A stretch of 64,000 nt of DNA from Acidobacteriota bacterium (GTDB lineage Bacteria > Actinomycetota > Acidimicrobiia > Spongiisociales > ZC4RG35): assembly GCA_022573225.1 (NCBI GenBank), contig JACZUI010000001.1, positions 112,883 through 176,882 on the forward strand. The letters are read 5' to 3'. Of this stretch, positions 1 to 64,000 are shown in pieces. Within the stretch, counting starts at the first letter, position 1. Every line of letters begins with the position of its first letter. The position numbers and the translations under genes are program-made. The notes below the pieces were generated by a model. That model saw only the letters and a list, made by a program, of their open reading frames with translations. It searched no databases and had not been told where the DNA came from.

Positions 1-330
1 GGGCCGCGAGATGAGTCTCGGATCGTTCTCGTCGGCAAACCCGAGTGGGGTGATGGCACGATCGCGCTCGGGATCGGACAAGATCGGAAACGTGAGGGCC
101 AGCTTCTCCATCACCGCCGCGTTCTGCTCAGGGGAGTCCGAGCTCAGTGCGAAGACTCTGGCGCCATGGTCGAGAAACTCCTGGTGCATGGTTGCGATGG
201 CGGCCAACTGGCCGTGGCAATAGCTTCAGAAGTCGCCCCGATGGAAGGTGATGACGGCAGCGGCGTCGCGATGATCGGAAAGGGCCCAGGGTTGGCCAGC
301 CGCGTCGAGCACGGTGAAATCGACTGTCAC
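1..330 (-). CDS. AhpC/TSA (redoxin/peroxiredoxin-like) thiol oxidoreductase, candidate selenoprotein; 3' end runs off the window
   Basis: GTG start at 330 preceded by AAGGAGAG. Translation is VTVDFTVLDAAGQPWALSDHRDAAAVITFHRGDF-TGA-SYCHGQLAAIATMHQEF...FALSSDSPEQNAAVMEKLALTFPILSDPERD. The TGA (226-228) sits where the first Cys of the RGxWCPxC motif is expected. The frame stays open and family-like to position 1. Confidence 0.6.
192..220 (-). promoter_or_regulatory. candidate bacterial SECIS hairpin downstream of the in-frame UGA
   Basis: The mRNA reads UGA AGCUAUUGCCA CGGCC AGUU GGCCG. A 5-bp GC stem with AGUU loop begins 11 nt after the UGA. A lower stem UUGC/GCAA flanks an internal loop. Confidence 0.4.
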
Positions 331-365
331 TAACTCTCCTTGGTCTCGGGTACCCCATTGTTAGC

Positions 366-1013
366 GTGCCGGCTCCCATGTTCATTCCTTTTGGCGGCGA
401 AAGGTTGCCGCGCAGATTCATCCAGCTGATCGCAGGTCTGGTGATGTTCGGCGTCGGAATCGGTCTGATGCTCCAGTCGGGGCTGGGGGTACCACCATGG
501 GATGTCCTCCATCAGGGTCTGGCCGAGAGATTCGGACTCTCCGTGGGGATATGGTCGATCCTCGTCTCGGTGGCGGTGCTTCTTCTCTGGCTGCCGTTGC
601 GAGAGCCCTATGGAATCGGCACGCTTCTCAACGCGATAATCGTCGGCGTTCTCATCGACGTAACGGTTGTGGTGGTTCCCCAGCCGGGGCCTTCATGGCT
701 CGCCTGGGCGATGCAGGTCGGCGGGATCTTGATGATCGGACTGGCTTCAGGCATGTACATCGGAGCCAACCTTGGCCCGGGTCCCCGCGATGGATTGATG
801 ACCGGCATCGCCCGACGAGGTCCTTCGATACGGCTGACTCGCTCGCTTATCGAGGTCACCGTGCTGGCGATCGGCTGGCTGCTGGGGGGAAGCTTCGGGA
901 TCGGAACGGTCCTGTTTGCTCTGGCAATCGGGCCCTTGGTCCAATTTTTCCTCCCAAGATGGACCATAGGAGCCCAAGCATCTGAGGACGCCTGGACCCA
1001 TCCCGCCCGCTGA
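366..1013 (+). CDS. integral membrane protein, YczE/YitT-like
   Basis: 215-aa ORF with multiple hydrophobic helices and the motif GLGVPPWDVLHQGL. The start is GTG 366 or ATG 378. Confidence 0.55.
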   Translation: MPAPMFIPFGGERLPRRFIQLIAGLVMFGVGIGLMLQSGLGVPPWDVLHQGLAERFGLSVGIWSILVSVAVLLLWLPLREPYGIGTLLNAIIVGVLIDVTVVVVPQPGPSWLAWAMQVGGILMIGLASGMYIGANLGPGPRDGLMTGIARRGPSIRLTRSLIEVTVLAIGWLLGGSFGIGTVLFALAIGPLVQFFLPRWTIGAQASEDAWTHPAR

Positions 1014-1095
1014 AATCGTCGTCGAGCACGATGATTTTGCTCCCCCCAAATCCTGTGCTGCACCGGCAACTCCGAGGCGCGCTAACTTTCAGCTC

Positions 1096-1968
1096 GTGGA
1101 AAGACCCGATTGGTTCAACGAGGACCTCTATCCCTTTGAAAGCCATTGGCAGGAAGTCAACGGTGCCCAGGTTCACTATCTGGATGAAGGCGAGGGCCCG
1201 ACCCTGCTGATGCTTCATGGCAATCCGACATGGTCGTTCCTCTACCGGAGGATGGTGCCGTACCTGAGCGATCGGTTCCGCTGCATCGCTCTCGACTACC
1301 CCGGGTTCGGCCTCTCGACGGCGCCGGATGGATACGGCTTCACACCGGCCGAGCATGCCTCCACCGTGAGCGGCCTCATCGACGCCTTGGGTCTTGACGA
1401 GTTCACGCCCATCATGCAGGACTGGGGAGGGCCGATCGGTCTGTCCGTTGCGCTCGACCGCCCAGATCAGATCAAGGCCATCATCCTCGGCAACACCTGG
1501 GCGTGGCCTCAGACCGACGCGTTGACCCAACGGTTCGCCTCCGCCCTCGGTGAGGGCCGCACGGGCGAGTTCCTTGTCGATCGGGCCAACGTCTTCGTCA
1601 ATGTGTTCTTGCGCAGGGCGATGAGACGCCGCAGCCCGTCCGGACGCGAGATGGACATGTGGCGCGGCCCGTTCCTCGAGCGGGATTCTCGGATTGCGGT
1701 GCGGGTCATGCCCCGTGAGCTGACAGGTTCAGCCGACTTCCTTTCCGACATCGAGGCCCGCCTTGGCGAGATCGCCGATCGGCCGTCGCTGCTCTTCTGG
1801 GCGGATCAGGATCCGACGTTTCGTGGAGCCGACAAGAGAAGGTGGGAGACGATCCTTTCCAACCGGCGCACCTACATCCTCCGTCACGCCGGCCACTTCT
1901 GGCAAGACGATGCCGGGCCCGAGGCCTCACTGATGATTCGCTATTGGTGGGACCAAACCTTTACCTGA
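1096..1968 (+). CDS. alpha/beta hydrolase, haloalkane dehalogenase-like
   Basis: Contains LMLHGNPTWSFLYR and QDWGGPIG (Asp nucleophile elbow), with a C-terminal GHFWQDD. Confidence 0.75.
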   Translation: MERPDWFNEDLYPFESHWQEVNGAQVHYLDEGEGPTLLMLHGNPTWSFLYRRMVPYLSDRFRCIALDYPGFGLSTAPDGYGFTPAEHASTVSGLIDALGLDEFTPIMQDWGGPIGLSVALDRPDQIKAIILGNTWAWPQTDALTQRFASALGEGRTGEFLVDRANVFVNVFLRRAMRRRSPSGREMDMWRGPFLERDSRIAVRVMPRELTGSADFLSDIEARLGEIADRPSLLFWADQDPTFRGADKRRWETILSNRRTYILRHAGHFWQDDAGPEASLMIRYWWDQTFT

Positions 1969-1976
1969 GGTATGGG

Positions 1977-1992
1977 GCGCCACATGTGGCGC
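1977..1992. repeat. perfect 16-bp palindrome GCGCCACATGTGGCGC just after the hydrolase stop
   Basis: Read directly from the sequence. It could be a weak terminator stem or an operator. Confidence 0.3.
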
Positions 1993-2192
1993 TATCCGCC
2001 CACAGAATAGATGTGAGACCGAGGCTGACCGGGATCGCGAAAACTCCATACCGTCTCGGCTAGACGCAGCAATCGACCCCGATCTAGGGTGCGAACCACT
2101 TCCCCCGAATGCTCCCGAGGCGTTCACTTCCCCGTCCGATGTGGTGTCTTCGCGCCCGTCCGGGCTTCGTTTCGGGATTCTCGAGAACATTC

Positions 2193-2221
2193 TTGACCTC
2201 TTACATCTGTGTAATTACAGT
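2193..2221 (+). promoter_or_regulatory. putative sigma-70 type promoter for nrdJ
   Basis: TTGACC (2193-2198), a 17-nt spacer, then TACAGT (2216-2221, TANNNT type). Confidence 0.4.
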
Positions 2222-2229
2222 GTTGAAGT

Positions 2230-2247
2230 CCATACAAGATGTCGTGG
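2230..2247. promoter_or_regulatory. possible upstream NrdR box (degenerate)
   Basis: CCATACAAGATGTCGTGG has the same CCA...TGG arms as the downstream box. The two box centres are about 32 bp apart, which is the usual tandem spacing. Confidence 0.35.
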
Positions 2248-2262
2248 TTACTTCCCCCCCAA

Positions 2263-2278
2263 CCACTACATCTTGTGG
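2263..2278. promoter_or_regulatory. NrdR box
   Basis: CCACTACATCTTGTGG matches the remembered 16-bp NrdR consensus acaCwAtATaTwGtgt at the core positions. It lies between the promoter and the nrdJ start. Confidence 0.55.
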
Positions 2279-2349
2279 TTGGTTGAGAAATTTATGGACA
2301 GCTTCCCGGCTAGTCGTGACCGGGGAGACAGTGCGAGGAGGCACTAACA

Positions 2350-5300
2350 ATGAACAAGGGCCTACGGATAACCCGTCGCTTCACCAAGGCCGGAACCGAT
2401 CCCTACGACCAGATGGACTGGTCGCGCCGGGATTCCCGAATCACCAACCCAGACGGCTCAATTGTCTTTGAGATGACCGATGCCGAGATTCCGGCGAGCT
2501 GGTCGCAAATCGCTTCGGACATCATGGTGTCCAAGTACTTCCGCAAGGCGGGCGTCCCCCAATTCGATGGAGACGGAAGCCAGATTTTCGATGACGAAGG
2601 ACAACCGGTTCTCGGGACGGAGCACTCCGCCAAGCAGGTCTTCGATCGTCTCGCCAGCACCTGGCGGCACTGGGGCGAGAAAGAGAGTTACTTCGACTCA
2701 GCCGAGGATGCCGACGCCTTCGAGGACGAACTCAAATACATGCTCGCCAGCCAGGTGGCGGCGCCCAACTCACCGCAATGGTTCAACACCGGCCTCCACA
2801 ACGCATACGGGCTCACCGGCCCGGCTCAGGGATTCTGGTACGTCGACGGGGCCGACGGGCAGATGAAAGCCTCCCCCGATTCCTACAGCCGTCCCTCCCC
2901 CCACGCCTGTTTCATCCTGTCCGTGAAGGACGATCTGGTGAACCCGGGCGGAATCATGGATCTCTGGGTCAGAGAGGCTCGGATCTTCAAGTTCGGCTCC
3001 GGCGCCGGATCCAACTTCTCCTCCATCCGAGGAGAGAACGAGCGACTCTCAGGCGGAGGCAAGTCCTCCGGTGTCATGTCGTTTCTCAAGATCGGTGACC
3101 GCGCCGCCGGCGCGATCAAGTCGGGTGGCACCACTCGTCGCGCCGCCAAAATGGTGATTCTCGACGTCGACCATCCAGACATCGAGAAGTTCGTCGAGTG
3201 GAAAAAGGTCGAGGAGGACAAGGCCAAGCTGCTCATCAACCACGGTGGCTTCCCCGCTGATTTCAATGGCGAGGCTTATGCCACTGTCTCGGGGCAGAAC
3301 TCCAACAACTCGGTCCGCATCAACAACGATTTCGTGAAGGCAGTGGAGAGTGACGATGACTGGGATCTGATAAATCGGACCGACGGGTCGGTTCGCAAGA
3401 CGATCAAGGCCCGCGATCTGTGGACCACGATCGCAGAAGCCGCCTGGTCCTGTGCCGATCCTGGCCTTCAGTTCGACTCCACCATCAACGAGTGGCACAC
3501 CAGTCCGGCGGGTGGCCGAATTCGGGCGTCTAACCCATGTTCGGAATACCTTTTCTTGGACGACACGGCCTGCAATCTCGCATCGTTGAATCTGGTGAAG
3601 TTCTACGACGATCAATCCGGGGTCTTCGATATCGAGGCCTACCAGCATGCGATCCGGCTCTGGACGATCGTGCTCGAGATCTCGGTGGCCATGGCCCACT
3701 TCCCCTCCCGTGAGATTGCACAAGGCTCCTACGACTACCGGACTCTCGGGCTTGGCTACGCCAATCTCGGTTCACTGCTGATGCGTCAGGGCATCGCCTA
3801 TGACAGTGATGAGGGTCGGGCGATCGCCGGTGGGCTCACCTCGGTTCTCACCGGCTATTCGTATGCGACCTCGGCCGAGATCGCCGGCGTCACCGGGCCA
3901 TTCCCCAAGTACTCGGAGAACCGGGAATCCATGTTGAGAGTCATCCGGAACCACCGGAGGGCGGCCTACGACGACAAGGACTTTGAGGGCGTCACAACCA
4001 GAGTCATGGGCATCGACACCGACCTTTGCCCCGCCGACTTGCTCCAGGCCGCCCGCACCTCGTGGGACCTTGCGCTCGAGCGTGGCGAGGCCGACGGATA
4101 TCGCAACGCACAGGCCAGTGTTTTAGCGCCAACTGGAACAATTGGGTTGCTCATGGATTGTGACACCACCGGCGTCGAGCCTGACTTCGCCCTGGTGAAG
4201 TTCAAGAAGCTGGCCGGCGGCGGGTACTTCAAGATCGTGAACAAGTCGGTGGCGCCCGCCCTTGCCCGGCTGGGGTACCAACCTCAGGACATCAAGGATG
4301 TTGTCGAGTACATCGTGGGAACAAGCTCACTCGATGGAGCCCCGAACATCAACCGGGAGTCCCTGGTCGACAAGGGCTTCGACGACGAGGACCTGGCCAA
4401 GCTCGCGTCGGCACTTCCGTCGGTCTTCGACCTGAAGCACGCCTTCAACGTGTTCACCTTTGGTGAGGAGACGCTCCAGCGAATCGGGTTCGACGTGGGC
4501 AAGTACACCTCGTGGGACTTCAACCTTCTCAAGGCTCTCGGATTCAGCAGCCGGGAGATAGCCGAGGCCAACGACCACATCTGTGGCCGTCAGACCATCG
4601 AGGGCGCCCCGCATGTGAAGGATGAGGACCTAGAGATTTTCGACACCGCCAACAAGAACGGCAAGTACGGAACGCGATTCATCCATCACAACGGTCACAT
4701 CATGATGATGGCTGCGGCCCAGCCGTTCATCTCGGGTGCAATCTCGAAGACCATCAATATGCCTGAGGAGGTCACTCCGGAAGACATCGAGGGGGCCTAC
4801 CGACTGTCGTGGGAGCTCGGTCTCAAGGCGATGGCCATATACCGGGACGGCTCCAAGGCCGTACAGCCTCTCAACTCGGTTGCCGACGAGGGTGACGACG
4901 CCGAAGTCGAAGACGCCGCGATCACACTGGCGGTCGAGGCTGAGAAGGCGATTCACTGGGGCAGTCTGCCGGTTGGGATCTCACCGACCCAGGCATACGC
5001 CCGCGGGATGAAGCCGCCCCGGTTCCTGTTGCCTGCCCGGCGCGCCGGGTACAACCAGGAGGCCCGTGTCGGCGGTCACAAGATCTATATGCGCACCGGC
5101 GAGTACGACGACGGGACGCTTGGTGAGATCTTCATCGACCTGGCCAAGGAGGGCGCGACCCTGAAGGGGATCCTCTCCTGTTTCTCCATCGCGATCTCCA
5201 AGGGCCTCCAATACGGAGTGCCGTTGGAGGAGTTTGTCGACACCTTCACCTTCCAAACCTTCGAGCCGAGAGGCATGGTGGAGGGTCACGAGAACATCAA

Positions 5301-5751
5301 GATGGCCAACTCCATAATCGACTATGTGTTCCGCGCTCTCGGTGTCGAATACCTCCAACGCGACGAGTTGGCGCAGGTGCCACCGATCCGGGATGGCGTG
5401 CTGGCCAGCCCGCCCAAGGGCCTGGCTGCTGAAATGGGCATCCAACTCGACTTGACCGATGCCGCCGCGGAGGACGACGTGGCTGTCGTGCAGCGGGCCG
5501 CCGCTTTCGTGGACGGGTCAAACGAATCAGCCCCTGTGGTCTCCGAGAGGGAGGTCATGGTCTCCGAGACGGAGGTAATCGTGGTTGAGAAGCAGACCGT
5601 TGCAGTCGCAGCGGGCACAACCACGGTCGACATGGCACTCTCAGAGAACATGGGTGATGCGCCGGTCTGCTCCAACTGCGGACACATGACGATCCGTAAC
5701 GGCAGCTGCTATGTCTGTCTCACCTGCGGAGACACCACCGGTTGCAGCTGA
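2350..5751 (+). CDS. nrdJ: class II (adenosylcobalamin-dependent) ribonucleotide reductase
   Basis: 1133 aa. Active-site region is SNPCSEYLFLDDTACNLASLNL. The C-terminal Cys cluster is CSNCGHMTIRNGSCYVCLTCG. Confidence 0.95.
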   Translation: MNKGLRITRRFTKAGTDPYDQMDWSRRDSRITNPDGSIVFEMTDAEIPASWSQIASDIMVSKYFRKAGVPQFDGDGSQIFDDEGQPVLGTEHSAKQVFDRLASTWRHWGEKESYFDSAEDADAFEDELKYMLASQVAAPNSPQWFNTGLHNAYGLTGPAQGFWYVDGADGQMKASPDSYSRPSPHACFILSVKDDLVNPGGIMDLWVREARIFKFGSGAGSNFSSIRGENERLSGGGKSSGVMSFLKIGDRAAGAIKSGGTTRRAAKMVILDVDHPDIEKFVEWKKVEEDKAKLLINHGGFPADFNGEAYATVSGQNSNNSVRINNDFVKAVESDDDWDLINRTDGSVRKTIKARDLWTTIAEAAWSCADPGLQFDSTINEWHTSPAGGRIRASNPCSEYLFLDDTACNLASLNLVKFYDDQSGVFDIEAYQHAIRLWTIVLEISVAMAHFPSREIAQGSYDYRTLGLGYANLGSLLMRQGIAYDSDEGRAIAGGLTSVLTGYSYATSAEIAGVTGPFPKYSENRESMLRVIRNHRRAAYDDKDFEGVTTRVMGIDTDLCPADLLQAARTSWDLALERGEADGYRNAQASVLAPTGTIGLLMDCDTTGVEPDFALVKFKKLAGGGYFKIVNKSVAPALARLGYQPQDIKDVVEYIVGTSSLDGAPNINRESLVDKGFDDEDLAKLASALPSVFDLKHAFNVFTFGEETLQRIGFDVGKYTSWDFNLLKALGFSSREIAEANDHICGRQTIEGAPHVKDEDLEIFDTANKNGKYGTRFIHHNGHIMMMAAAQPFISGAISKTINMPEEVTPEDIEGAYRLSWELGLKAMAIYRDGSKAVQPLNSVADEGDDAEVEDAAITLAVEAEKAIHWGSLPVGISPTQAYARGMKPPRFLLPARRAGYNQEARVGGHKIYMRTGEYDDGTLGEIFIDLAKEGATLKGILSCFSIAISKGLQYGVPLEEFVDTFTFQTFEPRGMVEGHENIKMANSIIDYVFRALGVEYLQRDELAQVPPIRDGVLASPPKGLAAEMGIQLDLTDAAAEDDVAVVQRAAAFVDGSNESAPVVSEREVMVSETEVIVVEKQTVAVAAGTTTVDMALSENMGDAPVCSNCGHMTIRNGSCYVCLTCGDTTGCS

Positions 5752-5759
5752 TGTGAAGC

Positions 5760-7049
5760 GTGTGTAGATCCCGGTGTCCGGCACCGGTATCTGCACACGC
5801 TCAGAAGGTTGCCAAAAACATCGATTTTGACGGAGCGTTCCCACAACTCCTGACGGTGACGGCTCTGGCAGCCGCTTTCGGGACGCTGTTGATGGCGCTC
5901 TGGGCGAAGCTGCCGTTTGCCATGGCGCCCGGGATGGGTCTAAACGCGTACTTCACCTTCACGGTCGTCCTGGGCATGGGCATCGCGTGGGAAACAGCGC
6001 TCGGCGCTGTGTTCATCTCGGGACTCCTATTCATGGTCATCGCCCTCACCGGGGCTCGGCGATGGATACTGAACGCAATACCCCTCCACCTGAAACACGC
6101 CATCACTGCAGGCATCGGGGCGTTCCTGGCGATTATCGGATTCGTGGGAGCCGGTTGGATAGGAGACAACTTTGTCACCTTCGTTCAAGTCGGCGACTTC
6201 ACCTCATGGCTTCCCTGGCTGGCGGTGGCTGGTGTCGTCGTGACAGGCGCGCTGATGGTGAACAAGGTCAAAGGAGCGATCCTGATCGGGATCCTCGCAA
6301 TAACGGCAATGGTGATCATCTTCGACGTTGACGCCTACAACTACGGTGGCGAGACTCTGGAGTCGTTTGCAGGCTTCGGTGGCTCGATCATCGGGTTCAC
6401 CGCACCCACAGACCTGATCGGTGCCATGGATCTCGGCGCGGCCTTGGGACTTGGGATAGTCAGCGTCGTGTTCACGTTCCTGTTCGTCGACTTCTTCGAC
6501 ACCGCGGGAACCCTCATCGGGTTGACCGACAAGGCCGGAATGCTCGACGAGAAGGGCCACATCCAGGCGCCTCGTGCAGCATTTGCTGCCGACGGTGCAG
6601 CCACCGCGGTGGGCGCAGCCTTGGGTACTTCGAGCACAACGACGTTCATCGAGTCCGCCGCCGGAGTCGAGGAGGGAGGAAGAACCGGGCTCACAGCCCT
6701 CACGGTCTCCGTCCTCTTCCTCGCAGCGATGTTCCTGTCGCCTCTGGCCCAGGCGATCCCGACGGTTGCCACCTCGGCCGCCCTCATCATCATCGGTGCG
6801 ATGATGATGACCGGCGCAACCAAGGTCGACTGGACCGACTATCGAAAGTCGATCCCGGCGTTCCTGGCGATCGTTGGAATGCCATTCACCTACTCGATCA
6901 CGTTCGGCATCAGCTTGGCAATAGTGACGCACACGTTCCTCTACGCAGTGAGCGGAAAGATCAAGGAGATCCACCCGATGATGTGGATCCTGACCCTGCT
7001 GATAATTGCCAACCAGACCGGCTTCATTGCCGATGTGTTCGGCGGCTAA
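5760..7049 (+). CDS. NCS2/AzgA-family purine (adenine/guanine/hypoxanthine) permease, N-terminus apparently short
   Basis: Contains APGMGLNAYFTFTVVLGMG, FVDFFDTAGTL and GTSSTTTFIESAAGV. The usual first helix (GxTTFxxMAYIxxVNP) is absent. The frame is closed by a TGA at 5754-5756. Confidence 0.8.
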   Translation: MCRSRCPAPVSAHAQKVAKNIDFDGAFPQLLTVTALAAAFGTLLMALWAKLPFAMAPGMGLNAYFTFTVVLGMGIAWETALGAVFISGLLFMVIALTGARRWILNAIPLHLKHAITAGIGAFLAIIGFVGAGWIGDNFVTFVQVGDFTSWLPWLAVAGVVVTGALMVNKVKGAILIGILAITAMVIIFDVDAYNYGGETLESFAGFGGSIIGFTAPTDLIGAMDLGAALGLGIVSVVFTFLFVDFFDTAGTLIGLTDKAGMLDEKGHIQAPRAAFAADGAATAVGAALGTSSTTTFIESAAGVEEGGRTGLTALTVSVLFLAAMFLSPLAQAIPTVATSAALIIIGAMMMTGATKVDWTDYRKSIPAFLAIVGMPFTYSITFGISLAIVTHTFLYAVSGKIKEIHPMMWILTLLIIANQTGFIADVFGG

Positions 7050-7069
7050 CGCCCGGAGTTGGCTGAATC

Positions 7070-7100
7070 GGGAAGGGGCCTCCGGGCCCTTTCCCTTTTC
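7070..7100. terminator. bidirectional intrinsic terminator between the permease and azlD
   Basis: GGGAAGGGGCC-TCC-GGGCCCTTTCCC followed by TTTTC. Confidence 0.55.
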
Positions 7101-7409
7101 TCATAGGACGGCTCGAACCACCCAGTAGACGGTCATCCCGGCTACCAGGGTCCAGATGTGGCTGCGGGTTTTGTAGGCGACGCCTCCGCCCACCGCGAAC
7201 GCCGCCAGCTCGGGGATCCCGATCGCAACCGCTCCGTCTTCGTCGATCAACAGCGCAACCACGAGAGCGGCAAGCACCGCGGGAGCGACGAACTGAAGCG
7301 AAACAAGAACAGGGTCCGGGATCCGTCGGTTGGCCAGGACAACGATGAAGAGGGCACGGCTGAAGTAGGTGCCCAGACCGACGATGGCAATGGCAACGAG
7401 GTCTATCAC
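7101..7409 (-). CDS. azlD: branched-chain amino acid exporter small subunit AzlD
   Basis: 102-aa hydrophobic protein. Its GTG start overlaps the azlC stop (GTGA). Confidence 0.75.
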   Translation of the reverse strand: MIDLVAIAIVGLGTYFSRALFIVVLANRRIPDPVLVSLQFVAPAVLAALVVALLIDEDGAVAIGIPELAAFAVGGGVAYKTRSHIWTLVAGMTVYWVVRAVL

Positions 7410-8086
7410 TTCTTGAACCTCTCGGCGATCGTGCCGGCCATAACCCCAACCAATGCGCCGACAAGGAGCCCGGTCCGACTCGGCAATCCGGCCGCCACAT
7501 AGGTGATACCGGCTCCAACAATCGCGGCGATCGTCTGCGGCCAACGGCCGATACCGATGACGATCAATCCGATGAACATGATCGGCACCGCAAAGCCGAG
7601 ATTCCACTCCACGGGAACGATCGGTCCAACAAAGAGGCCGGTCGCAACCGTGATCAGCCAGAGGGCCCAGAATGTGAATCCGGCGGTGAGGTAATAGGTT
7701 CGGAACACATCCGGGTCGTCATCTACTCGAACGGAAACCAACGCAAACAATTGGTCGATCAGGACATACGGCCCCAGCCAGCGAAACCACCGAGGCTGGC
7801 GTTGGAAGGTTGGGGCCAGGGCAGCCGAATACATGACATGTCGGGCATTGACAACCAGAGCGGCAGTGATCGCGGCCGCCACAGCCGCACCGCTTCCCAG
7901 CAGCGAGATCAGGGTCAGCTGAGCTGCTCCACCGAATATGAGCGGAGCACTGGACCAGCCGACAAGTTTGTTCATCCCCGACTCGACCACGGCCAGACCG
8001 ATCACCAAACCGAACGGGAACGCCGGCACGAACAGCGGCAGCGCGTCAATGAAGCCCCTACGTCGGATGGAGACAGCTTCAGACAT
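7406..8086 (-). CDS. azlC: branched-chain amino acid exporter AzlC
   Basis: 226-aa polytopic protein with FPFGLVIGLAVVESGM...GGAAQLTLISLL. Confidence 0.8.
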   Translation of the reverse strand: MSEAVSIRRRGFIDALPLFVPAFPFGLVIGLAVVESGMNKLVGWSSAPLIFGGAAQLTLISLLGSGAAVAAAITAALVVNARHVMYSAALAPTFQRQPRWFRWLGPYVLIDQLFALVSVRVDDDPDVFRTYYLTAGFTFWALWLITVATGLFVGPIVPVEWNLGFAVPIMFIGLIVIGIGRWPQTIAAIVGAGITYVAAGLPSRTGLLVGALVGVMAGTIAERFKK

Positions 8087-8149
8087 GAGGGCGACACACT
8101 AGGTGTGTTGTTGACCGCATGAACTGAGCCTCCATGGTTGACTCGACAC

Positions 8150-8367
8150 ATGACCACCTTCCGCCATGTACTGATGATGAGATTCAAAGACGACGCATCC
8201 GAAGAGCAGATCGGAGCCTTCTTCGACGGCATGGCATTGGTAGCCGACTTCGACTCGGAGGATGATTGGCACAGCTACACCAATCACCCACTACCAGGCC
8301 TTTATCGCCAAGGATGTAGTGGCCATCGTGGCGGAAGCGGTGCGAGTCCAGTACGAGGTGAATTAGT
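8150..8367 (+). pseudogene. Dabb (stress-responsive alpha-beta barrel) gene remnant with frameshift and internal deletion
   Basis: MTTFRHVLMMRFKDDASEEQIGAFFDGMA..ADFDSEDDWHSYTNHP runs in one frame, then HYQAFIAKDVVAIVAEAVRVQYEVN* in the next frame (shift near 8288-8292). About 25 residues of the central region are missing. Confidence 0.55.
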
Positions 8368-8390
8368 CAGTGGTTGTTGGACAACACAAT

Positions 8391-8644
8391 TAAGTTTCGA
8401 TTTGGGCGGCCATCTCATCGTGCATCCTTCTCTTCGTTTCAGACCAATCGCCAACCTCGATCTCAGGTGCTGACAGCAGCAAGTCAGCAGCGGTCGACCG
8501 GGCGACGACATCTCCAGGCACGTACCGGTCTACGGCATCGCGAATGATCGACGCAACCGAGCCACCCGACTGGCGCGCCGCCTGTTCCAGCTACTCATAT
8601 TGGGCCGGCTCGAGAAGGATCTGAAGACGTCCGTCGAGGGACAT
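8391..8644 (-). pseudogene. ribbon-helix-helix (CopG/VapB-like) antitoxin gene interrupted by an in-frame TAG; no toxin partner
   Basis: MSLDGRLQILLEPAQYE-TAG(8591-8593)-LEQAARQSGGSVASIIRDAVDRYVPG... The downstream position where a toxin would lie is occupied by the Dabb remnant. Confidence 0.5.
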
Positions 8645-8675
8645 ACACATAACATGAGCATGAGCATGTGGATAC

Positions 8676-9401
8676 CTACACATTCCGCCCGACGTCGGTC
8701 TTGATCGTCTCGAGGGCGATCTCGACCATCTCATCAAAAGTCTCCTGCCGCTCGTCGGAGGTCGTCGACTCACCGGTGCGGATGTGGTCGCTGACGGTGC
8801 AGATCGTCAGCGCCCGGCCTCCCTTCTCGGCGGCCACTCCGTAGAGACCGGCAGCCTCCATCTCCACGGCGAGGACGCCCATGGCCTCCATCCGGTCGAA
8901 AGCCTGTTCATCGGGGTTGTAAAAGAGGTCGGCGGAATGGACATTGCCGACCTTGACATTGATCCCTCTGGCCGCCGCGGCATCGGCCGCGGCCCGGAGC
9001 AGCCAATAATCAGCTGTCGCCGCATAGTCATAACCACCGTAGCGAATCCGATTCACTCCAGCGTCAGTACACGCCCCGATGGCGAGGATCACGTCGCGTA
9101 GCTCGACCGAAGTCGGAATCCCTCCGCAGGAGCCGACCCTGATGAGACGTTCCACCTCGTACTCGGTGATCAATTCGGTTGCGTATATCGAGGCCGACGG
9201 GATTCCCATACCGGTGCCCATGACCGAAACCGGCACGCCGTCATAGGAACCGGTGAACCCGAGCATGTTTCTCACTTCATTGACCTGTCGGACGTCGTCC
9301 AGGAAGTCCTCGGCAATGTGCTTGGCCCGGAGCGGGTCACCGGGGAGAAGAATCGAGGGGGCGAAATCACCTTTCTCGGCGGAAATGTGTGGTGTGGGCA
9401 T
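8676..9401 (-). CDS. deoD: purine nucleoside phosphorylase, DeoD type
   Basis: [30 protein letters not shown]...[14 protein letters not shown]...VGSCGG. Confidence 0.9.
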
Positions 9402-9439
9402 GCTGCGATGGCTCCTCGTGAGATGCGGTCGACCCCAAC

Positions 9440-11149
9440 CTATTCGATGAGTGTCGCCTTCCTCCAACCACGCACTGCATTTGTCACCGCGAGCTCGTCT
9501 GCTCCGGCCAGGTCGTCCATGGTGAGCCGCCCGGGTCGCACCTTCTTCTCATCGATCACCAGCTCGCGGTAGACGCCGGGCAGACATCCACTCTCAATCG
9601 GGGGTGTGATCCACTCTCCGTTCAACCGCACCATGAGATTCGATTGATTGGTCTCGGTTACGTCGCCGTCGAGGTTGACCAGGATCTCCTCGCCACCGTT
9701 CCTGGAGGTCGGATAATGAGATCGCTCCCGGGTCTTGTGGTACCAGAGCGGGCTCGTCGGATCCACCCGAGCACCCGAGAGACGCAGCGGTACCGGCTCG
9801 GGCTCATGTGGGATGGGTTCGACCTCAACGTCCACAGATCCGTCGTGCCCAAGGAGCAACCTGACCTTTACCGGTTCGCCGGACCGGACGCCTGACAATG
9901 CATCACGAACGGCCTCGAGATCGCACTCAATATTCCAATAGGCGGCCGAAGTCGTGAGTCGATTGATGTGCCTGTCCAACAATGGAATGCCGCCATCGGG
10001 CTCGAATCGCATCGTCTCAATCAGGTCGGGCATGCGGCTCGGCTGAGTGACGACGAGAGCCTTCCAGAGACACTCGTCGTACTCGGTGCCGGCCAGGGAG
10101 TCATAGGTGATCCCACCACCCACGTGATAGTTGAACGCTCCGTCGGAGACGACGCCGGTTCTGATGGCGACCGAAAACTCGAACGACTCCCCGCCAGGGG
10201 CCAGATACCCGATGGCCCCGCAGTAGACACCACGGGGCACATCCTCGTGGGCGGCGATGATCCCCATGGTCGATGCCTTGGGGGCGCCGGTGACCGACCC
10301 CGACGGGAAACATGCGGTGAACAGATCGGCCAAGCCGACCTCGTCCGCGAGCGTTGCGGTCACCGTCGAAGTGAGCTGCCAAACCGTCGGGTGGCTCTCG
10401 ACCGAGAAGAGTTGTGGCACCTCCACCGAGCCGATCTCGGCGATCCGACCCAGGTCGTTGCGAATCAAGTCGACGATCATCACGTTTCCCGCCCGCTCCT
10501 TGGCCGAGGCCACCAACCTCGTGGCCTGGTCGAGGTCCTCTTCCGCCCAGCGGCCTCTCGGAGCAGTCCCCTTCATTGGTTCGGCAACGACATCACGCCC
10601 GCTGACTCGGAGAAAGAGCTCCGGTGCGACCGACAACACGGAGACGTCACCCAAGTCGATGTGAGCACCGAACGACGCCGGTTGCGCGTCGAGCATCGCG
10701 TCGAACAGACCGAGAGAATCACCTTCCATGGTCGCGGACATGGGAAAGGTGAGATTCACTTGGTAGGTGTCGCCCGCCCTGATCGACTCCCGGATGGCGG
10801 CGACCCGGTCACTGTGAGCTTCGGCGGACATTCCGGCCCGCCATTCTCCAAGGACGAAGGTTGAACCGCGGGGACCGTATTCGGACCGATCGGCATCCTG
10901 GTACACACCAAACCACACCAGAGGAACGGACGATCCGGCGACGGTCCTGAGGTTTTCGTCGAACCCAGGCGCAGCCTCGTAAGAGACATATCCGACAGCC
11001 CACAGACCACTTCGCGCGGCTGTCTCTACCTCGTCTAGAGCCGGGCGAACCCGATCGGGCTCCGTTGCCGTGATGATGCGAATGGGATCGACGAAGCGGG
11101 TCGGACCGACCGTCCATCTGCTTCCCGCCAGCGTCACTTCTCCCTCCAT
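9440..11149 (-). CDS. pabB: aminodeoxychorismate synthase component I fused to an aminodeoxychorismate lyase-like (class IV aminotransferase) domain
   Basis: The chorismate-binding part has [11 protein letters not shown] and AIRT. The C-terminal ~190 aa ([11 protein letters not shown]...GCLPGVYRE) resemble PabC. Confidence 0.8.
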
Positions 11150-11211
11150 TTCGTTAAGGCTAACGACGCCTCCGGGGCCGACCGGAGAGGGACGGTTAGG
11201 GTCGTTGCGGC

Positions 11212-11658
11212 ATGCCCGACCTGCCGATATTCCCAGCTGGTTCCGAACCTCTGATCGAGAGCCTCGAGCAGCGGGGCAAGACCAGGCTGCCCGGCATCCT
11301 CGACCTCAAGATAGTTGACATCAGCAAAGGTTCGGCCACGTTGCGATGCGTGATAACCGAGAAGCACCTGGCACTCAATGGGTACCTTCACGCAGGGTCG
11401 GTGGTCGCGCTGGCCGACACAACGGCCGGCTACGGGTGCATCGGTAACCTCCCCGAGGGCGGCACCGGGTTCACCACCATCGAACTGAAGTCGAATCACG
11501 TCGGAACTCTGTTGGAGGGCGCCATGGTTGCCAATGGAACGCTCGCTCACGGCGGACGAACCACCCAGGTATGGGACGTCACCGTCAGCGCCGAAGACAC
11601 GGGCAAGGCGATCGCCTTCTATCGCTGCACTCAGCTGATTCTGTACCCGCGTAGTTGA
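11212..11658 (+). CDS. PaaI-family hotdog thioesterase
   Basis: NGYLHAGSVVALADTTAGYGC, 148 aa. Confidence 0.75.
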   Translation: MPDLPIFPAGSEPLIESLEQRGKTRLPGILDLKIVDISKGSATLRCVITEKHLALNGYLHAGSVVALADTTAGYGCIGNLPEGGTGFTTIELKSNHVGTLLEGAMVANGTLAHGGRTTQVWDVTVSAEDTGKAIAFYRCTQLILYPRS

Positions 11659-11679
11659 ACGACACGTAGGCTCCTGACG

Positions 11680-12171
11680 ATGAACGAAAGATACGACTTC
11701 ATCGTCAAACTCCGCGCTATTCGCGACTACGAGGATCGCGGCCTTTCCGAGCCTGACCTGGAGGCAATTCTCGAGGCTGCCCGGTGGACGGGCAGCAGCA
11801 AGAACCGTCAGAACTGGTCATTCGTCGTGATCACCGGGGAAGGCCTCGATGGTTTGGCCGAGCATGGCGACTTCACCCAGCCAATCCGGGATTCGGCCGC
11901 GACCATCGTCCTCGTCCAGGAGGCCGGCGGAAACATGTTCGATATCGGGAGGGCGGCCCAGAACATCATGCTGGCGGCGAAGGCCATCGAGGTGGCCTCC
12001 TGTCCGATCACGCTTCATAGGGATGCCGACGCCAGAGAGTTTCTTGGGGCGCCCTCTGGCAGTGTCACCCGCTATGCGGTGGCCTTGGGCTATCCGGCGC
12101 CAACCGCCGTGCCGCGTCGCTTCGGAGGCCGCCGGTCGGCCCAGTCAGTCGTTCACTACGACCGCTACTGA
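11680..12171 (+). CDS. nitroreductase family protein
   Basis: 163 aa. Contains ILEAARWTGSSKNRQNW and AAQNIMLAAKA. Confidence 0.7.
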   Translation: MNERYDFIVKLRAIRDYEDRGLSEPDLEAILEAARWTGSSKNRQNWSFVVITGEGLDGLAEHGDFTQPIRDSAATIVLVQEAGGNMFDIGRAAQNIMLAAKAIEVASCPITLHRDADAREFLGAPSGSVTRYAVALGYPAPTAVPRRFGGRRSAQSVVHYDRY

Positions 12172-12269
12172 GCTTCGAACAGGGGTTGGTGTCGACCGGA
12201 TCGCTTGTCCGGTCACTGGAATCACCACCGGTAGACCCGTCATGGCCCGCCACTACTGTCACCCGGCAC

Positions 12270-13196
12270 ATGAATGAAACCCTCGTCAAAGCAAGGGGGC
12301 TCACCAAGAGGTTCGACGACCTCCTGGCGGTCGACGCGATCGATTTCGACATAGCCAAAGGCAAGGCGTTCGGTTTTCTCGGGCCAAACGGCGCCGGCAA
12401 GACATCGACCATGAAGATGATCTCGACGGTGAGCCCGATCACAGAGGGCGAAATGTCGGTGTTCGGTCTGGATCCAAGAACGCAGGGTCGCCAGATACGA
12501 CAACGCATAGGCGTCGTGCCCCAGGAGGACAACCTCGACGTCGAGTTGACGGTGTCCGAGAACCTCTATGTCTACGGGCGCTACCACGACATGAGCCGCC
12601 CGGAAATCCGGGAACGCACCAAGGAGTTGCTCGATTTTGCCCAGCTATCTGATCGAGCCGACTCGCCAGTAGAGCCTCTCTCTGGGGGGATGAAGCGCCG
12701 GCTCACCATCGCCCGAGCCCTGATCAACGACCCGGAGCTGGTGATCCTCGACGAACCGACCACCGGTCTCGACCCTCAGGCCCGCCACTTGCTCTGGGAC
12801 CGGCTCTACCGCCTCAAGCAGCGAGGGTCGACTCTCATCATCACCACCCACTACATGGATGAGGCCGAACAACTGTGCGATCGCCTGGTGGTGATGGACA
12901 AGGCCAAAATCGTCGCAGAGGGCTCACCGCGCGGACTCATCGAGGAGTATGCGCCTCGCGAGGTTGTGGAACTTCGCTTCGCGGACGGTCACAAGGAAGA
13001 TGCCGAGTCGAAACTGGAGGGGTTGGCAAGTCGCTACGAGGTGCTCGCCGATCGCGTCATCCTCTATACGGACGACGCCGACGACACCCAACGAGGCGTA
13101 GCCAGCAGGGGGCTCGACCCGGAGCAGGTTCTGGTTCGACGCTCCACTCTCGAAGACGTCTTCCTGCGCCTGACAGGCCGGAGACTCGACGACTGA
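12270..13196 (+). CDS. ABC transporter ATP-binding protein (DrrA/NodI-like)
   Basis: Walker A GPNGAGKTST, signature LSGGMKRRL and Walker B LVILDEPTTGLD. The ATG at 12270 is preferred over the long upstream extension. Confidence 0.9.
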   Translation: MNETLVKARGLTKRFDDLLAVDAIDFDIAKGKAFGFLGPNGAGKTSTMKMISTVSPITEGEMSVFGLDPRTQGRQIRQRIGVVPQEDNLDVELTVSENLYVYGRYHDMSRPEIRERTKELLDFAQLSDRADSPVEPLSGGMKRRLTIARALINDPELVILDEPTTGLDPQARHLLWDRLYRLKQRGSTLIITTHYMDEAEQLCDRLVVMDKAKIVAEGSPRGLIEEYAPREVVELRFADGHKEDAESKLEGLASRYEVLADRVILYTDDADDTQRGVASRGLDPEQVLVRRSTLEDVFLRLTGRRLDD

Positions 13197-13984
13197 TGAC
13201 CGCACTTCGGGCCCCGCTTCGCTTCTTCGAGTCGCAGTTGGTCGCCTATCGACGCACCTGGCGCGGAACCGTGATCAGTTCCTTCCTCAACCCGATTCTG
13301 TTCCTGACGGCTATGGGACTCGGGGTCGGATCGCTGGTAGACGACGGAGCCGGCGATCTCGAGATTTCCTATCTCGCCTTTGTGGCGACAGGGCTGATGG
13401 CTGCCAATGCAATGCAGAACGGCGCCGGTGAGGGAATGTGGCCGGTCAGAGCCGGGATCAAATGGCGGAAGAACTTTCACGGCGCCATCACCACCCCAAT
13501 CGAACCTGGCGACATCATCGTCGGCAGGGCCATGTGGACGCTGCTTCGACTCACAGTCGTACAGACCGTATTCGCCGTCATCGCAGTCCTGTTCGGCGCC
13601 CTCGAATTGGGGCCGGCGCTCCTTGCGGTACCACCGGCGGCCTTGACCGGAGTCGCATTCATGGCAGCGCTGACCGCCTTCACCGTCACCCGGGAAACCG
13701 ACGAGAGCCTGGCCAACATGTTCCGGTTTGTGATCCTGCCGATGTTCCTCTTCTCAGGCACGTTCTTCCCGATCAGTCAGTTACCCGGATTCCTCGAGCT
13801 GATCGCCTACGCGACACCGCTGTTCCACGGCGTGGAGCTGGTACGCAAGATCGCCCTTCCCGATATCGATCCGTCGGTGGTGAGCTCGATGCCCCTCTGG
13901 ATCCACCTTGCCTACCTCGTGGCGATGACGGTTCTCGGGATTTACTTCGGTTCGAAGTATCTCAGCCGAAAGCTCCGCCCATGA
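13196..13984 (+). CDS. ABC-2 type transporter permease
   Basis: MTALRAPLRFFESQLVAYRRTWRG..., six predicted helices. ATGA overlap with the ATPase stop. Confidence 0.85.
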   Translation: MTALRAPLRFFESQLVAYRRTWRGTVISSFLNPILFLTAMGLGVGSLVDDGAGDLEISYLAFVATGLMAANAMQNGAGEGMWPVRAGIKWRKNFHGAITTPIEPGDIIVGRAMWTLLRLTVVQTVFAVIAVLFGALELGPALLAVPPAALTGVAFMAALTAFTVTRETDESLANMFRFVILPMFLFSGTFFPISQLPGFLELIAYATPLFHGVELVRKIALPDIDPSVVSSMPLWIHLAYLVAMTVLGIYFGSKYLSRKLRP

Positions 13985-14790
13985 GCGTCTCGGCACCCAC
14001 CCGTATCACTCCGGTCGGTCGAATGACGCCGTTCCGCGCCCAGAGGATATGGGAGCGGAACTATCTCGTCTACAAGAGACTCTGGTCGATCATCGTCAGC
14101 GGCCTCTTCGAACCGATCTTCTACCTGTTCTCCATTGGAATCGGCCTGGGAGCTCTCGTTGGCGACCTGGAGGGCCCGGGAGGAGTGATGGTTCCGTACA
14201 CGGTGTTCGTGGCGCCGGGTCTCATGGCGGCCGCGGCCATGAATGGAACGGTCACCGAGACGACGTTCAACATCTTCTTCAAGCTGCGGTTCAGCAACAC
14301 CTACGAGGGGATCCTGACGACACCTATGACCCCACGCGATATCGCGATCGGTGAGATCGGCTGGGCACTGCTCCGGGGGGCGCTCTACGCCACTGTCTTC
14401 GTGATCGTCATGGCCTTCATGGGATTGACCCAGTCGTGGTGGGCCATCGCGGCCATCCCGGGCGCGATCCTGATCGGCTTCGCCTTCGGGGCGGTCGGCC
14501 TGGCAGCGACCACCTATATGAAATCCTGGCAGGACTTCGATCTGGTCCAACTGGCAACATTGCCTATGTTCCTGTTCTCGGCGACCTTCTACCCAATCGA
14601 CGTCTACCCACCCGCCATCCAGCAACTCGTCAAGCTCTCGCCGCTGTACCACGGTGCCGAGTTGCTGCGTGGCTTCACCCTGGGAGTAGTCGACTGGTCG
14701 ATGATGTGGCACGTCGCATTCCTGTTGATCATGGGTCTTGTCGGCGGCGCCATCGCAAGCAAACGTCTCACCAAATTGCTCAAGCCCTAG
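13981..14790 (+). CDS. ABC-2 type transporter permease (second subunit)
   Basis: MSVSAPTRITPVGRMTPFRAQRIWERNYLVYKRLW... ATGA overlap with the preceding permease. Confidence 0.85.
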   Translation: MSVSAPTRITPVGRMTPFRAQRIWERNYLVYKRLWSIIVSGLFEPIFYLFSIGIGLGALVGDLEGPGGVMVPYTVFVAPGLMAAAAMNGTVTETTFNIFFKLRFSNTYEGILTTPMTPRDIAIGEIGWALLRGALYATVFVIVMAFMGLTQSWWAIAAIPGAILIGFAFGAVGLAATTYMKSWQDFDLVQLATLPMFLFSATFYPIDVYPPAIQQLVKLSPLYHGAELLRGFTLGVVDWSMMWHVAFLLIMGLVGGAIASKRLTKLLKP

Positions 14791-14837
14791 TGCGACATCA
14801 CGAAAGTCTGTCGGCGTATGGCCAGTAGATGTAAGAC

Positions 14838-15746
14838 ATGACGCCAATCGCCCGCGACCCATTGTGGCCACGCGCAGACATGTGGCTGGCCGGTGAAGAC
14901 CCCGAGCCGGACATCATGGTTGTCGGTGTTCCGTCCTCAACGGCATCACTCTCGCCTTCACGCGCTGACCTCACTCCGGGAGCGGTCCGCGAGCGATTGC
15001 CCCGTTTCTCGACCTACCACAGCGAATACCAGGTCGACTTCGGTGACATACCAGTAGCCGACATCGGCAACTGGGCTGTTTCGGAACTGGGCATGAACGA
15101 GATGCCCGCCGCCGTAGAGGAGTTGGCGCGTCACCTTCCAGATACTCCGCTGACCCTCTTCCTGGGCGGTGACAACGCCATCACCCGGCCCTTGGTCAAA
15201 GCAAGATCCGAGGAGTTGATCCGGGTCGGGGTCATCACCTTCGACGCTCATCACGACGTCCGGTCACTCGTCGGCGGACCCAGCAACGGGAGCCCGATTC
15301 GCGGCCTCGTTGAAGAGGACGGTCTACCCGGCGCCAACATCCATCAGATCGGCATCCACTCGTTCGCGAACTCGGCTCAGTACCGGGCCTATTGCGACAA
15401 GGTCGGCATCTCAGTGACGACACTGCGTCAGGTCGAGGAGATCGGAGTCGAAGATGCTGTCGGCAATGCCCTCACATCCCTGGCAGAGCGATGCGACACC
15501 ATCTACGTCGACGTTGACATCGACGTTCTCGATCGGGCCTTTGCCCCGGCCTGTCCAGGTGCCCAACCCGGAGGGATGACGGTGCGACAACTCGCCAACG
15601 GGGTGCGTTTGTGCGGTGCCCACCCCAAGGTGTCGGCAATCGACTTCGTCGAGGTCGATGCGTCGGTTGATCCGAACGGCCTCACCCTCGACAGCATGGC
15701 CCATCTCGTGCTCACCGCCGTGGTCGGGTTCGCAGCGCGCCAATAG
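14838..15746 (+). CDS. arginase-family hydrolase (agmatinase/formimidoylglutamase-like)
   Basis: Metal-binding motifs GGDNAITRP, FDAHHDVR and DVDIDVLD. Confidence 0.8.
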   Translation: MTPIARDPLWPRADMWLAGEDPEPDIMVVGVPSSTASLSPSRADLTPGAVRERLPRFSTYHSEYQVDFGDIPVADIGNWAVSELGMNEMPAAVEELARHLPDTPLTLFLGGDNAITRPLVKARSEELIRVGVITFDAHHDVRSLVGGPSNGSPIRGLVEEDGLPGANIHQIGIHSFANSAQYRAYCDKVGISVTTLRQVEEIGVEDAVGNALTSLAERCDTIYVDVDIDVLDRAFAPACPGAQPGGMTVRQLANGVRLCGAHPKVSAIDFVEVDASVDPNGLTLDSMAHLVLTAVVGFAARQ

Positions 15747-15772
15747 AGACGCGGCAACCCATCACACACCTG

Positions 15773-16882
15773 TCAACCGCCCGACACCACCTGGTCGGCA
15801 TCCCGACCGAGCCGGTCGCCGTCTCTCGTCTCCAGGAACCCGTGAGGGAGTTTGACCGGACGAGGTCCGTGGGAATGACCCCGAACCATGCGATTCGCCT
15901 CAGGAGGAAAGGGAACATTCTGGTCAAGCTCGGCAGCCAGAGAGGCCACTTCCTCCACCGAGGACACTCGAGCGAAAGCATCCCGAATCCGAGGTCCCAC
16001 CGGGAAGCCCTTCAAGTACCACGAAGGGTGCTTACGGAACAGGCTGATTCCCACCCTCTCACCGAAGTGATCGACCAAAAGCTCGGCGTGTCGGATCATG
16101 ATGGCGGCCACTTCCCCAAGGTTCGGCGGCGGCGACTGCACGCGACCGGCGAAGGCATCAGCGAGGTCGCGGAACAGCCACGGCCGCCCCAAGCAGCCAC
16201 GCCCCACCACGACCCCGTCACAGCCGGTTTCCTCGACCATCTTCATGGCGTCCTCCGCGGTCCAGATGTCACCGTTACCCAACACGGGGATGGAAGTGAC
16301 GGCATCCTTGAGGATTCGGATCGCGTCCCAGTCGGCCTCCCCGGAGTAGAGCTGGCGAGCGGTACGGGCATGGAGGGCAACCGCCGCGGCGCCCTCTTCC
16401 TCGGCTACCAAGCCGGTCTCGACATAGGTGAGATGATCGTCGTCGATCCCTTTGCGGAACTTCACCGTCACCGGGATGTCACCAGCATTGGATACGGCCG
16501 CGTGGACGATGGAGCGGTACAAACCCCTTTTCCATGGCAGAGCAGCGCCTCCTCCATGCCGGGTGACCTTGCCCATCGGGCATCCGAAGTTCATGTCGAT
16601 GTGGTCGACGCCCTTGTCCCCAACCAGGAAGGCAACGGCCGCCCCGAGGGACTCAGGATCGGTCCCGTATAGCTGGATCGACCTCGGGTCCTCGTCGGTC
16701 GTGAAATCGGCAAGAGCAAGGGTCTTCTCATTTCGCTCGACCAGTCCCCGGGCTCCGATCATCTCTGAGACGTAAAGGCCTGCCCCAAACTCGCGACAGA
16801 GACGACGGAAAGGGGCGTTGGTGACACCGGCCATAGGCGCCAGGACCACTGGAGGGTCCACATGGATGTTGCCGATCTGCAT
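15773..16882 (-). CDS. dus: tRNA-dihydrouridine synthase
   Basis: VVLAPMAGVTNAPFRRLCREFGAG..DMNFGCP. Confidence 0.9.
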   Translation of the reverse strand: MQIGNIHVDPPVVLAPMAGVTNAPFRRLCREFGAGLYVSEMIGARGLVERNEKTLALADFTTDEDPRSIQLYGTDPESLGAAVAFLVGDKGVDHIDMNFGCPMGKVTRHGGGAALPWKRGLYRSIVHAAVSNAGDIPVTVKFRKGIDDDHLTYVETGLVAEEEGAAAVALHARTARQLYSGEADWDAIRILKDAVTSIPVLGNGDIWTAEDAMKMVEETGCDGVVVGRGCLGRPWLFRDLADAFAGRVQSPPPNLGEVAAIMIRHAELLVDHFGERVGISLFRKHPSWYLKGFPVGPRIRDAFARVSSVEEVASLAAELDQNVPFPPEANRMVRGHSHGPRPVKLPHGFLETRDGDRLGRDADQVVSGG

Positions 16883-16918
16883 TGTCGTCCTACAACTTAG
16901 GGCTTGCGCGACAGACCG

Positions 16919-17359
16919 TTAGCGGCCGACGTCGATTGAGGAAACGTTGTGGAGCCGCACCTGGCCATGAGCGACGAGCTCGCCGTCTTCCTCCCGCGTC
17001 ACCGTCACCTCCCACAACTGCTGACTCCGTCCCCGGTGAATGGGGACCGCCACTCCCAGGAGGACTCCCTCCCTGGTCGCCTTGATGAAGTCGGTTGTGT
17101 TGGACACTCCGACGGCCCCGGCCATGCCGATCCCTATTGCCCATCTCGCGGCACTCTCCGACGCCAGAGTCTCGATGAAGGTGCAATAGACACCACCGTG
17201 GACAACACCGTAGGGCTGGTGGTGGTTCTCCGTTATCACCAACCGCCCTGCGGCCGCGTCGGCCGAGACGTCCGTCAGCTCTATTCCGGTGTAGTCGACA
17301 AAGGTCGGGCGCTCATCAAAGGTCTTCTCCATCAGGACCCGCGACCGGAGGCAATCCAA
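16919..17359 (-). CDS. PaaI/hotdog-fold thioesterase
   Basis: PYGVVHGGVYCTFIETLAS, 146 aa. Confidence 0.7.
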   Translation of the reverse strand: MDCLRSRVLMEKTFDERPTFVDYTGIELTDVSADAAAGRLVITENHHQPYGVVHGGVYCTFIETLASESAARWAIGIGMAGAVGVSNTTDFIKATREGVLLGVAVPIHRGRSQQLWEVTVTREEDGELVAHGQVRLHNVSSIDVGR

Positions 17360-17374
17360 TTCATGGCGACAAAG

Positions 17375-17971
17375 CTAACCGGAACGCCCTTTGGCGAACA
17401 TCGACAGATCCGATCCGACCGCGTCAAACAGCCGGGGCAACAGATGTAGGGGCAAGCCGATCACAGTGGATGGGCTCCCCCACACTCTCTTGACGAAACG
17501 GCCACCAATTCCTTGGAGGGCATACGCACCGGCTTTGTCGAGGGGCTCCCCCGTAGCCACGTAGTCAGCGATCTCATCACCCGTCATTGCCAGCATTTCG
17601 ACCTCCGTCACGTCTACCAAGGTTCGAACGACAACCTCGTTGGAAGAAAGCGAGGCCACGGCCACGCCGGTCATCACATCGTGTGTATTCCCTTGGAGCC
17701 GCCGGAGCATTCCCCGAGCCTCTTCCGGGTGCGCCGGCTTGCCAAGGACCTTCCCTTCGTGAACCACCGCGGTGTCGCCCGCGACCACGACGACGTCAGC
17801 AGCCGCCAGCCCTTCCACCTTGGCGCGGGCGATCCTCTCGACGTAGAGGACAGGCTCTTCGTCGGGATACCTGCTCTCGTCGACATCTGGCGCGGAGATC
17901 TCAAAGTCGAGGCCGATCTGTCGCAGCAGGCCGGCGCGCCGCGGGGATCCCGAAGCAAGGATCAGCCTCAC
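17375..17971 (-). CDS. maf: Maf-like nucleoside triphosphate pyrophosphatase
   Basis: VRLILASGSPRRAGLLRQIGLDFEI...KAGAYALQG. The GTG start overlaps the upstream stop (GTGA). The long N-terminal extension in the ORF track is rejected. Confidence 0.85.
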   Translation of the reverse strand: MRLILASGSPRRAGLLRQIGLDFEISAPDVDESRYPDEEPVLYVERIARAKVEGLAAADVVVVAGDTAVVHEGKVLGKPAHPEEARGMLRRLQGNTHDVMTGVAVASLSSNEVVVRTLVDVTEVEMLAMTGDEIADYVATGEPLDKAGAYALQGIGGRFVKRVWGSPSTVIGLPLHLLPRLFDAVGSDLSMFAKGRSG

Positions 17972-19035
17972 TTCACCACCCTCCCGCGCCGGATTACATG
18001 GCGAGGATGCGCCAGCACACCCAAATCCTCCTCGGGGTTGGCATCGAACATCACGGCATCGGCCGCGGCATCGACCTCGAACGCGACCGGCCGACCCGTC
18101 GCCTCGAACCCGGAGTATGAAACCGCCCGGAGTGCGTGCTTCGGCGACAACCCCATCTCTGCCAGCCTCACGGCCTCCTGTCCGACTTGGTGAGTTCCAA
18201 CAGCGAGATCGGTTCCGGCGAGAATGTGCACTCCCGCCTCGACCGCCTCGGGAAGAAGCCGGGCAACGTTGGCAAGGCCCTCGGTGATCAATCGGCCACC
18301 CGATGAATGCTCGCCGAGCTGACGAATGACAGCTTCCATATTGAGAACCGTCGGCACCCATATGCCGCCACGGGATCCCAGATCATCCAGATCCTCGAGT
18401 TGAAGGAAAAGACCGTGCTCAATCGAATGAACCCCGGCTCTGACGGCCATCGATGGAACATCCCGCGCCATGGTGTGGACCGCCACTCGAGCACCGGCTG
18501 CCGAAGCGGACCGGACCGCCACGCCGAGCTGCTCCTCGGTGAAGTTGGGAAGCGGGCCTATTCCCTTCCGGGGCCAGTCTCCGATCAGCTTCACCCACCC
18601 TCTTCCCTCGCCGGCGGCCTGGTTCATGGCAGGGCCCACCTCCCCGGGGTCGATGATGCGACAAACTTCCGCGATATAGCCGCCTTCCACAGCATGGATG
18701 AGCCCCGCTGCCTCTATTTCAGGACGATCTCCCGGGTCAACCCGCTCGACGAGGTCAAGAACGGTCAGGTCACCCCACCCCTTGTCCAGGGCGAGCAGCA
18801 CACCGGCATCCAGAGCGGTCCGGGCACGCGTGATGGCATCTTCTAGATTGCCTGGTCGCGGGGCCATCGTCTCCGCAGCGAAATGGGCATGTCCGTCGAC
18901 CAGACCGGGCAACGCCCAGAGATTCTCGCCAAGCACCAAGTCGGCGTCTCCGACCGGGTCGGCCCAATTCCCCTCGATCATGTCGCGAGTAACGGTCTCT
19001 CCGTGCACTGACCTGAGAACAACCCGCACTCTCAT
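17968..19035 (-). CDS. metal-dependent amidohydrolase family protein
   Basis: GLVDGHAHF...AVHTMA...SIEHG...AGTD. Confidence 0.8.
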   Translation of the reverse strand: MRVRVVLRSVHGETVTRDMIEGNWADPVGDADLVLGENLWALPGLVDGHAHFAAETMAPRPGNLEDAITRARTALDAGVLLALDKGWGDLTVLDLVERVDPGDRPEIEAAGLIHAVEGGYIAEVCRIIDPGEVGPAMNQAAGEGRGWVKLIGDWPRKGIGPLPNFTEEQLGVAVRSASAAGARVAVHTMARDVPSMAVRAGVHSIEHGLFLQLEDLDDLGSRGGIWVPTVLNMEAVIRQLGEHSSGGRLITEGLANVARLLPEAVEAGVHILAGTDLAVGTHQVGQEAVRLAEMGLSPKHALRAVSYSGFEATGRPVAFEVDAAADAVMFDANPEEDLGVLAHPRHVIRRGRVVK

Positions 19036-19076
19036 GGCCGAGAATGTAACCGTAGAGAAGCACCGATAATGACGCC

Positions 19077-20447
19077 ATGCGCCCGCTCGCCGTCGGCTTC
19101 ATTCTTCTGCTTTCCGCCTGCGCGCCCGCCAGTGAGCCGACCACGACCCCCGCGCCACCACCACTGCAAGCGTTCACCACAACGACAGTCGCCCCTCTCC
19201 ACGTTGAGATCGACGACTGCTCATCGCCTCAGGTGACCTTCTCACCCCTCTGCGAGACGTATGAGTTGATCGAGGAGTGGCACGTCGATCGCCCGCCAGA
19301 CCCGGCGGCCCTGGCACAGGCCGCCTTAGACGGGCTGGCCGACTTCGAGACGACCAACATCGAGGACCCGCCAAGAGCGTTGATCTGCGCAATACCTGAT
19401 CCGGCATTCGGGGATTTCTGCAATGAGCTGGGGCGTCGGGTGGACGTGTCCTCCATTCCGATCGGGGCCGCGGTTGAGGCGGCGGTCATCTCCATGACCG
19501 ACACCGGCCTGGACCCGTTCTCCTACTACGTGCCTCCCACCCAGGTAGATAGCTTCCGATCGAACGGTGTGGTTGGAGGGGTTGGCATCCTCGTCAACGC
19601 AACCGACGCGGTCGGATCGACCTGCGCCAGGGTGTCCCCGATCTGCGAGTTGCGCATCGTTTTCGTCCTCGAGGACAATCCGGGAGCAGATGCCGGCCTG
19701 GAGACCGACGACGTCATCGTCGCCATCGATGGCGAACCTGTGGAGGGACTGGGCTTCGTCGAAGCCGGATCGCGCATCGCCGGCGACGGGACCGGCGAAG
19801 TGAGCCTGACCATTGATCGGGACGGCCGAGACCTCGAGTTCTCCATATCCCGGGACGAGCTCACTGTTCCGACAGTAGAAGTGAGACACCCGGCCCCAGC
19901 CGTCGGATACATTCGGATCCCCGATTTTGAATCCGACATCCCCGGCTTGGTGGTAGATGGTCTGATCGCGTTGGATGAAGAGCCTTACACCACTCTGGTC
20001 GTCGATCTTCGGGACAACCCGGGAGGCTTCATCGACTCAGCCATCGCCGTGATGTCCGAGTTTGTCGACGGAGGCGTGATACTTGTCGAGTCGGATGGGA
20101 CCGACGAGTTCGAGTATGAGGCAATCGAGGGCGGGCATGCAATCAACAAACGACTGCTGGTCCTGGTCAATCACGGCACCGCATCCGCTGCGGAAGTAAT
20201 GGCCGCTGCTTTGCGAGATACTCGAGACGCAGTCATCATCGGCGAAGCCACCTTTGGCAAGTACGCCATACAGATTGTCTTCGACCTCAACAACGGCGCC
20301 GAGTTTCATCTGGCAATAGCGCACTGGGTCAGCCCGAAAGGCGTCTCGGTGAGAGGCGGTGGGCTGATTCCAGACCACCAGGCCGCCTTGCCCGCCTCGA
20401 TGAGCCCATCAGAACTGGTCGACCTCGCCATGGAGACAACCGGATGA
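19077..20447 (+). CDS. S41-family (C-terminal processing) peptidase lipoprotein with PDZ domain
   Basis: Lipobox LLLSAC, plus DLRDNPGGF and NHGTASAAE. Confidence 0.8.
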   Translation: MRPLAVGFILLLSACAPASEPTTTPAPPPLQAFTTTTVAPLHVEIDDCSSPQVTFSPLCETYELIEEWHVDRPPDPAALAQAALDGLADFETTNIEDPPRALICAIPDPAFGDFCNELGRRVDVSSIPIGAAVEAAVISMTDTGLDPFSYYVPPTQVDSFRSNGVVGGVGILVNATDAVGSTCARVSPICELRIVFVLEDNPGADAGLETDDVIVAIDGEPVEGLGFVEAGSRIAGDGTGEVSLTIDRDGRDLEFSISRDELTVPTVEVRHPAPAVGYIRIPDFESDIPGLVVDGLIALDEEPYTTLVVDLRDNPGGFIDSAIAVMSEFVDGGVILVESDGTDEFEYEAIEGGHAINKRLLVLVNHGTASAAEVMAAALRDTRDAVIIGEATFGKYAIQIVFDLNNGAEFHLAIAHWVSPKGVSVRGGGLIPDHQAALPASMSPSELVDLAMETTG

Positions 20448-21814
20448 GCCGCTTCGTCGCGTTGGGACTATCGCTCGGGCTCGTCTTGACTGCCTGCACC
20501 GACGCAGCGCCCTCCGGCAGGACCGCCCCCGAGCCTCAGCCCATCGCCAGCACAACCACTGTCGTCTCCAACGGGAGAACGCTGGAGATCGTCGGCTGTA
20601 ACGACGCGCCGCAAGAGGCGGAGATCGTATGTGAGGCCTACGACCTGATCCACACCGAGTATGTCGACCCGGTGCTCGACGAGGACCTCGCCGCCGGAGC
20701 AGCCCAGGGGCTCGAGCTGCTCGATGGCGCCGTCGGGTCGTCTCGAATTGTGTGTGTTGCCCCGTCTGAGGAGTTCGTCGAAGTGTGCTCGTTGGCACCG
20801 GAGGAAGCCAAGAGCACGACAGAGGCCGCTGAAGCCATGTTGTGGGGTATGGCCAGCTTCGCTCTCGACCCAAACTCGGCCTACCTCGACGAGGCCCTGC
20901 TCAAACTCATCAAGGATGACCAAGACGGCGAGGTTGAGGGGATCGGCGCCCTGGTTACAACCGAAGATCGATCTTCGGGCGAGGCCGAGCAATGCGGCGT
21001 CCTGTCCGAGACATGCCGGCTGATAATCGTCTCCCCCATCGCCGGCAGCCCGGCCGAGGCATCAGGGATCGAACAGGGTGACGTCATTCTTCGGGTCGAC
21101 GGACTCGATCTGAACGGTTGGACGATCGATGATGTCACCGCCATAGTCCGGGGCCGGGCAGGTACCGACGTCACCTTGACGATCCTCCGAGGGGAGCAGA
21201 CCCTCGACATCACCATTACCCGGGCCGCTGTTGAGATTCCTGTTGTGACCACTGAGGTTGTCGGATCCGCCGGGTATATCAGGCTCAGCCAGTTCACCGA
21301 GAATGCTGACGAACAACTTCAGGAGGCCATCTTCGATCTCCTCACGGAAGGGATCGAAACACTTGTCCTCGACTTGCGAGACAACCCCGGGGGCTTGCTC
21401 ACGACTGCAATCAGCGTGACCTCGCAGTTCCTTCCCGATGGCGATGTCGTAGAGACCCGTAGCCCGGAGTCGACCCGGACCTATGAGGTGGAAGGCAGCC
21501 CGATCGTCCCGGAGAACATGAAGGTGATCGTAGTGGTCAACCGCGGAAGTGCATCTGCCTCAGAGCTGCTCTCCGCGGTGCTCCAGGAGCGGGGTAGGGC
21601 GACGATTGTCGGCGAGAACACTTTCGGCAAGAACACTGTTCAAGAACAGTTCGAGCTTTCCAACGGCAGTGCGATGAAGCTGACCGTCGCCCGCTGGGTC
21701 ACGCCGGGAGGCCTGGACTTTGGGGATGTCGGGGTGACTCCCGACACCCTCGAGGAGTTCCCTGTCGACCTCACCATCGAAGCCATCGTTGAGTTGGCCC
21801 TTTCCCTGTCCTAG
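20444..21814 (+). CDS. S41-family peptidase lipoprotein, tandem paralog
   Basis: Lipobox LVLTAC, plus DLRDNPGGL and NRGSASASE. ATGA overlap with the previous gene. Confidence 0.8.
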   Translation: MSRFVALGLSLGLVLTACTDAAPSGRTAPEPQPIASTTTVVSNGRTLEIVGCNDAPQEAEIVCEAYDLIHTEYVDPVLDEDLAAGAAQGLELLDGAVGSSRIVCVAPSEEFVEVCSLAPEEAKSTTEAAEAMLWGMASFALDPNSAYLDEALLKLIKDDQDGEVEGIGALVTTEDRSSGEAEQCGVLSETCRLIIVSPIAGSPAEASGIEQGDVILRVDGLDLNGWTIDDVTAIVRGRAGTDVTLTILRGEQTLDITITRAAVEIPVVTTEVVGSAGYIRLSQFTENADEQLQEAIFDLLTEGIETLVLDLRDNPGGLLTTAISVTSQFLPDGDVVETRSPESTRTYEVEGSPIVPENMKVIVVVNRGSASASELLSAVLQERGRATIVGENTFGKNTVQEQFELSNGSAMKLTVARWVTPGGLDFGDVGVTPDTLEEFPVDLTIEAIVELALSLS

Positions 21815-21989
21815 GAGTCTGCTGAATAATGCCGTTGGTCAGATCGGCGGCCAGGCGCGCCAATCGCAAGGACGAGGTTTCGCCACTCCTCGGGGCGGAA
21901 TGGCGGGGCCGAGGACACCGCGAGCGGTGATGATCTGGTCGTCGAGATGAGTGACATGCATTGTTCAGCGGGCTCCCAGTGTCCGGTGA

Positions 21990-22838
21990 TCAGCCCGCGG
22001 ATGCCGCCACGGAAGCCCGTCGGGTCCGCTCCACGACAGATCTGACTGTCAACACAATGAAGAAGAGCACGATCGGCACCACCGCCATCGTCGCCGAGCC
22101 CGACGTATTGGCGTGAAAGCTGATGATCAGACCAACCGCCACCGAGAGTACGCTGATGAGAGTGGCTGTAGCCATGATCGCCGGGACCCGGCGAACAATC
22201 AGAGCCGCTGTGGCCGGAGGGCCTACCAGCAATCCGAAAACCAGCAGCGTGCCAACTGTCTGGAAAGATCCCACGATCACAAACGTGATCAGGACCAGCA
22301 TGGCGCCATGTGCGAGGCGTGGCTTGAGCCCAAGCAGCCGAGCCTTTTGCTCGTTGAAGGCCAGCACTAGAAATGGCCGGTAGAGCAGCACCGACACCAC
22401 CAAGGTGATCACGGCGACGATTGTGAGGATGACGATGTCGCTGCTGGTGACTCCGAGAGCGTCCCCAAACAGGATCGCAGTCAGGCTGCCGGTGTATGAC
22501 GCGGTTCGCGAGATCAGAATCACCCCTAGGCCAAGCATTCCCACAAAGAGAAGACCGATTCCGGTGTCCTCAGAAAACGTCGTTTGGCGATGGACGAGAC
22601 TTATCCCGAAGATCATCACCGCCGCTGCGATCGCCGCACCTGCCAGCACGTTGAAATCGAGAAGGATGGCGAGGGCGATACCGGGGACCACCCCGTGAAC
22701 CAAGGCATCTCCCAGAAAAGTCATGCCGCGAATGACCACCCAGGTGCCAACCAACGCCAACGCAATGGCGGCCAGCGAGCCCCCAATCAGGGCCCGCTGT
22801 TGAAAGGCCAGCTCAAAGGGCTCGGTCAGCCATTCCAT
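21990..22838 (-). CDS. metal (Zn/Mn) ABC transporter permease
   Basis: 282-aa polytopic ZnuB/TroD-like protein with FLGDALVHGVVPGIA. Confidence 0.85.
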   Translation of the reverse strand: MEWLTEPFELAFQQRALIGGSLAAIALALVGTWVVIRGMTFLGDALVHGVVPGIALAILLDFNVLAGAAIAAAVMIFGISLVHRQTTFSEDTGIGLLFVGMLGLGVILISRTASYTGSLTAILFGDALGVTSSDIVILTIVAVITLVVSVLLYRPFLVLAFNEQKARLLGLKPRLAHGAMLVLITFVIVGSFQTVGTLLVFGLLVGPPATAALIVRRVPAIMATATLISVLSVAVGLIISFHANTSGSATMAVVPIVLFFIVLTVRSVVERTRRASVAASAG

Positions 22839-22842
22839 GGTG

Positions 22843-23814
22843 TCAGGACGGTACCGGGCCGAGCGCAGACGCGATCCGCTCGGCGTTGGTCAAGAGCATC
22901 CCGATCAGGGTGTCGGCACCGGAACCCGGCTCCCCGAGCGAGCCGATGAACAATTCGACGACCTCGACATCATCGCTCGTCTCGGCGGCGACGGCCTCAG
23001 CAAAGACGGTCGGAAGAGTGGTCTCGGTGAGGATTGCCCCAACACGCTCTTCGTCGATCACACGGACCAATGTCGCCAACCACTCCGAGCTGGGATCGGC
23101 GAAAGTTGAACCGCTGGGAAAGACTGTCGCGACCACGTACAGCCCATATCGGTCGGCGAAGAAGCCAAAGGCGTCGTGGTTGGTGACGACCGTCCGATTG
23201 TCCGATGGCACCGATTCGAGGAGCGTGGCGATCTGCTCATCGGCGGCCCACAGTTCATCCCCATATTCCTCGGCGCGAGCGGACCAATCGATGCTTTGGT
23301 TCAACTCGGCGAGTCGGACAGCAATGAGCGCCGCGGCATCGGCCATGCGAGCCGGGTCCAACCACACGTGGGGATCGCAAATCGCCAGCCCGGCGGTCGG
23401 ATCACACCTGTCGCGGTCGCCGAAGGCAACTGGATCGAGAAGAGGTGCGATCTCAAGCACGTTGGCGCCATCGGCTCTGGCGTTCTCGAGCACATCAATC
23501 AGGCCTTCCTCGAGAAAGAGGCCATTGGCGACGACGAGGTCGGCGCTCTGGATGGCCGCGATTTGCTGCGATGAGGCCTGATAGTCATGAGGGTCGGCCC
23601 CAATGGGAACCAGCACCTCGACCGTGACATCCTCGCCGGCGATATTCCGAATCAGGTCGCCCAGAATCGATGTGGTCACCACCACGTCGAGACCTGTGGT
23701 GGATGTTTCCGGGTCATCGGGAGAACACGCAACGAGAACCAACGTCAGCGCGACAAGCAATGCCGGCGCTCGAGTACGGAGTCGGAGCTTCGATGATGGT
23801 GTCCTCTGTCTCAT
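22843..23814 (-). CDS. metal ABC transporter substrate-binding lipoprotein (ZnuA/TroA-like)
   Basis: The ATG at 23814 gives MRQRTPSS...LTLVLVACSPDD (lipobox), plus DPHDYQ and DPHVWLDP. Confidence 0.85.
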   Translation of the reverse strand: MRQRTPSSKLRLRTRAPALLVALTLVLVACSPDDPETSTTGLDVVVTTSILGDLIRNIAGEDVTVEVLVPIGADPHDYQASSQQIAAIQSADLVVANGLFLEEGLIDVLENARADGANVLEIAPLLDPVAFGDRDRCDPTAGLAICDPHVWLDPARMADAAALIAVRLAELNQSIDWSARAEEYGDELWAADEQIATLLESVPSDNRTVVTNHDAFGFFADRYGLYVVATVFPSGSTFADPSSEWLATLVRVIDEERVGAILTETTLPTVFAEAVAAETSDDVEVVELFIGSLGEPGSGADTLIGMLLTNAERIASALGPVPS

Positions 23815-23832
23815 CTGGAGTGTCAATAGTCT

Positions 23833-23849
23833 ATAATGAGAATCATTAT
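23833..23849. promoter_or_regulatory. Fur-family (Zur-type) operator
   Basis: ATAATGA-GAA-TCATTAT is a perfect 7-3-7 inverted repeat. It matches the classical Fur box core GATAATGATAATCATTATC and lies in the divergent intergenic region. Confidence 0.7.
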
Positions 23850-23885
23850 TAAAGAAATGGAAGCACTTGCTCAGATGAGACCACG

Positions 23886-24326
23886 ATGACAGGCCGCGAA
23901 CTGGACGGAGAAGTCTCCCAGCGCCTGGCCGACCACGAGGTCCGCTACACCAGCGGTCGACGCGTGGTCGTGACCGCGCTTGCTCGATCCGAAGGGCCGA
24001 AATCCCCGGCAGAGCTACACGCGGAAGTTGCTTCGGCGGTACCTCTCTCCTCCCTGTATCGGTCGCTAGCGGTTCTCGAGAATGCAGGCATCGTCGTGCC
24101 ACATTTCGGCGCCAAGGGAGTAACCCGATACGAGTTGGCCGAATGGCTGAGAGGGCACCACCACCACCTCATCTGCCTCAACTGCGGGTCAGTGGAGGAC
24201 ATCGCCATCTCCCAGACCCATGAGGCCAAGCTGGCTGAGCTGGTCAAGGACATCGGAGCTGCGGCGTCCTTCGCCGAGGTCAACCACGTCCTCGAGATCG
24301 AGGGCCGGTGCGCCAAGTGCGCGTGA
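23886..24326 (+). CDS. Fur-family metalloregulator (Zur-like)
   Basis: 146 aa. Contains HHHHLICLNCGSVEDI and a C-terminal CAKCA. Confidence 0.85.
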   Translation: MTGRELDGEVSQRLADHEVRYTSGRRVVVTALARSEGPKSPAELHAEVASAVPLSSLYRSLAVLENAGIVVPHFGAKGVTRYELAEWLRGHHHHLICLNCGSVEDIAISQTHEAKLAELVKDIGAAASFAEVNHVLEIEGRCAKCA

Positions 24327-25150
24327 ACGACGCTGCTGTTATGGCAAGCGACCTCCTTCTCAGCTACGGATCGGTCGTGGCCGTCAACAAGTCGTCCTTC
24401 ACCATCCCCGCGGGAAGCGTGACCGCTGTGATCGGCCCCAACGGCTCCGGCAAGTCGACACTTCTCAATGCCATAGCCGGGTTGCACCAGCCGAAGTCGG
24501 GCAGCATCGACGTCCCGGCCCGCGCAGAAGGTTCGCATCGGATTGCCTACGTCCTCCAAACGACCAAGGTGAGTGAATCCTTGCCCATCTCGGTTCGCGA
24601 AGTGGTCGCCATGGGCCGCTATGCCGAAGCCGGTGCATACCGCCCTCTTTCCGACCGCGATCGGAAGGCGGTGGACCATGCAATGGACCGCACCGGGATC
24701 ACCGACCTTGCGTCGAAGCACCTTCACCATCTCTCGGGAGGCCAGCGCCAACGGGTCTTCGTCGCCCAGGGTCTCGCCCAGGATCATGACATCCTCCTTC
24801 TCGACGAGCCTCTCACAGGAATCGACCTGCCCACAGCTCAGGCCATCGACTCCGTCATCCACGACGAGCTCAACGATGGCTGCACGGTCATCATGACCAC
24901 GCATGACCTCTCCGAGGCCCAGTTCGCCGACCATGTACTGCTGTTATCGGGTCGCGTGGTGGCCGCTGGACCACCAGACCAGGTGCTGACCACAGAGCAT
25001 CTCACCGATGCATACGGCCCGTCGCTCCAGCACCTGGGCGAGGGTGGGATCTTCATCGACGACCCCGCGCACAAACCGGTGCCGGGACGTCATACCCACC
25101 GGGAACGCAGCATCCATACCGAGCCGGACCCGACCGACCGCCATGGCTGA
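24323..25150 (+). CDS. metal ABC transporter ATP-binding protein
   Basis: GPNGSGKSTLL, LSGGQRQRV and LLLDEPLTGID. The GTG overlaps the regulator stop (GTGA). Alternative starts are at 24308 and 24341. Confidence 0.85.
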   Translation: MNDAAVMASDLLLSYGSVVAVNKSSFTIPAGSVTAVIGPNGSGKSTLLNAIAGLHQPKSGSIDVPARAEGSHRIAYVLQTTKVSESLPISVREVVAMGRYAEAGAYRPLSDRDRKAVDHAMDRTGITDLASKHLHHLSGGQRQRVFVAQGLAQDHDILLLDEPLTGIDLPTAQAIDSVIHDELNDGCTVIMTTHDLSEAQFADHVLLLSGRVVAAGPPDQVLTTEHLTDAYGPSLQHLGEGGIFIDDPAHKPVPGRHTHRERSIHTEPDPTDRHG

Positions 25151-25174
25151 CTTCCTGACCGTCGTGCGTAACGA

Positions 25175-25813
25175 TCAACCCAGACCCGGGTAGCCGATCC
25201 CGGTGTTGGCGTGACAGTCGTAGCCGTGGGGATTCTTGGCCAGGTATTGCTGGTGATAGTCCTCGGCGTAGTAGTACTCGCCGAGCGACTTGATCTCTGT
25301 GGTGATCTCATCGAACCCCAACGGGGTCAGCTCCGCCTGATAAACATCCTGTGACCGCTTCGCCTGGTCGAGCTGGTGGTCAGTGGTCGTGTAGATGGCC
25401 GATCGGTACTGGGTTCCGATGTCGTTGCCTTGCTGATAGCCCTGAGTCGGATCGTGGGTTTCCCAGAACACTCGGAGCAGCTGGTCGTATGTGATCTGAT
25501 CGGGCCGGTAGACGACCATCACCGCTTCGGTGTGGCCGGTCCTCCCGGTACATACCTCTTCATAGCTGGGGTTGGGGGTGTATCCCCCCGCATATCCAGC
25601 GTTCGTCGAATACACGCCTTCTAATTGCCAGAACCGACGCTCGGCTCCCCAGAAACAACCCATTCCAAACACCGCAATCTCGGTGTCCTCGGGAAACGGC
25701 CCGACCAGGGGGTGGCCATTGACAAAGTGGGCGACCGGAACTTCTAAGGCGTTTCCACGACCCGGGATTGCATCCTCGGGTGCCGGCATCTCTCTGCTCT
25801 TACGTCCAAACAT
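25175..25813 (-). CDS. msrA: peptide-methionine (S)-S-oxide reductase
   Basis: [21 protein letters not shown]. Confidence 0.9.
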
Positions 25814-25840
25814 GAATACCTCCAGGCAACATCAAACAGG

Positions 25841-26215
25841 TCAACCCGTTAAGACAGCCTCAAGTTCCATCTCGATCTTCCATCTCGGATCCAGAAGGCC
25901 GGCCACGACGACCATTGTCGACGCAGGCCTGATTTCGTCAAACACCTCGCCGTGCGCTCTTCCGATCGCATCGGCATCGGCCTGGTCGGTGATGAACATC
26001 CGGGTGCGGACCACGTCTTCGACCGATCCACCGGCCTCGCTTACGGCGGCAACCATGATCTCGATACACCGTCGGGCCTGAGCGGCCGGATCCGGGTCGA
26101 TCTCACCATCCGGCCATATCGGAGCCGTGCCGGCGACAATGATCCGGTCCTCAACCAGGACCGCCCGACTGAATCCATAGATTGGCTCATAGTGGCTAGT
26201 TCCAGAAATGTTCAT
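25841..26215 (-). CDS. RidA/YjgF-family protein
   Basis: 124 aa from the ATG at 26215. Contains VRTRMFITD and VVVAGLLDPRWKIEME. Confidence 0.8.
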   Translation of the reverse strand: MNISGTSHYEPIYGFSRAVLVEDRIIVAGTAPIWPDGEIDPDPAAQARRCIEIMVAAVSEAGGSVEDVVRTRMFITDQADADAIGRAHGEVFDEIRPASTMVVVAGLLDPRWKIEMELEAVLTG

Positions 26216-26238
26216 GCGGGTCACCCGACCCAAGCTAC

Positions 26239-26634
26239 TCAGCCCATTCCGGAGACTTTGGTGGGACGGATCTTCATGATCACCCGCTCGTCGCCCTCGC
26301 GGTGCCATGGGTAGCGGTCCTTGTCGAGGTACTTCTTCGCCATCCGAGAAATGAAGTCGATGTCCGGATCGGGCTCAATCCCTTCCAACTCGCCTCTGAT
26401 CTCGACGTACCGGTAGAGGTTGTCTGGATCGACCACCGTCAGTGACGTGCGCTTGTCCCTTTGCAGATTTCGGTACTTCTGGCGGCCAGTGGTCAAGCTG
26501 AACTTGAGGTGGGTGCCATCCCACTCAAACCAAACGGGACTGTTGTGCGGCTCTCCGTCGGGGCCAATGGTCGCCACATTGGCGACGGTCTTGGACTCCC
26601 AGGAGAGAAGATCGACATGCGAATCGGGAATCAT
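26239..26634 (-). CDS. PPOX-class (pyridoxamine 5'-phosphate oxidase-like, probable F420-dependent) protein
   Basis: MIPDSHVDLLSWESKTVANVATIGPDGEPHNSPVWFEWDG... Confidence 0.7.
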   Translation of the reverse strand: MIPDSHVDLLSWESKTVANVATIGPDGEPHNSPVWFEWDGTHLKFSLTTGRQKYRNLQRDKRTSLTVVDPDNLYRYVEIRGELEGIEPDPDIDFISRMAKKYLDKDRYPWHREGDERVIMKIRPTKVSGMG

Positions 26635-26746
26635 GAAACTCCTTGCTTTTGAGATCAGCGTGAACAAGGTCACCCGCCGCGACATTCCCAAACGACCTAT
26701 CCCACTTCCGGTCGTTTCGGCCATTCGTTACCCTCATGCCACCCCC

Positions 26747-27895
26747 ATGCGTCTCCCGCGCCTCCTCTTCGTCGGCCTCGCCCTTGTTCTCCTCATCGCC
26801 GTCCTCGTTGTCGATGGCGGATCCGCTTATGCCCAGGATGTCGGACATACCGAACAGAATGCCGCCGACGCCGCGGAACGGTCCGACGTTGCGGCCGGTT
26901 TGGTCGATGCGGCCGTGGCCAATCGGGCAGAGATCGAAATCCAGCTGGCCGCAACCTTTACCCGAATCAGCGACCTTGCGGCCCAACTGTCAACAGTCGC
27001 CGCGGGCCTCGACAAGGTTGAAGGACAGATCGTGTTCGCCGATGCCGAAATGACATCGATCGAAGCGGAGATTGAAGCTCAGGCTGTGGATGCATACATG
27101 AACGCCCTAGCGGTCCCGATGCTGAGCTTTGTCAACTCCGACACAGTGGAGTCCGCCCTGGTAGTAGGTGTCGTGGTCGAGGCGGTGGTCATCTCGGGAC
27201 GACAGGCGATCGAACATCTGGTTGCCAAGAAGAACGAACTCGAAACCCTCCAGGCCGACTATCTCACCAAGCAGGACGAGGTTGCCGATCTCAAGGCAGA
27301 GGTCGATCTCGAAGTCGCAAAGCTCGCAGCCCTCTATGACCAGGCAGACGCCAAGGTGGCCTACGCCATCCGGAAAGCCAATACTGCCGACGCCGAGTAT
27401 CGGTCGGCTCTGTCGGCCGTTGACTCGGCTCGAGCCCGCGAAGCAGAGCAGAAGAGACAGGATGAGCGGACCACTACGACCGCGACAAATCCAAGCTCTT
27501 CGCCTCCCACCACCACTTCCCCGCCTCCCACATCACCTCCGACCACGTCTGGAGGAGGATCAGGTGGTAGCTGGACGGGAAAACCCGGCGTCGAGCAATG
27601 GCGCGGCTTGGTCTCGCAGTACTTCCCGGCACACCGGGTCGACGAGGCTCTTCAGATCATGCAGTGCGAGAGTCTGGGTGATCCCAATGCGTACAACCCA
27701 TACTCGGGCGCCTCGGGTCTGTACCAGTTCCTGCCAGCGACTTGGGCTACAACTGCCCCCATGGCCGGCTTTCCCGATGTGAGCGCTTTCGAACCTGCGG
27801 CCAACATCGCCACGGCAGCATGGCTGGCCAACCGCTACGAGCAACTCGGACAGAACTACTGGCAACCATGGTCGTGTCGTCAGGTCCTGACTTAG
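26747..27895 (+). CDS. secreted coiled-coil protein with Pro/Thr/Ser linker and C-terminal lysozyme-like transglycosylase domain
   Basis: Signal/anchor MRLPRLLFVGLALVLLIAVLV, then a long heptad-like region and the linker TTTATNPSSSPPTTTSPPPTSPPTTSGGGSGG. The C-terminal domain has IMQCESLGDPNAYNP..SGASGLYQFLPATW. Confidence 0.7.
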   Translation: MRLPRLLFVGLALVLLIAVLVVDGGSAYAQDVGHTEQNAADAAERSDVAAGLVDAAVANRAEIEIQLAATFTRISDLAAQLSTVAAGLDKVEGQIVFADAEMTSIEAEIEAQAVDAYMNALAVPMLSFVNSDTVESALVVGVVVEAVVISGRQAIEHLVAKKNELETLQADYLTKQDEVADLKAEVDLEVAKLAALYDQADAKVAYAIRKANTADAEYRSALSAVDSARAREAEQKRQDERTTTTATNPSSSPPTTTSPPPTSPPTTSGGGSGGSWTGKPGVEQWRGLVSQYFPAHRVDEALQIMQCESLGDPNAYNPYSGASGLYQFLPATWATTAPMAGFPDVSAFEPAANIATAAWLANRYEQLGQNYWQPWSCRQVLT

Positions 27896-27970
27896 CACCT
27901 CGACCAGCAACGTTGGAGAGGCACTAGCAGCGCCGATCTGGCCAGGCCCACTCCTACAATCCCGGCCGCA

Positions 27971-29296
27971 ATGGAGCACCCGGACCTAGATCCTCGCCGA
28001 CAGCTCCTCTTGATGGCGGTGGCACTAGGTGTGACTGTCCCCGGGATTCTCATCCGGCTGACGGGAGCGCACCCCAACCCGATCCTTGCGGCTGCCCTAT
28101 ACGGGATAGCCATCGTCGGTGCTGCCTTCATCCTCTCCTGGGCTGCCGAGGTGATCCAACTCGACGTCGGGGCGGGATTGGCCCTCGCTTTACTCGCCCT
28201 CATCGCCGTCCTCCCCGAATACGCCGTTGACTTCGTTTTCACGTCGAAAGCCGGGCAGGAGTACGCCGCAACAGGCGAGGCATCCATGTACGGGCCGCTG
28301 GCCCTCGCCAACATGACCGGCGCCAACCAGCTTCTCATCGGACTCGGCTGGCCTCTCGTCATCCTGATCGGAACCTGGAGGGTGAAGAAGACCCAGGCCG
28401 ACATCGACCAGGCCGAGGGTTCGACGACAACCGAGGTTCGACTCTCACGCACTCAGTCGGTCGACATCGCCTATCTGGCTATCGCATCGGCCTACGGGTT
28501 GACTTTGTTCTTCAAGGACACCCTCACCCTCCTGGACGCCGCGATCCTCGTCAGCATCTATGTCGTGTACATAGTTCGCCTGTCTGGCGCGTCACCAGGT
28601 GAGCCCCACTTGGTGGGCCCTAGTGCATACATCGGCTCACTTCCCAAGAAGAGACGCCAAGCGATCAACTACGCCGGGTTTGTCCTCGCCGCCGCGGTGA
28701 TCGTCGTGGTAGCCGCGCCTTTCGCTGAGTCGATCATCGAGTTGGGCGAGGTAATCGGCGTCAGCGACTTCCTTCTGGTGAAGTGGATAGCTCCGCTCGC
28801 TTCTGAGGCGCCCGAGTTGGTGATAGCGATTCTGTTCGCCTGGCGTCTTTCGGCACGGACGGGGCTGGGTGCGCTCATCTCATCGAAAGTCAACCAGTGG
28901 ACGCTTCTCGTCGGGACGCTCCCCATCGTGTTCGCCATTTTCGCCGGGCAGTTGATCGGGCTTCCCCTCAACCAGGTCCAGCAGGTCGAGCTTTGGGTCA
29001 CGGCGACCCAGTCGGTTTTTGCTGTCGCGATCATTGCCAGCCGAACCGTGACTCGCACCGAGGCGTGGGTGATGCTGAGCCTGTTCATAATCCAAGTGGG
29101 CGAGTCTCTTCTCGCGGAGTTCTTCCAAGTCTCGGAAAGTGTCTCTTACAACATGAGGCTCGCCATTGGAGTGGTTTTTCTGATTGGCGCAGCCTGGGTG
29201 CTTCGCAAAGACTTCAGGAGTCTCTTGAAGGTCATGCGAGACGGCCTCCGAGCTTCCTGGGCCGAACTCGAGACCGAAGACACGGCAACCCACTAG
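27971..29296 (+). CDS. Ca2+/cation antiporter (CaCA) family membrane protein
   Basis: 441-aa polytopic protein with two alpha-repeat-like segments (LPEYAVDFVF and ASEAPELVIAILFA). Confidence 0.7.
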   Translation: MEHPDLDPRRQLLLMAVALGVTVPGILIRLTGAHPNPILAAALYGIAIVGAAFILSWAAEVIQLDVGAGLALALLALIAVLPEYAVDFVFTSKAGQEYAATGEASMYGPLALANMTGANQLLIGLGWPLVILIGTWRVKKTQADIDQAEGSTTTEVRLSRTQSVDIAYLAIASAYGLTLFFKDTLTLLDAAILVSIYVVYIVRLSGASPGEPHLVGPSAYIGSLPKKRRQAINYAGFVLAAAVIVVVAAPFAESIIELGEVIGVSDFLLVKWIAPLASEAPELVIAILFAWRLSARTGLGALISSKVNQWTLLVGTLPIVFAIFAGQLIGLPLNQVQQVELWVTATQSVFAVAIIASRTVTRTEAWVMLSLFIIQVGESLLAEFFQVSESVSYNMRLAIGVVFLIGAAWVLRKDFRSLLKVMRDGLRASWAELETEDTATH

Positions 29297-29376
29297 GAGC
29301 CAGCAGACTCCTAAGACAAACCCCTTCAAACTTGTCAGTTGCCGCGCGTATGTTGGGAGCAGAACGAAAGGACACC

Positions 29377-30072
29377 GTGACCAAGAGACATTTCTCGCCA
29401 AGCTTGTTCAAATTCCTCAACGATCTGGAGCAAAACAACGAGAAGGCGTGGTGGGCTGAAAACAAGGACCGCTACATCGAAGTCATTCGTGAGCCCGCTC
29501 TCGAGTTCATCAACGACTTCGACGCTCACATCAAGAAAATTTCGCCTCACTTCACCGCCGACTCGCGAACCGTGGGCGGCTCCCTGATGCGGCCGTATCG
29601 GGACGTCCGGTTCTCCAAGGACAAGACGCCATACAAGACCAACGTCGGCATCCAGTTTCGCCACGAAGCGGGCAAGGACATCCACGCCCCCGGTTTCTAT
29701 CTCCATCTCGAGCCGAGAGCGTGCTTTGCCGGTGTGGGGCTCTGGCACCCGGAAACCGCGGTGACCAGGAGGATCCGGCAGGCCATGAACGATGATCCCG
29801 CCGGATGGAAGAAGGCGGCCAAGGGCAAGGCGTTCACCAACACCTGGTCGACTACCCAAGATGACGACGAGATGTTGAAAAGAGTGCCCAAGGAGCTCGA
29901 CGCCGATCACCCCTATGCCGACGATCTTCGAATGAAGAGCTTCATCGCCGGGTCGAGGCTCTCTCAGTCGATGGTCACATCCAACGGTTTCGACGTCGAG
30001 CTGGCCAGGATGTTCCAGAAGGCGGACAACTTCACCCGCTTCCTATGTGACGCCATCGGCGTCGCCTTCTAG
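29377..30072 (+). CDS. DUF2461 (TIGR02453) family protein
   Basis: FLNDLEQNNEKAWWAENKDRY...RPYRDVRFSKDKTPYKT. GTG 29377 has AAAGGA upstream. ATG 29350 is an alternative start. Confidence 0.75.
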   Translation: MTKRHFSPSLFKFLNDLEQNNEKAWWAENKDRYIEVIREPALEFINDFDAHIKKISPHFTADSRTVGGSLMRPYRDVRFSKDKTPYKTNVGIQFRHEAGKDIHAPGFYLHLEPRACFAGVGLWHPETAVTRRIRQAMNDDPAGWKKAAKGKAFTNTWSTTQDDDEMLKRVPKELDADHPYADDLRMKSFIAGSRLSQSMVTSNGFDVELARMFQKADNFTRFLCDAIGVAF

Positions 30073-30205
30073 TTGTTCCTCTGTCGCATCGATAACGGTA
30101 GGTGAGACGGCGCAAACATTTGTAAGCTGAGTGCTTAATAGCAGCCATGAATGACGGGCGGGATCGCTTAGGTTGTTGGCGTCCCAGGCACGGAGGGTCA
30201 CTCAG

Positions 30206-30598
30206 ATGACGATTTTCCCTGGTGTCGTCTCGCTAGACGACAGCAATATCAAGGTAACGGTCGGTCTCGACGACAACACCATCACTCTGGTCGCAGGCGA
30301 GGTCGAGATCGGTGAATGGTCCTCATCCGAATGCCAGATCAAGGAGAACGGCAAGGGGAGTTGGGTGATCGAGGCGGAGGAGGAAAGGCTTCCGTTTCTG
30401 CCTGATGATCCGAGCGGATTCGCCCTCTGGCTCAACGGCGGCGTGTCATCGCCTCAAATCCAGCCATCTCCTGCTGGTAACTCCGACCCGGCCATCGAAG
30501 GCCCGCCGCCAAGACCATTCACCGTGACCGCGTTCTACACGCTCGCAGCCCTCACCTCGGCACTGGGCGTCTGGGCCTTGATCACCCTGATCACGTAG
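30206..30598 (+). CDS. hypothetical protein with C-terminal membrane anchor
   Basis: ATG preceded by GGAGGG. The C-terminus is FTVTAFYTLAALTSALGVWALITLI. No family recognised. Confidence 0.5.
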   Translation: MTIFPGVVSLDDSNIKVTVGLDDNTITLVAGEVEIGEWSSSECQIKENGKGSWVIEAEEERLPFLPDDPSGFALWLNGGVSSPQIQPSPAGNSDPAIEGPPPRPFTVTAFYTLAALTSALGVWALITLIT

Positions 30599-31157
30599 AC
30601 AGCTCCATCCAATCGCCAACCCGCTCGACCAGGTACTCGCTGACCTCGTGCGACTTGTCCAGCACCTCACAGAGCTGCTCGCGCCCCATCAGGATCTCCA
30701 CGAGACTCACCGATGACTTACCGGTGAGAGCCAGTCGACGCTCGGGCGCATCGGTGACGGCTGCATAGGTATCGATCGCCGCCACCTCGACTGCAAGGGT
30801 GACCCCACCGATGCCCGCGAGATCGGTCGCGAGTACCAGTAGGTCGGGAGGTGAGTGCAAGGGGGGCACAGCCCAATTGAAGAAAAGCTCGAGGTGGTAC
30901 TCGTCCTCCGGTTCCTCGAACTCGTCAGACATCTGATCCAGTCGTTCCCTGAGGCCAAGGATCACCTTTGGGTCCACGTCGAGGGCCAAATGGAGATCGA
31001 TCGGCCCACCACATCCCGACTCCGGATGTAGGTCGACCTCCCAGGCCTGCCGCAGGGAGTAGGTCTCAACAAAGTGCCGCTCGTCATGAACGTGGAATCC
31101 GTGCTCGACGGCGTGTTCTTTGAGGTCGGTCACGAAGCCGGCGATATCGATTGACAT
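30591..31157 (-). CDS. hypothetical acidic cytoplasmic protein
   Basis: 188-aa ORF with codon usage like its neighbours. No family recognised. Confidence 0.5.
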   Translation of the reverse strand: MSIDIAGFVTDLKEHAVEHGFHVHDERHFVETYSLRQAWEVDLHPESGCGGPIDLHLALDVDPKVILGLRERLDQMSDEFEEPEDEYHLELFFNWAVPPLHSPPDLLVLATDLAGIGGVTLAVEVAAIDTYAAVTDAPERRLALTGKSSVSLVEILMGREQLCEVLDKSHEVSEYLVERVGDWMELST

Positions 31158-31257
31158 ATGTCGATGAGGTTATTGGAAAGGCGAGCTAAACGACAGTGGG
31201 GCGACCGCCATCGAGCGAAGTCGACCCGTGGCCGTGCTGCCCCCATCCTCTTTCGCC

Positions 31258-32160
31258 TCAGCCACCCTCGGTATCGCGACCTCGGCTAGGAGTATGTTGA
31301 GCCTCCAGACCGTCAAGGTGATCCGAGTAGACCTTGGTGACCTCGGCTCCGAACAGGAACACCGATGACAGGAGATAAGCGAGAAACAAAACAACAACAA
31401 TGGAGCTGGCGAACCCGATCGCAGTCGGACTGTCGAACAGCGTGAAATACAGACCGATTCCGTGAGCGGCGACGATGAACGCGATCGCCGTAAAGAGCCC
31501 GCCCCACCAGACCGCCCTCCACTGCACCTTGGCCGCGGTCATGGTCTGAAACATCAGGCCAAACACAAACGGGAGGGTGACAACCGAAATGAGCGGCGCC
31601 AGAAAGGCGATCACCGCATGGAGACCGCTCAGGTTCTCGGGAAAAAGGCCAGCGAAGAATCGCCAGACTGCATTGAGCAGCCACACCACCAGAACGCCAA
31701 CTCCGAGGCCGAACGCCCAAAGAACCCCGATCCCCCTCATCTTGGCAAGGCCAATCAGTCCTGAAACGTGCTCGTATGGGACCTCGAAGATGTCATTCAG
31801 ATCGTTCTGCATCTCCAGGAAGAGGCTCGTCGCGCTCCAGAAGAGCAACACGGCTCCGATCAGCGCAGCCGTGTTGCCCGAACTCAGGGCCGAATCGATG
31901 AACCCATCGATGAACTCAGCCACCTGCTCGCCGGCCACCTCCTCGATCGAGGTGCTGATTTCAGCCTGAGCTTTTTCCGAGCTGCCGACCACGGCGCCCA
32001 GAACCGATACGGCAATGAGCAACAAGGGGGCAAGAGCGAAGACAACGCGGTATGCGATAGCCGCAGCCATCCGGTTGGCGCGGTCCACGCCGAATTTCCA
32101 GGCGGCATCCTTCAGGGACTGGCTGCTTGCGCGGTACCACCCTTTGAGTCTCTCCTTCAT
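31258..32160 (-). CDS. YihY/BrkB family membrane protein
   Basis: ANRMAAAIAYRVVFALAPLLLI, with multiple helices. Confidence 0.8.
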   Translation of the reverse strand: MKERLKGWYRASSQSLKDAAWKFGVDRANRMAAAIAYRVVFALAPLLLIAVSVLGAVVGSSEKAQAEISTSIEEVAGEQVAEFIDGFIDSALSSGNTAALIGAVLLFWSATSLFLEMQNDLNDIFEVPYEHVSGLIGLAKMRGIGVLWAFGLGVGVLVVWLLNAVWRFFAGLFPENLSGLHAVIAFLAPLISVVTLPFVFGLMFQTMTAAKVQWRAVWWGGLFTAIAFIVAAHGIGLYFTLFDSPTAIGFASSIVVVLFLAYLLSSVFLFGAEVTKVYSDHLDGLEAQHTPSRGRDTEGG

Positions 32161-32230
32161 AGGGCGATCAGCGTATCGACACATACACTGCATCGATGTG
32201 AGCCACCCTTTCGACCCACCGATCGAGACG

Positions 32231-33220
32231 ATGGAAGCGAAGACCTCGGAGAAATGGCCCAAGGGAGAGTTTGTCTACGAACCCAAGTGGGACGGTTTCA
32301 GATCGGTTTCGTGGTCGGGGCCCGGTCTCCGACTCGACTCGAGAAACCAGAGACCCTTGCTGCGGTACTTCCCTGAGCTTGTCCCCGCCCTCGAGCGCCT
32401 GCCGGAGGGGACCGTGGTCGACGGCGAGGTGGTCGTCGTGGTCGACGGTCAGACCGATTTCGGCGCCCTTCAACAAAGGATCCATCCCGCGGAGTCCCGG
32501 GTGAACATGTTGTCGGAGGCCACTCCGGCAGAGCTTGTCGCATTCGATCTTCTCGCCGACCGGGGCGAGGATCTCCGTGAGCGTCCATTCCGCGAGCGTC
32601 GAGAACGGCTCGTCTCGCTAGCTTCTGAGCTGGACCTGCCCTGGCATCTGACACCACAGACCAACGATGAGCAGCTTGCACACGCCTGGTTCGACGACTT
32701 CGAATCGGCAGGCTGTGACGGAATCATCGCCAAACGCCCTGATCTTGCCTATCAGCACGGCAAGAGGGCGATGGTCAAGATCAAGCACCGTCGAACAATC
32801 GACTGTGTGGTCGGCGGGTTCAGGGAGCACAAGGTTGGGGGCAAGATCGGATCGCTGCTTCTCGGGTTATATGACGAGTCTGGTCAACTCCACTTCATCG
32901 GTCATTGCTCGGGTTTCCCCGACGTCGATCGGGTTGAGATCTTCAATCGTTTTCAGGAATTGATCGCCGAAGACAGCTTCGGTGCCAACGCGAGAGCGCC
33001 CGGGGGGCCGAGTCGTTGGTCGGCCGGCAAGGACACGTCGTGGACGCCGGTGGTGCCCGGCGTGGTGGTCGAGGTGAGTTACGACCAACTGGAAGGCAAC
33101 CGATTTCGTCACGCCACCCGGTTTCATCGCTGGCGACCGGACAAGGAGGCCGAGAGCTGCACGATGGAACAGTTGGAGCGTCCCGAAGGCCCCGGGTTCG
33201 GCGATGTGGTCGTGAGCTGA
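32231..33220 (+). CDS. ATP-dependent DNA ligase (stand-alone LigC/LigD-ligase type)
   Basis: Adenylation motif I is YEPKWDGFR. Later motifs are DGEVVV, AFDLL, DGIIAKR and MVKIKH. Confidence 0.85.
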   Translation: MEAKTSEKWPKGEFVYEPKWDGFRSVSWSGPGLRLDSRNQRPLLRYFPELVPALERLPEGTVVDGEVVVVVDGQTDFGALQQRIHPAESRVNMLSEATPAELVAFDLLADRGEDLRERPFRERRERLVSLASELDLPWHLTPQTNDEQLAHAWFDDFESAGCDGIIAKRPDLAYQHGKRAMVKIKHRRTIDCVVGGFREHKVGGKIGSLLLGLYDESGQLHFIGHCSGFPDVDRVEIFNRFQELIAEDSFGANARAPGGPSRWSAGKDTSWTPVVPGVVVEVSYDQLEGNRFRHATRFHRWRPDKEAESCTMEQLERPEGPGFGDVVVS

Positions 33221-33328
33221 ACGCTCCGTTTCCTCCCAAGGAAGCGATGGGCCGGAAGGGAAAGTGCCCCGGAGGGACGGAGGGGGCAAGGCCGATAGGC
33301 CGACTCATCTGCCACACTGCCGCCTCGA

Positions 33329-34234
33329 ATGTCTGAAGTGATAGTCCAGATAGGCGCTCTGACCCATGACTACGGCGATGTCGTCGCGCTCCAAGACCTG
33401 AACCTCGAGATCCCCGCGGGCGTGACCGGTTTGGTCGGCGCCAACGGTTCCGGGAAGACGACTCTGCTTCGACTCCTACTCGGCCTCCTCCACCCGACTT
33501 CTGGCGAGATCAAGGTTCTCGGTCATGACCCTCAATCCCATCCCCTCGATGTCAGGGAGCGCATCGGATACATGCCTGAGGGCGAGTGCCTTCCCAAAGA
33601 CCAAACTGCTGCCGACTTCGTCGCCTATTCGGCTCAGCTAGCGGGAATCCCTTCCCGTGAAGCGAAGCGACGTGCGTCGGAGACGCTGTTCCTCGTCGGG
33701 CTCGAGGAAGAGCGTTTTCGGTTCCTCAGTGACTTCTCCACCGGCATGCTCCAGCGGGTGAAGTTGGCCCAGGCCATCGTCCACGATCCCGATCTTCTCC
33801 TTCTCGACGAACCGGCCTCGGGTCTTGATCCCGAAGGACGGGTCCAAATGCTCCAACTGATCCGGCGGCTTGCCGAGTTCAACATCAATGTGATCGTGTC
33901 GTCTCACGTCCTCACCGATATCGAGCAGACCTGCGACTGGGTCGTGATGCTCGATGCCGGTCAACTGCTCCGCTCAGGCCCGCTCCAAGGTTTCGAAAAG
34001 CTGGGAACGGTTTTGGTTGAGGTGCTCGACAAAGCGGAGGAGGTAGCGGAACGACTCATGCTGCGCGGCTTCGAGACGAATGTCGAAGGCATGAGGATCA
34101 TCGTCGGCCCAGGCGATGAGACGATCGAGAGAGCGGTCGTGGAAGAAACCGCCGCCGTTGGCTCCGGACTGACTCGGATGGTCCGTGGCTCGGAATCTCT
34201 GGAGGATCTCTTTCTCGCCAAGGAGGATTCGTGA
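33329..34234 (+). CDS. ABC transporter ATP-binding protein
   Basis: GANGSGKTTLL, FSTGMLQRV and LLLDEPASGLD. Confidence 0.9.
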   Translation: MSEVIVQIGALTHDYGDVVALQDLNLEIPAGVTGLVGANGSGKTTLLRLLLGLLHPTSGEIKVLGHDPQSHPLDVRERIGYMPEGECLPKDQTAADFVAYSAQLAGIPSREAKRRASETLFLVGLEEERFRFLSDFSTGMLQRVKLAQAIVHDPDLLLLDEPASGLDPEGRVQMLQLIRRLAEFNINVIVSSHVLTDIEQTCDWVVMLDAGQLLRSGPLQGFEKLGTVLVEVLDKAEEVAERLMLRGFETNVEGMRIIVGPGDETIERAVVEETAAVGSGLTRMVRGSESLEDLFLAKEDS

Positions 34235-35112
34235 CCGACCAGGTCATATACGACCGTGGCTACCGCACCTACGAAGGCGAGCGGAGCGGTCCCGCTGGAG
34301 CCCGAAAGGCGGTCTACAAGGACGGGATACGCAGGGTGCTCGGTCTGGGACGAAAGGCCCGGCAGAAGATCTTTCCCTGGAGTCTCATCTCGATCGCAGT
34401 CATCGCCGCCGCCGTCTTCATCGGCATCCATTGGGCTATCGGCAATATCGAGGAGAGCCTGCGCGAAGGGGTGCCCACGTACGGCGGGCTTTTTGACTTC
34501 TATTCAGGGATTTCCCTGCTCTTCATCGCTCTCGCCGGCCCTCAATTGCTGATTCCCGACCGGACCAAGGGCGTCTTGTCGGTCTATTTCTCTCGCCCAC
34601 TCACCGTCGACGGATATCTCAGCTCAAAGGTCGGTGCGTTCGCCACAATTGTTGGCGCCATCTACATAGTTCCCCAGGTTGTTCTTCATCTAGGGCTAGC
34701 CCTCATCGCCGATGACGGGTTCCTCCCATACCTGGGAGACACTCTCGACATCCTGTGGAAGGTGCCGGTGACCACACTCGCCTTCGTCGCCCTTCATGGA
34801 GCCGTCGTCTTCACTCTTTCCGCGGTGATCGATCGCACCGGACTCGCAGCCGCTGCCTTCCTCGGCCTGCTGGTGGCCGGGGGCGGAATCGCAGCCAGGG
34901 TTGCCGAGGCCGGCTTCTCGGGAGCCAGGTTCGCCTCGCTGTTGGCTCTCGACCAACACCCGCGAATCATCAGAGATCACTTGTTCGAAAACACCGTCGA
35001 ATACCCAGCCGAGATCGCCGGCTTCGAGGTCTGGGCATCGGTAGTCGTGATTGTTTCTCTGGTGGCGATTGGCGGACTGTTCGTCCGGCAGCGGTATCGG
35101 AGGCTGGCGTGA
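34231..35112 (+). CDS. ABC transporter permease-like membrane protein
   Basis: 293 aa with six hydrophobic segments. GTGA overlap with the upstream ATPase. Confidence 0.65.
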   Translation: MTDQVIYDRGYRTYEGERSGPAGARKAVYKDGIRRVLGLGRKARQKIFPWSLISIAVIAAAVFIGIHWAIGNIEESLREGVPTYGGLFDFYSGISLLFIALAGPQLLIPDRTKGVLSVYFSRPLTVDGYLSSKVGAFATIVGAIYIVPQVVLHLGLALIADDGFLPYLGDTLDILWKVPVTTLAFVALHGAVVFTLSAVIDRTGLAAAAFLGLLVAGGGIAARVAEAGFSGARFASLLALDQHPRIIRDHLFENTVEYPAEIAGFEVWASVVVIVSLVAIGGLFVRQRYRRLA

Positions 35113-36026
35113 CCGACACCATCGTCGTCACCGAGCTTTCCAAGTGGTTTGGCCTCAAGGTGGCAGTCAGCGAGGTCACCATCGGTTTCCGGCCGGGTGT
35201 CACCGGTCTCCTCGGCCCCAACGGTGCCGGCAAGACGACCCTGCTGCGGGTGATCGCCGGTCTACAGCGGCCATCGCAGGGGGAGATCAGCCTTCTTGGA
35301 GTCGACCCTCGCAAGGATCCATCGGTCTACCGGAGGGTCTCGCTGGTGCCCGAAGATGAGGCCATCTATGAGCGGATGACGGCACGAAAGTTTGTCGAGC
35401 TGGCGGCGAGGTTGGCCAAGGTCGACGATGTGGCCGATCGCGTTCAGCGGGCCCTGGTGATGGTGGACCTGGTTGACCCGTCCGACCGGATTCTTGGTGG
35501 GTTCTCCAAAGGGATGAGACAACGAGCGAAGGTAGCTGCGGCGCTGGTCACCGATCCAGAAGTACTTCTTCTCGACGAGCCGCTCAACGGCGCCGATCCG
35601 GTACAGCGGGCACAGTTGATCAAACTGTTCATGGAACTCGGAGCGGCAGGGCGAACCGTGATCGTCTCGTCCCATGTCCTGGTCGAGGTCGAGCGGATGA
35701 CCGATCGGGTGGTGGCTATGGTCGATGGCCGTCTCGCTGCGGTTGGCGACGTCAAAACCATACGATCTGCGATGACCGACAAGCCACGTCTTGTCTATAT
35801 CGAGACTCCTGAGGCCCGACGCCTCGCCGCCGCCCTGATCGGAGCCGATGGGGTAATCGGCGTTCATCTCGACGGTGAGCAGGTTCGAGTCGAGGCTTCC
35901 GATGCGGGGGAGCTCGCAATGAGGCTGCCCGAAGTTGCAGTAGAGGCGGGCATCACGCTCAGTCGTGTGGAGCCCGTCGACGAATCACTCGAATCCGTGT
36001 TTCGCTATCTGGTGGAGGGCCGATGA
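35109..36026 (+). CDS. ABC transporter ATP-binding protein (second)
   Basis: GPNGAGKTTLL, FSKGMRQRA and LLLDEPLNGAD. GTGA overlap. Confidence 0.9.
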   Translation: MTDTIVVTELSKWFGLKVAVSEVTIGFRPGVTGLLGPNGAGKTTLLRVIAGLQRPSQGEISLLGVDPRKDPSVYRRVSLVPEDEAIYERMTARKFVELAARLAKVDDVADRVQRALVMVDLVDPSDRILGGFSKGMRQRAKVAAALVTDPEVLLLDEPLNGADPVQRAQLIKLFMELGAAGRTVIVSSHVLVEVERMTDRVVAMVDGRLAAVGDVKTIRSAMTDKPRLVYIETPEARRLAAALIGADGVIGVHLDGEQVRVEASDAGELAMRLPEVAVEAGITLSRVEPVDESLESVFRYLVEGR

Positions 36027-36754
36027 CGGTCTTGGTCCGTCACCTCTATCTGAGAATGATGCGCAGGAGCCGGGTGATCTGGCTGACCGCGCTGGCCTCG
36101 GTGTCAGGGCTGGTGTTCTGGCTGGTGGGCTTCGATTCCGAGGCCGCCGAGCTGCCGGAGCTCTACACCGACATCGTTGCCTCAGTCGGGTACAGCTTCG
36201 CCATTGCCGCCCTCATCCTGGCCTCAGCCACGCTGCGAGAGGAGAGGGATGGCGGGACGCTGCCCTACATCTACATGAGACCGATGCCCCGCATCGTCCT
36301 CGCAGTCTCAGCCATGGTCGCCGGAGCTGCTGCCGCCATAACCGTGGCGATTGGTGGCTGGCTGGCGACGGTTGTCGCAACGCTCGCAGTGGGTGCTGAC
36401 CTGTCTGTCGCCCTACCGGGGCTGGCCCTGTTCCTTTCAGCGGCAATCGGTTACGCCGCGATCTTCGTACCGCTTGGCTACCTGGTACCTCGCTCACTGC
36501 TGGTCGGCCTGGGCTACATCATCGTGATCGAGACGATCCTCGCCAACGCCGTCACCGGGTTGGCGCAGTTCTCGATCTGGCGCATCTCGATGTCGATCTA
36601 CGCCGCCATCGAGGACAACTTTGGTGAGATCGCCACAGAAGTCCTTGGGCCTGTCACGGCCGGCGTTGGCGGCGGCGTAGCCAAGCTCGCGGCCGCGTTG
36701 GCTGTCGGTCTTGCCGCCCTCACCTGGGCCCTCAAGAAACGCGACGCCCTCTAG
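36023..36754 (+). CDS. ABC transporter permease-like membrane protein (second)
   Basis: 243-aa polytopic protein. ATGA overlap. Confidence 0.65.
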   Translation: MTVLVRHLYLRMMRRSRVIWLTALASVSGLVFWLVGFDSEAAELPELYTDIVASVGYSFAIAALILASATLREERDGGTLPYIYMRPMPRIVLAVSAMVAGAAAAITVAIGGWLATVVATLAVGADLSVALPGLALFLSAAIGYAAIFVPLGYLVPRSLLVGLGYIIVIETILANAVTGLAQFSIWRISMSIYAAIEDNFGEIATEVLGPVTAGVGGGVAKLAAALAVGLAALTWALKKRDAL

Positions 36755-36803
36755 GAGACCATCCCATCGTGATTAGAGGGGCAGGGCCAGGGGGCCGTCG
36801 CCG

Positions 36804-37805
36804 CTAGTACTCGTCGTCGGGGCGTTGCTGCTTTGAAGGCTGAACCCGCGGCGGCTCGCCTGGCATCTTTGGATAGTGGGGTGGCCAGGGTGCGTCGCCA
36901 ATCCCGTTTTCCTCGTCCCGAAGAACCCACTCCAGCAGGGTGTCGATACGACCGGCCGAATCGTCAATTCCAGCCGTCAGGTCACCGACCGCTGCGTACC
37001 GGGTCGCGAAACGATCCAGCGGGAAGTCCTCGATGGCGACGTCGGCGAGGTCACTCCAGTCGAACGGTGCCGACACGTACCCGGTCGGTCGCACCCCGTA
37101 GGCGGACGAAACGGTCTTGTCCCGGGCGTTCTGGTTGTAGTCCACGAATACGCCCGCCCTCTCCTCTTTCCACCACTTGGTAGTGACCAATCCCGGCATC
37201 CGTCGCTCCAATTCACGGGCGAAGGCGAGCACCGCTCTCCTCGTCTGAAAGAAGTCCCATATCGACTCGATACGGACATATACGTGGATTCCCCTGCTCC
37301 CTGATGTCTTCGGCCAACCCACCAACCCCAGCTCGTCGAGCAAATCCTTGGCGCCGGCGACGGCCTTCCGAATCTGGTCAAAGGTGATTCCCTCGGTCGG
37401 GTCAAAGTCGAATCGCAGTTCATCGGGATGGTCGATGTCATCATCGCGGATGGGCCATGGGTGAAAGTCGAGACATCCAAGCTGAGCGAGACGCACAACG
37501 TCGGCTTGTGACCTGGGCACGTTCATCCGGCCCGGCCGCTGCGACGGAAACCTGATCTGAACCGTGTCGAAGGGTGTGTTCTTCGCTGCCCGCTTGTGAT
37601 AGATCGGATCGTCATCAACCGTCTTCATGAATCGCTTCAGCATGGTGGGCCGGCCGCTGATCCCTCTTGCAGCACCCTCGGCGACGATCACGAAATGCTC
37701 TATCACATCGAGCTTGGTCCAACCCTGCTTCGGGAAGACCACCCGCCCCGGACTGGAGACGCGAACCTCTTCGCCGCCGACGCTGACAGTGGTGTGATCG
37801 CCCAT
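36804..37805 (-). CDS. NHEJ DNA polymerase/primase (LigD polymerase-domain, stand-alone)
   Basis: GRPTMLKRF, LDFHPWP, DELRFDFDP, WPKTSGSRGIHVYV and VFVDYNQNARDKT. Confidence 0.85.
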   Translation of the reverse strand: MGDHTTVSVGGEEVRVSSPGRVVFPKQGWTKLDVIEHFVIVAEGAARGISGRPTMLKRFMKTVDDDPIYHKRAAKNTPFDTVQIRFPSQRPGRMNVPRSQADVVRLAQLGCLDFHPWPIRDDDIDHPDELRFDFDPTEGITFDQIRKAVAGAKDLLDELGLVGWPKTSGSRGIHVYVRIESIWDFFQTRRAVLAFARELERRMPGLVTTKWWKEERAGVFVDYNQNARDKTVSSAYGVRPTGYVSAPFDWSDLADVAIEDFPLDRFATRYAAVGDLTAGIDDSAGRIDTLLEWVLRDEENGIGDAPWPPHYPKMPGEPPRVQPSKQQRPDDEY

Positions 37806-37864
37806 TGGGCTCCTAGTGTTGTCCCGGCTGCGTTTGACGGCTACTGCAATATTCAAGCGAAAGG

Positions 37865-39535
37865 ATGAGCGTGGTGAGTCTCGTCGAGACAATCAGAGAT
37901 TCGGTGATCGGCAAAGACACCGCGGTCGAGACCCCCTTCGGGCTCCGACGGGTCACCTACGCCGACTACACCGCCTCGGGCCGCTCGCTGGCGTTCATCG
38001 AGGACTACATCCGAGATCAGGTTCTGCCCCTCTACGCCAACACCCACACCGAGACCTCCGGAACCGGCCTCCAGACCACCCGGTTCAGGGAGGATGCAAG
38101 GGAAATCATCCGGCGCTCGATGGGGGCGAACCCCGAGGAGCACGCTGTGATCTTCGCCGGGAGCGGGATGACGGGAGCCATTGATCGCCTGATCACGATG
38201 CTGGGGATCCGCATCCCGAGACCGCTGGACGAGACGTACGACCTGTCGAGCCAGATCGCTGATGATCAGAGGCCGGTCGTCTTTGTGGGGCCATATGAGC
38301 ACCACTCCAACGAGCTCCCCTGGCGTGAGTCCATAGCCGACGTAATCGAAATCAACGAGGACGCCGATGGTCAGATCGACCTGGAGGATCTGGAGAACTA
38401 CCTCACCAAGTACGCGGATCGCACCATGAAGATCGGCTCGTTCTCTGCGGCCTCCAACGTCACCGGGATCATCACGGACACGGCATCGATATCGAGGCTG
38501 CTCCACGCCCACGGTGCCCTGTCTTTCTGGGACTTCGCCGCCTCGGCACCCTATGTGGAAATAGACATGGGAAGTGCCGCCGGCGGCGACGGTGACTACA
38601 AGGACGCCGTGGTCCTCTCGCCCCACAAGCTGATCGGCGGACCCGGAACTCCGGGGGTCTTGGTCGCACGCAAGGATCTGTTCACCTCCACCGTTCCGGC
38701 CGTGCCGGGCGGGGGGACGGTCCAATACGTGTCCTCCAGCCGTCACACCTACCTCGCAGATATCGAGCATCGCGAGGAAGGCGGAACGCCCGCGATCGTT
38801 GAATCGATCAGGGCCGGCCTTGTCTTCCATCTGAAGGAAACCGTCGGCGTGGCGGTCATCAAAGAGCGGGAGCATGACTTCATCCGGAGGGCGATCTCGT
38901 CCTGGTCGACCAACCCGAACATCGAGATCATGGGGAACCTTGACGCCGAGCGGCTCTCCATCGTCAGTTTTGTGATCCGGTACGCCCAACAGACATTGCA
39001 CTACAACTTCGTTGTCGCCCTCCTCAACGACCTGTTCGGCATTCAGGCCCGAGGCGGTTGCTCCTGCGCCGGGCCCTACGGACACCGTCTGCTGGGCATC
39101 GACGACGCTCAAACCGAGCGCATAGAGGCCGCAGTCGCCAACGGCTGTGAGGTCATCAAGCCGGGTTGGATCAGGGTCAACTTCAACTACTTCATCGAGG
39201 AGGAAGCCTTCCAATTCATCGTGGACGCAGTGCATCTCGTTGCCGACCAGGGGTGGCGTCTGCTCCCGCTCTACACGTACGACGCGCGCAGCGCGTTGTG
39301 GCGACACCGTGATGGCTTGCCCAAACCGGCCTCGTCCTTGAACGACGTCGACTTCAGGGCCATCGCCACAACACCGGCCCCGGCGACGGCACCGATGGAA
39401 GATTTAGAGGTATATCTCGACGAGGCGCGTCGGATCCTTGGCAGAGACCCTGAGACCGGAGGTCAGTTCGCAGACCTGGGTCCTGGGGCCGAGGAATTAC
39501 GTTGGTTTCCAAATCCAGCAGAGGTAAGCGCATGA
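37865..39535 (+). CDS. class V aminotransferase-fold PLP enzyme (cysteine desulfurase-like), 556 aa
   Basis: YEHHSNELPWRES, SFSAASNVTG and SPHKLIGGPGTPGVL (PLP lysine context). Confidence 0.75.
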   Translation: MSVVSLVETIRDSVIGKDTAVETPFGLRRVTYADYTASGRSLAFIEDYIRDQVLPLYANTHTETSGTGLQTTRFREDAREIIRRSMGANPEEHAVIFAGSGMTGAIDRLITMLGIRIPRPLDETYDLSSQIADDQRPVVFVGPYEHHSNELPWRESIADVIEINEDADGQIDLEDLENYLTKYADRTMKIGSFSAASNVTGIITDTASISRLLHAHGALSFWDFAASAPYVEIDMGSAAGGDGDYKDAVVLSPHKLIGGPGTPGVLVARKDLFTSTVPAVPGGGTVQYVSSSRHTYLADIEHREEGGTPAIVESIRAGLVFHLKETVGVAVIKEREHDFIRRAISSWSTNPNIEIMGNLDAERLSIVSFVIRYAQQTLHYNFVVALLNDLFGIQARGGCSCAGPYGHRLLGIDDAQTERIEAAVANGCEVIKPGWIRVNFNYFIEEEAFQFIVDAVHLVADQGWRLLPLYTYDARSALWRHRDGLPKPASSLNDVDFRAIATTPAPATAPMEDLEVYLDEARRILGRDPETGGQFADLGPGAEELRWFPNPAEVSA

Positions 39536-40011
39536 TCGAGCCCATCGAGAACCCGGCCGCGGATCAGATCGCGGTATGGCATCGCACTTTTGCCCCCCGG
39601 GCCTACAACCACACCTGGACCTTCCTCGACAAGGACGGGCTGAGCAGAGAGGAGGAGGTGCAGATGCTCACCTCTACCTTCGCACAACGTTTCCATTGGT
39701 ACGAGGTGGGTGAGCCCCGCAACTGGGCCATCGCCGACTGGCAGGTATCACGGGTAGCCGCCGTCCTCGGCTACGCCGACCTGGCTCGCAGATTTGGAGA
39801 GCATTCGCTCCAGGTCTGCCATGAGAATGACCTCGATCCGTTTGTCACCGGATTCGCTCATGAGGCCATCGCCCGGGCAGCCGCCGACGTCGACGACGTC
39901 ACGACATTCTCATCGCACCTGGAGTTGGCCAAGGGGCTCTTGAGCCAGATCGAGGATCCTGAGGAGAGGGACGTCCTCTCGGCCGACCTGACCGAGATGA
40001 GCGAGGCGTAG
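39532..40011 (+). CDS. conserved hypothetical protein
   Basis: ATGA overlap with the upstream gene. 159-aa helical protein. No family recognised. Confidence 0.55.
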   Translation: MIEPIENPAADQIAVWHRTFAPRAYNHTWTFLDKDGLSREEEVQMLTSTFAQRFHWYEVGEPRNWAIADWQVSRVAAVLGYADLARRFGEHSLQVCHENDLDPFVTGFAHEAIARAAADVDDVTTFSSHLELAKGLLSQIEDPEERDVLSADLTEMSEA

Positions 40012-40023
40012 TGGTCTGTCGAG

Positions 40024-41604
40024 CTATTTGTAGAAGGGGAGCCGGCGCAAGATCTTGAGAAGTGGGCCAAGGACCTTCTGGTAGCGCTGGTAGCCCATGC
40101 CGGGGAAGGGTGCGAAGGCATCGATCCCACGTTGGACTACGACCGTCTGGGCCTCGGTGTACTTGAGCAGCCCGCCCTCCCCGTGCCGACGGGAAACGCC
40201 GGATGTCTTCCATCCACCCATCGGCGCGTCGTACGTCGACCAGGCTGCGGCGTACCCGTCGTTGACCCCGACGGTCCCCGCCTCCAGCCTCGCCGCCACC
40301 TCGACCCCGCGACGCGTGTCGCGAGTCCAGACGCTGAAGTTGAGGCCGAGCGAACTGTCGTTGGCCTTCTCGATTGCCTGCTCCACGCCGTCCACCCCAT
40401 AGATCGAGACAACCGGGCCAAAAGTCTCGGCCCGGCAAACCATCATCGACTCATCCACGTCCGTGAGAACCGTCGGCTCATAAAAGGTCGGCCCAACATC
40501 GGGGCGTGGCTTTCCGCCCGTCAGAAGGGTGGCGCCGCGCTCGACGGCGTCCTCGACGTGACGGTGAACATTGTCTACATGCTCGGCGGTGATCATCCCG
40601 CTGAGCGCGCTGGAGAAGTCGTAGGAGTCGCTGAGCGGAAGCGACCGAACATGGTCTACGAATCTGGTGGTGAACTCGTCACTGATCTCATTGTCGACGT
40701 AGATCCGCTCCATGGCGATGCACAGCTGGCCCCCGTTGGCGAACACCGACCGGGATATCCCCGGAATAGCCTTGTCGAGGTCGACATCTGCCATGACGAT
40801 GGCTGCGTTCTTGCCACCAAGCTCCATCGATGCACTGATCAGGTTCCGGCCCGCGCGCTCCGCCACGATTCGACCTACTTCGGTGGAACCCGTGAACATC
40901 AAGAAATCGACTGCGTCGATCAACGGAGGACCGATGTCCTCCCCCGGACCGGTGACCACCTGGATCAACCCCTCCGGAAGACCAACCTCCTCCAGCAGTT
41001 TCACCGTCATCAAGGTGGAGTAGGGAGTCTTCTCATCTGGCTTGATGACTGCCCCGTTCCCGGCAAGCAGAGCCGGAATCGCATCGGAGATGCCGAGTGT
41101 GAAAGGAAAATTCCATGGGACTATGAATCCCACCACGCCGCGGGGATGTCGGTACTCCCAAGCCGTGGAGAATCCGGGAAACGCGACAGCACGGCGTTGC
41201 CTTTTCAGAAGTCTCGGCGCGGTGTTGAGGTAGTAGCGGGCCGTCGCCACGGCGTCGTAGACCTCTTCCATCGCCGGTATTCGTGCCTTGCCTGCCTCGA
41301 GCTGGACGAGGTCGAGGGCCAGGTCGGCCCGATCGATGAGGAGGTCATGGAAACGCCCAACGATCCTGGCCCGATCATCGATCGGGAGAGCCGCCCACTG
41401 CTCTCCCACTCTCCGGGCGCGGTCGACCGCTGTCCCCACGTCATCGGCGGTGGCGATCGGGACCGATCCGATCTCGTCTTGGGTGAAAGGGGCGACGATC
41501 GCCAGCTGCGGTCGGTCGGACGGGACGTCCACCCTTTCTTCCAAGGTCCGGAGGAATTCCGCAGTCACCAACGGGGTGAGCTGTCCGTTGGCCGGGAAAG
41601 TCAT
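40024..41604 (-). CDS. NAD(P)-dependent aldehyde dehydrogenase (succinate-semialdehyde dehydrogenase GabD2-like)
   Basis: FTGSTEVGRIV, ELGGKNAAIV and GQLCIAMERIYV (catalytic Cys). Confidence 0.85.
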   Translation of the reverse strand: MTFPANGQLTPLVTAEFLRTLEERVDVPSDRPQLAIVAPFTQDEIGSVPIATADDVGTAVDRARRVGEQWAALPIDDRARIVGRFHDLLIDRADLALDLVQLEAGKARIPAMEEVYDAVATARYYLNTAPRLLKRQRRAVAFPGFSTAWEYRHPRGVVGFIVPWNFPFTLGISDAIPALLAGNGAVIKPDEKTPYSTLMTVKLLEEVGLPEGLIQVVTGPGEDIGPPLIDAVDFLMFTGSTEVGRIVAERAGRNLISASMELGGKNAAIVMADVDLDKAIPGISRSVFANGGQLCIAMERIYVDNEISDEFTTRFVDHVRSLPLSDSYDFSSALSGMITAEHVDNVHRHVEDAVERGATLLTGGKPRPDVGPTFYEPTVLTDVDESMMVCRAETFGPVVSIYGVDGVEQAIEKANDSSLGLNFSVWTRDTRRGVEVAARLEAGTVGVNDGYAAAWSTYDAPMGGWKTSGVSRRHGEGGLLKYTEAQTVVVQRGIDAFAPFPGMGYQRYQKVLGPLLKILRRLPFYK

Positions 41605-41665
41605 GCTTCAACGGTACCCAAAATCGGCTCACTGCTGACACGGATCGAGCCCTACGCTCCTGTGA

Positions 41666-42127
41666 ATGGCGTCGGTTCACCAGATCAACACCTCGGAAGG
41701 CGGCGTACCAAAGCTCCCACGCGACACCGCTGTCATCGATGAGTCGGGCATCGTTGGCGACATGCAGGCCGACCAGGTTCACCATGGGGGCCCCGACCAG
41801 GCACTATGTCTCTACTCCCTCGAAGTGATCGAAGAGCTTCAGGCCGAGGGGCACCCGATCTCACCGGGATCGGCAGGCGAGAACCTCACCATCAGCGGGT
41901 TGGACTGGGGATCACTCGAACTGGGCCAGCGGCTGAGTATCGGGCCAGAAGCGATCGTAGAGATCACCTGGCACGCCACTCCGTGTCAGAAGAACGCCAA
42001 ATGGTTTGTCAACGGCGACATCCTGCGCATGTCCCATAGCCGCAACCCTGGCTATTCGCGTCTCTACGCCAAGGTGCTCAAGGGTGGATCGGTGAAGCCG
42101 GGTGATCCGGTCGAGTTGATCGTCTGA
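41666..42127 (+). CDS. MOSC domain protein
   Basis: HHGGPDQALCLYS, PGSAGENLTISG and ATPCQK. Confidence 0.8.
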   Translation: MASVHQINTSEGGVPKLPRDTAVIDESGIVGDMQADQVHHGGPDQALCLYSLEVIEELQAEGHPISPGSAGENLTISGLDWGSLELGQRLSIGPEAIVEITWHATPCQKNAKWFVNGDILRMSHSRNPGYSRLYAKVLKGGSVKPGDPVELIV

Positions 42128-42133
42128 ACGGCT

Positions 42134-42790
42134 TCAAAGCGTCTTGTCGAGAAACGCCACCGTCCGCTCCCAAGCCTGATCGAAGGCTCCGGGATCGAAA
42201 GACTCCCCGTCGGGATCACCAAAGCCGTGCTGGGTACCCGGATAGCGCTCCACAGTCACAGCAAGGTCTTCCAACCCCATCGTGGCCTCCATGAAGGCGG
42301 CCTCGTCATCAGAAATGAACTCGTCCGTCTCCGCCAGGTGGATCAGATAGGCCGCGTTGGACCCTGCGAAATCGATCTGCTGGCTTCCATAGAAAGAGAC
42401 GGCTGCCGTCACGATGTCATGGAGCCGGACCGACGCCCAAAGACCGAGAGATCCTCCCATCCCGAACCCGATGATCCCGACCGGGCCCTTGGTCGACTTC
42501 TCATGAAGCAGTGCGGCCGACGACAACACAAGTGAGGCAAGACGATCGGGGCTGGCTTGCCCCAAATGGTCGAGGGCCGCCCCCTCTGTCTCGGGGAGTT
42601 CTCCGAAGTTGATGTCGGGGGCAAGGACGGTGTAGCCGCGTTCGGCAAGGTCGTCGGCGAGGCTCTTCACCGACGACGTAAGGCCCCACAGCGAGTGGAG
42701 AAGAAGCACGCCGGGGCCGGGGCCCTGGTCCCCTTGGATGAAATAGGCAAGATCTCGAACCACGGCCCCAAAACTAACGACCCCTACCAT
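42134..42790 (-). CDS. dienelactone hydrolase family protein
   Basis: GVLLLHSLWGL, IIGFGMGGSL and HGF. ATG 42790 chosen as start. Confidence 0.75.
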   Translation of the reverse strand: MVGVVSFGAVVRDLAYFIQGDQGPGPGVLLLHSLWGLTSSVKSLADDLAERGYTVLAPDINFGELPETEGAALDHLGQASPDRLASLVLSSAALLHEKSTKGPVGIIGFGMGGSLGLWASVRLHDIVTAAVSFYGSQQIDFAGSNAAYLIHLAETDEFISDDEAAFMEATMGLEDLAVTVERYPGTQHGFGDPDGESFDPGAFDQAWERTVAFLDKTL

Positions 42791-42797
42791 CCCCACG

Positions 42798-44447
42798 ATG
42801 GGTTCAGCGGTCGCCCCCCTACACCACAGTGCATTTCGAGTCCTTTGGGCGGTCTCGATTCTCTCCGCGATTGGAACTTTCATCCAATCGATCGCTGCCT
42901 CCTGGCTCATGCTCGAGATGACCGGCTCCAGTACGTGGGTCGGGCTGATGGTGGCTTCCTCGACTCTTCCCCTTCTCTTTCTCGCCCTTTTTGCCGGAAC
43001 GCTGGCCGACATGTTCGACCGGACAAAGATCATGCTGATAGCCCAAGTCATCATGGGGGGATCGGCGCTGACCATGGCCATCCTCACCAGGTCGGGAGTC
43101 ATAACGCCCCCATTGCTCCTGGGGCTAGGGCTTCTACTCGGAACAGGTGTCGCCCTCAACCTTCCTGCTTTTCAGGCGCTTCTCCCCAACCTGGTGCCCC
43201 GCGGCCTCATCGCCTCCGCGGTGGCACTCCAATCAGCCGCGTTCAACACGGCACGGGCAGTCGGGCCGGCAATCGGTGGCATCCTGGTTGTCTCTGCCGG
43301 ACCGGCACTTGCCTTTGGGCTCAACTCGCTGACCTATGTGGCCGCCATAGTCGGGATCCTTGTGGTCGGCCGCGCTCTCAACATGCCGGACAGGGAGCCG
43401 ACGTCATTTACCAGCGCCGTCGCATTGGGGCTGAGGTTCGCCCGCTTTACGCCTCAGTTCGCCCGTCTCCTATTTCTCACCGCTCTGTTCGCGGTGACGT
43501 CGGCGGTCGTCCAGGCCGTCCTGCCCAGTCATACGCTGACCCTCGGCGGTACTGCGGAAACATTCGGCTTTCTCCTCGGCGCGATGGGCATCGGAGCATT
43601 GGTTGGCGCCTTCATCAGACAACCGGTGATGAATCTGCTCGGCGATCGAGGAACCATGGTCACGGTCGTCGCATTCGGACTCTCCGGAATCCTGTTGGGA
43701 ACCGCGCCCAACCTGCCGGTGGCCGTCTTGGCGATGATCCTGGCGGGGCTCTTCTGGCTGTTGACGCTCACCGACCTGAGGACCGCCGCCCAGCTCCTCA
43801 GCCCGGAGTGGATCCGGGGCCGGACCATGGCCATGTACACCCTGTCGTTCGGCGGGATCCTTCCGCTGGGCGCGATCCTCTCCGGTGTCGTCGCCGACTG
43901 GATCGGCACGTCGATGGCCATCGTGTCCTTCTCGATCGGAACGGTCGTGCTGGGCCTGGTGACACCGCTCTTCAAGATCCCCAAGCTCGACGACATCGTC
44001 ACACCGGAATTCTCGGAGGATCGCGCTGCTCATCTCGACGATGACACCATCGGTGGTGGACCGGTCGTCGTGTTGAATGTCTGGACGATCGACGAGGAGG
44101 ACTTCGCCGAGTTCACACTGGTGATGAATGAGATCCGCATGGTCCGGCTTCGCACCGGCGCCTATCGATGGCGGCTATTCCGCGACACCAATGAACCACA
44201 CCGGATTACCGAGTTCTTCGCTCTCGGTTCATGGGAGGAGCACCTTGCGCAGCATGGGCGGATCGACGACGCCTCGGCTGCCCTCATCGCCCAGGCTCGC
44301 TCATTCGACCGGGCCGGCGGGCCCAGGACCCGCCATATGATCGCAATCGACGTTGAACATCCGCCCGACTTTGACGAGCTGCTCGTCACTCATGCCGAGC
44401 TCCATAGGACCGACGGTTCGATTCCCGATTTCGATCACAACGGCTGA
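42798..44447 (+). CDS. MFS transporter (MFS_3/EntS-like) with a ~130-aa C-terminal soluble extension
   Basis: About 12 helices, with LADMFDR in loop 2-3. The C-terminal part VVLNVWTIDEEDFAEFTLVMNE...FFALGSWEEHLAQH looks like a ferredoxin-like ABM/Dabb fold. Confidence 0.8.
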   Translation: MGSAVAPLHHSAFRVLWAVSILSAIGTFIQSIAASWLMLEMTGSSTWVGLMVASSTLPLLFLALFAGTLADMFDRTKIMLIAQVIMGGSALTMAILTRSGVITPPLLLGLGLLLGTGVALNLPAFQALLPNLVPRGLIASAVALQSAAFNTARAVGPAIGGILVVSAGPALAFGLNSLTYVAAIVGILVVGRALNMPDREPTSFTSAVALGLRFARFTPQFARLLFLTALFAVTSAVVQAVLPSHTLTLGGTAETFGFLLGAMGIGALVGAFIRQPVMNLLGDRGTMVTVVAFGLSGILLGTAPNLPVAVLAMILAGLFWLLTLTDLRTAAQLLSPEWIRGRTMAMYTLSFGGILPLGAILSGVVADWIGTSMAIVSFSIGTVVLGLVTPLFKIPKLDDIVTPEFSEDRAAHLDDDTIGGGPVVVLNVWTIDEEDFAEFTLVMNEIRMVRLRTGAYRWRLFRDTNEPHRITEFFALGSWEEHLAQHGRIDDASAALIAQARSFDRAGGPRTRHMIAIDVEHPPDFDELLVTHAELHRTDGSIPDFDHNG

Positions 44448-45115
44448 GCGAACCTCATCTCCCGCCTGAATTTCTTCCAGTCGGAGGCTTTGGTCGACCA
44501 CCGGACATCGGTGATGATCGTCACCACTCCGACCAAGACCAACAACCAGGTCACCCAGACGGGAACCCCCGAGGCGATTGCAGCGCCAATCAGAGCGAAC
44601 GGGACCAGCTTGGTGACGATGGCTCCGGAAGCATGCATCCAGGCCCGGGACCGGGCAGGGGTCCGGAGATAGCTGGCGTAGTCGGTCTTGACACCGGGCT
44701 GGGGCATCCGAACGGTCCCGATGAACCAACCGGTGAATCTGATCCCGACCGCGGTTCCCACCGCCAGGTGGCCGAGGCCATGGGTCGTGACCAGCAGTGC
44801 CCCGAAGCCGGCAAGGAAGGCGATTGTGGCCCAAAACCCTGTGAGACTGTAAGCCCGGCCGATGAGGATCAAGCCCAAGACCGTTCCCACGATCATCAGA
44901 GAGGTTCCGACCCACAAGGGCACGACTAGCAACGCCCAGGCACGAAAGGCCCTCTGATCGACGGCACCGATTCGATCGGCGAACGCGTCGACGAGGTCGG
45001 AGTCCGCTTTCACCGCGCTCACCGCACGCCAAAAACCTGTTCCGGCCACGGGCCGGCCGCCCTCCACCGCATCCTCGGCTTCTGAAAGGACTCTCACTAG
45101 CTGGTAGACGTCCAT
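44435..45115 (-). CDS. hypothetical membrane protein
   Basis: Several helices and the motif THGLGHLAVG. The start is ATG 45115 or TTG 45124. Its 3' end overlaps the MFS gene convergently by 13 nt. Confidence 0.5.
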   Translation of the reverse strand: MDVYQLVRVLSEAEDAVEGGRPVAGTGFWRAVSAVKADSDLVDAFADRIGAVDQRAFRAWALLVVPLWVGTSLMIVGTVLGLILIGRAYSLTGFWATIAFLAGFGALLVTTHGLGHLAVGTAVGIRFTGWFIGTVRMPQPGVKTDYASYLRTPARSRAWMHASGAIVTKLVPFALIGAAIASGVPVWVTWLLVLVGVVTIITDVRWSTKASDWKKFRREMRFAQPL

Positions 45116-45165
45116 AGGCGACAATGTAGGCGTCGTGCAACCAGATCCCGTCCATAGGTGTTCTC

Positions 45166-45687
45166 TTGACGATGGATGAATTGACCAGGGCCCTCTCGAC
45201 AGATCTCGAAGCAGCCTTCCCCGACCTCGTCACTGCCATGGGCGCAAGGTTGTTCTGGGGTCTGCGGGGCATGTGCAGAGATCATCAGGAAGCCGAAGAC
45301 CTCACCCAAGAGACCTTCATACGTGCATACAAGGCTCTCGACGGATACGACCGGGAGCGAGTGCGGGAGCTGCAACTGTCGCCGTGGATATGGACGATCG
45401 CCCTCAATCTCGGTCGCAATCACATACGGAATCGGGCACGCCGACCGAGCTTCGTTGCATTGCGGGACGAGGCGGTGGACGATCCGGAACTGCCCGACAG
45501 CGCGGCATGGGACCGAAGGTTCGCCGTCCTGAACGGCCATCAGAAGACCGCCGTGGTCCTTCGCCATGTCGTCGGGCTGGGGATCGCTGAGATCTCGCAG
45601 GCGGCCGGCCGACCCGAGGGGACCGTAAAGGCCGACATCCACCGGGGCCTGGAACGACTACGACGAACTATGGAGCAGGAGACATGA
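45166..45687 (+). CDS. ECF-type RNA polymerase sigma factor
   Basis: Region 2 is EDLTQETFIRAYKAL..WIWTIALNLGRN. Region 4 is TAVVLRHVVGLGIAEISQAAGRPEGTVKADIHRGLERLR. ATG 45172 is an alternative start. Confidence 0.85.
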   Translation: MTMDELTRALSTDLEAAFPDLVTAMGARLFWGLRGMCRDHQEAEDLTQETFIRAYKALDGYDRERVRELQLSPWIWTIALNLGRNHIRNRARRPSFVALRDEAVDDPELPDSAAWDRRFAVLNGHQKTAVVLRHVVGLGIAEISQAAGRPEGTVKADIHRGLERLRRTMEQET

Positions 45688-46442
45688 ACATAGAGACAGA
45701 GCTGGCCGATCTTGTAGGCGAGATCCCCGACGGCATGAGCGAAGGGGTTGCTCTCGGCACCGGGATCGCCGACGGCTACGACCTGTACGACTCCCCGGTG
45801 GGCGAGGTGGTGATCATCTTCAACCCGGAAGGAGTCTCCTCGGTGGACCTGGCCGATGGAGGATTCAAAGCAAGGTTCGCCCAACGATTCGGCAGGCAAC
45901 TGCTGAGAGCCGAGGCGCCGTCAGCTTGGCGAAAGCACATCGAGCCGGCCATCGACGCCGGGACCCCCGGTCGGCTGCCGGTCGACTTGAGGGCTGTCAC
46001 CGAGTTTCAGGCCGGGATTCTCAAGGTCGCTGCATCAATTCCCAAAGGCCAGGTCCGCTCGTACTCGTGGCTGGCCCATCAGGCCAATCGACCCAAGGCG
46101 GTCCGGGCCGTTGGGTCGACAATGGCGGCCAACCCGGTGCCGCTGATCATCCCGTGTCATCGTGTCGTCCGCTCCGATGGCCACATCGGTGCCTACTCGC
46201 TCGGAGGCGCCCAGAACAAGTGGGACCTGCTCGAGCATGAGGGAGCCGACCCACATCGTCTCGAGGATCTCGCCGGGAATCGCATCCGGGTGCAAGGGAA
46301 CAGCAGCAGCGGGATCTTCTGCTACCCGACCTGCCGGGCCATCCGACGCTCCAAGCCGACAAATGTCGTCAGCTTCCGATCGGTCGAGACCGCCGAGCAG
46401 GAGGGCTACCGAGCCTGCGAGCTCTGCCTCCCCTGCTGCTGA
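45684..46442 (+). CDS. O6-alkylguanine-DNA alkyltransferase (Ogt/MGMT) fused to a C-terminal Ada-type zinc domain
   Basis: Active site VPLIIPCHRVV. The C-terminus GIFCYPTCRAIRRSKPTNVVSFRSVETAEQEGYRACELCLP resembles the N-Ada Cys4 Zn module. ATGA overlap with the sigma gene. Confidence 0.8.
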   Translation: MNIETELADLVGEIPDGMSEGVALGTGIADGYDLYDSPVGEVVIIFNPEGVSSVDLADGGFKARFAQRFGRQLLRAEAPSAWRKHIEPAIDAGTPGRLPVDLRAVTEFQAGILKVAASIPKGQVRSYSWLAHQANRPKAVRAVGSTMAANPVPLIIPCHRVVRSDGHIGAYSLGGAQNKWDLLEHEGADPHRLEDLAGNRIRVQGNSSSGIFCYPTCRAIRRSKPTNVVSFRSVETAEQEGYRACELCLPCC

Positions 46443-46532
46443 GCCGAAGGAGACAGTCGTAACCGGCTTGAGAGGCCGGGTCAGCTGCAACAGAGCCCGA
46501 TGCCGATTAACGCTGACTGCCATTAATCAGCT

Positions 46533-47508
46533 CTGACCTGGGACTTCGCGCAATCGACGTTTCGCGACGTGTCGCGTCAGTTCTTAGACGTTCTCGTACT
46601 CGCGGCGTTGCGGTCAGATCGTCTGGCGCTGGTCCGGCCAGATGACCATGCCAGGGGGTTGCGTCTGTTGGTGAAACGGCATCGAGATATGGCGAGGCTG
46701 CGTGCCAAACATTGCTCACGTCTCCATGCGTTGCTCCTCGAACTCCAACCGGGCGGTATCAGCTCAAAGATCGGTGTTGCCAGCACAAACCGGCTCCTCG
46801 AAGACCTCACCATCGACGACGAAGCAGGCCGGTATCGGGTCCTTATCCCCTGTGAACTCGTCGATGACGTCGCCGGCCTCGACATCACGTTGAAGGCATC
46901 CAAGAAACGGATCGCAGCAGCATTCGCAGCGTCAGGGACATCGCTGACCGATATTGTTGGGGTCGGGCCTGTCTGTGCCGCGACCATCATTGGATACACA
47001 GGCGATGTGACCCGGTTCCCGACCAAGGGCCACTACGCGACGTACAACGCCACCGCCCCGATCGAAGCGTCATCCGGCAGTCATATGAGACACCGGTTGA
47101 ACCCGAGAGGGAACCGGGTGCTCAACCACGCCATCCACATCGCTGCGGTCACCCAGCTGCGCCACGCCACCCAAGGTCGGGTCTACTACGACCGCAAGAT
47201 CACCGAAGGCAAAACACCCAAAGAAGCAATCCGAGCGTTGAAACGACGCATCTCAGATGTCGTCTACCGCCACCTCATCACCGACAGCCGACAACACCGT
47301 ATCGGCTGAAAAAGGAGGGTCCGGGAGGACACCCAGGAACGTCTTCTAGTCCAGCGTGGCCGGCTCACATCCTGATACGCCGGCTCTTTGGACAAGTCCT
47401 TCCCGGACCCCGACATCAACGCTACGACCAATCGCGGCCCACCGCCAGCGGTCCGCTTCAACGCGCCCAGCCTCGTTCAAAAACATCCGCTTGACACAAA
47501 GAGGCTTC
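46533..47508 (+). mobile_element. IS110-family insertion sequence remnant (5' part missing)
   Basis: Encloses the truncated transposase and about 200 bp of 3' non-coding sequence. It ends directly at a GTTATGTGC core site. Confidence 0.55.
46569..47309 (+). pseudogene. IS110/IS116/IS902-family transposase, C-terminal two thirds only
   Basis: GVGPVCAATIIGYTGDVTRFPTKGHYATYNATAPIEASSG...NPRGNRVLNHAIH...YYDRKITEGKTPKEAIRALKRR. The N-terminal DEDD catalytic domain is absent. Confidence 0.75.
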
Positions 47509-47517
47509 GTTATGTGC
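47509..47517 (+). repeat. isolated R'-type core GTTATGTGC at the IS junction
   Basis: Identical to the R' box of copies A, B and E, but no L' box precedes it. Confidence 0.4.
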
Positions 47518-47566
47518 TGCCTCCTTATGTCGAATGGTGGATCGTGACGGACATGGATCGACGGGT

Positions 47567-47644
47567 CCGTAACGACGGTCGGCTACCGGGGAGCTGGCTG
47601 GCGTATGCTCGGCTCAGTCGGCGGAGGCGTCGAATGGGTTATGC
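47567..47644 (+). repeat. weak attC-like site (CCGTAAC ... GTTATGC)
   Basis: CCGTAACGACGG pairs with GCGTCG..GTTATGC across a bulge. No ORF lies between it and the 47509 core. Confidence 0.3.
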
Positions 47645-47667
47645 CTTGATGGGCGAAAGGAGATGAC

Positions 47668-48315
47668 ATGGACTTCAGTACCAAGGATACGGCGGTTGTG
47701 ATAACTGATCCGCAGAACGATTTTTTGAGTCCTGATGGAGTTACTTGGGCATTGGTGGGTGAGAGTGTCACGGAGAATCGGACGGTGGAGCACCTGGAGC
47801 AACTGATTCGGGCTGCGAAGGATTCCGGCTATCAGGTTTTTGTGTCACCGCACTATTACTTCCCGACGGATTACGGCTGGCAGTTCGGTGGGACCCTTGA
47901 GAATCTGATGCATGAGATCAAAATGTTTGACCGCTCTGGTGCACTCTCGCTAGAGGAATTCGAGGGCTCTGGAGCGGATTGGGTTGACCCGCTAGGCAAG
48001 TACATCGGTGATGGCGAGACGATTGTGACGAGTCCCCACAAGGTGTTCGGGCCGGAGACGAACGATCTTGCGCTGCAGCTTCGGAAGCGGGGCATCAACA
48101 AGGTGATCCTCGCTGGCATGTCGGCAAATTTGTGCGTCGAAGCCCACATGCGCCAGCTGACAGAAGACGGCTTCGAAGTTGTCGTAGTCAAGGACGCAAC
48201 CGCGGGTGCTCGTCATCCTGAGCTTGGCGACGGCTACGAGGCCGCGCTGGTGAACTTCGCCTATATCGCTAGTGGTGTGATAACAACCGATGAAGCGACC
48301 GCTGCTCTGATCTGA
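47668..48315 (+). CDS. isochorismatase-family cysteine hydrolase
   Basis: AVVITDPQNDF, ILAGMSANLCVE. RBS AAAGGAG. GC is visibly lower than the flanks, about 50 percent in a 120-nt hand count. Confidence 0.8.
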   Translation: MDFSTKDTAVVITDPQNDFLSPDGVTWALVGESVTENRTVEHLEQLIRAAKDSGYQVFVSPHYYFPTDYGWQFGGTLENLMHEIKMFDRSGALSLEEFEGSGADWVDPLGKYIGDGETIVTSPHKVFGPETNDLALQLRKRGINKVILAGMSANLCVEAHMRQLTEDGFEVVVVKDATAGARHPELGDGYEAALVNFAYIASGVITTDEATAALI

Positions 48316-48372
48316 GCGTCTACAACTCGGGTGAGATATCGACCGCAGGTTTTGCGGTCTGTGTAGTTAGGA
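48316..48372 (+). repeat. divergent attC-like site after the isochorismatase gene
   Basis: TCTACAAC ... ACCGCA-GGTTT-TGCGGT ... GTTAGGA. The inner part resembles the 3' half of copy C (CCGC..TTTGCGGTC). Confidence 0.35.
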
Positions 48373-48382
48373 TTGCTCGCCA

Positions 48383-49447
48383 ATGAGGAGCAGATTGACC
48401 AGCCTTCTCGACGACCCCGGCGAAGTTGCTCAGCTGTTGCTGAATTCGACTGGGGAGGGCATCTACGGGGTCGATCTCGACGGTAACTGCACCTTTGCCA
48501 ACCCCTCCTCTCTGCGCATTCTCGGGTTCGACAGCGACACAGAATTCCTCGGACGGAACATGCACGAACTTGTCCATCACACCCTCCCCAACGGTGACCC
48601 GTACCCGATGACCGAATGCCAGATCTATCGGGCTTTCCGAGAAGGAAGAGGCGTCCACGTAGACAACGAGGTCATGTGGAGAGCCGACGGGTCCAGTTTC
48701 CAAGCCGAGTACTGGTCCTATCCGATGGAACAAGATGGACAGCTAATCGGCTCCGTCCTCACTTTCGTCGACATCACCAAACGCCGCCGATTGGAAACGG
48801 AGCTTCGAAACGAAAATGCACGAGCGGAGCGGCTTCTTCTCAACGTGCTACCGGCTGAGATCGCCAGACAGCTGAAGGCCAAACCAGGCAAGACGATCGC
48901 CCAACACTTCGAGCAGATCACCGCACTCTTCGCCGATCTTGTTGGTTTCACTCCGCTGTCAGCACGTCTCGATCCCGCCGAAGCGGTAGCCATCCTCAAC
49001 GAGATCTTCACGGCATTCGATCGTATTGCCGCCAATCACGGAGTCGAAAAGATCAAGACCATGGGCGACGGATACATGGTCGTCGCCGGCGCTCCCATTC
49101 CTCGTGACGACCACTGCGATGCGATTGCCCTGACAGCACTCGAGATGCGAGAGTGGATGAATGACCGAGTCGCCGACGACGGCATAAAGCTGCGCGTCAG
49201 GATCGGTATCAACTCGGGGAGTGCTATCGGTGCAGTTATTGGCACAACCAAGTTCGCCTACGACCTTTGGGGCGACACCATCAATGTGGCATCGAGAATG
49301 GAGTCCTCGGGAGAGCCAGGGCGCATTCAGGTGGCCCAAGGCGCCTTCTCCAGACTACGCGACAAGTATGTGTTCGAACCTCGGGGCATGATCGAAATCA
49401 AGGGAAAAGGCGAAATGGAAACCTGGTTCCTCGAGGCGCCGATCTGA
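48383..49447 (+). CDS. PAS sensor domain - class III adenylate/guanylate cyclase
   Basis: The PAS part has GIYGVDLDGNCTFANPS. The cyclase part has ALFADLVGFT, KTMGDGYMVVAG and DLWGDTINVASRMES. Confidence 0.85.
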   Translation: MRSRLTSLLDDPGEVAQLLLNSTGEGIYGVDLDGNCTFANPSSLRILGFDSDTEFLGRNMHELVHHTLPNGDPYPMTECQIYRAFREGRGVHVDNEVMWRADGSSFQAEYWSYPMEQDGQLIGSVLTFVDITKRRRLETELRNENARAERLLLNVLPAEIARQLKAKPGKTIAQHFEQITALFADLVGFTPLSARLDPAEAVAILNEIFTAFDRIAANHGVEKIKTMGDGYMVVAGAPIPRDDHCDAIALTALEMREWMNDRVADDGIKLRVRIGINSGSAIGAVIGTTKFAYDLWGDTINVASRMESSGEPGRIQVAQGAFSRLRDKYVFEPRGMIEIKGKGEMETWFLEAPI

Positions 49448-49508
49448 GAGGACGGTTGAACGGACAGGCCACCCTTGCTCACCGCGACCGCTGCTCTGCC
49501 CGCTGGTC

Positions 49509-49541
49509 GCGTAACCACACTTCATCTGAGGTGTTGGTTCC
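49509..49541 (+). repeat. short attC-like hairpin (GCGTAACCACAC ... GTGTTGGTT)
   Basis: 8-bp stem with one extrahelical base. AAC and GTT triplets are at the ends. Confidence 0.25.
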
Positions 49542-49581
49542 ATTAGGGTTCCGACGCGATCCTCGACGAGGGAGGAGTGCC

Positions 49582-50358
49582 ATGGCAGATGTGATCCCGG
49601 TTGATGAAGATCAACTCCGTTTGGAAATCCAAAAGCACTACGCCGAGGTAGCGGATAGCCCTGACCATGAGTTCCACTTCCACACTGGTCGGGACGCCGC
49701 CCGACGGGTCGGTTACGACGAAGCCGTCATCAAGGACATACCTGATGACGTGATCGCTTCCTTTGCTGGGGTGGCCCACCCGTTCCATTTCGGTTTGCCA
49801 AAGCCAGGGGAGACGGTTCTCGATGTCGGCTCTGGAGCAGGTGTCGACGTCATCATCGCCGCCAAAGCAGTCGGCCCCGAAGGCCGGGTTATCGGTGTCG
49901 ACATGACACCCGAAATGCTCGACGCCGCTCGCCGTAACACCGAACGGATGGGGTTGGACAACGTCGAGTTCAGAAAAGGCCTAGTTGAACGTCTCCCCGT
50001 GGACGCCGAGTCGATCGACCTTGTCATCTCGAACGGTGTACTCAATCTCATGGTCGACAAGCACGGTGCCTACAGGCAGATCGCCCGTGCTCTCAAACCG
50101 GGTGGCCGTCTCCAGATCGCTGATATCTGCGTAGACAGGCCAGTTTCCGATAGTGCGAAACGGAACATCGATCTCTGGACTGGCTGAATTGCCGGTGCCC
50201 TGCCGTGTGCAGGGTGGGAAACGGTCATCACAGCCGTCGGATTCATCGATCTGGAATTCGGGCCGAGCGTCGACACCTACGGTGGAGCCTTAGGTGAGAA
50301 GAACGCCAGACTGTTCGGGACCTGGGGCTACCCGTTCCGAGCCCACAAACCTCTCTAA
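49582..50358 (+). CDS. SAM-dependent methyltransferase (ArsM/UbiE-like), candidate selenoprotein with in-frame TGA at 50185-50187
   Basis: SAM motif VLDVGSGAGVDV. The text reads ...RNIDLWTG-TGA-IAGALPCAGWETVITAVGFIDLEF...FGTWGYPFRAHKPL*. The TGA aligns with the Cys of the family motif LWxGC(I/V)xGA. A further 56 sense codons of family-like sequence follow before the TAA at 50356. Confidence 0.6.
50198..50214 (+). promoter_or_regulatory. candidate bacterial SECIS hairpin
   Basis: UGA AUUGCCGGUG CCCUGC-CGUGU-GCAGGG. A 6-bp stem with a GU-containing loop starts 10 nt after the UGA. Confidence 0.4.
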
Positions 50359-50434
50359 CAGCCGCCCACAATCGGCATTATCTTTGCGTTCGCTTGGCGC
50401 TGACAGCCGCCCATAAGTGCCGTTATGTGCGGCC
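50359..50434 (+). repeat. attC-like repeat A
   Basis: CCACAAT-CGGC-ATTATCT ... CCATAAG-TGCC-GTTATGTGCGGCC. The methyltransferase TAA lies in a TCTAAC box just upstream. Confidence 0.55.
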
Positions 50435-50459
50435 CTAGAATTCGACTCTTGGAGATAAT

Positions 50460-50744
50460 GTGGGAATCCTGATAGTCGTACTGGTGGTGGCGGGCCTTGC
50501 CCTGGGTTGGTGGGTGATGAGCGGCTCTTCGTCTGGAAGGCACCTGACCGATGAGCAGAGGCGGTGGGCAGCCCCAGAGCCCGAGCAGAACAAGAGCCGG
50601 GCAAAGCGTCCTATTCCGGCCTGGGCACTGGGTCTAATCATCGCCGCCGTGCTGTTCGGTATCGGGATCATCATTCTCCAGGCTCTCGGATTTGGTGACA
50701 ACCCGGTCCTCGGTGACGCGGTTTCCACCCTTCGCCCTCTGTGA
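50460..50744 (+). CDS. small two-helix membrane protein (cassette ORF)
   Basis: GTG preceded by GGAG. 94 aa with hydrophobic N- and C-terminal segments. Confidence 0.45.
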   Translation: MGILIVVLVVAGLALGWWVMSGSSSGRHLTDEQRRWAAPEPEQNKSRAKRPIPAWALGLIIAAVLFGIGIIILQALGFGDNPVLGDAVSTLRPL

Positions 50745-50860
50745 CCGGCAATCGGTCCATCGGGCGCGGGATTTCGTGTCTGGCTGGAGCCAGCGTGCTT
50801 CGCCTTTCATGGCGCAGCGAACCCGAACAGACACAAAAGCGTGTTTCGTTCATCTGAGCT

Positions 50861-50931
50861 GCGCATAACCGACATTATGTCCGGATCGTGGCGGTCGTCG
50901 CAGCCGCCCATAAGTGCCGTTATGTGCGGCC
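50861..50931 (+). repeat. attC-like repeat B (best copy)
   Basis: GCGCATAAC-CGAC-ATTATGT-...-GGCGG..CCGCC-CATAAG-TGCC-GTTATGTGC. The outer boxes pair 8/9. The 31-nt 3' core is identical to copy A. Confidence 0.6.
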
Positions 50932-50989
50932 TAGATTGTGACAAGGGGCAACGGATGGGAGGGTTTGAAGCGGAAGGTTGGAGCGCCGA

Positions 50990-51466
50990 ATGTCAGACGA
51001 ACGGAAAGAACGAGCGCGGATTCCTCCGAGGTGGTTCGTTCGCCTCTTCTGGTCTACGCACCGCGGCTTGTACCGCCTTACGGGTGGCCGATTCGGATTG
51101 AGGCGGGCGAAGCCCAACCGCTGGGGAATGATGCATCTCACGACCACCGGGCGTCGCACCGGCCAGGAGCGGAGTGTGATCCTCGGGTACATCGAGGATG
51201 GTCCGAACCTGGTCACCATGGCGATGAACGGCTGGGCCGATAGCGAGCCTGCGTGGTGGCTCAATCTGCAAGCGCAGCCCGAAGCCAGCGTCGATCTCGC
51301 CGACGGCCGACGCACGGTCAGAGGGCGGGCTGCAGAGGGAGAGGAACGCTCGCGACTGTGGGCCGGGTGGCGCGAAGTGAATACGGACCTGGATGGCTAC
51401 GCGGCGCTTCGGTCGGCTGAGACCGCCGTTGTGATCCTGGAGCCATCGACCGGCCCCGACCGATGA
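50990..51466 (+). CDS. DUF385 / deazaflavin (F420)-dependent nitroreductase-family protein (cassette ORF)
   Basis: LTTTGRRTGQERSVILGY...MNGWADSEPAWWLNLQAQP. Confidence 0.75.
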   Translation: MSDERKERARIPPRWFVRLFWSTHRGLYRLTGGRFGLRRAKPNRWGMMHLTTTGRRTGQERSVILGYIEDGPNLVTMAMNGWADSEPAWWLNLQAQPEASVDLADGRRTVRGRAAEGEERSRLWAGWREVNTDLDGYAALRSAETAVVILEPSTGPDR

Positions 51467-51480
51467 TGCATTTGCATCCA

Positions 51481-51575
51481 GCGCATATCGCACGCCCGGG
51501 GATTCTCGATTGAACGACGACCCCCACCCACAACCGGCAATATGCAGCCACGCATAAGTGCCGCTATTTGCGGTC
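51481..51575 (+). repeat. attC-like repeat C
   Basis: GCGCATATC ... CAGCCACGCATAAGTGCCGCTATTTGCGGTC. Confidence 0.5.
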
Positions 51576-51706
51576 GCTGAGAGCGGCTCAGGTCTGCACC
51601 GAATGACTGGCGTGGTGTAGATTCGGACTTAGGCCGACCGAACAGAGTCCACAGCGGCAAGCAGCGGACTCACGTATGTCGGTTCGCCATCGAAGAGGAG
51701 TGCAGC

Positions 51707-52162
51707 ATGGCGGCAATCGTCCACAGCGTTGAGATCGACAGAGGGCCTGCCGAAGTTTTCGCCTACGTTACCGATCCGTCCAAATTCACCGAGTGGCAGG
51801 CCGCTGTTGTAAGCGCACGTGCCGAAGGCGACGGGCCGTTGCAGCAAGGTTCCAGACTCGTCATGACACGCCGGATGGGGAAACGAGAGCAAACGATGAC
51901 GGCCGAGTTCACGGAATATGACTCCCCGCGAAGCTACGCGTTCCGGGTGCTCGACGGCCCGGTTCGGGCGTTGGGGAAGGGAAGCTTCGAGCCGCTCGGC
52001 GGCGGCGACCGCACACGCTTCACCTTCGAACTCGACTTCGAGGGCCACGGAATCGGCAAGCTGCTAGTGCCGTTGGTCGTACGAAGGCAGGCGGAGAAGG
52101 AGCTGGCTCAGAGCCACGAAGATCTGAAGATAAAGCTCGAGCAAAACCCTCAAGCGGATTAA
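51707..52162 (+). CDS. SRPBCC (polyketide cyclase/dehydrase-like) family protein (cassette ORF)
   Basis: MAAIVHSVEIDRGPAEVFAYVTDPSKFTEWQ. RBS GAGGAG. Confidence 0.75.
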   Translation: MAAIVHSVEIDRGPAEVFAYVTDPSKFTEWQAAVVSARAEGDGPLQQGSRLVMTRRMGKREQTMTAEFTEYDSPRSYAFRVLDGPVRALGKGSFEPLGGGDRTRFTFELDFEGHGIGKLLVPLVVRRQAEKELAQSHEDLKIKLEQNPQAD

Positions 52163-52236
52163 CGCACACTTGGAGAACAGCGCACGACTGAAGCCACTGC
52201 CCAGAGACCGCCTTTAAGTGCCGTTTTGTGCGGGCC
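52157..52236 (+). repeat. attC-like repeat D
   Basis: GATTAAC (contains the SRPBCC stop TAA)-GCAC-ACTTGG ... CCTTTAAG-TGCC-GTTTTGTGCGGGCC. Confidence 0.5.
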
Positions 52237-52289
52237 GGAAACCGGTGTTGGTGCCTTGGGGCACGGGTCGGTTTGGGTTGCTCTGACCG

Positions 52290-52823
52290 CTAGGAGACGG
52301 CGATAGGCCCTTCGACATGGGTGACTGCCCATACATCATCGACCACAACGAGTCGGTAGGTCAACCAGGTACCGCAGACACCTCCGCACCACATCGAAAC
52401 GGGAACAAGCCCGGTGTCAGCTCCGATGACGGGTTCACCGACACCGAGTATCGCAGCTCCCTCGATGGTGGGAGCCAAGTCAGGGGTTACCCAGTCCGAC
52501 GGGTCGTCGATCCAACGCACCACTCCGTATTCCGCGACGGCTTGTTCGATAGCCTCTCGCTCTGCGTCGGTCAGCTGTCGAGCAGATTCGCTGGCTGATG
52601 CAGTGGCGTTGCCGGCCGATGTGTCAATCCGGTTCTGGATCAGATACTCGGTGAACGGGGGCGGCCCTTCGGCAAAGCCGTGATCCTCGGTGATGAGTTT
52701 CACTAGGGCCGCAGCCATCATCTCAGGGGTCTGGTTCGCGCCGAAGTCGCCGCCAGTGCTCTCTTCGGTACCGCACGCAGCGACCAACACCGAAAACGCC
52801 AGGAATACAACTCCTATCCTCAT
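52290..52823 (-). CDS. hypothetical lipoprotein (cassette ORF, inverted orientation)
   Basis: MRIGVVFLAFSVLVAACGTE lipobox. No family recognised. Confidence 0.55.
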   Translation of the reverse strand: MRIGVVFLAFSVLVAACGTEESTGGDFGANQTPEMMAAALVKLITEDHGFAEGPPPFTEYLIQNRIDTSAGNATASASESARQLTDAEREAIEQAVAEYGVVRWIDDPSDWVTPDLAPTIEGAAILGVGEPVIGADTGLVPVSMWCGGVCGTWLTYRLVVVDDVWAVTHVEGPIAVS

Positions 52824-52860
52824 GCCCTTCAGACGATCAGTGTTCCCAACCGGTTCCCAC

Positions 52861-52943
52861 ACCTAATCGTGGCCGGGGCCAGACCAACGGCCTCGGCGTC
52901 AGCAGTCTCAAAACAGACCGCCATAGGTGCCGTTATGTGCGCC
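52861..52943 (+). repeat. attC-like repeat E
   Basis: ACCTAATC ... CAGACCGCCATAGG-TGCC-GTTATGTGCGCC. Confidence 0.5.
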
Positions 52944-52955
52944 TAATCCTCATCG

Positions 52956-53318
52956 TTAGACGTCCCCGTCCTTGAGACTCCGCAGGTAGTCGTATGAGAA
53001 GATCCCTGTTCGGTGTCCGTCGGGCCGGAACGTCAAGTTGATCCCATAACCGACCAACTCTGCGTCGCCAATTTCCACTTCGATCGGTCCCCTGAGAAGG
53101 ACTGCAAGGCGCCGCGCACCGTCCGGTTCACCACACGCTGCGCAGGGGCACGCTGCTCGCAGTTCTCGGGCGCTGAATCGTTGCTCAGTGCCGTTGTGCC
53201 ACACAAGAAGCATCTGAGTCCCGCCCTCTATCTCGATGCGCGTCGGCGGGTCCACGGTGCCGGAGGGTAACCGCTCGGCGAGAACGGAAACCAGAGGGAC
53301 AGGTCCAACAACCCGCAT
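52956..53318 (-). CDS. DUF971 family protein (cassette ORF, inverted orientation)
   Basis: LLVWHNGTEQRFSARELRAACPCAAC...GYGINLTFRPDGHRTGIFSYDYLRSL. Confidence 0.7.
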   Translation of the reverse strand: MRVVGPVPLVSVLAERLPSGTVDPPTRIEIEGGTQMLLVWHNGTEQRFSARELRAACPCAACGEPDGARRLAVLLRGPIEVEIGDAELVGYGINLTFRPDGHRTGIFSYDYLRSLKDGDV

Positions 53319-53367
53319 TATGTACGGTCAGATCAGCCGCCCATAAGTATCTGCGGATGGCGTTGCT
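53305..53367 (+). repeat. attC-like repeat F (degenerate, terminal)
   Basis: CAACAAC-CCGC-ATTATGT ... CAGCCGCCCATAAGTATCTGCGG. The GCCGTTATG segment of the core is missing. The next GTT is at 53361. Confidence 0.4.
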
Positions 53368-53398
53368 AGGTTCGGGTCGTCAGCGAGACGGATGAAAT

Positions 53399-53569
53399 GT
53401 GATTGAGAGGCTTAGGGTGATCGGATTGGCGACGGTATCCACCCTGGTGTTCTTCTTCGTTGCCAACGTGTTCGGGACAGAACTCCGGGTGCAGAGGGGA
53501 CCTGACGGTCCGATCGAGGAGATGTTCTGGGTCAATGTTGTCCTACTCACCAGTCCCGACCAGATTTGA
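53399..53569 (+). CDS. possible small membrane protein (56 aa)
   Basis: VIERLRVIGLATVSTLVFFFVANVFG... This ORF is below the track threshold and has no clear RBS. Confidence 0.2.
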   Translation: MIERLRVIGLATVSTLVFFFVANVFGTELRVQRGPDGPIEEMFWVNVVLLTSPDQI

Positions 53570-53628
53570 ACTGTCGTTACCAGCTTGAAAAGGTCGGTGA
53601 CAGGGGAGGGCAAGGTACCCTCGCCGCG

Positions 53629-55575
53629 ATGCGGGATCTCAATCAAGAACAGCTAGCAGTCAACACGATCAAGGCGTTGGCAATGGACGCCGTTCAGAAG
53701 GCCAACAGTGGACACGCGGGCATGCCGATGGGAATGGCCGACATTGCGGTCACGCTGTGGTCGAAGCACCTCAACGTCGACCCCGACGCGCCGGAATGGC
53801 CCGATCGTGACCGGTTCGTCCTCTCCAACGGCCACGGGTCGATGCTCCTCTATTCGATGCTCCACCTCTCGGGGTTCCCACTGACGCTCGAAGACCTCCG
53901 CGACTTCAGACAGTGGGGGAGCCACACGGCCGGTCATCCCGAGCGTGACAACAGCCTTGGAATCGAGATGACCACCGGCCCGCTCGGCCAGGGTTTCGCA
54001 GCGGGAGTGGGCATGGCCATCGCCGAGACCCACCTTCGGGCCCGTCTCGGAGACGACCTGGTGAGCCATCGCACTTTTGGGTTCGTATCCGATGGCGATC
54101 TGATGGAGGGCATCAGCTCCGAAGCTGCCTCGCTGGCCGGCCATTTCGGCTTGGGCCGGCTCACCTACTTCTACGACGACAACCAGATCTCCATCGACGG
54201 GTCGACGGACATCACCTTTACCGAGAACGTTGCCGACAGATTCGCCGCATACCAATGGCATACCGTGACGATCGACGGTCATGACCGCAGAGCCATCAAC
54301 GAGGCGATCAGCGAGTGTCTTGCCGAACCAGACCGTCCGTCACTGGTCATATGCAAGACGCACATCGCTGATGGGGCGCCGAACCTCCACGACACCTCGG
54401 CCGCACACGGTCAACCCCTGGGCCATGACGAGATCAAACTGACCAAGGAAGCGATGGACTACCCCATCGACCCGGACTTCTTCGTCGACGACTCGGTCTA
54501 CGAGTTCTTCGGAACGGCAATGAACCGGGGTCGAGAAGCGCACGCCGCTTGGAGGACAAGGTTCGAATCCGCCGGAGGGACGCAGAGGGAGCTCTGGACC
54601 GCCCTGTACGGAGAGAGCCGGGTTTCTCTCGATGGCCCCGGGTTCGAAGTCGGGGACAAGGCCGCCACTCGAGACTCGGGAGGCCAGCTATTCGCTGAGA
54701 TCGCTTTGAAGGTGCCCGGATTCATCGGAGGCTCGGCCGACCTGGCGGGCTCGACCAAGACCGTGATCGAAAAGGGGCGTCTTTTCTCAAAGAGTGACCC
54801 CTCGGCACGCGACATCCCATTCGGAGTGCGAGAGCACTCGATGGGCGCCCTCGTCAACGGAATGTCCCTCCACGGCGGACTCCGCCCATATGGGGCGACC
54901 TTCTTCGTGTTCAGCGACTACATGCGGCCCGCTGTCCGGCTTTCCGCTCTCATGGAGACACCATCTATCTGGGTGTGGACCCACGAGTCGATTTTCCTCG
55001 GGGAGGATGGCCCCACCCACCAGCCGATCGAGCACCTCGCGTCGCTGCGGGCGATGCCCAACCTGTGGGTGATTCGGCCGGCCGACGCCAACGAGACCCT
55101 GGAGGCGTGGGAGTTGGCCCTCAATCGTCACGACGGGCCTGTGGCCCTCCTTTTCACCCGGCAGGGATTGCCGAACCTGGAGAGAGTGCCCGGGGCCGTA
55201 GCTCGGGGCGGATACATCAGACGCGACGGCAAGGACGTAACCCTGATCGCCACCGGGTCAGAGGTGAGTGCGGCCTTGGCCGCGGCCGATCTGCTCGACG
55301 CCGATGGGATCGGGGCCCAAGTGGTCAGCCTTCCATGCTGGGAGCTGTTCTTCGCCCAGGATGAGGAGTATCAGCAGAAGGTCCTCGGGACCGCACCGCG
55401 GGTGAGCGTTGAGGCCGGTTCCACGTTCGGGTGGGAGCGGATCATCGGGGATGACGGACTCGCCATCGGGCTCGACCGCTTCGGCGCCTCAGCCCCCGAC
55501 ACGGTGCTCGCCGAGCAGTTCGGTTTCACCCCCGAGTCGATCGCCACCCAAACCCAGCAGCATCTGAACCGCTGA
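53629..55575 (+). CDS. tkt: transketolase
   Basis: [34 protein letters not shown] and [19 protein letters not shown]. Confidence 0.95.
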
Positions 55576-55576
55576 T

Positions 55577-56950
55577 ATGACCGCATCGGCGGACGTTGTC
55601 ATCGTCGGGGCAGGGATCGCCGGAGTCTCCGCAGCGCACGAGCTTGCCGTCCGTCGAGGCTTCGAAAAGGTGGTCATCGTCGATCCGCGTCCGCCGCTCA
55701 GCCTCACCTCGGATAAATCAACTGAGTGTTACCGCAACTACTGGCCAAACCTCCCGATGGTCGCTCTGATGAACCGGTCGATCGACCTCCTCGACGAGAT
55801 GTCCTTAGCCTCAGGAAACGCATTTGGCCTGAATCGAAGGGGCTATCTCTTCGTGACCGCCAAGCAAGAACGACTCATGGAGCTCGTCGAGAGCTCCCAC
55901 GTCAGTTCGAGCTTTGGATCGGGCCCGGTGCGGATTCACCACGACCCGGACTCCTATCGCGCCGCCGACGACGGCTTCGACGTCCTGGCCAACAGTGAGA
56001 CTCTTCGTCAACACTTTCCGTATCTCACCGGTGAAGCCGTCGGAGCGCTTCACGTTCGCCGGGCGGGCTGGTTCAGCGCCCAGCAGCTCGGGTCATGGAT
56101 GTTGGAGCAGGCGAAAGATCGAGATGCAGAGGTCGTCGTTGATGAGGTGATCGACATTGACATCGCCGGTGGCCAAGTACGGTCGGTGAAGCTGGCGTCG
56201 GGAAGGGTCATCACAACCTCCGTCGTGATCGACGCTGCGGGACCACTCTCCCCGAACGTGGCCCGGTTGGCGGAAGTGGACCTGCCAGTTTTCTCGGAGC
56301 TTCACCTCAAGGTGGCGTTCCGCGACCATCTCGAAGTAGTCCCGCGGAACGCTCCGATGATCATCTGGAGTGACCCTCAGACCATCGCTTGGAGCGACGA
56401 AGAGAAGACGGAGCTTCTCAATCAGGATCGACACCAGTTGGTCGCGGAAATGCCCATCTTCTGCCACGGGCGACCCGAGGGCGGGGCCGAGTCTCCTTAC
56501 CTCCTGGCGTTATGGGAGTACCACAAGGCTGTCACCGAACCGCTGTGGCCCTTGCCGACCGACCCCCTCTACCCGGAGGTGGTGATGCGTGGCATGGCCA
56601 CGATGGTCCCCGAACTCGGGCAGTATCTCGACCGCCTCCCCCACTCGGTCGTGGACGGTGGCTACTACTCCAAGACCCGCGAGAACCGGCCGCTGATAGG
56701 GCCGGCCGGGCCAAAAGGGTTCCACCTCATGTCAGCCATGTCGGGGTTCGGGGTCATGGTCGCCGCCGGGGCGGCCGACTTGGTGGCGAGCCACATCACC
56801 GGCGGGCCGGTGGCGGAATACGCAAAGTCGTTCCTGTTGAGCAGATACGACGATCCAGACTATGTGGCCCAAATCGCTGCTCTCGAAGACGCTGCTCTCG
56901 AAGACGCCGGTCTCGAAGACGCCGGTCTCGAAGACGCCGGCCAGCTCTAG
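55577..56950 (+). CDS. FAD-dependent oxidoreductase (DAO family)
   Basis: [18 protein letters not shown] dinucleotide fold. Starts 1 nt after the tkt stop. Confidence 0.8.
56876..56950 (+). repeat. 15-bp in-frame tandem repeat (4 full copies plus a partial one) at the 3' end of the oxidoreductase gene
   Basis: GCTGCTCTCGAAGAC x2, then GCCGGTCTCGAAGAC x2, then GCCGGCCAGCTCTAG. This encodes [24 protein letters not shown]. Confidence 0.9.
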
Positions 56951-57070
56951 GAGAGGGTCGGAATCCTCGATGGACAGGAGCGCCATTCGCCACCACGCCC
57001 TCACAATCCTGTCACGGCCCGGGCATATCATCTTGGTACGGCTGAATCGGGACATTCCGAAGGAAAACAG

Positions 57071-57845
57071 ATGCCGACAAGAGATGGATATGCCGTAGGA
57101 ATCCCCTCGTGGACCGACCTCAGCACAACCGATGTCGCGGGAGCGAAGGAGTTCTATACGACGTTGTTCGGATGAGAGTACCGCGAGGAGGAGACCGACT
57201 CGGCTCCCTACTCGATGGCAACGAAGAAGGGGCTGTCGGCGGCGGGCATCGGCGAACTCCAGACTGAAGGCCACCCGCCAGTCTGGAGCACCTACTTCGC
57301 CGTCTCCAACGCCGACGCCACCGCGGCAAAGGTCAAGGATGCCGGAGGGCGAGTGCTCCTGGAACCCTTCGACGTGACGGATGCCGGAAGGATGGCGATC
57401 GTCTCCGACCCCACCGGCGCGGTCTTTGGCATCTGGCAGGCGGGGAACCATTTCGGGGCGGCGATCGTCAATGAGCACGGTGCCCTCAACTGGAACGAGT
57501 TGCTCACCGACGACACCGAAAAGGCGTTGGCGTTCTACCAGGAAGTGTTCGGCCACGAGATCGAAGTCTCAACTTCGCTCACCGGGAGTGACTACTTCCT
57601 CATCAAGGTCGGCGACCGCGGGGTTGCCGGTGCCATGGCGAAGCCGATGGCCGAGATTCCAAACCATTGGGGTGTCTACTTCGCAGTTGACGACGTGGCA
57701 AAGACAATCGTGCAGGCCACAGAAAACGGCGGGTCACTCGTTCACGGACCGCAGGAGATCCCGGAGGTCGGTACGTTCGCCGGTCTTGTCGATCCTTACG
57801 GATCCAACCTTCACCGTGATTCAACTGGCGAGCGAGGTCGACTGA
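57071..57845 (+). pseudogene. two-domain VOC/glyoxalase-family gene with a premature TGA and a 3' frameshift
   Basis: MPTRDGYAVGIPSWTDLSTTDVAGAKEFYTTLFG-TGA(57173-57175)-EYREEE..., where the family has FGW. Near 57805 the family-like ending DPYGS/TFTVIQLASEVD* continues in the +1 frame and stops at 57843-57845, directly before a terminator hairpin. Confidence 0.6.
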
Positions 57846-57850
57846 CAATT

Positions 57851-57882
57851 GAAGAGCCCGGACCTGGCGGCCCGGGCTCTTC
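57851..57882. terminator. intrinsic terminator hairpin between convergent genes
   Basis: GAAGAGCCCGG-(10 nt)-CCGGGCTCTTC, a perfect 11-bp stem. Confidence 0.55.
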
Positions 57883-57916
57883 TCGGTCGTTCTCCTGACG
57901 GCGGGAGGGGAAACCC

Positions 57917-58660
57917 TCAGGAGAACTTGGTCTTGGGCCTGTCCTCGAGGACCTCGTCAATGTAGATGTCGAGTTTCTCGTTGTAGAAAGCCACCAAACC
58001 GGCGATGTCCAGCGACTCTTGCAGTGGTGTGTCGTATCCCCACACGATGTTCTCGTGCACATTGCCTTCGATGGTCACGTTCCAGTAACGGGCGGTGCCC
58101 TTGTAAGGACAGGCGGTGGCAAGGTCGGTCGGCGTGAGCAGATCCATCCGGACGTCGGTCTTGGGGATGTAGTACCGGGTTGGTAGCCCCGTCTCGAACA
58201 GGAATCTGCCATTGGTCGAGTCGGCGACGGTCACGCCGTCGATCTCCACTCTCACCCGACGGCTCGAGGGGAGAATGTCGATCCGGGTGTAGGGGTCCCG
58301 CGGATGGACGTAGACCTCTTCCTCCTCCTCGAACCAGTGATCAAGTGTCTTCCATACGAAGGCGATGTGGCCTTCGAGCTCAGCCATCTTCGGCTGGAGG
58401 AAGGCGTAGGCCGCCCCCTCTTTTCCGCCGGCCTTCACCGTGTACTGGGTTGCCTCGCCCCGGCTTGGTGATCGACGGGTCTCGCCCGTTTCAACAAGGA
58501 GGTCGGTACGAACATCTGCATCGGGGAAGTAGTAAGTCGGGTAGTACGGAACCTCCCAGACGAGCAGAGGAGCGGTGGAGTCGACCACAACCTCGCCGCC
58601 GAGTAAGGCCCGGACTCGTTTGTAACTCTTCTCAACGCGGACTCGGCCACGGTCGGTCAA
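57917..58660 (-). CDS. DUF427 domain protein (two tandem DUF427 domains)
   Basis: VRVEKSYKRVRALLGGEVVVDST..VWE.PYYPTYYFP is repeated as VRVEIDGVTVADST...TRYYIP, then CPYKGTARYW. Confidence 0.75.
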   Translation of the reverse strand: MTDRGRVRVEKSYKRVRALLGGEVVVDSTAPLLVWEVPYYPTYYFPDADVRTDLLVETGETRRSPSRGEATQYTVKAGGKEGAAYAFLQPKMAELEGHIAFVWKTLDHWFEEEEEVYVHPRDPYTRIDILPSSRRVRVEIDGVTVADSTNGRFLFETGLPTRYYIPKTDVRMDLLTPTDLATACPYKGTARYWNVTIEGNVHENIVWGYDTPLQESLDIAGLVAFYNEKLDIYIDEVLEDRPKTKFS

Positions 58661-58723
58661 AATCTGAACACCTCAAAGTGTGGTAGGACTCTTTTCAACC
58701 AGAAGATCTGAGGTGTGATTCCC

Positions 58724-59746
58724 TCAGAATGAGATCGACGTGAGTGTTATCGATCTGGCCAGATCGGCCGACTCCCAATACGCGGCGAACCGGTTACTGA
58801 GTGAATCTGGGCTTTCGGCATAGATCCGCTTCCCGAGTACACGGCAGGCGGTCTGAAGGTCCGACCGACGCTGGGAGACTAGGGCGTTGAGAAGGCTTCT
58901 CTCCACCGGGTTGGGGCAGAGGTCGGGTCGCTCAGACACCAGGGAGAGAATCTCGGCGAGATCATGATCCTCGCCAAGCAGGTCGCCAATCCGCTCCAGT
59001 GTCAGGGCCATTCCCAGAACCACCTCAGGCCAGAGCGGAGTGAGTATCTCGAGTTGGTGCCTGAAATACTTGGTTCGCTTACGCCAAGAGTGAAATGTCG
59101 CCGGAACCGGTGATTTATACGCGGCAACCATCTCCCGTCTCCCACGCCGATAGGTGAGTCTCAGGCCTGGCCCAACAGCCTGGTATGTGTTCCTGATACC
59201 AACGCCATACACCGGTCTGGCTTCGGGATCGGTAGGCCACGACGAGTAGCGCCCATGCGCCTTCTCCAGGTTGGCCACGACTTTCGGAATCAGCTCCGGG
59301 TCCTCCATGACCCGCTCTTCTGTCTGATCGCGCCGAATCACAAGCCTTTCGGTCAGTTCTCCGAAGGTGCCCTGGGCCAGCAGCGGGCCATATACCCGCG
59401 CAATATCCTCGATGCCATCAGCGGTGACCGCGGCAGATCGCACCGACGACAGGAGCCGGCCGGTATCGCGAAGGGCTGAGTTCTCATACCGAAAGGCCTT
59501 CTCACCTATCTCGGATCGCACCAGTCGGAGCAAGGCCCTGATCCGTTTGATCGACTTGCGAGCCTCGTGGACCGCCAACCGAAACGACTCCTCACCTTCG
59601 TAGAACCCGGACACGGCTATTTCGATCTCGTTGAGGCTGAGTCGCTTCAGGCCATGGGCCAACGGCTCGTCCACCTGGAGGGTGAACCGCGGAATCGGCA
59701 CGACAACGGCACCCGGGGGGTTGGCCGGTGCCTTGGAGAGCGTCAC
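58724..59746 (-). CDS. CHAD domain protein
   Basis: AVHEARKSIKRIRALLRLVR ... WRKRTKYFRHQLE ... GEDHDL. The start is uncertain, with in-frame candidates from 59746 up to 59833. Confidence 0.7.
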   Translation of the reverse strand: MTLSKAPANPPGAVVVPIPRFTLQVDEPLAHGLKRLSLNEIEIAVSGFYEGEESFRLAVHEARKSIKRIRALLRLVRSEIGEKAFRYENSALRDTGRLLSSVRSAAVTADGIEDIARVYGPLLAQGTFGELTERLVIRRDQTEERVMEDPELIPKVVANLEKAHGRYSSWPTDPEARPVYGVGIRNTYQAVGPGLRLTYRRGRREMVAAYKSPVPATFHSWRKRTKYFRHQLEILTPLWPEVVLGMALTLERIGDLLGEDHDLAEILSLVSERPDLCPNPVERSLLNALVSQRRSDLQTACRVLGKRIYAESPDSLSNRFAAYWESADLARSITLTSISF

Positions 59747-59770
59747 CCGGCCAGCGTAATGTCGGGGTTG

Positions 59771-60205
59771 ATGAGATCCGCGGGTCTTCTTCCCTACCGA
59801 ATCAACGAGCACCTGGAGGTGTTGATCGCCCACCCGGGAGGGCCCTACTTCGCCCGACGCGACGACGGGTGGTGGTCGCTGGTCAAAGGAATCGTCGAAC
59901 CTTCGGAGTCGGACAGAGTGGCTGCCATTCGGGAATTCACCGAGGAAACGGGGTGGGAGGCGCCCCCGCAGCCCTGGGTCGACCTCGGTGAGACCACCCT
60001 CAAATCACGAAAGGTCGTGAGGGCGTGGGCGGTGGAGGCCGACTTCGACCCTGCCGCCCTCGTCCCGGGGACCTTCAAGATGGGTTCCCGGGAGTTCCCC
60101 GAGATCGACCGGGTCGCCTGGGTGGATCCCGACCTCGGTCGGATCAAACTCAACCCGGCTCAAGCGGTCTTCATCGATCGCCTCAGCCTGCATTTGGGTC
60201 TTTAA
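59771..60205 (+). CDS. NUDIX hydrolase
   Basis: Nudix box [22 protein letters not shown]. The start is ATG 59771 or 59759. Confidence 0.7.
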   Translation: MRSAGLLPYRINEHLEVLIAHPGGPYFARRDDGWWSLVKGIVEPSESDRVAAIREFTEETGWEAPPQPWVDLGETTLKSRKVVRAWAVEADFDPAALVPGTFKMGSREFPEIDRVAWVDPDLGRIKLNPAQAVFIDRLSLHLGL

Positions 60206-60239
60206 CCCCAAGTAACCCAACTCCTATAAGAATGAGCAC

Positions 60240-60653
60240 ATGAAAGACATGAAGGACACTCCAAAGACCAAAGCCGAGTGGCGGGACAAGCTGACTCCCG
60301 AGCAGTATCAGGTGTTGCGAAAATCCGGGACCGAGCGAGCTTTCACAGGCGAATACTGGGATTCCAAAACGGCAGGAACCTACCGGTGCGCCGGATGTGG
60401 CGAAGAGCTGTTTTCCAGTGACACCAAGTACGAGTCGCAGTCTGGTTGGCCCAGCTTCTACGCGCCGCTCAACCCCGAGATAATCGACGAGGAGTCGGAT
60501 AGGGCATTCGGTATGGTCCGCACCGAGGTGAAGTGCGCCAACTGTGGCGGACATTTGGGTCATCTGTTCGACGACGGCCCCAACCCGACCGGCCTCCGCT
60601 ACTGCATCAACTCGGCCGCTCTCGATCTCGAAGCAGACGAGGACGAGGGCTGA
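60240..60653 (+). CDS. msrB: peptide-methionine (R)-S-oxide reductase
   Basis: [14 protein letters not shown]...[22 protein letters not shown]. Confidence 0.9.
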
Positions 60654-60660
60654 GATCTCC

Positions 60661-61242
60661 TCACGGAGCGGTCTGATACCTCTTCAACAATTCGACGAAC
60701 TCGGAGTGGTGTTGGCCCAGCGGGACATCCTCTGCCCTGAAATGGCCCACGATGAGGCCCTCGGAATCGTCAAGACGGGATCCGACGCCTCGCATCATCC
60801 GCAACACAATCTCGTTTTCCGGATGAACTGAGAAGTACAACCCGCCAACTCCGTTGTGAACGGCAGACGTGACGAGAGCATCAAAGAGAGTCCGGCCCAG
60901 CCCCCGCCACTGAAACTCGTCGACAACGGCGACGGCTACCTCCGCTTCGTCGCCGCCGCCCGGTCTGATGTAGCGACCGGTACCGGCGGGAACGTCGTCG
61001 ATGGTCGCCCCCCAGGCGACGTGGTCTATCAAATCGATCTCGGTGAGGTAGTCGAGCTCCGATTCGGAGAGATGGGCGATTCCCGAGCCAAAACGGGCGA
61101 CACGACTTTGCAATGACATATGGGCGAGACCTTCTTCGATCAGGCTGCGATCACCAGGTTGAATCGGTCGGAGCTCAGCGGCAGAACCGTCCCTCAGCAT
61201 GACTTCGACAGTGGGAAGGGCGCCTTCCGAGGAAGTGGTCAT
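60661..61242 (-). CDS. GNAT-family N-acetyltransferase
   Basis: VAVVDEFQWRGLGRTLFDAL (acetyl-CoA binding motif). Confidence 0.75.
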   Translation of the reverse strand: MTTSSEGALPTVEVMLRDGSAAELRPIQPGDRSLIEEGLAHMSLQSRVARFGSGIAHLSESELDYLTEIDLIDHVAWGATIDDVPAGTGRYIRPGGGDEAEVAVAVVDEFQWRGLGRTLFDALVTSAVHNGVGGLYFSVHPENEIVLRMMRGVGSRLDDSEGLIVGHFRAEDVPLGQHHSEFVELLKRYQTAP

Positions 61243-61351
61243 CAGGGGTGCTCGCTACAGCAGGCGCGGATCGGAGGTCTTCATGCTGTTCGGAGCGTAC
61301 AACTGCCGTATTGCCAATCCAGGGTGCGGAACCCAGGTATCTTCACCGCCA

Positions 61352-62278
61352 ATGGCGCGGCAGAGGCTGGCAACAGTCACATCGGAGTTCGGATCGAGCA
61401 AACGCGAATCTCATGACTCTTCTCCCTTCTATGACCGATTTGGAGCACCGGTCATCTCCAAAGACGAGCGGGTCGAGACGCCTGTTCTCGTAGACCAACT
61501 ATTCGTGGGCGACGCCAGAGAGATGACCGCCGGTCAGGTGGCAGACCGATCGGTTGCCTTGGTGGTGACCTCGCCCCCCTACTTCGCCGGCAAGGAGTAC
61601 GAGAATGATCTCGCCGAAGGCCATGTGCCTGCCAGCTACGCCGAGTATCTGGCAATGCTCACAGACGTTTTGGCCGTATCCCTCCACAAACTCGAGCCAG
61701 GTGGCCGAATGGCCGTCAACGTCGCCAACCTGGGTCGAAAGCCATATCGGTCTCTTTCCGCCGACGTCACCTCGATTCTCCAGGATGATCTCGGGATGTT
61801 GATGCGGGGAGAGGTCATCTGGCAGAAGGCGAAAGGCGCCGCAGGAAGCTGTGCCTGGGGGTCGTACAAGTCACCCCAGAATCCGGTGCTGCGCGACATC
61901 ACTGAGCGAGTGATCATCGCGTCAAAGGGGCGGTTCGACCGGGCACTCAAACGGCCCAGGCGCGAGAAGCTGGGGCTGCCCCACATCCCCACCATAGAGA
62001 CGGACGAGTTCCTCAAGGCGACCATCGACGTGTGGGAGATCCCCTCCGAGAGCGCGACGAAGGTGGGGCATCCGGCCCCGTTTCCGGTTGCCCTGCCCCG
62101 GCGGCTGATAGAGCTTTACACGTACCAAGGAGACCTGGTGCTCGATCCATTCCTTGGGTCCGGCTCGACCGCAGTCGCTGCGGTCGAAACCGCACGGCAC
62201 TACGTCGGGTTCGACACCGAAGCCGAGTACGTCGCTCTGGCACGAAGCCGCATCGAGGCGGCGGGAGCCGTAGATTGA
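61352..62278 (+). CDS. beta-class N6-adenine/N4-cytosine DNA methyltransferase, no adjacent endonuclease
   Basis: The catalytic motif VVTSPPYFAGKEY is N-terminal. The SAM motif LVLDPFLGSGSTAVAA is C-terminal. Confidence 0.8.
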   Translation: MARQRLATVTSEFGSSKRESHDSSPFYDRFGAPVISKDERVETPVLVDQLFVGDAREMTAGQVADRSVALVVTSPPYFAGKEYENDLAEGHVPASYAEYLAMLTDVLAVSLHKLEPGGRMAVNVANLGRKPYRSLSADVTSILQDDLGMLMRGEVIWQKAKGAAGSCAWGSYKSPQNPVLRDITERVIIASKGRFDRALKRPRREKLGLPHIPTIETDEFLKATIDVWEIPSESATKVGHPAPFPVALPRRLIELYTYQGDLVLDPFLGSGSTAVAAVETARHYVGFDTEAEYVALARSRIEAAGAVD

Positions 62279-62730
62279 AGATCCTCGCGGTCTGCCTCGG
62301 CAACATCTGTAGGTCCCCGGCGGCAGAAGCTGCAATCCGCGATTCGGCTGCTTCGGCCGGAGTCGACGTCGAGGTCGACTCGGCCGGCATGGGTTCCTGG
62401 AACATCGGCCAAAGTCCCCATCCCGAGTCGATTGCCGCCGGCGAAAGGGTCGGACTTCGGGTGGAGGGAAGGGCAAGAAAGGTCATAGTGGCCGACTTCG
62501 ACCGCTTCGACATACTCCTGGCGATGGATAGGTCAAACCTACGGGAACTTCAAGCGATTGCGCCCAGTGCTGCGGCGAAAGCCAAGGTCAGGTTGTTCCG
62601 AACCTACGATCCAATCACCGATGAGGACGAGGTGCCCGACCCATGGGGTGGTCCTGCGGAGGATTACGACGAGACGATCCGCATCGTGCGGGCGGCCGCC
62701 GACGGCCTGGTCGACGCCCTCAAGACCTGA
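62274..62730 (+). CDS. low-molecular-weight protein-tyrosine phosphatase
   Basis: LKILAVCLGNICRSPAAE P-loop, and DPWGG. The TTG start overlaps the methyltransferase stop (TTGA). Confidence 0.8.
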
Positions 62731-62754
62731 TACCGCCCCGTCCCGCGAACAGGC

Positions 62755-63480
62755 CTAGCCGTGGAGGATTCGGTGACCCTCCAGGTAGAAGTCGATTGCC
62801 TTCGGGATCGGATCGTCGGATTCGATCAGCTCCTGATATGACAGGCTCGATCCATTGAACGATTTGTCGTTCCAGTAGGGATTGGATCGATCGATCTCCG
62901 ACCAGGGGGCAACGTATATATAGGGCTCCGGATGACCGCCGTCTCCCGGCGAGGCCCCAAAACTCGCCCGCTGGCCGAGCGATTGATCTCCAAGTTCAGC
63001 CGCGGCGTCGAAGTGCTCCGGCCAAAGCTGCACCTCGGAAGGATCGTCACCGTCAACCGCGTGAGACTTCAGTTCCTCGAGAACAGCCCATGCAAAAGCG
63101 AACCATTGGCCCAACGCCTGGGTCGCTTCCGGGTCGATGTCGAGCTGTTGTTCCGGGTCCAGAGGGGTGAGCGGATCGCGGAACTCGGAAAACCACTCCA
63201 CGTCGTAGTCGTTCCCGAAGAACTCAACTGCGTCCCTCACTGAAGAAATGGTTCTCGTGGCGACCGAATCACCGTCCTGGTGAACTAGGAGGTTGCCCTC
63301 AACCCGCACAGTCCGGCCATCGAAATCAGGTGTGCCGAAACCACCGGGTTGGGGGCGGAGACCCATCCGACCCACGACCCGGTAGCGGCTCGGGCTGAGC
63401 GCAAAGAACGCGATTTGGTGGAGGTGATCTCGCGTCGTTGCAAAGCTGTCGGGCAATGGCCCCAGCGCAAAGTCACTCAT
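62755..63480 (-). CDS. conserved hypothetical protein
   Basis: 241-aa ORF. ATGA overlap with the upstream DoxX gene. No family recognised. Confidence 0.55.
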   Translation of the reverse strand: MSDFALGPLPDSFATTRDHLHQIAFFALSPSRYRVVGRMGLRPQPGGFGTPDFDGRTVRVEGNLLVHQDGDSVATRTISSVRDAVEFFGNDYDVEWFSEFRDPLTPLDPEQQLDIDPEATQALGQWFAFAWAVLEELKSHAVDGDDPSEVQLWPEHFDAAAELGDQSLGQRASFGASPGDGGHPEPYIYVAPWSEIDRSNPYWNDKSFNGSSLSYQELIESDDPIPKAIDFYLEGHRILHG

Positions 63481-63989
63481 GCCGCAGCGTCCTCCTTGAT
63501 TGGTTTCCTCCAGAATATGGCCAGCTGTCCCGCGGCGATGACAAACCCAAGCGCAATGATCCCTGCCCCAACCCAACCATTCAGATCGTCGGCGATGCCC
63601 AGAGCCGAGTCGATGCTGACACTGCCGGGCCCCCCAATCGCCAGCGCCACCGCCACAACCGTGAGCGTGGCCACGTACTCATAGCCCTCATCGGGCCGAT
63701 GAAAGACGAAGAATCCGACAGCGCGGTGGATGGCCCAAAACGCCACGAGCATCGTTGCCGCGAGCCCTGCGGCAGCGACGCTGGTGAGTAGTCCCAGGAT
63801 CAGAAATATCCCGATCGCTACCTCATTGGCTGCCGAAATGAATGCTTGGAGCTTGGGCGAGCGAAACCCGACAGAGCCGAACCAGTTGGCCGTGCGCTCG
63901 AGGTTCCGAGCGTGGTTGACGCCGTGGGCGATGATCACAAACCCGGCCCACACTCGGAGCAGGAGAAGGGCAATATCGATGTTGGTCAT
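63477..63989 (-). CDS. DoxX family membrane protein
   Basis: IALLLLRVWAGFVIIAHG, four helices. Confidence 0.8.
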   Translation of the reverse strand: MTNIDIALLLLRVWAGFVIIAHGVNHARNLERTANWFGSVGFRSPKLQAFISAANEVAIGIFLILGLLTSVAAAGLAATMLVAFWAIHRAVGFFVFHRPDEGYEYVATLTVVAVALAIGGPGSVSIDSALGIADDLNGWVGAGIIALGFVIAAGQLAIFWRKPIKEDAAA

Positions 63990-64000
63990 ATCTCCTCCTT

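Follow-up and report, generated by a model that had tools for sequence, protein, structure and literature searches.

A redoxin-family reading frame at the left edge of the window, by which we mean the whole 64,000-nt stretch of DNA analyzed here, runs into an in-frame TGA exactly where a redox-active residue is expected, raising the question of whether this codon ends translation or is decoded as selenocysteine (Sec), and what kind of protein would be made. We consider it highly probable that the left edge carries the first 110 codons of a 224-codon gene encoding a Sec-containing, peroxiredoxin (Prx)-fold thiol/selenol redox protein of an uncultured marine-sediment bacterium of the Acidimicrobiia, the TGA at codon 35 almost certainly being read as Sec, as predicted from the sequence. 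The observation made in the initial annotation is thus confirmed and its interpretation is supported.

The reading frame and the conservation of its TGA

The 5' part of the gene (codons 1-110 of 224; positions 1..330, minus strand) is open through the TGA and the remaining codons lie beyond the left edge of the window. The GTG start codon at 328..330 (minus strand) is the codon at which 20 of 20 aligned homologs begin, with ATG, GTG or TTG, and direct reading revealed a Shine-Dalgarno-like ribosome-binding site, AAGGAGAG, at 334..341 of the same strand; the homologs carry purine-rich GGAG-type motifs 5' of their starts. Read through the TGA at 226..228 (minus strand; codon 35, the predicted Sec and the U of a UxxC centre), the frame gives 110 codons open to the window edge, ...VTVDFTVLDAAGQPWALSDHRDAAAVITFHRGDF-U-SYCHGQLAAI..., in which the TGC at 217..219 (minus strand) specifies Cys38, which completes the UxxC centre and does not vary among Sec and Cys homologs. 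The predicted tryptic peptide across position 35 is GDF-U-SYCHGQLAAIATMHQEFLDHGAR. The ribosome-binding site, the GTG start at 330, the in-frame TGA and the open frame had all been described on the minus strand by the initial annotation, and all were found in place.

The fragment in the window matches Pfam AhpC-TSA (PF00578; 7.8e-21, 74.7 bits against a cut-off of 26), and the frame also matches Pfam Redoxin (1.2e-10). The 3' end, which the initial annotation had proposed to recover by extending the contig, was obtained from Logan contig L001, which is 99.2% identical to window positions 1-1229 without gaps, has an identical 110-codon translation and contains a full gene of 224 codons encoding 224 residues; the full-length protein scores 73.3 bits against AhpC-TSA (cut-off 26). 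Alignment of 20 redoxin genes, each of 224 codons except one of 227, was gapless. Pairwise differences in codons 2-34, i.e. ahead of the TGA, were 0.19/0.15/0.51 at codon positions 1/2/3, showing coding periodicity, and these codons are more constrained than codons 48-224 (0.28/0.22/0.57), while in the 60 nt 5' of the start the differences were ~0.69 at all positions. A metatranscriptome contig covers window positions 178-324 including the TGA, which suggests that the region is transcribed and is silent on decoding.

Among related loci, the TGA occupies codon 35 in every one of 18 GTDB species genomes (59-92% identity), nearly all of them Acidimicrobiia metagenome-assembled genomes (MAGs), and in 51 of 51 family members on metagenome contigs; overall it is kept in 69 of 69 related loci at 59-97% identity. 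The independent, 99.2% identical contig L001 retains it as well. Contigs from four runs belonging to four separate marine-sediment studies cover positions 1-700 at 10-22x depth and carry no difference at 226-228 and no indel, so that the sense codon or indel which, according to the initial annotation, resequencing might uncover was absent from all four.

To look beyond the TGA-containing genes, we searched 1.84 billion cluster representatives exhaustively with HMMER, which returned full-length relatives of 217-257 residues at 28-43% identity. Cys stands in the TGA column of 12 of the 13 full-length homologs (at least 90%), as the initial annotation had anticipated for a genuine Sec position, and C38 is invariant. 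The motif of the Cys homologs is (Y/H)RGDWC(P/S/A)(Y/F/W)CNGQL, e.g. RGDWCPYC, the column being exemplified by RGDWCPYCNGQL. Judged from this alignment, the column is a classical Sec/Cys pair. Among further matches at 37-47% identity many are gene calls truncated at the N-terminus. Two of these, on contigs L085 (3860-4543) and L087 (1190-1861), contain a TGA within the motif RGDW-U-PYC at 41-46% identity, and their public gene calls are split into a 35-codon ORF and a fragment of 178-180 residues; predicted Sec use in the family therefore extends beyond the Acidimicrobiia clade studied here.

Elsewhere in the window TGA serves as an ordinary stop, indeed the most frequent one: 19 of the 29 Pfam-supported genes end with it. 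The redoxin gene's own stop is TAA in 18 of 20 loci (L001 and 19 others), a codon that ends 1 of the 29 Pfam-supported window genes; the true terminator of the redoxin gene seems to avoid TGA.

Predicted fold, active site and related families

AlphaFold2 modelling from a 32-sequence alignment (pLDDT 94, pTM 0.91) predicts that residues 1-145 adopt a Prx/thioredoxin-like fold, in which Sec35 caps the N-terminus of helix 36-47 (alpha1), whose first turn contains Cys38, and that residues ~170-223 form two long helices arranged as a C-terminal hairpin. Foldseek matched ~150 residues of the model to Bcp4 (3hjp; E 3.8e-11, TM 0.86 on the target), AhpE (1xxu, 5c04; TM 0.86), other peroxiredoxins and ResA. 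The helical C-terminal hairpin found no fold match in the PDB by Foldseek, and the C-terminal 79 residues match no Pfam family.

The modelled core thus resembles BCP/PrxQ and AhpE (3hjp, 1xxu/5c04) in fold (TM 0.86, rmsd 1.5-1.8 A over ~150 residues) and in the placement of Cys38 at the peroxidatic Cys, but differs in having Sec in place of the catalytic Thr, Arg in place of the motif Pro, a catalytic Arg that is not strictly kept and an added C-terminal helical hairpin, at a sequence identity of ~21-23%. In the HMMER alignment, FHRGDF-U-SYC lies over FHPLAFTGIC of Mycobacterium tuberculosis AhpE (5c04), such that U35 takes the position of the catalytic Thr, Arg31 that of the motif Pro and C38 that of the peroxidatic Cys45. 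The Prx signature PxxxTxxC is accordingly changed, Pro to Arg31 and Thr to Sec35, in all 20 aligned members. The motif RD(Y/F)ADRP (129-134) is invariant in Sec and Cys forms. R109, the candidate catalytic Arg, falls one residue off the catalytic Arg of Bcp4 in the HMMER alignment. Among the Sec members, L015 (on the complete Acidimicrobiia chromosome OZ244163.1) and L019 have another residue there, as do about half of the Cys homologs.

These features bear on whether the protein, as a genuine selenoprotein, acts as a peroxidase rather than as a thiol:disulfide oxidoreductase. A peroxidase role would accord with the fast reaction of selenols with peroxides, with a fold nearest to the BCP/PrxQ and AhpE peroxiredoxins, with Cys38 at the peroxidatic position and with an Arg (R109) that in most Sec members is at most one residue from the Prx catalytic Arg. 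Nevertheless, PxxxTxxC is lost throughout the family, R109 is missing in several Sec members as well as in the Cys homologs mentioned, and the literature groups UxxC Prx-like proteins apart from the TxxU peroxiredoxins (PMC1088965); we therefore regard a peroxidase as unlikely, though it is the best of the alternatives. Since Sec takes the position that the catalytic Thr has in true peroxiredoxins, the centre is predicted to be a thioredoxin-like UxxC rather than a Prx peroxidatic site, and the modelled protein more probably acts as a thiol:disulfide (selenenylsulfide) oxidoreductase than as a classical peroxidase. Sec35 and Cys38 would form a thioredoxin-like U-x-x-C centre cycling between selenol/thiol and selenenylsulfide. 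The name 'peroxiredoxin' given by the initial annotation is therefore too strong.

Proteins of this kind have been predicted before. Selenoproteins that combine a Prx-like PF00578 domain with a UxxC motif form an established family of predicted proteins (PMC1088965, PMC2398784, PMC9312934), and Prx-like thiol:disulfide oxidoreductase selenoproteins ('Prx-like protein', 'Prx-like 1'; pfam00578, UxxC/UxxU) were first predicted in Geobacter and then in Sargasso Sea/GOS metagenomes (PMC1088965, PMC2398784, PMC9312934, PMC13188914), the GOS survey having an entry Prx-like 1, pfam00578, UxxC (PMC2398784). [quoted passage not shown] It is distinguished by its 224 residues with a two-helix C-terminal hairpin and an invariant RD(Y/F)ADRP (the Geobacter form being compared by description), by its confinement to Acidimicrobiia as far as seen and by its place at the head of a lutABC operon. 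Neither the two-helix hairpin nor the RD(Y/F)ADRP motif has a match in Pfam or the PDB. Selenoproteins of this kind have been known since 2004-2005, and the find is real but ordinary.

Among curated models, the top NCBIfam hit over the N-terminal 90 residues is NF040769, SelL-related redox protein (1.5e-12), which stands for relatives of PRX-like2/SelL and is similar in having a CxxC/UxxC-type Prx-like fold, with the redox centre covered by the match. Membership was rejected: the score of 47.5 bits is far under the cut-off of 120, and with residues 3-90 aligned to model positions 4-93 of 173 half of the model is matched. No curated NCBIfam model names the redoxin clade.

The stem-loop downstream of the TGA and the reading of codon 35

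Bacterial SECIS elements lie within the coding sequence; that of E. coli fdhF, which is bound by SelB, is a stem-loop starting 11 nt after the UGA with a small apical loop carrying a G and then a U. A SECIS-like stem-loop is found at 192..220 (minus strand), as detected by synonymous-codon constraint and pairing fraction. Its upper stem pairs CGGCC (214-210) with GGCCG (205-201), starting 11 nt after the UGA, its apical loop AGUU (209-206) begins 16 nt after the UGA and its lower stem pairs UUGC (220-217) with GCAA (195-192), all on the minus strand; the hairpin CGGCC-AGUU-GGCCG, its 11-nt spacing and the lower stem are exactly as the initial annotation had drawn them. Like the fdhF element it is intragenic, starts 11 nt past the UGA and has a small loop with G then U; it differs in sequence, in its shorter upper stem (5-6 bp) and in its 4-nt loop, and here SelB binding is putative.

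Conservation at the nucleotide level was assessed in the 20 genes. Whereas mean pairwise synonymous-codon identity over the whole gene is 0.52, codons 39-43 (CAC GGC CAG TTG GCC), from which the hairpin is built, reach 1.0, 1.0, 1.0, 1.0 and 0.9, and the eight most constrained 12-codon windows of the gene all start within codons 32-39. The codon for Leu42 is invariantly TTG, which makes up 15% of Leu codons elsewhere in these genes. The 11-pair structure is paired in 87% of cells across 59 sequences, compared with at most 55% in slid registers. Base-pair covariation in the same 59 sequences did not exceed that of shuffles because the upper stem never varies, and the case for a SECIS therefore rests on the synonymous-site constraint. 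The single-sequence fold energy of the region is ordinary (z = -0.5). Rfam searches at the gathering cut-offs and down to E <= 10 matched neither a SECIS nor any other family; according to a recent preprint, Rfam covers bacterial SECIS elements poorly (bioRxiv 10.64898/2026.04.03.716425). By relaxed criteria, a comparable downstream hairpin follows 27 of the 2062 TGA trinucleotides in the window (1.3%), and therefore the hairpin alone proves nothing; it is raised above chance by conservation, with the TGA present in all related loci and the hairpin codons near-invariant. The Cys homologs encode the G-Q-L peptide with CTC or CTG and have no common hairpin at this site, and the distant Sec members (RGDW-U-PYC) have in the same place a hairpin of another sequence with the loop GGUC. 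The gene is a clean example of a SECIS detectable by suppressed synonymous variation alone.

We infer that the UGA at codon 35 would direct Sec insertion in a SelB-dependent manner: the stem-loop 11 nt downstream would present its small G/U-containing apical loop ~16 nt after the UGA and, in the manner of bacterial SECIS elements, bring in SelB with its bound Sec-tRNA(Sec). The factors themselves were sought in the available DNA. ARAGORN scans of the window and of 555 kb of related loci gave no tRNA-Sec, a Pfam scan of 30 larger ORFs of the window gave no SelA, SelB or SelD, and selA, selB and selD were not found in the 555 kb. Within the same class, the Sec machinery is reported in all 84 complete genomes of the genus Actinomarina (Actinomarinales; bioRxiv 10.64898/2026.04.03.716425).

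Another in-frame TGA occurs at 50185-50187 (plus strand) in a gene for an ArsM-like SAM methyltransferase that ends at 50358. It occupies a conserved Cys position, the frame reading ...NIDLWTG-U-IAGALPCAGW..., and a hairpin CCTGC-CGTGT-GCAGG follows 11 nt downstream, spaced as in the redoxin gene. The initial annotation had counted the redoxin as a second Sec candidate within the same 64 kb, and both can indeed be seen. Together with the Actinomarina genomes, the methyltransferase TGA lends indirect support to a Sec-decoding trait. With the redoxin gene one selenoprotein is added to a lineage apparently rich in them.

The UGA could also be recoded or read through as an amino acid other than Sec, e.g. 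as Cys or Trp by a near-cognate or dedicated suppressor tRNA, with the hairpin serving as a read-through stimulator. Such a reading fits the failure to find Sec machinery in the window and the 555 kb of related loci, and the hairpin evidence being conservation and not covariation; we nevertheless consider it very improbable, given that the UGA coincides exactly with the first, redox-active Cys of a CxxC centre, the typical place for Sec/Cys exchange, that family and motif agree with a long-known selenoprotein family (PMC1088965, PMC2398784), that hairpin spacing and G/U loop agree with the bacterial SECIS pattern, that the window holds another UGA at a Cys position with an equally spaced hairpin, and that TGA is the commonest normal stop there.

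Another reading is suggested by the public gene calls. All of the ~120 homologs listed in a database of 5.8 billion proteins start just after the TGA; the listed calls have 150-190 residues and begin at varying internal codons. If the TGA were a true stop in a split or decaying gene, the functional product would be the downstream ORF of ~177-183 residues starting at an internal ATG or TTG, and indeed internal start codons are present and every public gene call seen has the truncated form. Yet according to the model such a product would be devoid of beta strands 1-3 and of the entire UxxC centre of the Trx fold, the internal 'starts' vary between homologs (MAAIA, MHQEF, MAQRH or MFALS), purifying selection acts more strongly on codons 2-34 than on the remainder of the gene, TGA and frame are kept in 69 of 69 loci across a bacterial class, and the Cys homologs are single full-length chains, leaving a split gene extremely improbable. 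Three further explanations were ruled out: sequencing error, as the TGA is present in 69 of 69 loci and unchanged in four independent studies; a pseudogene, as TGA and frame are conserved and codons 2-34 have coding periodicity; and genome-wide reassignment of TGA, as it is the stop of 19 of 29 Pfam-supported genes in the window.

With codon 35 read as predicted Sec, the public calls are truncated versions of the redoxin gene that lack the active site. Given these truncated calls and the want of an NCBIfam model covering the protein, annotation pipelines will go on missing the selenoprotein, which is present in most sampled Acidimicrobiia of sediments and soils; the main value of the find is practical, in correcting a systematic mis-annotation.

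Position ahead of lutABC and possible partnership

Inspection of the loci with enough downstream sequence showed that lutA, encoding a protein with two CCG domains, follows within 400 nt in 50 of 57, its start typically 9-12 nt past the redoxin stop, and that lutB and lutC come after lutA, co-directional and closely spaced with the redoxin gene. The redoxin gene is thus the first of a prxU-lutA-lutB-lutC operon. In the strain of the window, too, it leads into lutA: a contig of run X1 (2619 nt, depth 15.3) matches the window perfectly and also lies on the 92%-identical contig L006, where it spans the whole redoxin gene and ~250 nt of lutA. On the other side, a divergent gene for a yczE-like membrane protein (366..1013, plus strand; NCBIfam NF052291 YczE, 239 bits, cut-off 205) adjoins the redoxin gene in 50 of the 55 loci that extend far enough upstream.

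Neither five Cys homologs nor the two distant Sec homologs (L085 and L087) adjoin lutABC; as these relatives stand in other contexts, the lutABC link is specific to the Acidimicrobiia clade, and the idea that it is older than the Sec clade was rejected on the same grounds.

LutA has HdrB-type CCG domains, which are heterodisulfide-reducing in methanogens, and its physiological electron partner is unknown (PMC3924224). It is conceivable, and in our estimate decidedly doubtful, that the Acidimicrobiia selenoprotein belongs to the lactate-oxidising LutABC system as a dedicated fourth member. In such a scheme electrons could pass between LutA and the Sec35-Cys38 selenenylsulfide, docking could fall to the C-terminal helical hairpin that has no match, and synthesis of LutABC might depend on ribosomes finishing the selenoprotein and hence on selenium supply. 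Gene order in one class is what suggests that there may be a redox partnership with LutABC, and a full-text literature search found no paper linking lutABC with a selenoprotein of this kind.

Translational coupling was considered from the junction itself. lutA has no Shine-Dalgarno sequence (L004:6539-6570, L067:3287-3318 and 40 other loci), and the C-rich spacer between redoxin and lutA shows complementarity to GAGGGGCC in codons 2-3 of lutA; pairing would place the AUG in a hairpin loop. A lutA start 9-12 nt past the stop, devoid of a Shine-Dalgarno sequence and within a C-run/G-run hairpin, therefore makes it possible that LutABC is coupled to translation of the selenoprotein. Pairing in the fixed register (61.5%) was no better than in a slid register (69.8%), and therefore a regulatory hairpin or translational coupling is unproven. 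The conserved place ahead of lutABC is nonetheless a testable hint at the redox partner of LutABC.

Several further features of the neighbourhood were recorded. An alpha/beta hydrolase gene (window 1096-1968, plus strand) recurs in many loci 5' of the yczE/redoxin pair, and a gene for a class II (B12-dependent) ribonucleotide reductase with a TSCPD domain (window 2350-5751, plus strand) is a recurrent neighbour beyond yczE. ARAGORN called an 84-nt tRNA-Gln(CTG) at 45492-45575 (minus strand) inside a coding region; an Rfam search at gathering level finds no tRNA in the window, and the call is probably false. In one sub-clade a gene for a 486-residue aldehyde dehydrogenase lies between redoxin and lutA (L032:3702-5162; also L030, L031, L034 and L072), and lutA and lutB are separated in L002 and L007 by an AHSA1/glyoxalase-like gene. 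L006 (CAXMPS010000163.1) and L012 (CAXMMT010000007.1), labelled Gammaproteobacteria and Boseongicola (Alphaproteobacteria), respectively, have the usual Acidimicrobiia synteny, and both contigs are probably mis-binned.

Follow-up and report, generated by a model that had tools for sequence, protein, structure and literature searches.

A chromosomal array of accessory gene modules bounded by dif-like cores between ogt and tkt in an Acidimicrobiia bacterium

The systems closest to the array family reported here are integrons (sedentary chromosomal ones, CALINs included), the dif modules of Acinetobacter and IMEX inserted at dif. In integrons, as in this family, a tyrosine recombinase heads an array of mostly single-gene cassettes, every cassette ends in a recombination site, the sites share one orientation and different arrays have cassettes in common, the breakpoints falling at the sites. 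Only one arm is well conserved in the site adjoining the recombinase, as in attI, a specialised group of insertion sequences (IS) inserts into the sites, the integron parallel being the IS1111-attC group, and the arrays fragment assemblies. Here, however, the recombinase is Xer-like, without the insertion typical of IntI, the essential site consists of one 28–30 bp dif-like core instead of a folded 57–141 bp attC, a second core is optional and shows no covariation with it, arrays extend to either side of the recombinase gene, genes have almost no orientation bias and the host phylum is Actinomycetota.

Discrete accessory modules bounded by 28-bp Xer-type sites are known from Acinetobacter as pdif or dif modules (PMC6449649, PMC7399989, PMC13141974), where the same module likewise occurs in different contexts, genes lie in either orientation and a dedicated IS group, there the IS1202 family (PMC10132070), targets the sites. 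Those modules are plasmid-borne, their sites alternate in orientation (C/D, then D/C) and the host XerC/XerD are presumed to act on them, whereas the present arrays are chromosomal, have direct-repeat sites and include a recombinase gene of their own with a core on either side. Dif-like sites also flank the integrated DNA of IMEX (CTX-phi, VGJ-phi, TLC-phi, GGI), the recombinase gene adjoins its site in the single-recombinase xerS-difSL module (PMC5357621), and the CTX-phi attP resembles our sites in its paired inverted dif-like sequences that could fold. The units here are single genes of 0.4–1.5 kb, unlike phages or islands, and each array contains many of them; the arrays occur at more than one chromosomal position, and the recombinase is no XerC, XerD or XerS equivalog. 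We found no published description of a cassette platform made up of an Xer-like recombinase and dif-like cores.

In the window, by which we mean the whole 64,000-nt stretch of DNA analysed, positions 47.5–53.4 kb are probably occupied by a 6-kb chromosomal insert, an array of small accessory modules that separates the housekeeping genes ogt and tkt of this member of the Acidimicrobiia and whose cores are substrates of a dedicated Xer-family recombinase (Table 1). Lacking a recombinase and decayed in part, this copy belongs to a cassette platform which would work like an integron or dif-module system but is neither. It resembles an integron yet is built of different parts, since the recombinase that these sites flank in related genomes is a dedicated Xer-like one. 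It is an integron-like gene-swapping array in a phylum (Actinomycetota) where true integrons are essentially unknown; surveys found no complete ones there (PMC4889954, PMC9024848), in line with what an earlier sequence-only reading of this DNA had stated. That reading also saw no integrase, and a tblastn search across the whole window returned no recombinase (best E = 0.73).

Table 1. Features of the window from ogt to tkt (LH and RH, left and right cores of a site).
Feature	Position	Strand	Remarks
Left chromosomal flank, Ada/Ogt-like methyltransferase gene	45684–46442	+	directly upstream of tkt in relatives
5'-truncated IS110-family element	46527–47507	+	only C-terminal Transposase_20 part left (ORF 46569–47309); PF02371, E = 2e-17
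Right half of RH core, CGTTATGTGCTGCC	47508–47521	+	split by IS; first module starts; partial nhmmer match 47508–47517
Isochorismatase-family hydrolase module gene	47668–48315	+	Pfam PF00857
PAS + adenylate/guanylate cyclase gene	48383–49447	+	Pfam PF00211 and PAS; not core-bounded
ArsM-like SAM methyltransferase module gene	49582–50358	+	Pfam Methyltransf_31; in-frame TGA at 50185
Site A	50360–50434	+	LH core 50360–50381 or –50387, RH core 50405–50434; LH-to-RH spacing 45 bp
94-aa membrane protein module gene	50460–50744	+	no Pfam family above threshold
Site B	50861–50932	+	LH core 50861–50889, RH core 50901–50932; spacing 45 bp
F420H2-dependent quinone reductase family (F420H2_quin_red/DUF385) module gene	50978–51466	+	Pfam PF04075
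Site C	51524–51576	+	LH core 51524–51544 abutting RH core 51545–51576; spacing 24 bp
SRPBCC (Polyketide_cyc2) module gene	51707–52162	+	Pfam PF10604
Site D	52205–52236	+	RH core only; left arm decayed (CTTTAAG)
Lipoprotein-like module gene, inverted	52290–52862	-	no Pfam family
Site E	52914–52944	+	RH core only
GBBH-like_N (DUF971) module gene, inverted	52956–53318	-	Pfam PF06155
Site F, array end	53305–53367	+	LH core 53305– or 53310–53330, then RH left arm 53335–53348
Right chromosomal flank, transketolase (tkt)	53629–55575	+	best-named homologues from Acidimicrobiia

The array, with a G+C content of 57–59% against 60–64% in its flanks, contains all members of one repeat family. Six copies found nowhere else in the 64 kb had been described; the confinement holds (47.5–53.4 kb), while the count becomes five strong copies plus a degenerate one and, at 47508, a half-site. 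A search profile derived from 273 sites of the family matched nothing in the 64 kb beyond the five strong sites and remnants at 53335–53348 (left arm only) and 47508–47517 (right half). The 31-mer CAGCCGCCCATAAGTGCCGTTATGTGCGGCC is indeed identical at 50404 and 50901, with diverged copies at 51545, 52205 and 52914 (successive spacings 497, 644, 660 and 709 bp), and its five matches at ≤3 mismatches compare with 0.00 expected in shuffled sequence. The four-box layout ascribed to every copy was found as two cores at sites A, B, C and F, but D and E are single cores, hence the extents of 80–95 bp given for C, D and E were too long. Site C is a derivative, by a deletion of ~10 nt, of the 34-bp type seen in locus L121; the motif CCATAAG, decayed at site D, is retained at that position in L249. 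Site F is degenerate, as had been noted: after its RH left arm the central region is shortened and dead (CATAAGT followed by ATCTGCGG).

Each interval between sites holds one ORF of unrelated function, and the last two are inverted, both as originally read: exchangeable single-gene units bounded by recombination-type repeats. Stop codons embedded in TCTAAC and GATTAAC are real, but they fall outside the conserved cores and are no feature of the family. Three "weaker sites" proposed upstream (47567, 48316 and 49509) do not match the family profile. The first lies in a cassette 5' region conserved in L200 and L216, and the real element at this end is the half-core; homology to these two loci starts exactly at 47508, inside their intact RH cores, and in L200 (87% identity) and L216 the isochorismatase module likewise follows an RH core. 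The PAS-cyclase gene (48351–49454) is no separate unit bounded by sites; relative to L200, whose positions 933–965 continue as 49455–49500 of the window, it has been inserted into the 3' part of the isochorismatase module. The adjacent IS noticed earlier is a truncated element occupying the array head, where its right end (...CTTGACACAAAGAGGCTT) abuts the half-core. The same right end and junction recur in L151, L242 has an equivalent junction within an LH core, and IS110-family elements sit at the same core position in several loci.

The RH core (28–30 bp, GCCGCC-CATAA-GTGCCG-TTATG-TGCGGC) comprises two ~11-nt inverted arms, GCCGCC-CATAA and TTATG-TGCGGC, around an asymmetric 6-nt centre, GTGCCG. 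Judged by its sequence, this architecture is that of a dif/Xer site, in which two 11-bp half-sites surround a 6-bp centre; E. coli dif is GGTGCGCATAATGTATATTATGTTAAAT (PMC5357621, PMC2731167) and has the inner CATAA-N6-TTATGT in common with the RH core. A second, related core (LH, CATAA-CCGGCA-TTATG) lies ~24, 34 or 45 bp upstream of RH at about one third of family sites (250–340 sites) and travels with the upstream gene when the window is compared with L118 and L121, whereas 165 of 259 family cores have no such partner. LH and RH show no covariation (85.2% of cells are paired, the same 85.2% as in shuffles, 260 of 500 of which equal or exceed the observed value). The two arms inside each core do covary (score 0.093 against 0.058; 0/500 shuffles reach 0.093), a signal that relatedness of the sequences can also produce, as the tool itself cautions. 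Arrays of the same cores are found in MAG contigs of Acidimicrobiia and in at least 120 stretches from metagenomes; the census reached 336 cores in 134 loci, most of them short metagenome contigs, with a median same-strand spacing of 747 bp. Cassette genes are weakly co-oriented with their sites (71 versus 56). Some module junctions have no recognisable core, as at ~49500 in the window, or LH only, as in L118, L198 and L200.

Modules are exchanged between arrays, with breakpoints at the cores. Three modules of the window recur in other loci beside different neighbours: besides the isochorismatase module, the methyltransferase module is found in L118 (272–1136, 79% identity, in-frame TGA included) and the DUF385 module, together with its site, in L121 (638–1269, 75% identity). 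Of 254 internal ends of homology blocks, 86 were no more than 40 nt from a core in each of the two loci compared, against 1.2 expected at random (200 trials, maximum 4), and module orientation relative to the flanking cores was unchanged in 13 of 16.

In nine related loci (L223, L160, L241, L242/L243, L244, L245, L246, L254/L255 and L257) a 302-aa Xer-like tyrosine recombinase is encoded between two diverging core arrays. Across these nine loci, on which the linkage statistics rest, a minus-orientation core lies 50–62 nt upstream of the recombinase ATG in 9/9, and a plus-orientation core 2–10 nt past the stop codon in six of the eight that reach beyond it. The gene is bracketed by two inverted cores, further cores on both sides point away from it, and the arrays run outward both ways; the core beside the divergently transcribed gene is half-conserved, with one well-conserved arm only. 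More diverged recombinases in L246 (72% identical) and L257 accompany variant cores, CATAGGTGCCGATATG and CATATGTGCCGATATG. The protein falls below every NCBIfam cutoff and has no IntI-specific insertion.

We infer a recombination cycle in which each module ends in a ~30-bp RH core and these cores, as double-stranded DNA, would be cut by the ~302-aa Xer-family recombinase. A single protein is suggested to bind both arms, because the arms are near-symmetric and no second recombinase gene lies nearby, and strands would be exchanged across the core centre. Recombination between two direct cores would release a module as a circle with one core, which could enter any other core in one orientation, set by the asymmetric centre. 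In the window copy, an IS110-family element targeting the core centre struck the head and was truncated afterwards. This copy is probably largely frozen, given the missing recombinase, the IS at its head, the decay of sites D and F and the lack of a detectable core at the junction preceding the methyltransferase module.

The sequence-only reading took the repeats for single-strand-folding attC sites (R''-L''...L'-R') of a genuine integron remnant or CALIN from which IntI had been lost. Sites A and B can indeed form a long, imperfect hairpin in which each side has one bulged base, R' (GTTATGT) fits GTTRRRY at 6/7 positions, the ORFs are single with all sites in one orientation, and the half-conserved core beside the recombinase in relatives recalls attI. 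It is nevertheless highly improbable, as the array-linked recombinase is no IntI (80 bits on TIGR02249, cutoff 265; 46.5 on PRK15417, cutoff 435; best PDB match XerD), the conserved unit is a single dif-like core mostly without LH, LH and RH do not covary, their spacing is quantised rather than free, gene orientation is nearly unbiased and the surveys report no complete integron in Actinobacteria. Folding, proposed as a check, gave predicted single strands that are not unusually stable (Z-scores −2.35 to +0.79). The preferred recombinase and cassettes could also operate with attC-like chemistry, an LH-spacer-RH hairpin mimicking the duplex core as recombining substrate (cf. CTX-phi attP(+) and integron attC). 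LH is nearly the reverse complement of RH, its centre shifted by one base, when folded onto RH it forms a core-like duplex that contains two bulges and two mismatches (85% of cells paired), and LH goes with the upstream gene as attC does; but the two thirds of cores without LH still bound shared modules, the covariation is absent and the spacing changes in steps of roughly one helical turn, suggestive of proteins bound along one face of a DNA duplex, all of which makes this version doubtful.

A pile-up of IMEX-like hijackers at a chromosomal dif (RH), with the recombinase as the cell's sole chromosome-dimer-resolution Xer (cf. xerS-difSL, PMC5357621), would explain the dif architecture of the core, the adjoining recombinase gene, best family matches to XerD and XerC, and direct arrays of dif-like sites, which IMEX integration at dif produces. 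We consider it unlikely. The recombinase scores far below the XerC/XerD and XerS cutoffs (144–153 against 330–335 bits; 63 against 267), recombinase-plus-array units occupy unrelated chromosomal contexts, that of L245 adjoining a secE-nusG-rplKAJL cluster, and the window array lies between ogt and tkt, where relatives carry no core; many near-consensus direct-repeat cores would moreover be unstable if each were a functional dif. Very little probability attaches to REP/BIME-like elements or terminator/operator palindromes accumulating in intergenic DNA with no part in gene movement, even though every core is palindromic and could form a hairpin of 10 bp, cores lie in intergenic DNA after genes and the bottom strand of site B prefers local hairpins. 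All copies in 64 kb fall within 6 kb, with uniform orientation whatever the gene direction, the geometry around the recombinase gene is fixed in nine loci, homology blocks end at cores ~70 times more often than chance, a scan of the sites showed no T-run terminators and no RAYT-type gene was seen.

Comparison of the region upstream of tkt, which had been recommended, showed the cassettes nearest tkt in the same order in four contigs of the same species (L247–L250), the SRPBCC gene included, so strain-level turnover was not seen among them. The array is accessory DNA, since in L252 and L253 ogt and tkt lie 93 nt apart and both array and cores are absent. Gene order in L251–L253 is sigma70, then Ada/Ogt (PF01035, PF02805), then tkt; L251 carries four different genes at the ogt–tkt spot without any core, and the spot may thus vary for reasons other than cores.

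The repeats between ogt and tkt at 47.5-53.4 kb of the window are best read as a recombinase-less, partly decayed array of an Xer-type cassette platform; in the best-supported model for that platform, dif-like cores are the substrate of a dedicated Xer-family recombinase. The repeat family itself, as claimed by the sequence-only reading, is genuine. The 31-mer CAGCCGCCCATAAGTGCCGTTATGTGCGGCC is present in two identical copies at 50404 and 50901, with three diverged copies at 51545, 52205 and 52914 (start-to-start spacings of the five 497, 644, 660 and 709 bp), and a 21-mer taken from it matched five times at three or fewer mismatches, where 100 shuffles gave an expectation of 0.00. Profile HMMs were built from 273 sites of the conserved ~30-bp core (RH) and 107 sites of a second, related core upstream of some RH (LH), all gathered outside the window, and then run on the full 64 kb. 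Every match lay in one 6-kb cluster, with no further RH or LH match in the 64 kb, and three weaker sites proposed at 47567, 48316 and 49509 were not family members. LH was present at four of the six full window sites (A-F, in order), and only A, B, C and F showed the four-box layout described for the repeats. Stop codons with AAC, read earlier as embedded in the sites, are present but lie outside the conserved cores. Each interval does hold a single ORF, from unrelated Pfam families, with six ORFs forward and two inverted. A scan for terminators turned up nothing resembling one at the cores, and Rfam gave no site-relevant match at gathering thresholds or at E <= 10; the IntegronFinder attC model is not known to be included in Rfam.

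Cores, IS junctions and shared modules of the window array (L numbers are other loci compared, either metagenome stretches or Acidimicrobiia MAG contigs)
Feature	Window position	Position in other loci	Identity	Basis
RH cores	50405-50434, 50901-50932, 51545-51576, 52215-52236, 52921-52944			profile HMM
RH remnant, left arm only	53335-53348			profile HMM
RH remnant, right half	47508-47517			profile HMM
LH cores	50360-81, 50861-89, 51524-44, 53310-30			profile HMM
IS-core junctions	47490-47521	L151; L242 4693-4708 and ~6080-6100
Isochorismatase module	47508-48350	L200 85-932	87%
Isochorismatase module (L216 contig stops here)	47508-47807	L216 1020-1322	83%
Methyltransferase module + site A	49571-50432	L118 272-1136	79%
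DUF385 module + site C	50990-51572	L121 638-1269	75%

The RH consensus is GCCGC(C/A)CATAA-GTGCCG-TTATGTGCGG, with inner positions at least 90% conserved, and its invariant unit of ~30 bp consists of near-symmetric 11-nt arms flanking the asymmetric hexamer GTGCCG. Published dif/Xer sites have two 11-bp half-sites and a 6-bp centre (PMC5357621), and E. coli dif, GGTGCGCATAATGTATATTATGTTAAAT (PMC2731167), has the inner CATAA-N6-TTATGT in common with RH. RH has the make-up of a dif/Xer-type core, with ~11-bp inverted arms, a centre of 6-8 bp and its inner positions the most conserved. LH (CATAA-CCGGCA-TTATG) has arms as in RH and a centre that approximates the reverse complement of the RH centre with a one-base shift. 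Among the matches listed, an LH lay within 75 nt of 94 of 259 RH cores, with none for the other 165. In the family loci, the LH-to-RH spacing falls into classes of ~24, 34 and 45 bp, each roughly a helical turn apart, and this phasing suggests that LH may be an accessory duplex binding site. Site C of the window, with its 24-bp spacing, derives by deletion of ~10 nt from the 34-bp type found in L121.

No tyrosine recombinase was found by tblastn anywhere in the full window, which bears out the earlier statement that no integrase was in view, and such genes were detected by tblastn in a few family loci. This includes a 302-aa protein in L223 with Phage_integrase and SAM-like N domains (Pfam), divergent from an RH-like core 56 nt away. 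In NCBIfam it matched XerD best (153 bits against a cutoff of 330), followed by XerC (144 bits against 335); it falls below every Xer equivalog cutoff, and its best PDB match was XerD (1a0p). Aligned with IntI1 and XerD, it has all the catalytic residues (R, K, HxxR, H, Y) and no IntI-type insertion, a comparison that serves as a lead only. Recombinase homologues number in the thousands, with numerous ones at 68-99% identity, and are chiefly on 1-5 kb contigs. In all nine distinct recombinase loci the ATG has a minus-orientation core 50-62 nt upstream of it, a plus-orientation core lies 2-10 nt past the stop codon in six of the eight loci extending beyond it, and further cores face away from the recombinase gene on both sides, with at least nine cassettes on one side in L246. 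In the upstream core, the recombinase-facing arm is poorly conserved (attI-like) and is followed by a conserved leader with a hairpin. Site and enzyme co-vary, since L246 and L257, whose recombinases are more diverged (that of L246 is 72% identical), have the variant cores CATAGGTGCCGATATG and CATATGTGCCGATATG. The recombinase-array units occupy unrelated chromosomal neighbourhoods, with that of L245 adjoining secE-nusG-rplKAJL. The closest plasmid homologue (47% identical) is on Pseudonocardia autotrophica pPA12743CP, where no dif-like cores or arrays were found around the gene.

Three window modules were found in other loci beside different neighbours, and the homology with L200 and L216 begins within the intact RH core of those loci. 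In an all-against-all locus comparison (blocks >=250 bp, <99% identity), 254 block ends were internal to both loci; 86 of these were <=40 nt from a core in both, usually at 12-13 nt from the centre of that core, where random placement gave an expectation of 1.2 and a maximum of 4 in 200 trials. Sixteen blocks had a core at each end in both loci, and in 13 of them the flanking cores kept their orientation relative to the module. As to chemistry, duplex RH cores would recombine with one another across their GTGCCG centre, which would set orientation, presumably with circular intermediates. Family-wide, cassette genes had the same orientation as their site in 71 cases and the opposite in 56 according to a crude GC3-based caller, used in place of a longest-ORF caller (78 vs 78) that is unreliable at 60% G+C.

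A degenerate-pattern genome scan gave mostly chance matches among 120, with only ~8 loci being true family members, all from Acidimicrobiia or co-sampled bins. The family is abundant in metagenomes, where a scan with the exact 21-mer returned at least 120 loci. Among the matches listed there were 336 cores across 134 loci, with a median same-strand core spacing of 747 bp (interquartile range 534-1220), and L102 carries seven sites within 7 kb. No RH core was detected in viral contigs.

Integrons are the textbook system for single-gene capture and shuffling, and the sequence-only reading took the repeats for attC sites of such an array or of a CALIN. Integron surveys found no complete integron in Actinobacteria (PMC4889954, PMC9024848). 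The integron integrase model TIGR02249 matched the array-linked recombinase at 80 bits, in two stretches (cutoff 265), and PRK15417 at 46.5 bits (cutoff 435). We compared two structures over 500 shuffles in a gap-free alignment of 30 distinct 73-nt composite sites (LH+RH). When LH was paired with RH, as in attC, 85.2% of cells were paired against a shuffled mean of 85.2% (260 of 500 shuffles at or above the observed value), with a covariation score of 0.056 against 0.049 (55 of 500 as high). When each core's own arms were paired, the values were 83.7% against 81.8% and 0.093 against 0.058, neither of which was reached in any of the 500 shuffles, and there were 14 double changes where 6.4 were expected. 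A hand tabulation of LH and RH arm variants likewise found no association between them. LH:RH pairing is no better than in shuffles, and the R''/R' and L''/L' logic of attC is unsupported; with LH optional and the recombinase Xer-like, the attC interpretation is unlikely. Symmetric change in both arms should be expected where copies of one recombinase bind and the site co-evolves with the protein, though within-core covariation might also stem from hairpin selection or sequence relatedness, a caveat of the tool. Single-strand folding (z-scores of -2.35 to +0.79 for six sites on both strands) is not decisive because every core is itself palindromic, and LH could still take part in a folded hairpin, as in CTX-phi attP or attC.

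Chromosome-dimer resolution, in which an XerC, XerD, XerS or XerA equivalog works on one site at the replication terminus, would agree with dif-like cores and an Xer-like enzyme, but the recombinase scores below the Xer equivalog cutoffs, the cores are multi-copy and arrayed, their contexts are unrelated, and relatives have no core between ogt and tkt. The dif modules of Acinetobacter, on which our literature search did return papers, also pair genes with Xer sites, but these sites alternate in inverted orientation on plasmids and presumably use the host XerC/XerD, whereas here the RH cores are direct repeats in a chromosomal context with a dedicated recombinase gene. REP/BIME elements, which like the cores are repeated palindromes, are dispersed as intergenic copies genome-wide, often with a RAYT transposase, whereas the copies in the 64 kb all share one cluster and those elsewhere form arrays around a recombinase. 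The window array resembles integrons and Acinetobacter dif modules in function and differs from both in defining features. No published description of these arrays was found; literature coverage was incomplete, hence an earlier description is possible.

For the Xer-driven platform, the broader claim is one we hold with evenly balanced confidence: that Acidimicrobiia possess a second gene-capture platform, assembled independently of the integron and analogous to it in function, with a dedicated Xer-family recombinase, inverted dif-like cores, two arrays and duplex cores. Two arrays of exchangeable single-gene modules would grow in opposite directions from a recombinase bracketed by inverted cores, with recombination on simple duplex cores instead of folded attC sites. 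The integron's job would then apparently be done in marine or sediment Acidimicrobiia by an Xer-like enzyme and short dif-like sites, which would explain the shuffling of small accessory genes in a phylum without integrons. Such a platform could be the Xer-based precursor type behind IntI/attC or a convergent solution, and so bears on the origin of IntI/attC from Xer-like ancestors. A simple 30-bp duplex site with a single recombinase would be easily tested, and could serve as a tool for high-G+C hosts.

The best-named homologues of the window's transketolase are from Acidimicrobiia. The tkt-upstream comparison showed the array to be absent from two relatives (L252 and L253, tkt 76-78% identical), which have sigma70, Ada/Ogt, a 93-nt gap and tkt with no core, and a third (L251) has four different genes at the spot, also with no core. 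It follows that the window carries an insertion of 7 kb between ogt and tkt. In the same-species contigs L247-L250 the order DUF385, SRPBCC, lipoprotein, DUF971, tkt is kept, hence the cassette turnover looked for was not seen between strains at the tkt-proximal end. The ends of these contigs lie inside the array; as arrays break assemblies, MAGs systematically under-sample the genes in them. The cumulative GC skew has a minimum at ~47-49 kb and a right flank of ~0, which we judged too faint a signal for locating an origin or terminus.

At the array head, an ORF (46569-47309) encodes the C-terminal half of an IS110-family transposase. The right end of this IS (...CTTGACACAAAGAGGCTT) is followed directly by CGTTATGTGCTGCC, an IS-core junction shared with L151, and L242 has an LH core interrupted at the corresponding point by a related IS (CATAACCGGC, then the IS, then ATCATG). 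IS110-family genes also occur in the arrays of L242, L246, L255, L257, L129 and L184, and core-inserted elements were detected in at least seven arrays. Insertion is at one fixed position in RH/LH core centres and in a single orientation, with ...GAG(G/A)(C/T)TTC before the IS and (G/A)T(T/C)ATG after it. On the evidence of their junctions, these elements are a site-targeting IS group, comparable to those targeting attC or pdif sites. The window IS is without its 5' half, and we infer that DNA between ogt and the IS was lost, possibly including a recombinase. Within its 3' non-coding end, window 47308-47402 (-) matched the Mycobacterium sRNA ncrMT1302 in Rfam at 40.8 bits (E = 3e-5), below the gathering score of 45.

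Recombinase fragments were observed in two other loci. A truncated tyrosine-recombinase N-terminal (SAM-like) fragment in L095 (1402-1878, -) has a CobW-family cassette with its LH+RH site on one side and an apparent tRNA gene (from translation) on the other, and could represent a further array head in decay. In L198, a second, phage-type integrase fragment (639-1175, -) begins exactly at the array-end RH core and looks like a gene cut by the array or by recombination at the core.

The ArsM-like methyltransferase ORF (49582-50358) contains an in-frame TGA at 50185 (NIDLWTG*IAGALPC), and the homologous cassette in L118 has a stop at the same codon. The ~40 nt past the TGA are near-identical in the window and L118, where the genes are only 79% identical, and a hairpin, GCCCUGC-CGUGU-GCAGGGU, begins 11 nt 3' of the UGA (window 50185-50230). 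This looks like a candidate selenocysteine codon with a bacterial SECIS element. A PAS-adenylate cyclase gene (48351-49454) sits within the isochorismatase module, in what is its 3' untranslated portion by comparison with L200, with no bounding core, and cyclase genes (PF00211) were also seen in or beside the arrays of L102, L242, L245, L251 and L254. Outside the array, a 15-nt tandem repeat of ~5 copies (56860-56934) occupies the 3' end of a FAD-dependent oxidoreductase gene.

Follow-up and report, generated by a model that had tools for sequence, protein, structure and literature searches.

A candidate selenocysteine-containing ArsM-like methyltransferase gene at the edge of an attC-like array in an acidimicrobial contig

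Introduction

Selenoproteins described as arsenite methyltransferases (PRK11873), with selenocysteine (Sec) in a UxxG motif, have been known since 2007 (Fomenko et al., Science 2007). The family was listed again in the GOS survey of 2008 (PMC2398784) and in reviews (PMC9312934; PMC13188914), and its published representative is WP_011987699.1. These proteins carry a single Sec, have an in-ORF bacterial SECIS and have Cys homologues. The UxxG motif is also given in a review for three selenoproteins in which an ArsM-type methyltransferase is fused to a further segment: NF041537 (ArsM/AhpD), NF041536 (ArsM/DUF2284) and NF047649 (methyltransferase/UXPK-star). The enzymes of this superfamily with known structures, CmArsM, CrArsM and human AS3MT (4fr0, 6cx6, 5evj, 8xt7), comprise 320-390 residues, including an extra C-terminal domain, and bind As(III) by C72, C174 and C224.

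The bacterial SECIS, whose archetype is that of E. coli fdhF, is a stem-loop within the open reading frame just 3' of the UGA. In the consensus of the bSECISearch model, the apical loop has 3-9 nt with a G within its first two positions, the stem has 4-16 bp, the spacing between UGA and loop is 16-37 nt, and the minimum free energy is at or below -7.5 kcal/mol (PMC13188914).

Here we describe a methyltransferase gene in a contiguous 64,000-nt stretch of an acidimicrobial contig (the window) in which an in-frame UGA almost certainly encodes Sec. We conclude that the gene very probably specifies a Sec-containing ArsM-like methyltransferase, and we consider what its active site and its neighbours may say about the substrate, and what the adjoining attC-like repeats may say about how the gene travels.

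Results

The features of the locus are collected in Table 1. Translation through the TGA, the only one in the gene, gives a predicted product of 258 residues with U at residue 202. The GenBank protein MCH8982634.1 has 201 aa and was ended at this codon; gene calls cut the product in the same way, at 201-202 residues, in about 100 protein clusters of the searched collection.

Table 1. Features of the methyltransferase locus, in window coordinates.
Feature	Position	Strand	Description	Basis
Shine-Dalgarno-like GGGAGGAG	49570-49577	+	4 nt before ATG	read from sequence
Full selenoprotein CDS	49582-50358	+	ATG 49582, TAA 50356-50358	translation
Val64	49771-49773	+	column of CmArsM As(III) ligand Cys72	PDB alignment
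SAM-binding motif I, VLDVGSGAG	49816-49842	+	residues 79-87	aligns to CmArsM SAM site
Gly152	50035-50037	+	column of CmArsM As(III) ligand Cys174	PDB alignment
Candidate Sec codon TGA/UGA	50185-50187	+	residue 202; after ...RNIDLWTG; motif U-I-A-G = UxxG	
Post-UGA extension	50188-50355	+	56 sense codons, IAGALPCAGWETVITAVGF...FRAHKPL, then TAA	
Bacterial SECIS hairpin (candidate)	50197-50215	+	stem GCCCUGC/GCAGGGU; loop CGUGU 50204-50208	fold
First attC-like element	50355-50434	+	~80-nt imperfect palindrome overlapping the stop codon	repeat families D1, D3; ssDNA folds
Array of 6-7 attC-like elements	50355-53350	.	an element follows each of five short unrelated ORFs	

The protein is predicted, from its sequence and from its modelled structure, to have a class I SAM methyltransferase fold that is closest to ArsM. 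It matches Pfam Methyltransf_31 (1.9e-33), and the residues V79, G83, S84, G85 and G87 of motif I are invariant in alignment A1. Its best NCBIfam matches are the models of ArsM-type selenoproteins, matched in the methyltransferase domain and all below their curated cut-offs: NF008823 (PRK11873) at 216.4 bits against a cut-off of 263, and the three fusion families NF041537, NF041536 and NF047649, which account for three of the four best matches, at 223, 218 and 212 bits against 510, 575 and 460, respectively. The AhpD or DUF2284 segment, the second Sec and the UXPK C-terminus of these fusions are lacking from the window protein, which ends in ...AHKPL.

An AlphaFold model of the 258-residue product has a pLDDT of 85.5, and the top 13 PDB matches found with Foldseek are all ArsM or AS3MT, with TM-scores of at most 0.72. 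In comparison with CmArsM, CrArsM and human AS3MT (E = 1.7e-27, 25-33% identity; query-normalised TM-score 0.62-0.72), the SAM motif and the 224/206 column are kept, and the extra C-terminal domain of those longer enzymes is missing. In the model the extension downstream of the TGA forms a helix (209-219) and beta-strands (222-226 and 247-255), with a confidence that is mostly high over successive 10-residue blocks (96, 95, 67, 80, 96).

Alignment to the CmArsM chains 4fr0 and 4kw7 places the TGA in the column of CmArsM Cys224 and human AS3MT Cys206. The residue in this column is Cys in 11 of 12 full-length relatives and Trp, encoded by TGG, in the other, from Blastococcus deserti. The extension aligns end to end with the C-termini of the Cys-type relatives. 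Among the closest GTDB species loci, 77 of 80 have TGA at the Sec column; the TGA loci represent at least five phyla and span Acidimicrobiia, Nitriliruptoraceae, Dormibacterota, Chloroflexota, Alpha-, Beta- and Deltaproteobacteria, and Binatia, with the cultured species Pseudonocardia asaccharolytica and Actinomycetospora cinnamomea among the carriers. A Modestobacter locus (L071) has TAG in this position. On these counts, the norm for the clade appears to be Sec and not Cys.

The relatives have diverged to 52-85% identity, and in 59 of 71 sequences a stop lies 55-57 codons past the TGA. Variability at the three codon positions is 0.195/0.157/0.371 after the TGA and 0.163/0.136/0.380 before it, a pattern of substitution that clearly points to protein-coding selection on the extension. 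Ten contigs, assembled independently and from independent samples, have the identical TGA and extension.

The remaining As(III) ligand columns of ArsM differ from that of Cys224. At the Cys72 column the clade has V, I, M or T, and at the Cys174 column Gly, in each case in all 66 loci parsed. In other words, of the three ligand columns the clade keeps the third alone, as Sec.

The segment CCCTGC-CGTGT-GCAGGG begins exactly 10 nt past the TGA and can form a helix between 50197-50203 and 50209-50215, closing G-U pair included. With a 5-nt loop, 8 bp, a 16-nt spacing and -11.0 kcal/mol, the hairpin agrees with all four published bSECIS criteria. As in the consensus SECIS, the apical loop has 5 nt, the second of which is a G with a U after it; the spacing is the shortest that the consensus model allows, and the sequence is unrelated to that of E. 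coli fdhF.

Folding energy is uninformative as evidence for a hairpin in GC-rich coding sequence. Dinucleotide shuffles fold as well as the hairpin region of the window (z = -0.02), and the z-scores range from -0.82 to +0.34 across the window and six relatives. We therefore used covariation as evidence. Within the stem, 94.4% of cells are paired, as against 18-47% with slid partners; changes on both sides of the stem number 30, as against at most 7 in the slid controls; and the covariation score of 0.235, compared with at most 0.049 in the slid controls, was reached by none of 500 shuffles. Pairs 14/30 (GC 48, CG 15) and 18/26 (GC 54, UA 13) each connect the third position of one codon, where the change is synonymous, with a base of another codon where it is non-synonymous. 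A search of Rfam gave no match at gathering thresholds and noise alone at E <= 10; Rfam holds no model for this SECIS.

The window and the relatives closest to it (L001-L004) have the complete hairpin, and 45 of the 71 Sec-type sequences pass the bSECIS criteria if mismatched stems are disallowed. Variants within the clade depart from the consensus by a stem mismatch or a 2-nt stem shift. Those of the Arg type can be drawn with a stem in the same register and one mismatch, or with a GCCC/GGGC stem shifted by 2 nt and a CGUGC/A loop; since the same-register stem fits too, we rejected the shifted stem as the sole model for them. The loop also bears on Cys209, at +7 from the Sec position, which we considered as a resolving cysteine. 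We do not favour this assignment: its codon, UGU, is part of the SECIS loop (50206-50208). Variants with Arg or Gly at residue 209 still keep the loop G and U, so that conservation there is at least partly at the level of RNA.

A preliminary description of this DNA had proposed that the TGA encodes Sec in place of a conserved Cys and is served by a SECIS-like hairpin. The TGA, the 56-codon extension and the hairpin all lie where it placed them. The two properties of homologues by which it could be judged, a conserved Cys at the TGA column and homology of the downstream codons, are both found in the alignments above, as is the conservation of the TGA among species and assemblies, and the hairpin has the form and the covariation expected of a SECIS. 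The description had further noted that the other two ArsM cysteines are replaced here (AGVAHP, SNGVLNL), which holds throughout the clade, and its doubt about arsenite as the substrate gains from this absence and from the sulfur-type neighbours described below. Two side results concern possible selenoproteins elsewhere in the window. The Ogt/Ada-like gene at 45684-46442 was rejected as a further candidate: although its family is known to include Sec proteins, the cysteine of its PCHR motif is an ordinary one. A search based on GC3 for further genes in the window that are read through a TGA was uninformative, since it picked up off-frame artefacts and overlooked even the true positive.

No tRNA-Sec, selA, selB or selD was found within the 64-kb window, so that decoding of Sec in this particular genome is presumptive. 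In five relatives (L014, L035, L059, L061 and L066) a tRNA-Sec gene lies about 0.1-3.3 kb from the methyltransferase gene. Two of these, L014 and L061, also have selA and selB adjoining the gene, L066 has selB and selD, and L059 has the order selA-selB-(wecA-like)-tRNA-Sec-methyltransferase-selD.

The conserved neighbour clusters comprise genes of a sulfur type, which encode a regulator (ArsR-HTH/rhodanese), an enzyme (MBL-fold/rhodanese) and a transporter (MFS). In Actinomycetota such genes share operons with the methyltransferase: the ArsR regulator there is fused to rhodanese, the MBL-fold/rhodanese enzyme is again present, and the MFS protein is an exporter. The conserved clusters yielded no ars genes (transporter, reductase).

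In the window, the methyltransferase gene borders the attC-like array on the array's 5' side. It has a repeat on its own 3' side only; no 5' repeat that could bound the gene was found in 49448-49581. The first element has the ends GCCGCCCACAA...TTATGTGCGGC and contains the 31-nt unit CAGCCGCCCATAAGTGCCGTTATGTGCGGCC. The layout resembles that of integron cassettes and of CALINs, which are clusters of attC sites without an integrase: directly 3' of the ORF stands an imperfect palindrome of about 80 nt whose R''/R'-like ends (bottom strand …ACATAAC, top strand GTTATGT) enclose a variable centre, and each short unrelated ORF has one such element. Each of the R boxes is one base off the consensus. 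Within the window the elements are confined to this local cluster. In metagenomes, the core of the repeat is present in at least 120 stretches, and a contig often has several copies. One related locus (L085) departs from the window sequence inside the first attC-like element, and another (L002) has repeats at 165-195 and 1108-1138, on both sides of its orthologue at 290-1057.

Unlike integron cassettes, the gene has no repeat on its 5' side in the window, and no integron integrase was found there with regular expressions for tyrosine-recombinase motifs or by tblastn with an approximate IntI1 probe. Recombinases beside sampled arrays were considered as IntI and rejected: with 63 bits (L092) and 33 bits (L190) for TIGR02249 against a cut-off of 265, they are generic tyrosine recombinases. 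Carriage of the gene on plasmids was considered and rejected, as PLSDB contains no relative above 45% identity. The preliminary description had placed the gene inside a cassette region; that it adjoins an attC-like array, with a repeat at its 3' end, is correct, and the 5' repeat and the integrase that would complete a cassette were not found. As an alternative, the repeats may be REP/BIME-like elements. To our knowledge, classical integrons are rare in Actinomycetota.

Discussion

In the mechanism that we infer, which extends to selenium incorporation, the host Sec machinery and the substrate, the mRNA hairpin would act as a bacterial SECIS and recruit SelB.GTP.Sec-tRNA(Sec) to the ribosome, where the UGA would be decoded as Sec during translation. 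Translation would then run on through the 56 codons and complete the Rossmann-type fold. Sec202 is predicted to occupy the substrate-binding position of CmArsM Cys224 (human AS3MT Cys206), beside the SAM methyl group, where it would most likely bind a soft substrate or activate it for methyl transfer.

We considered how the same data might be explained if the TGA were not a Sec codon. The simplest alternative is the one adopted by gene callers and by the 201-aa GenBank entry, namely that the TGA is a true stop and the gene a pseudogene or a truncated methyltransferase followed by the decaying remnant of a longer frame. By our own estimate from the base composition (61% GC), 56 codons would stay free of stops by chance with a probability of about 0.17. 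The open frame taken alone is thus within chance, and its significance derives from the homology of the extension, the conservation of the TGA and the covariation of the stem. The absence of Sec machinery from the window would also suit a true stop. However, the downstream frame is intact in 77 species of at least five phyla and varies with the same third-position bias as the upstream part, which a remnant would not survive at such divergence, and a product of 201 residues would end before a helix and the two final strands of the modelled fold; we regard termination at this codon as highly improbable. An error in sequencing or assembly, with TGC or TGT (Cys) as the real codon, would accord with the Cys of more distant homologues, and metagenome assemblies do contain single-base errors. 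The recurrence of the TGA in 10 contigs of independent assembly and in nearly all of the closest species effectively refutes this explanation, and we give it practically no weight.

A UGA that is read through by a near-cognate or suppressor tRNA, inserting Trp, Cys or another residue, is somewhat easier to entertain, although still improbable. The host might have lost its Sec machinery, given that sel genes were not seen in the window, and the Trp of Blastococcus deserti and the TAG of the Modestobacter locus indicate that the position is able to leave the Sec state. Yet a covarying hairpin that lies at SECIS spacing and has a conserved apical loop containing G and U is a feature specific to decoding through SelB, this element is intact in the window and its closest relatives, and tRNA-Sec or sel genes lie beside the gene in five relatives. 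Each of these observations argues for Sec as the residue inserted at position 202.

If Sec202 is accepted, the question of the substrate follows. The nearest structures and sequences are those of ArsM and AS3MT, and Sec takes the place of an As(III) ligand. In the literature the family goes under the name of arsenite methyltransferase, as do relatives in some sources. The protein could accordingly be a bona fide ArsM that detoxifies As(III), in which Sec is merely a better arsenic ligand. This reading is doubtful, given that the C72 and C174 ligands are missing in every member parsed, that the score for NF008823 is 216 rather than 263 bits, and that the conserved neighbour clusters, with their rhodanese, MBL-fold and MFS genes, yielded no ars genes. 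Because one of the three As(III) ligands is kept and the Actinomycetota operons carry rhodanese, MBL-fold and MFS genes, we lean, tentatively, away from inorganic arsenite as the substrate and towards a species of sulfur or selenium, or else a metalloid that is already alkylated.

Two more speculative extensions, both of which we hold to be rather unlikely, concern selenium and mobility. The clade may represent not an arsenic enzyme but a selenium/sulfur methyltransferase tied to the Sec machinery, acting for example on selenide, a persulfide or a thiol, so that the enzyme would handle the very element on which it depends. The genetic coupling that this supposes is suggested by the selC-methyltransferase-selD arrangement in L059 and L066. 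Proximity to sel genes may equally mean that the protein is only a client of the machinery, with no role in selenium metabolism. As for mobility, the Acidimicrobiia gene may travel as a cassette, that is, as a selenoprotein gene circulating in the cassette pool of an attC-like array that is integrase-less or non-canonically serviced. The array also has an interest of its own for the cassette biology of Actinomycetota.

The window gene shares with the PRK11873/NF008823 selenoprotein its superfamily, its Sec position and the features of that family named above, and differs in scoring below the family cut-off and in belonging to a clade without the other two As-ligand cysteines. It adds a member, mis-annotated in GenBank, to a kind of selenoprotein that has been described for many years; a selenoprotein specialist would recognise the family at once, and current knowledge is not overturned. 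Current annotation drops about one fifth of the fold together with the predicted catalytic Sec, and a dedicated model for the stand-alone form would be worthwhile to mend it. For the enzyme family, the lone chalcogen ligand would offer a clean system in which to study the role of a single active-site Sec in an ArsM-type methyltransferase and the substrate on which it acts, and the two cultured actinomycetes that carry the gene make this directly testable.

Probable read-through of the in-frame TGA

The open frame, its in-frame TGA, the 56-codon continuation and the hairpin described previously were all found in the sequence, and are listed below with the surrounding features. The extension and the hairpin are each unremarkable when taken singly: a stop-free run of 56 codons has an estimated chance of about 0.17 given the base composition, and the fold of the hairpin region is no more stable than that of shuffled sequence (z = -0.02). 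The case for read-through to a 258-residue ArsM-like methyltransferase therefore rests on comparative evidence.

Features of the methyltransferase gene and its surroundings
Feature	Position	Strand	Detail
Methyltransferase start ATG	49582	+	GGGAGGAG upstream
In-frame TGA	50185-50187	+	frame before it ends ...RNIDLWTG*
Post-TGA open frame	to TAA 50356-50358	+	56 sense codons, same frame as upstream part
Hairpin helix, including closing G.U pair	50197-50203 / 50209-50215	+	CCCTGC-CGTGT-GCAGGG, ten bases past the TGA
First attC-like element	50355-50434		begins at the stop codon; ~80-nt imperfect palindrome holding 31-nt unit CAGCCGCCCATAAGTGCCGTTATGTGCGGCC
ORFs of the attC-like array	50355-53350		94-aa unknown; F420H2-quinone-reductase family; SRPBCC; 190-aa unknown; DUF971/GBBH-like_N
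tRNA-Gln(CTG)	45492-45575	-	directly ahead of the Ogt/Ada-like gene
Ogt/Ada-like gene	45684-46442		unusual domain order, Ada zinc-binding domain C-terminal
IS110-family transposase fragment	46569-47309		246 aa, Transposase_20 domain only; ~2.3 kb upstream of the methyltransferase gene
Transketolase	53629-55572		named best matches only Acidimicrobiia or Actinomycetota, 72-76% identity

Twelve full-length relatives (53-59% identity) align through the TGA and over the full length of the extension, and the TGA column, proposed to hold a conserved Cys, does so in 11 of them, with Trp in the other. Nearly all of the ~100 closest protein clusters in a large collection have called lengths of 201-202 residues, and so stop at the same point as the TGA here. 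When this column was read in the DNA of 80 species-representative genomes, it was TGA in 77, TGC in 2 and TAG in 1, across Acidimicrobiia, Nitriliruptoraceae, other Actinomycetota, Dormibacterota, Chloroflexota, Alpha-, Beta- and Deltaproteobacteria and Binatia, with Pseudonocardia asaccharolytica DSM 44247 and Actinomycetospora cinnamomea DSM 45771 as cultured members. Variability at the three codon positions is 0.195/0.157/0.371 past the TGA versus 0.163/0.136/0.380 ahead of it, and the final stop lies 55-57 codons past the TGA in 59 of 71 sequences; by this comparison the extension is under coding selection. Sequencing error at the TGA is excluded, since ten contigs from independent assemblies carry the identical gene, TGA and extension.

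Two Geodermatophilaceae differ at the Sec column. Modestobacter sp. DSM 44400 has TAG (L071, 6586-6588) with the downstream frame intact and a SECIS-like hairpin present, and the related Blastococcus deserti (protein P0111, WP_376873747.1) has TGG (Trp). These appear to be different exits from the Sec state, and the TAG form might be a pseudogene or a stranger case.

A covarying SECIS-like hairpin

Bacterial SECIS elements are modelled as an apical loop of 3-9 nt on a 4-16-bp stem, with G within the first two positions of the loop and, in most cases, G or U next, a UGA-to-loop distance of 16-37 nt and a minimum free energy of at most -7.5 kcal/mol (PMC13188914). The window hairpin, with its CGUGU loop, eight uninterrupted pairs, 16-nt spacing and -11.0 kcal/mol, agrees with all four features of this model. 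Its helix also covaries in an ungapped, in-register alignment of 71 Sec-type sequences, where 94.4% of cells are paired, 30 cells carry double-sided changes and the covariation score is 0.235. Control helices with the partners slid by 1-3 columns gave 18-47%, at most 7 and at most 0.049, respectively, and in 500 column shuffles the observed value was not attained for any of these measures. Column 14 (second base of an Ala/Gly codon) pairs with column 30 (third base of a Gly codon) as GC (48) or CG (15), and column 18 (third base of a Leu codon) with column 26 (second base of an Ala/Glu codon) as GC (54) or UA (13), coupling that would not be expected from protein selection alone. Together with the 11 of 12 Cys and 77 of 80 TGA counts, these properties support the reading of the TGA as Sec in place of the conserved Cys, and we regard it as very likely that the methyltransferase is a selenoprotein.

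The loop nucleotides CGUG come from Pro-Cys codons (CCG UGY), and variants with Arg or Gly for that Cys still keep G and U in the loop, which argues that conservation of 'LPC' in the Sec forms is at least partly an RNA constraint. No hairpin is present at the SECIS position of the Cys-type relative L057. The Cys-type (TGC) Kribbellaceae locus L063 has a partly degraded hairpin with CGUGC there (6586-6640), which looks like a fossil SECIS after a recent Sec-to-Cys switch.

Fold and substrate

The read-through product, searched with Cys placed at the TGA, matches the class I SAM methyltransferase domain Methyltransf_31 (1.9e-33), and its top NCBIfam matches are ArsM-type selenoprotein models, each scoring below its curated cut-off: NF041537 (223 bits), NF041536 (218), the ArsM subfamily model NF008823 (216) and NF047649 (212). 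The closest solved relatives are chains of the arsenite methyltransferase CmArsM (E about 2e-27), in whose alignment the TGA column corresponds to Cys224 (the Cys of LYGECLGGAL); the other two cysteine positions are, as the preliminary description held, not Cys (Cys72 is Val64 and Cys174 is Gly152). A confident AlphaFold model built on a protein alignment of relatives (pLDDT 85.5, pTM 0.88) has 13 top PDB matches, all ArsM/AS3MT, with TM-scores up to 0.72 and 25-33% identity. Past the TGA it predicts, mostly with high confidence, a helix (209-219) and beta-strands (222-226 and 247-255), which implies that a product halted at residue 201 would be an incomplete fold.

The fold and the Sec position thus resemble those of an arsenite methyltransferase, but of the three As(III) ligands a single one is kept, in the window protein as in all 66 relatives parsed, and the score of the window protein falls short of the NF008823 cut-off. 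At 9-15 of 53 loci the gene lies downstream of an MBL-fold enzyme with two rhodanese domains and an MFS transporter, with an ArsR-HTH/rhodanese regulator in divergent orientation. Most of these loci belong to Actinomycetota, and one of the set is L003 (2608-6774), whose orthologue is 82% identical; the MBL-fold enzyme of this recurrent operon is persulfide-dioxygenase-like. The conserved neighbours would point away from an arsenite methyltransferase role and, with the missing ligands, strengthen the earlier suggestion that the substrate may not be arsenite. We therefore class the protein as a selenoprotein methyltransferase, ArsM-like and of uncertain substrate; our weak preference is for sulfur or selenium species, or for metalloids that are already alkylated.

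Sec machinery in relatives

The sole tRNA in the 64-kb window is tRNA-Gln, and a search there for selA, selB and selD found none; that the host is competent for Sec decoding is therefore something we infer. In relatives, the methyltransferase family repeatedly adjoins Sec machinery. Across 80 loci, in which ARAGORN found no more than about 17 tRNAs of all types, tRNA-Sec lies ~0.1-3.3 kb from the gene in L014, L035, L059, L061 and L066. The order in L059 (1171-7866) is selA (567 bits), selB (431), a wecA-like gene, tRNA-Sec, the methyltransferase and selD (533); selA and selB are immediately upstream in L014 and L061, and selB and selD are nearby in L066. Its place within these four clusters suggests that the gene is inherited together with the Sec trait and may be functionally tied to the handling of selenium. 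In L035, a 446-aa tyrosine recombinase (3447-4981) adjoins tRNA-Sec ~1 kb upstream of the methyltransferase gene, and the pair may mark an island integrated at tRNA-Sec.

An attC-like array and the lineage of the window

Copies of the 31-nt unit, 6-7 in all, extend to about 53350, with one behind each of five short and unrelated ORFs; the rest of the 64 kb has none. Folded as single strands, these elements form long imperfect hairpins with variable centres and conserved ends like the R''/R' boxes of attC. The repeat core was found in at least 120 metagenome stretches, frequently as arrays, with up to 8 copies (L190). L085 (~1590-1788), another assembly of the same population, departs from the window (50420 onward) exactly within the repeat, between ...ATAAGTGC and CGTTATG. 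The break point adjoins the GTT of the putative R' box. Beyond it, L085 has sequence similar, in reverse complement, to the 3' end of an IS30-like transposase gene of L002 (1454-1873), so the repeats look like preferred sites of insertion or rearrangement.

The proposal that the gene sits in a mobile cassette stands in part. In its favour, besides the array features above, the repeat flanks the orthologue on both sides in L002, another Acidimicrobiia MAG, and the four closest orthologues have no homology to one another upstream of the gene. Against it, the window lacks a repeat on the 5' side of the gene, no integron integrase was found there, recombinases beside sampled arrays are generic, and no close relative (above 45% identity) is on a plasmid in PLSDB. 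We read the gene as abutting an attC-like (CALIN-like) array and, in one relative, lying within it. As an integron the array is only a candidate; in Acidimicrobiia it may represent a CALIN-like system or a non-canonical cassette one.

The GenBank source label of the methyltransferase protein (MCH8982634.1) is Acidobacteriota. Judged by the transketolase matches and the closest methyltransferase orthologues, which are Acidimicrobiia, the window comes from an Acidimicrobiia genome, and the label probably reflects a labelling or binning error.

Relation to known selenoproteins

Arsenite methyltransferase (PRK11873/NF008823) is among the experimentally verified prokaryotic selenoproteins in two reviews, both citing Fomenko et al., Science 2007 (PMC9312934, PMC13188914); the 2026 review of the two gives its Sec motif as UxxG, with which U-I-A-G of the window protein is consistent. 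The GOS survey of marine metagenomes counted 8 Sec versus 245 Cys sequences in this family (PMC2398784), and NCBIfam holds three related 'exception' models, for fusion forms. Novelty is low because ArsM-type selenoproteins are already known as a kind. A Sec-dominant clade of closest relatives without the other two cysteines is not obviously present in these sources. The value of the finding is modest, and lies in a corrected annotation, the question of substrate and the cassette-like context.
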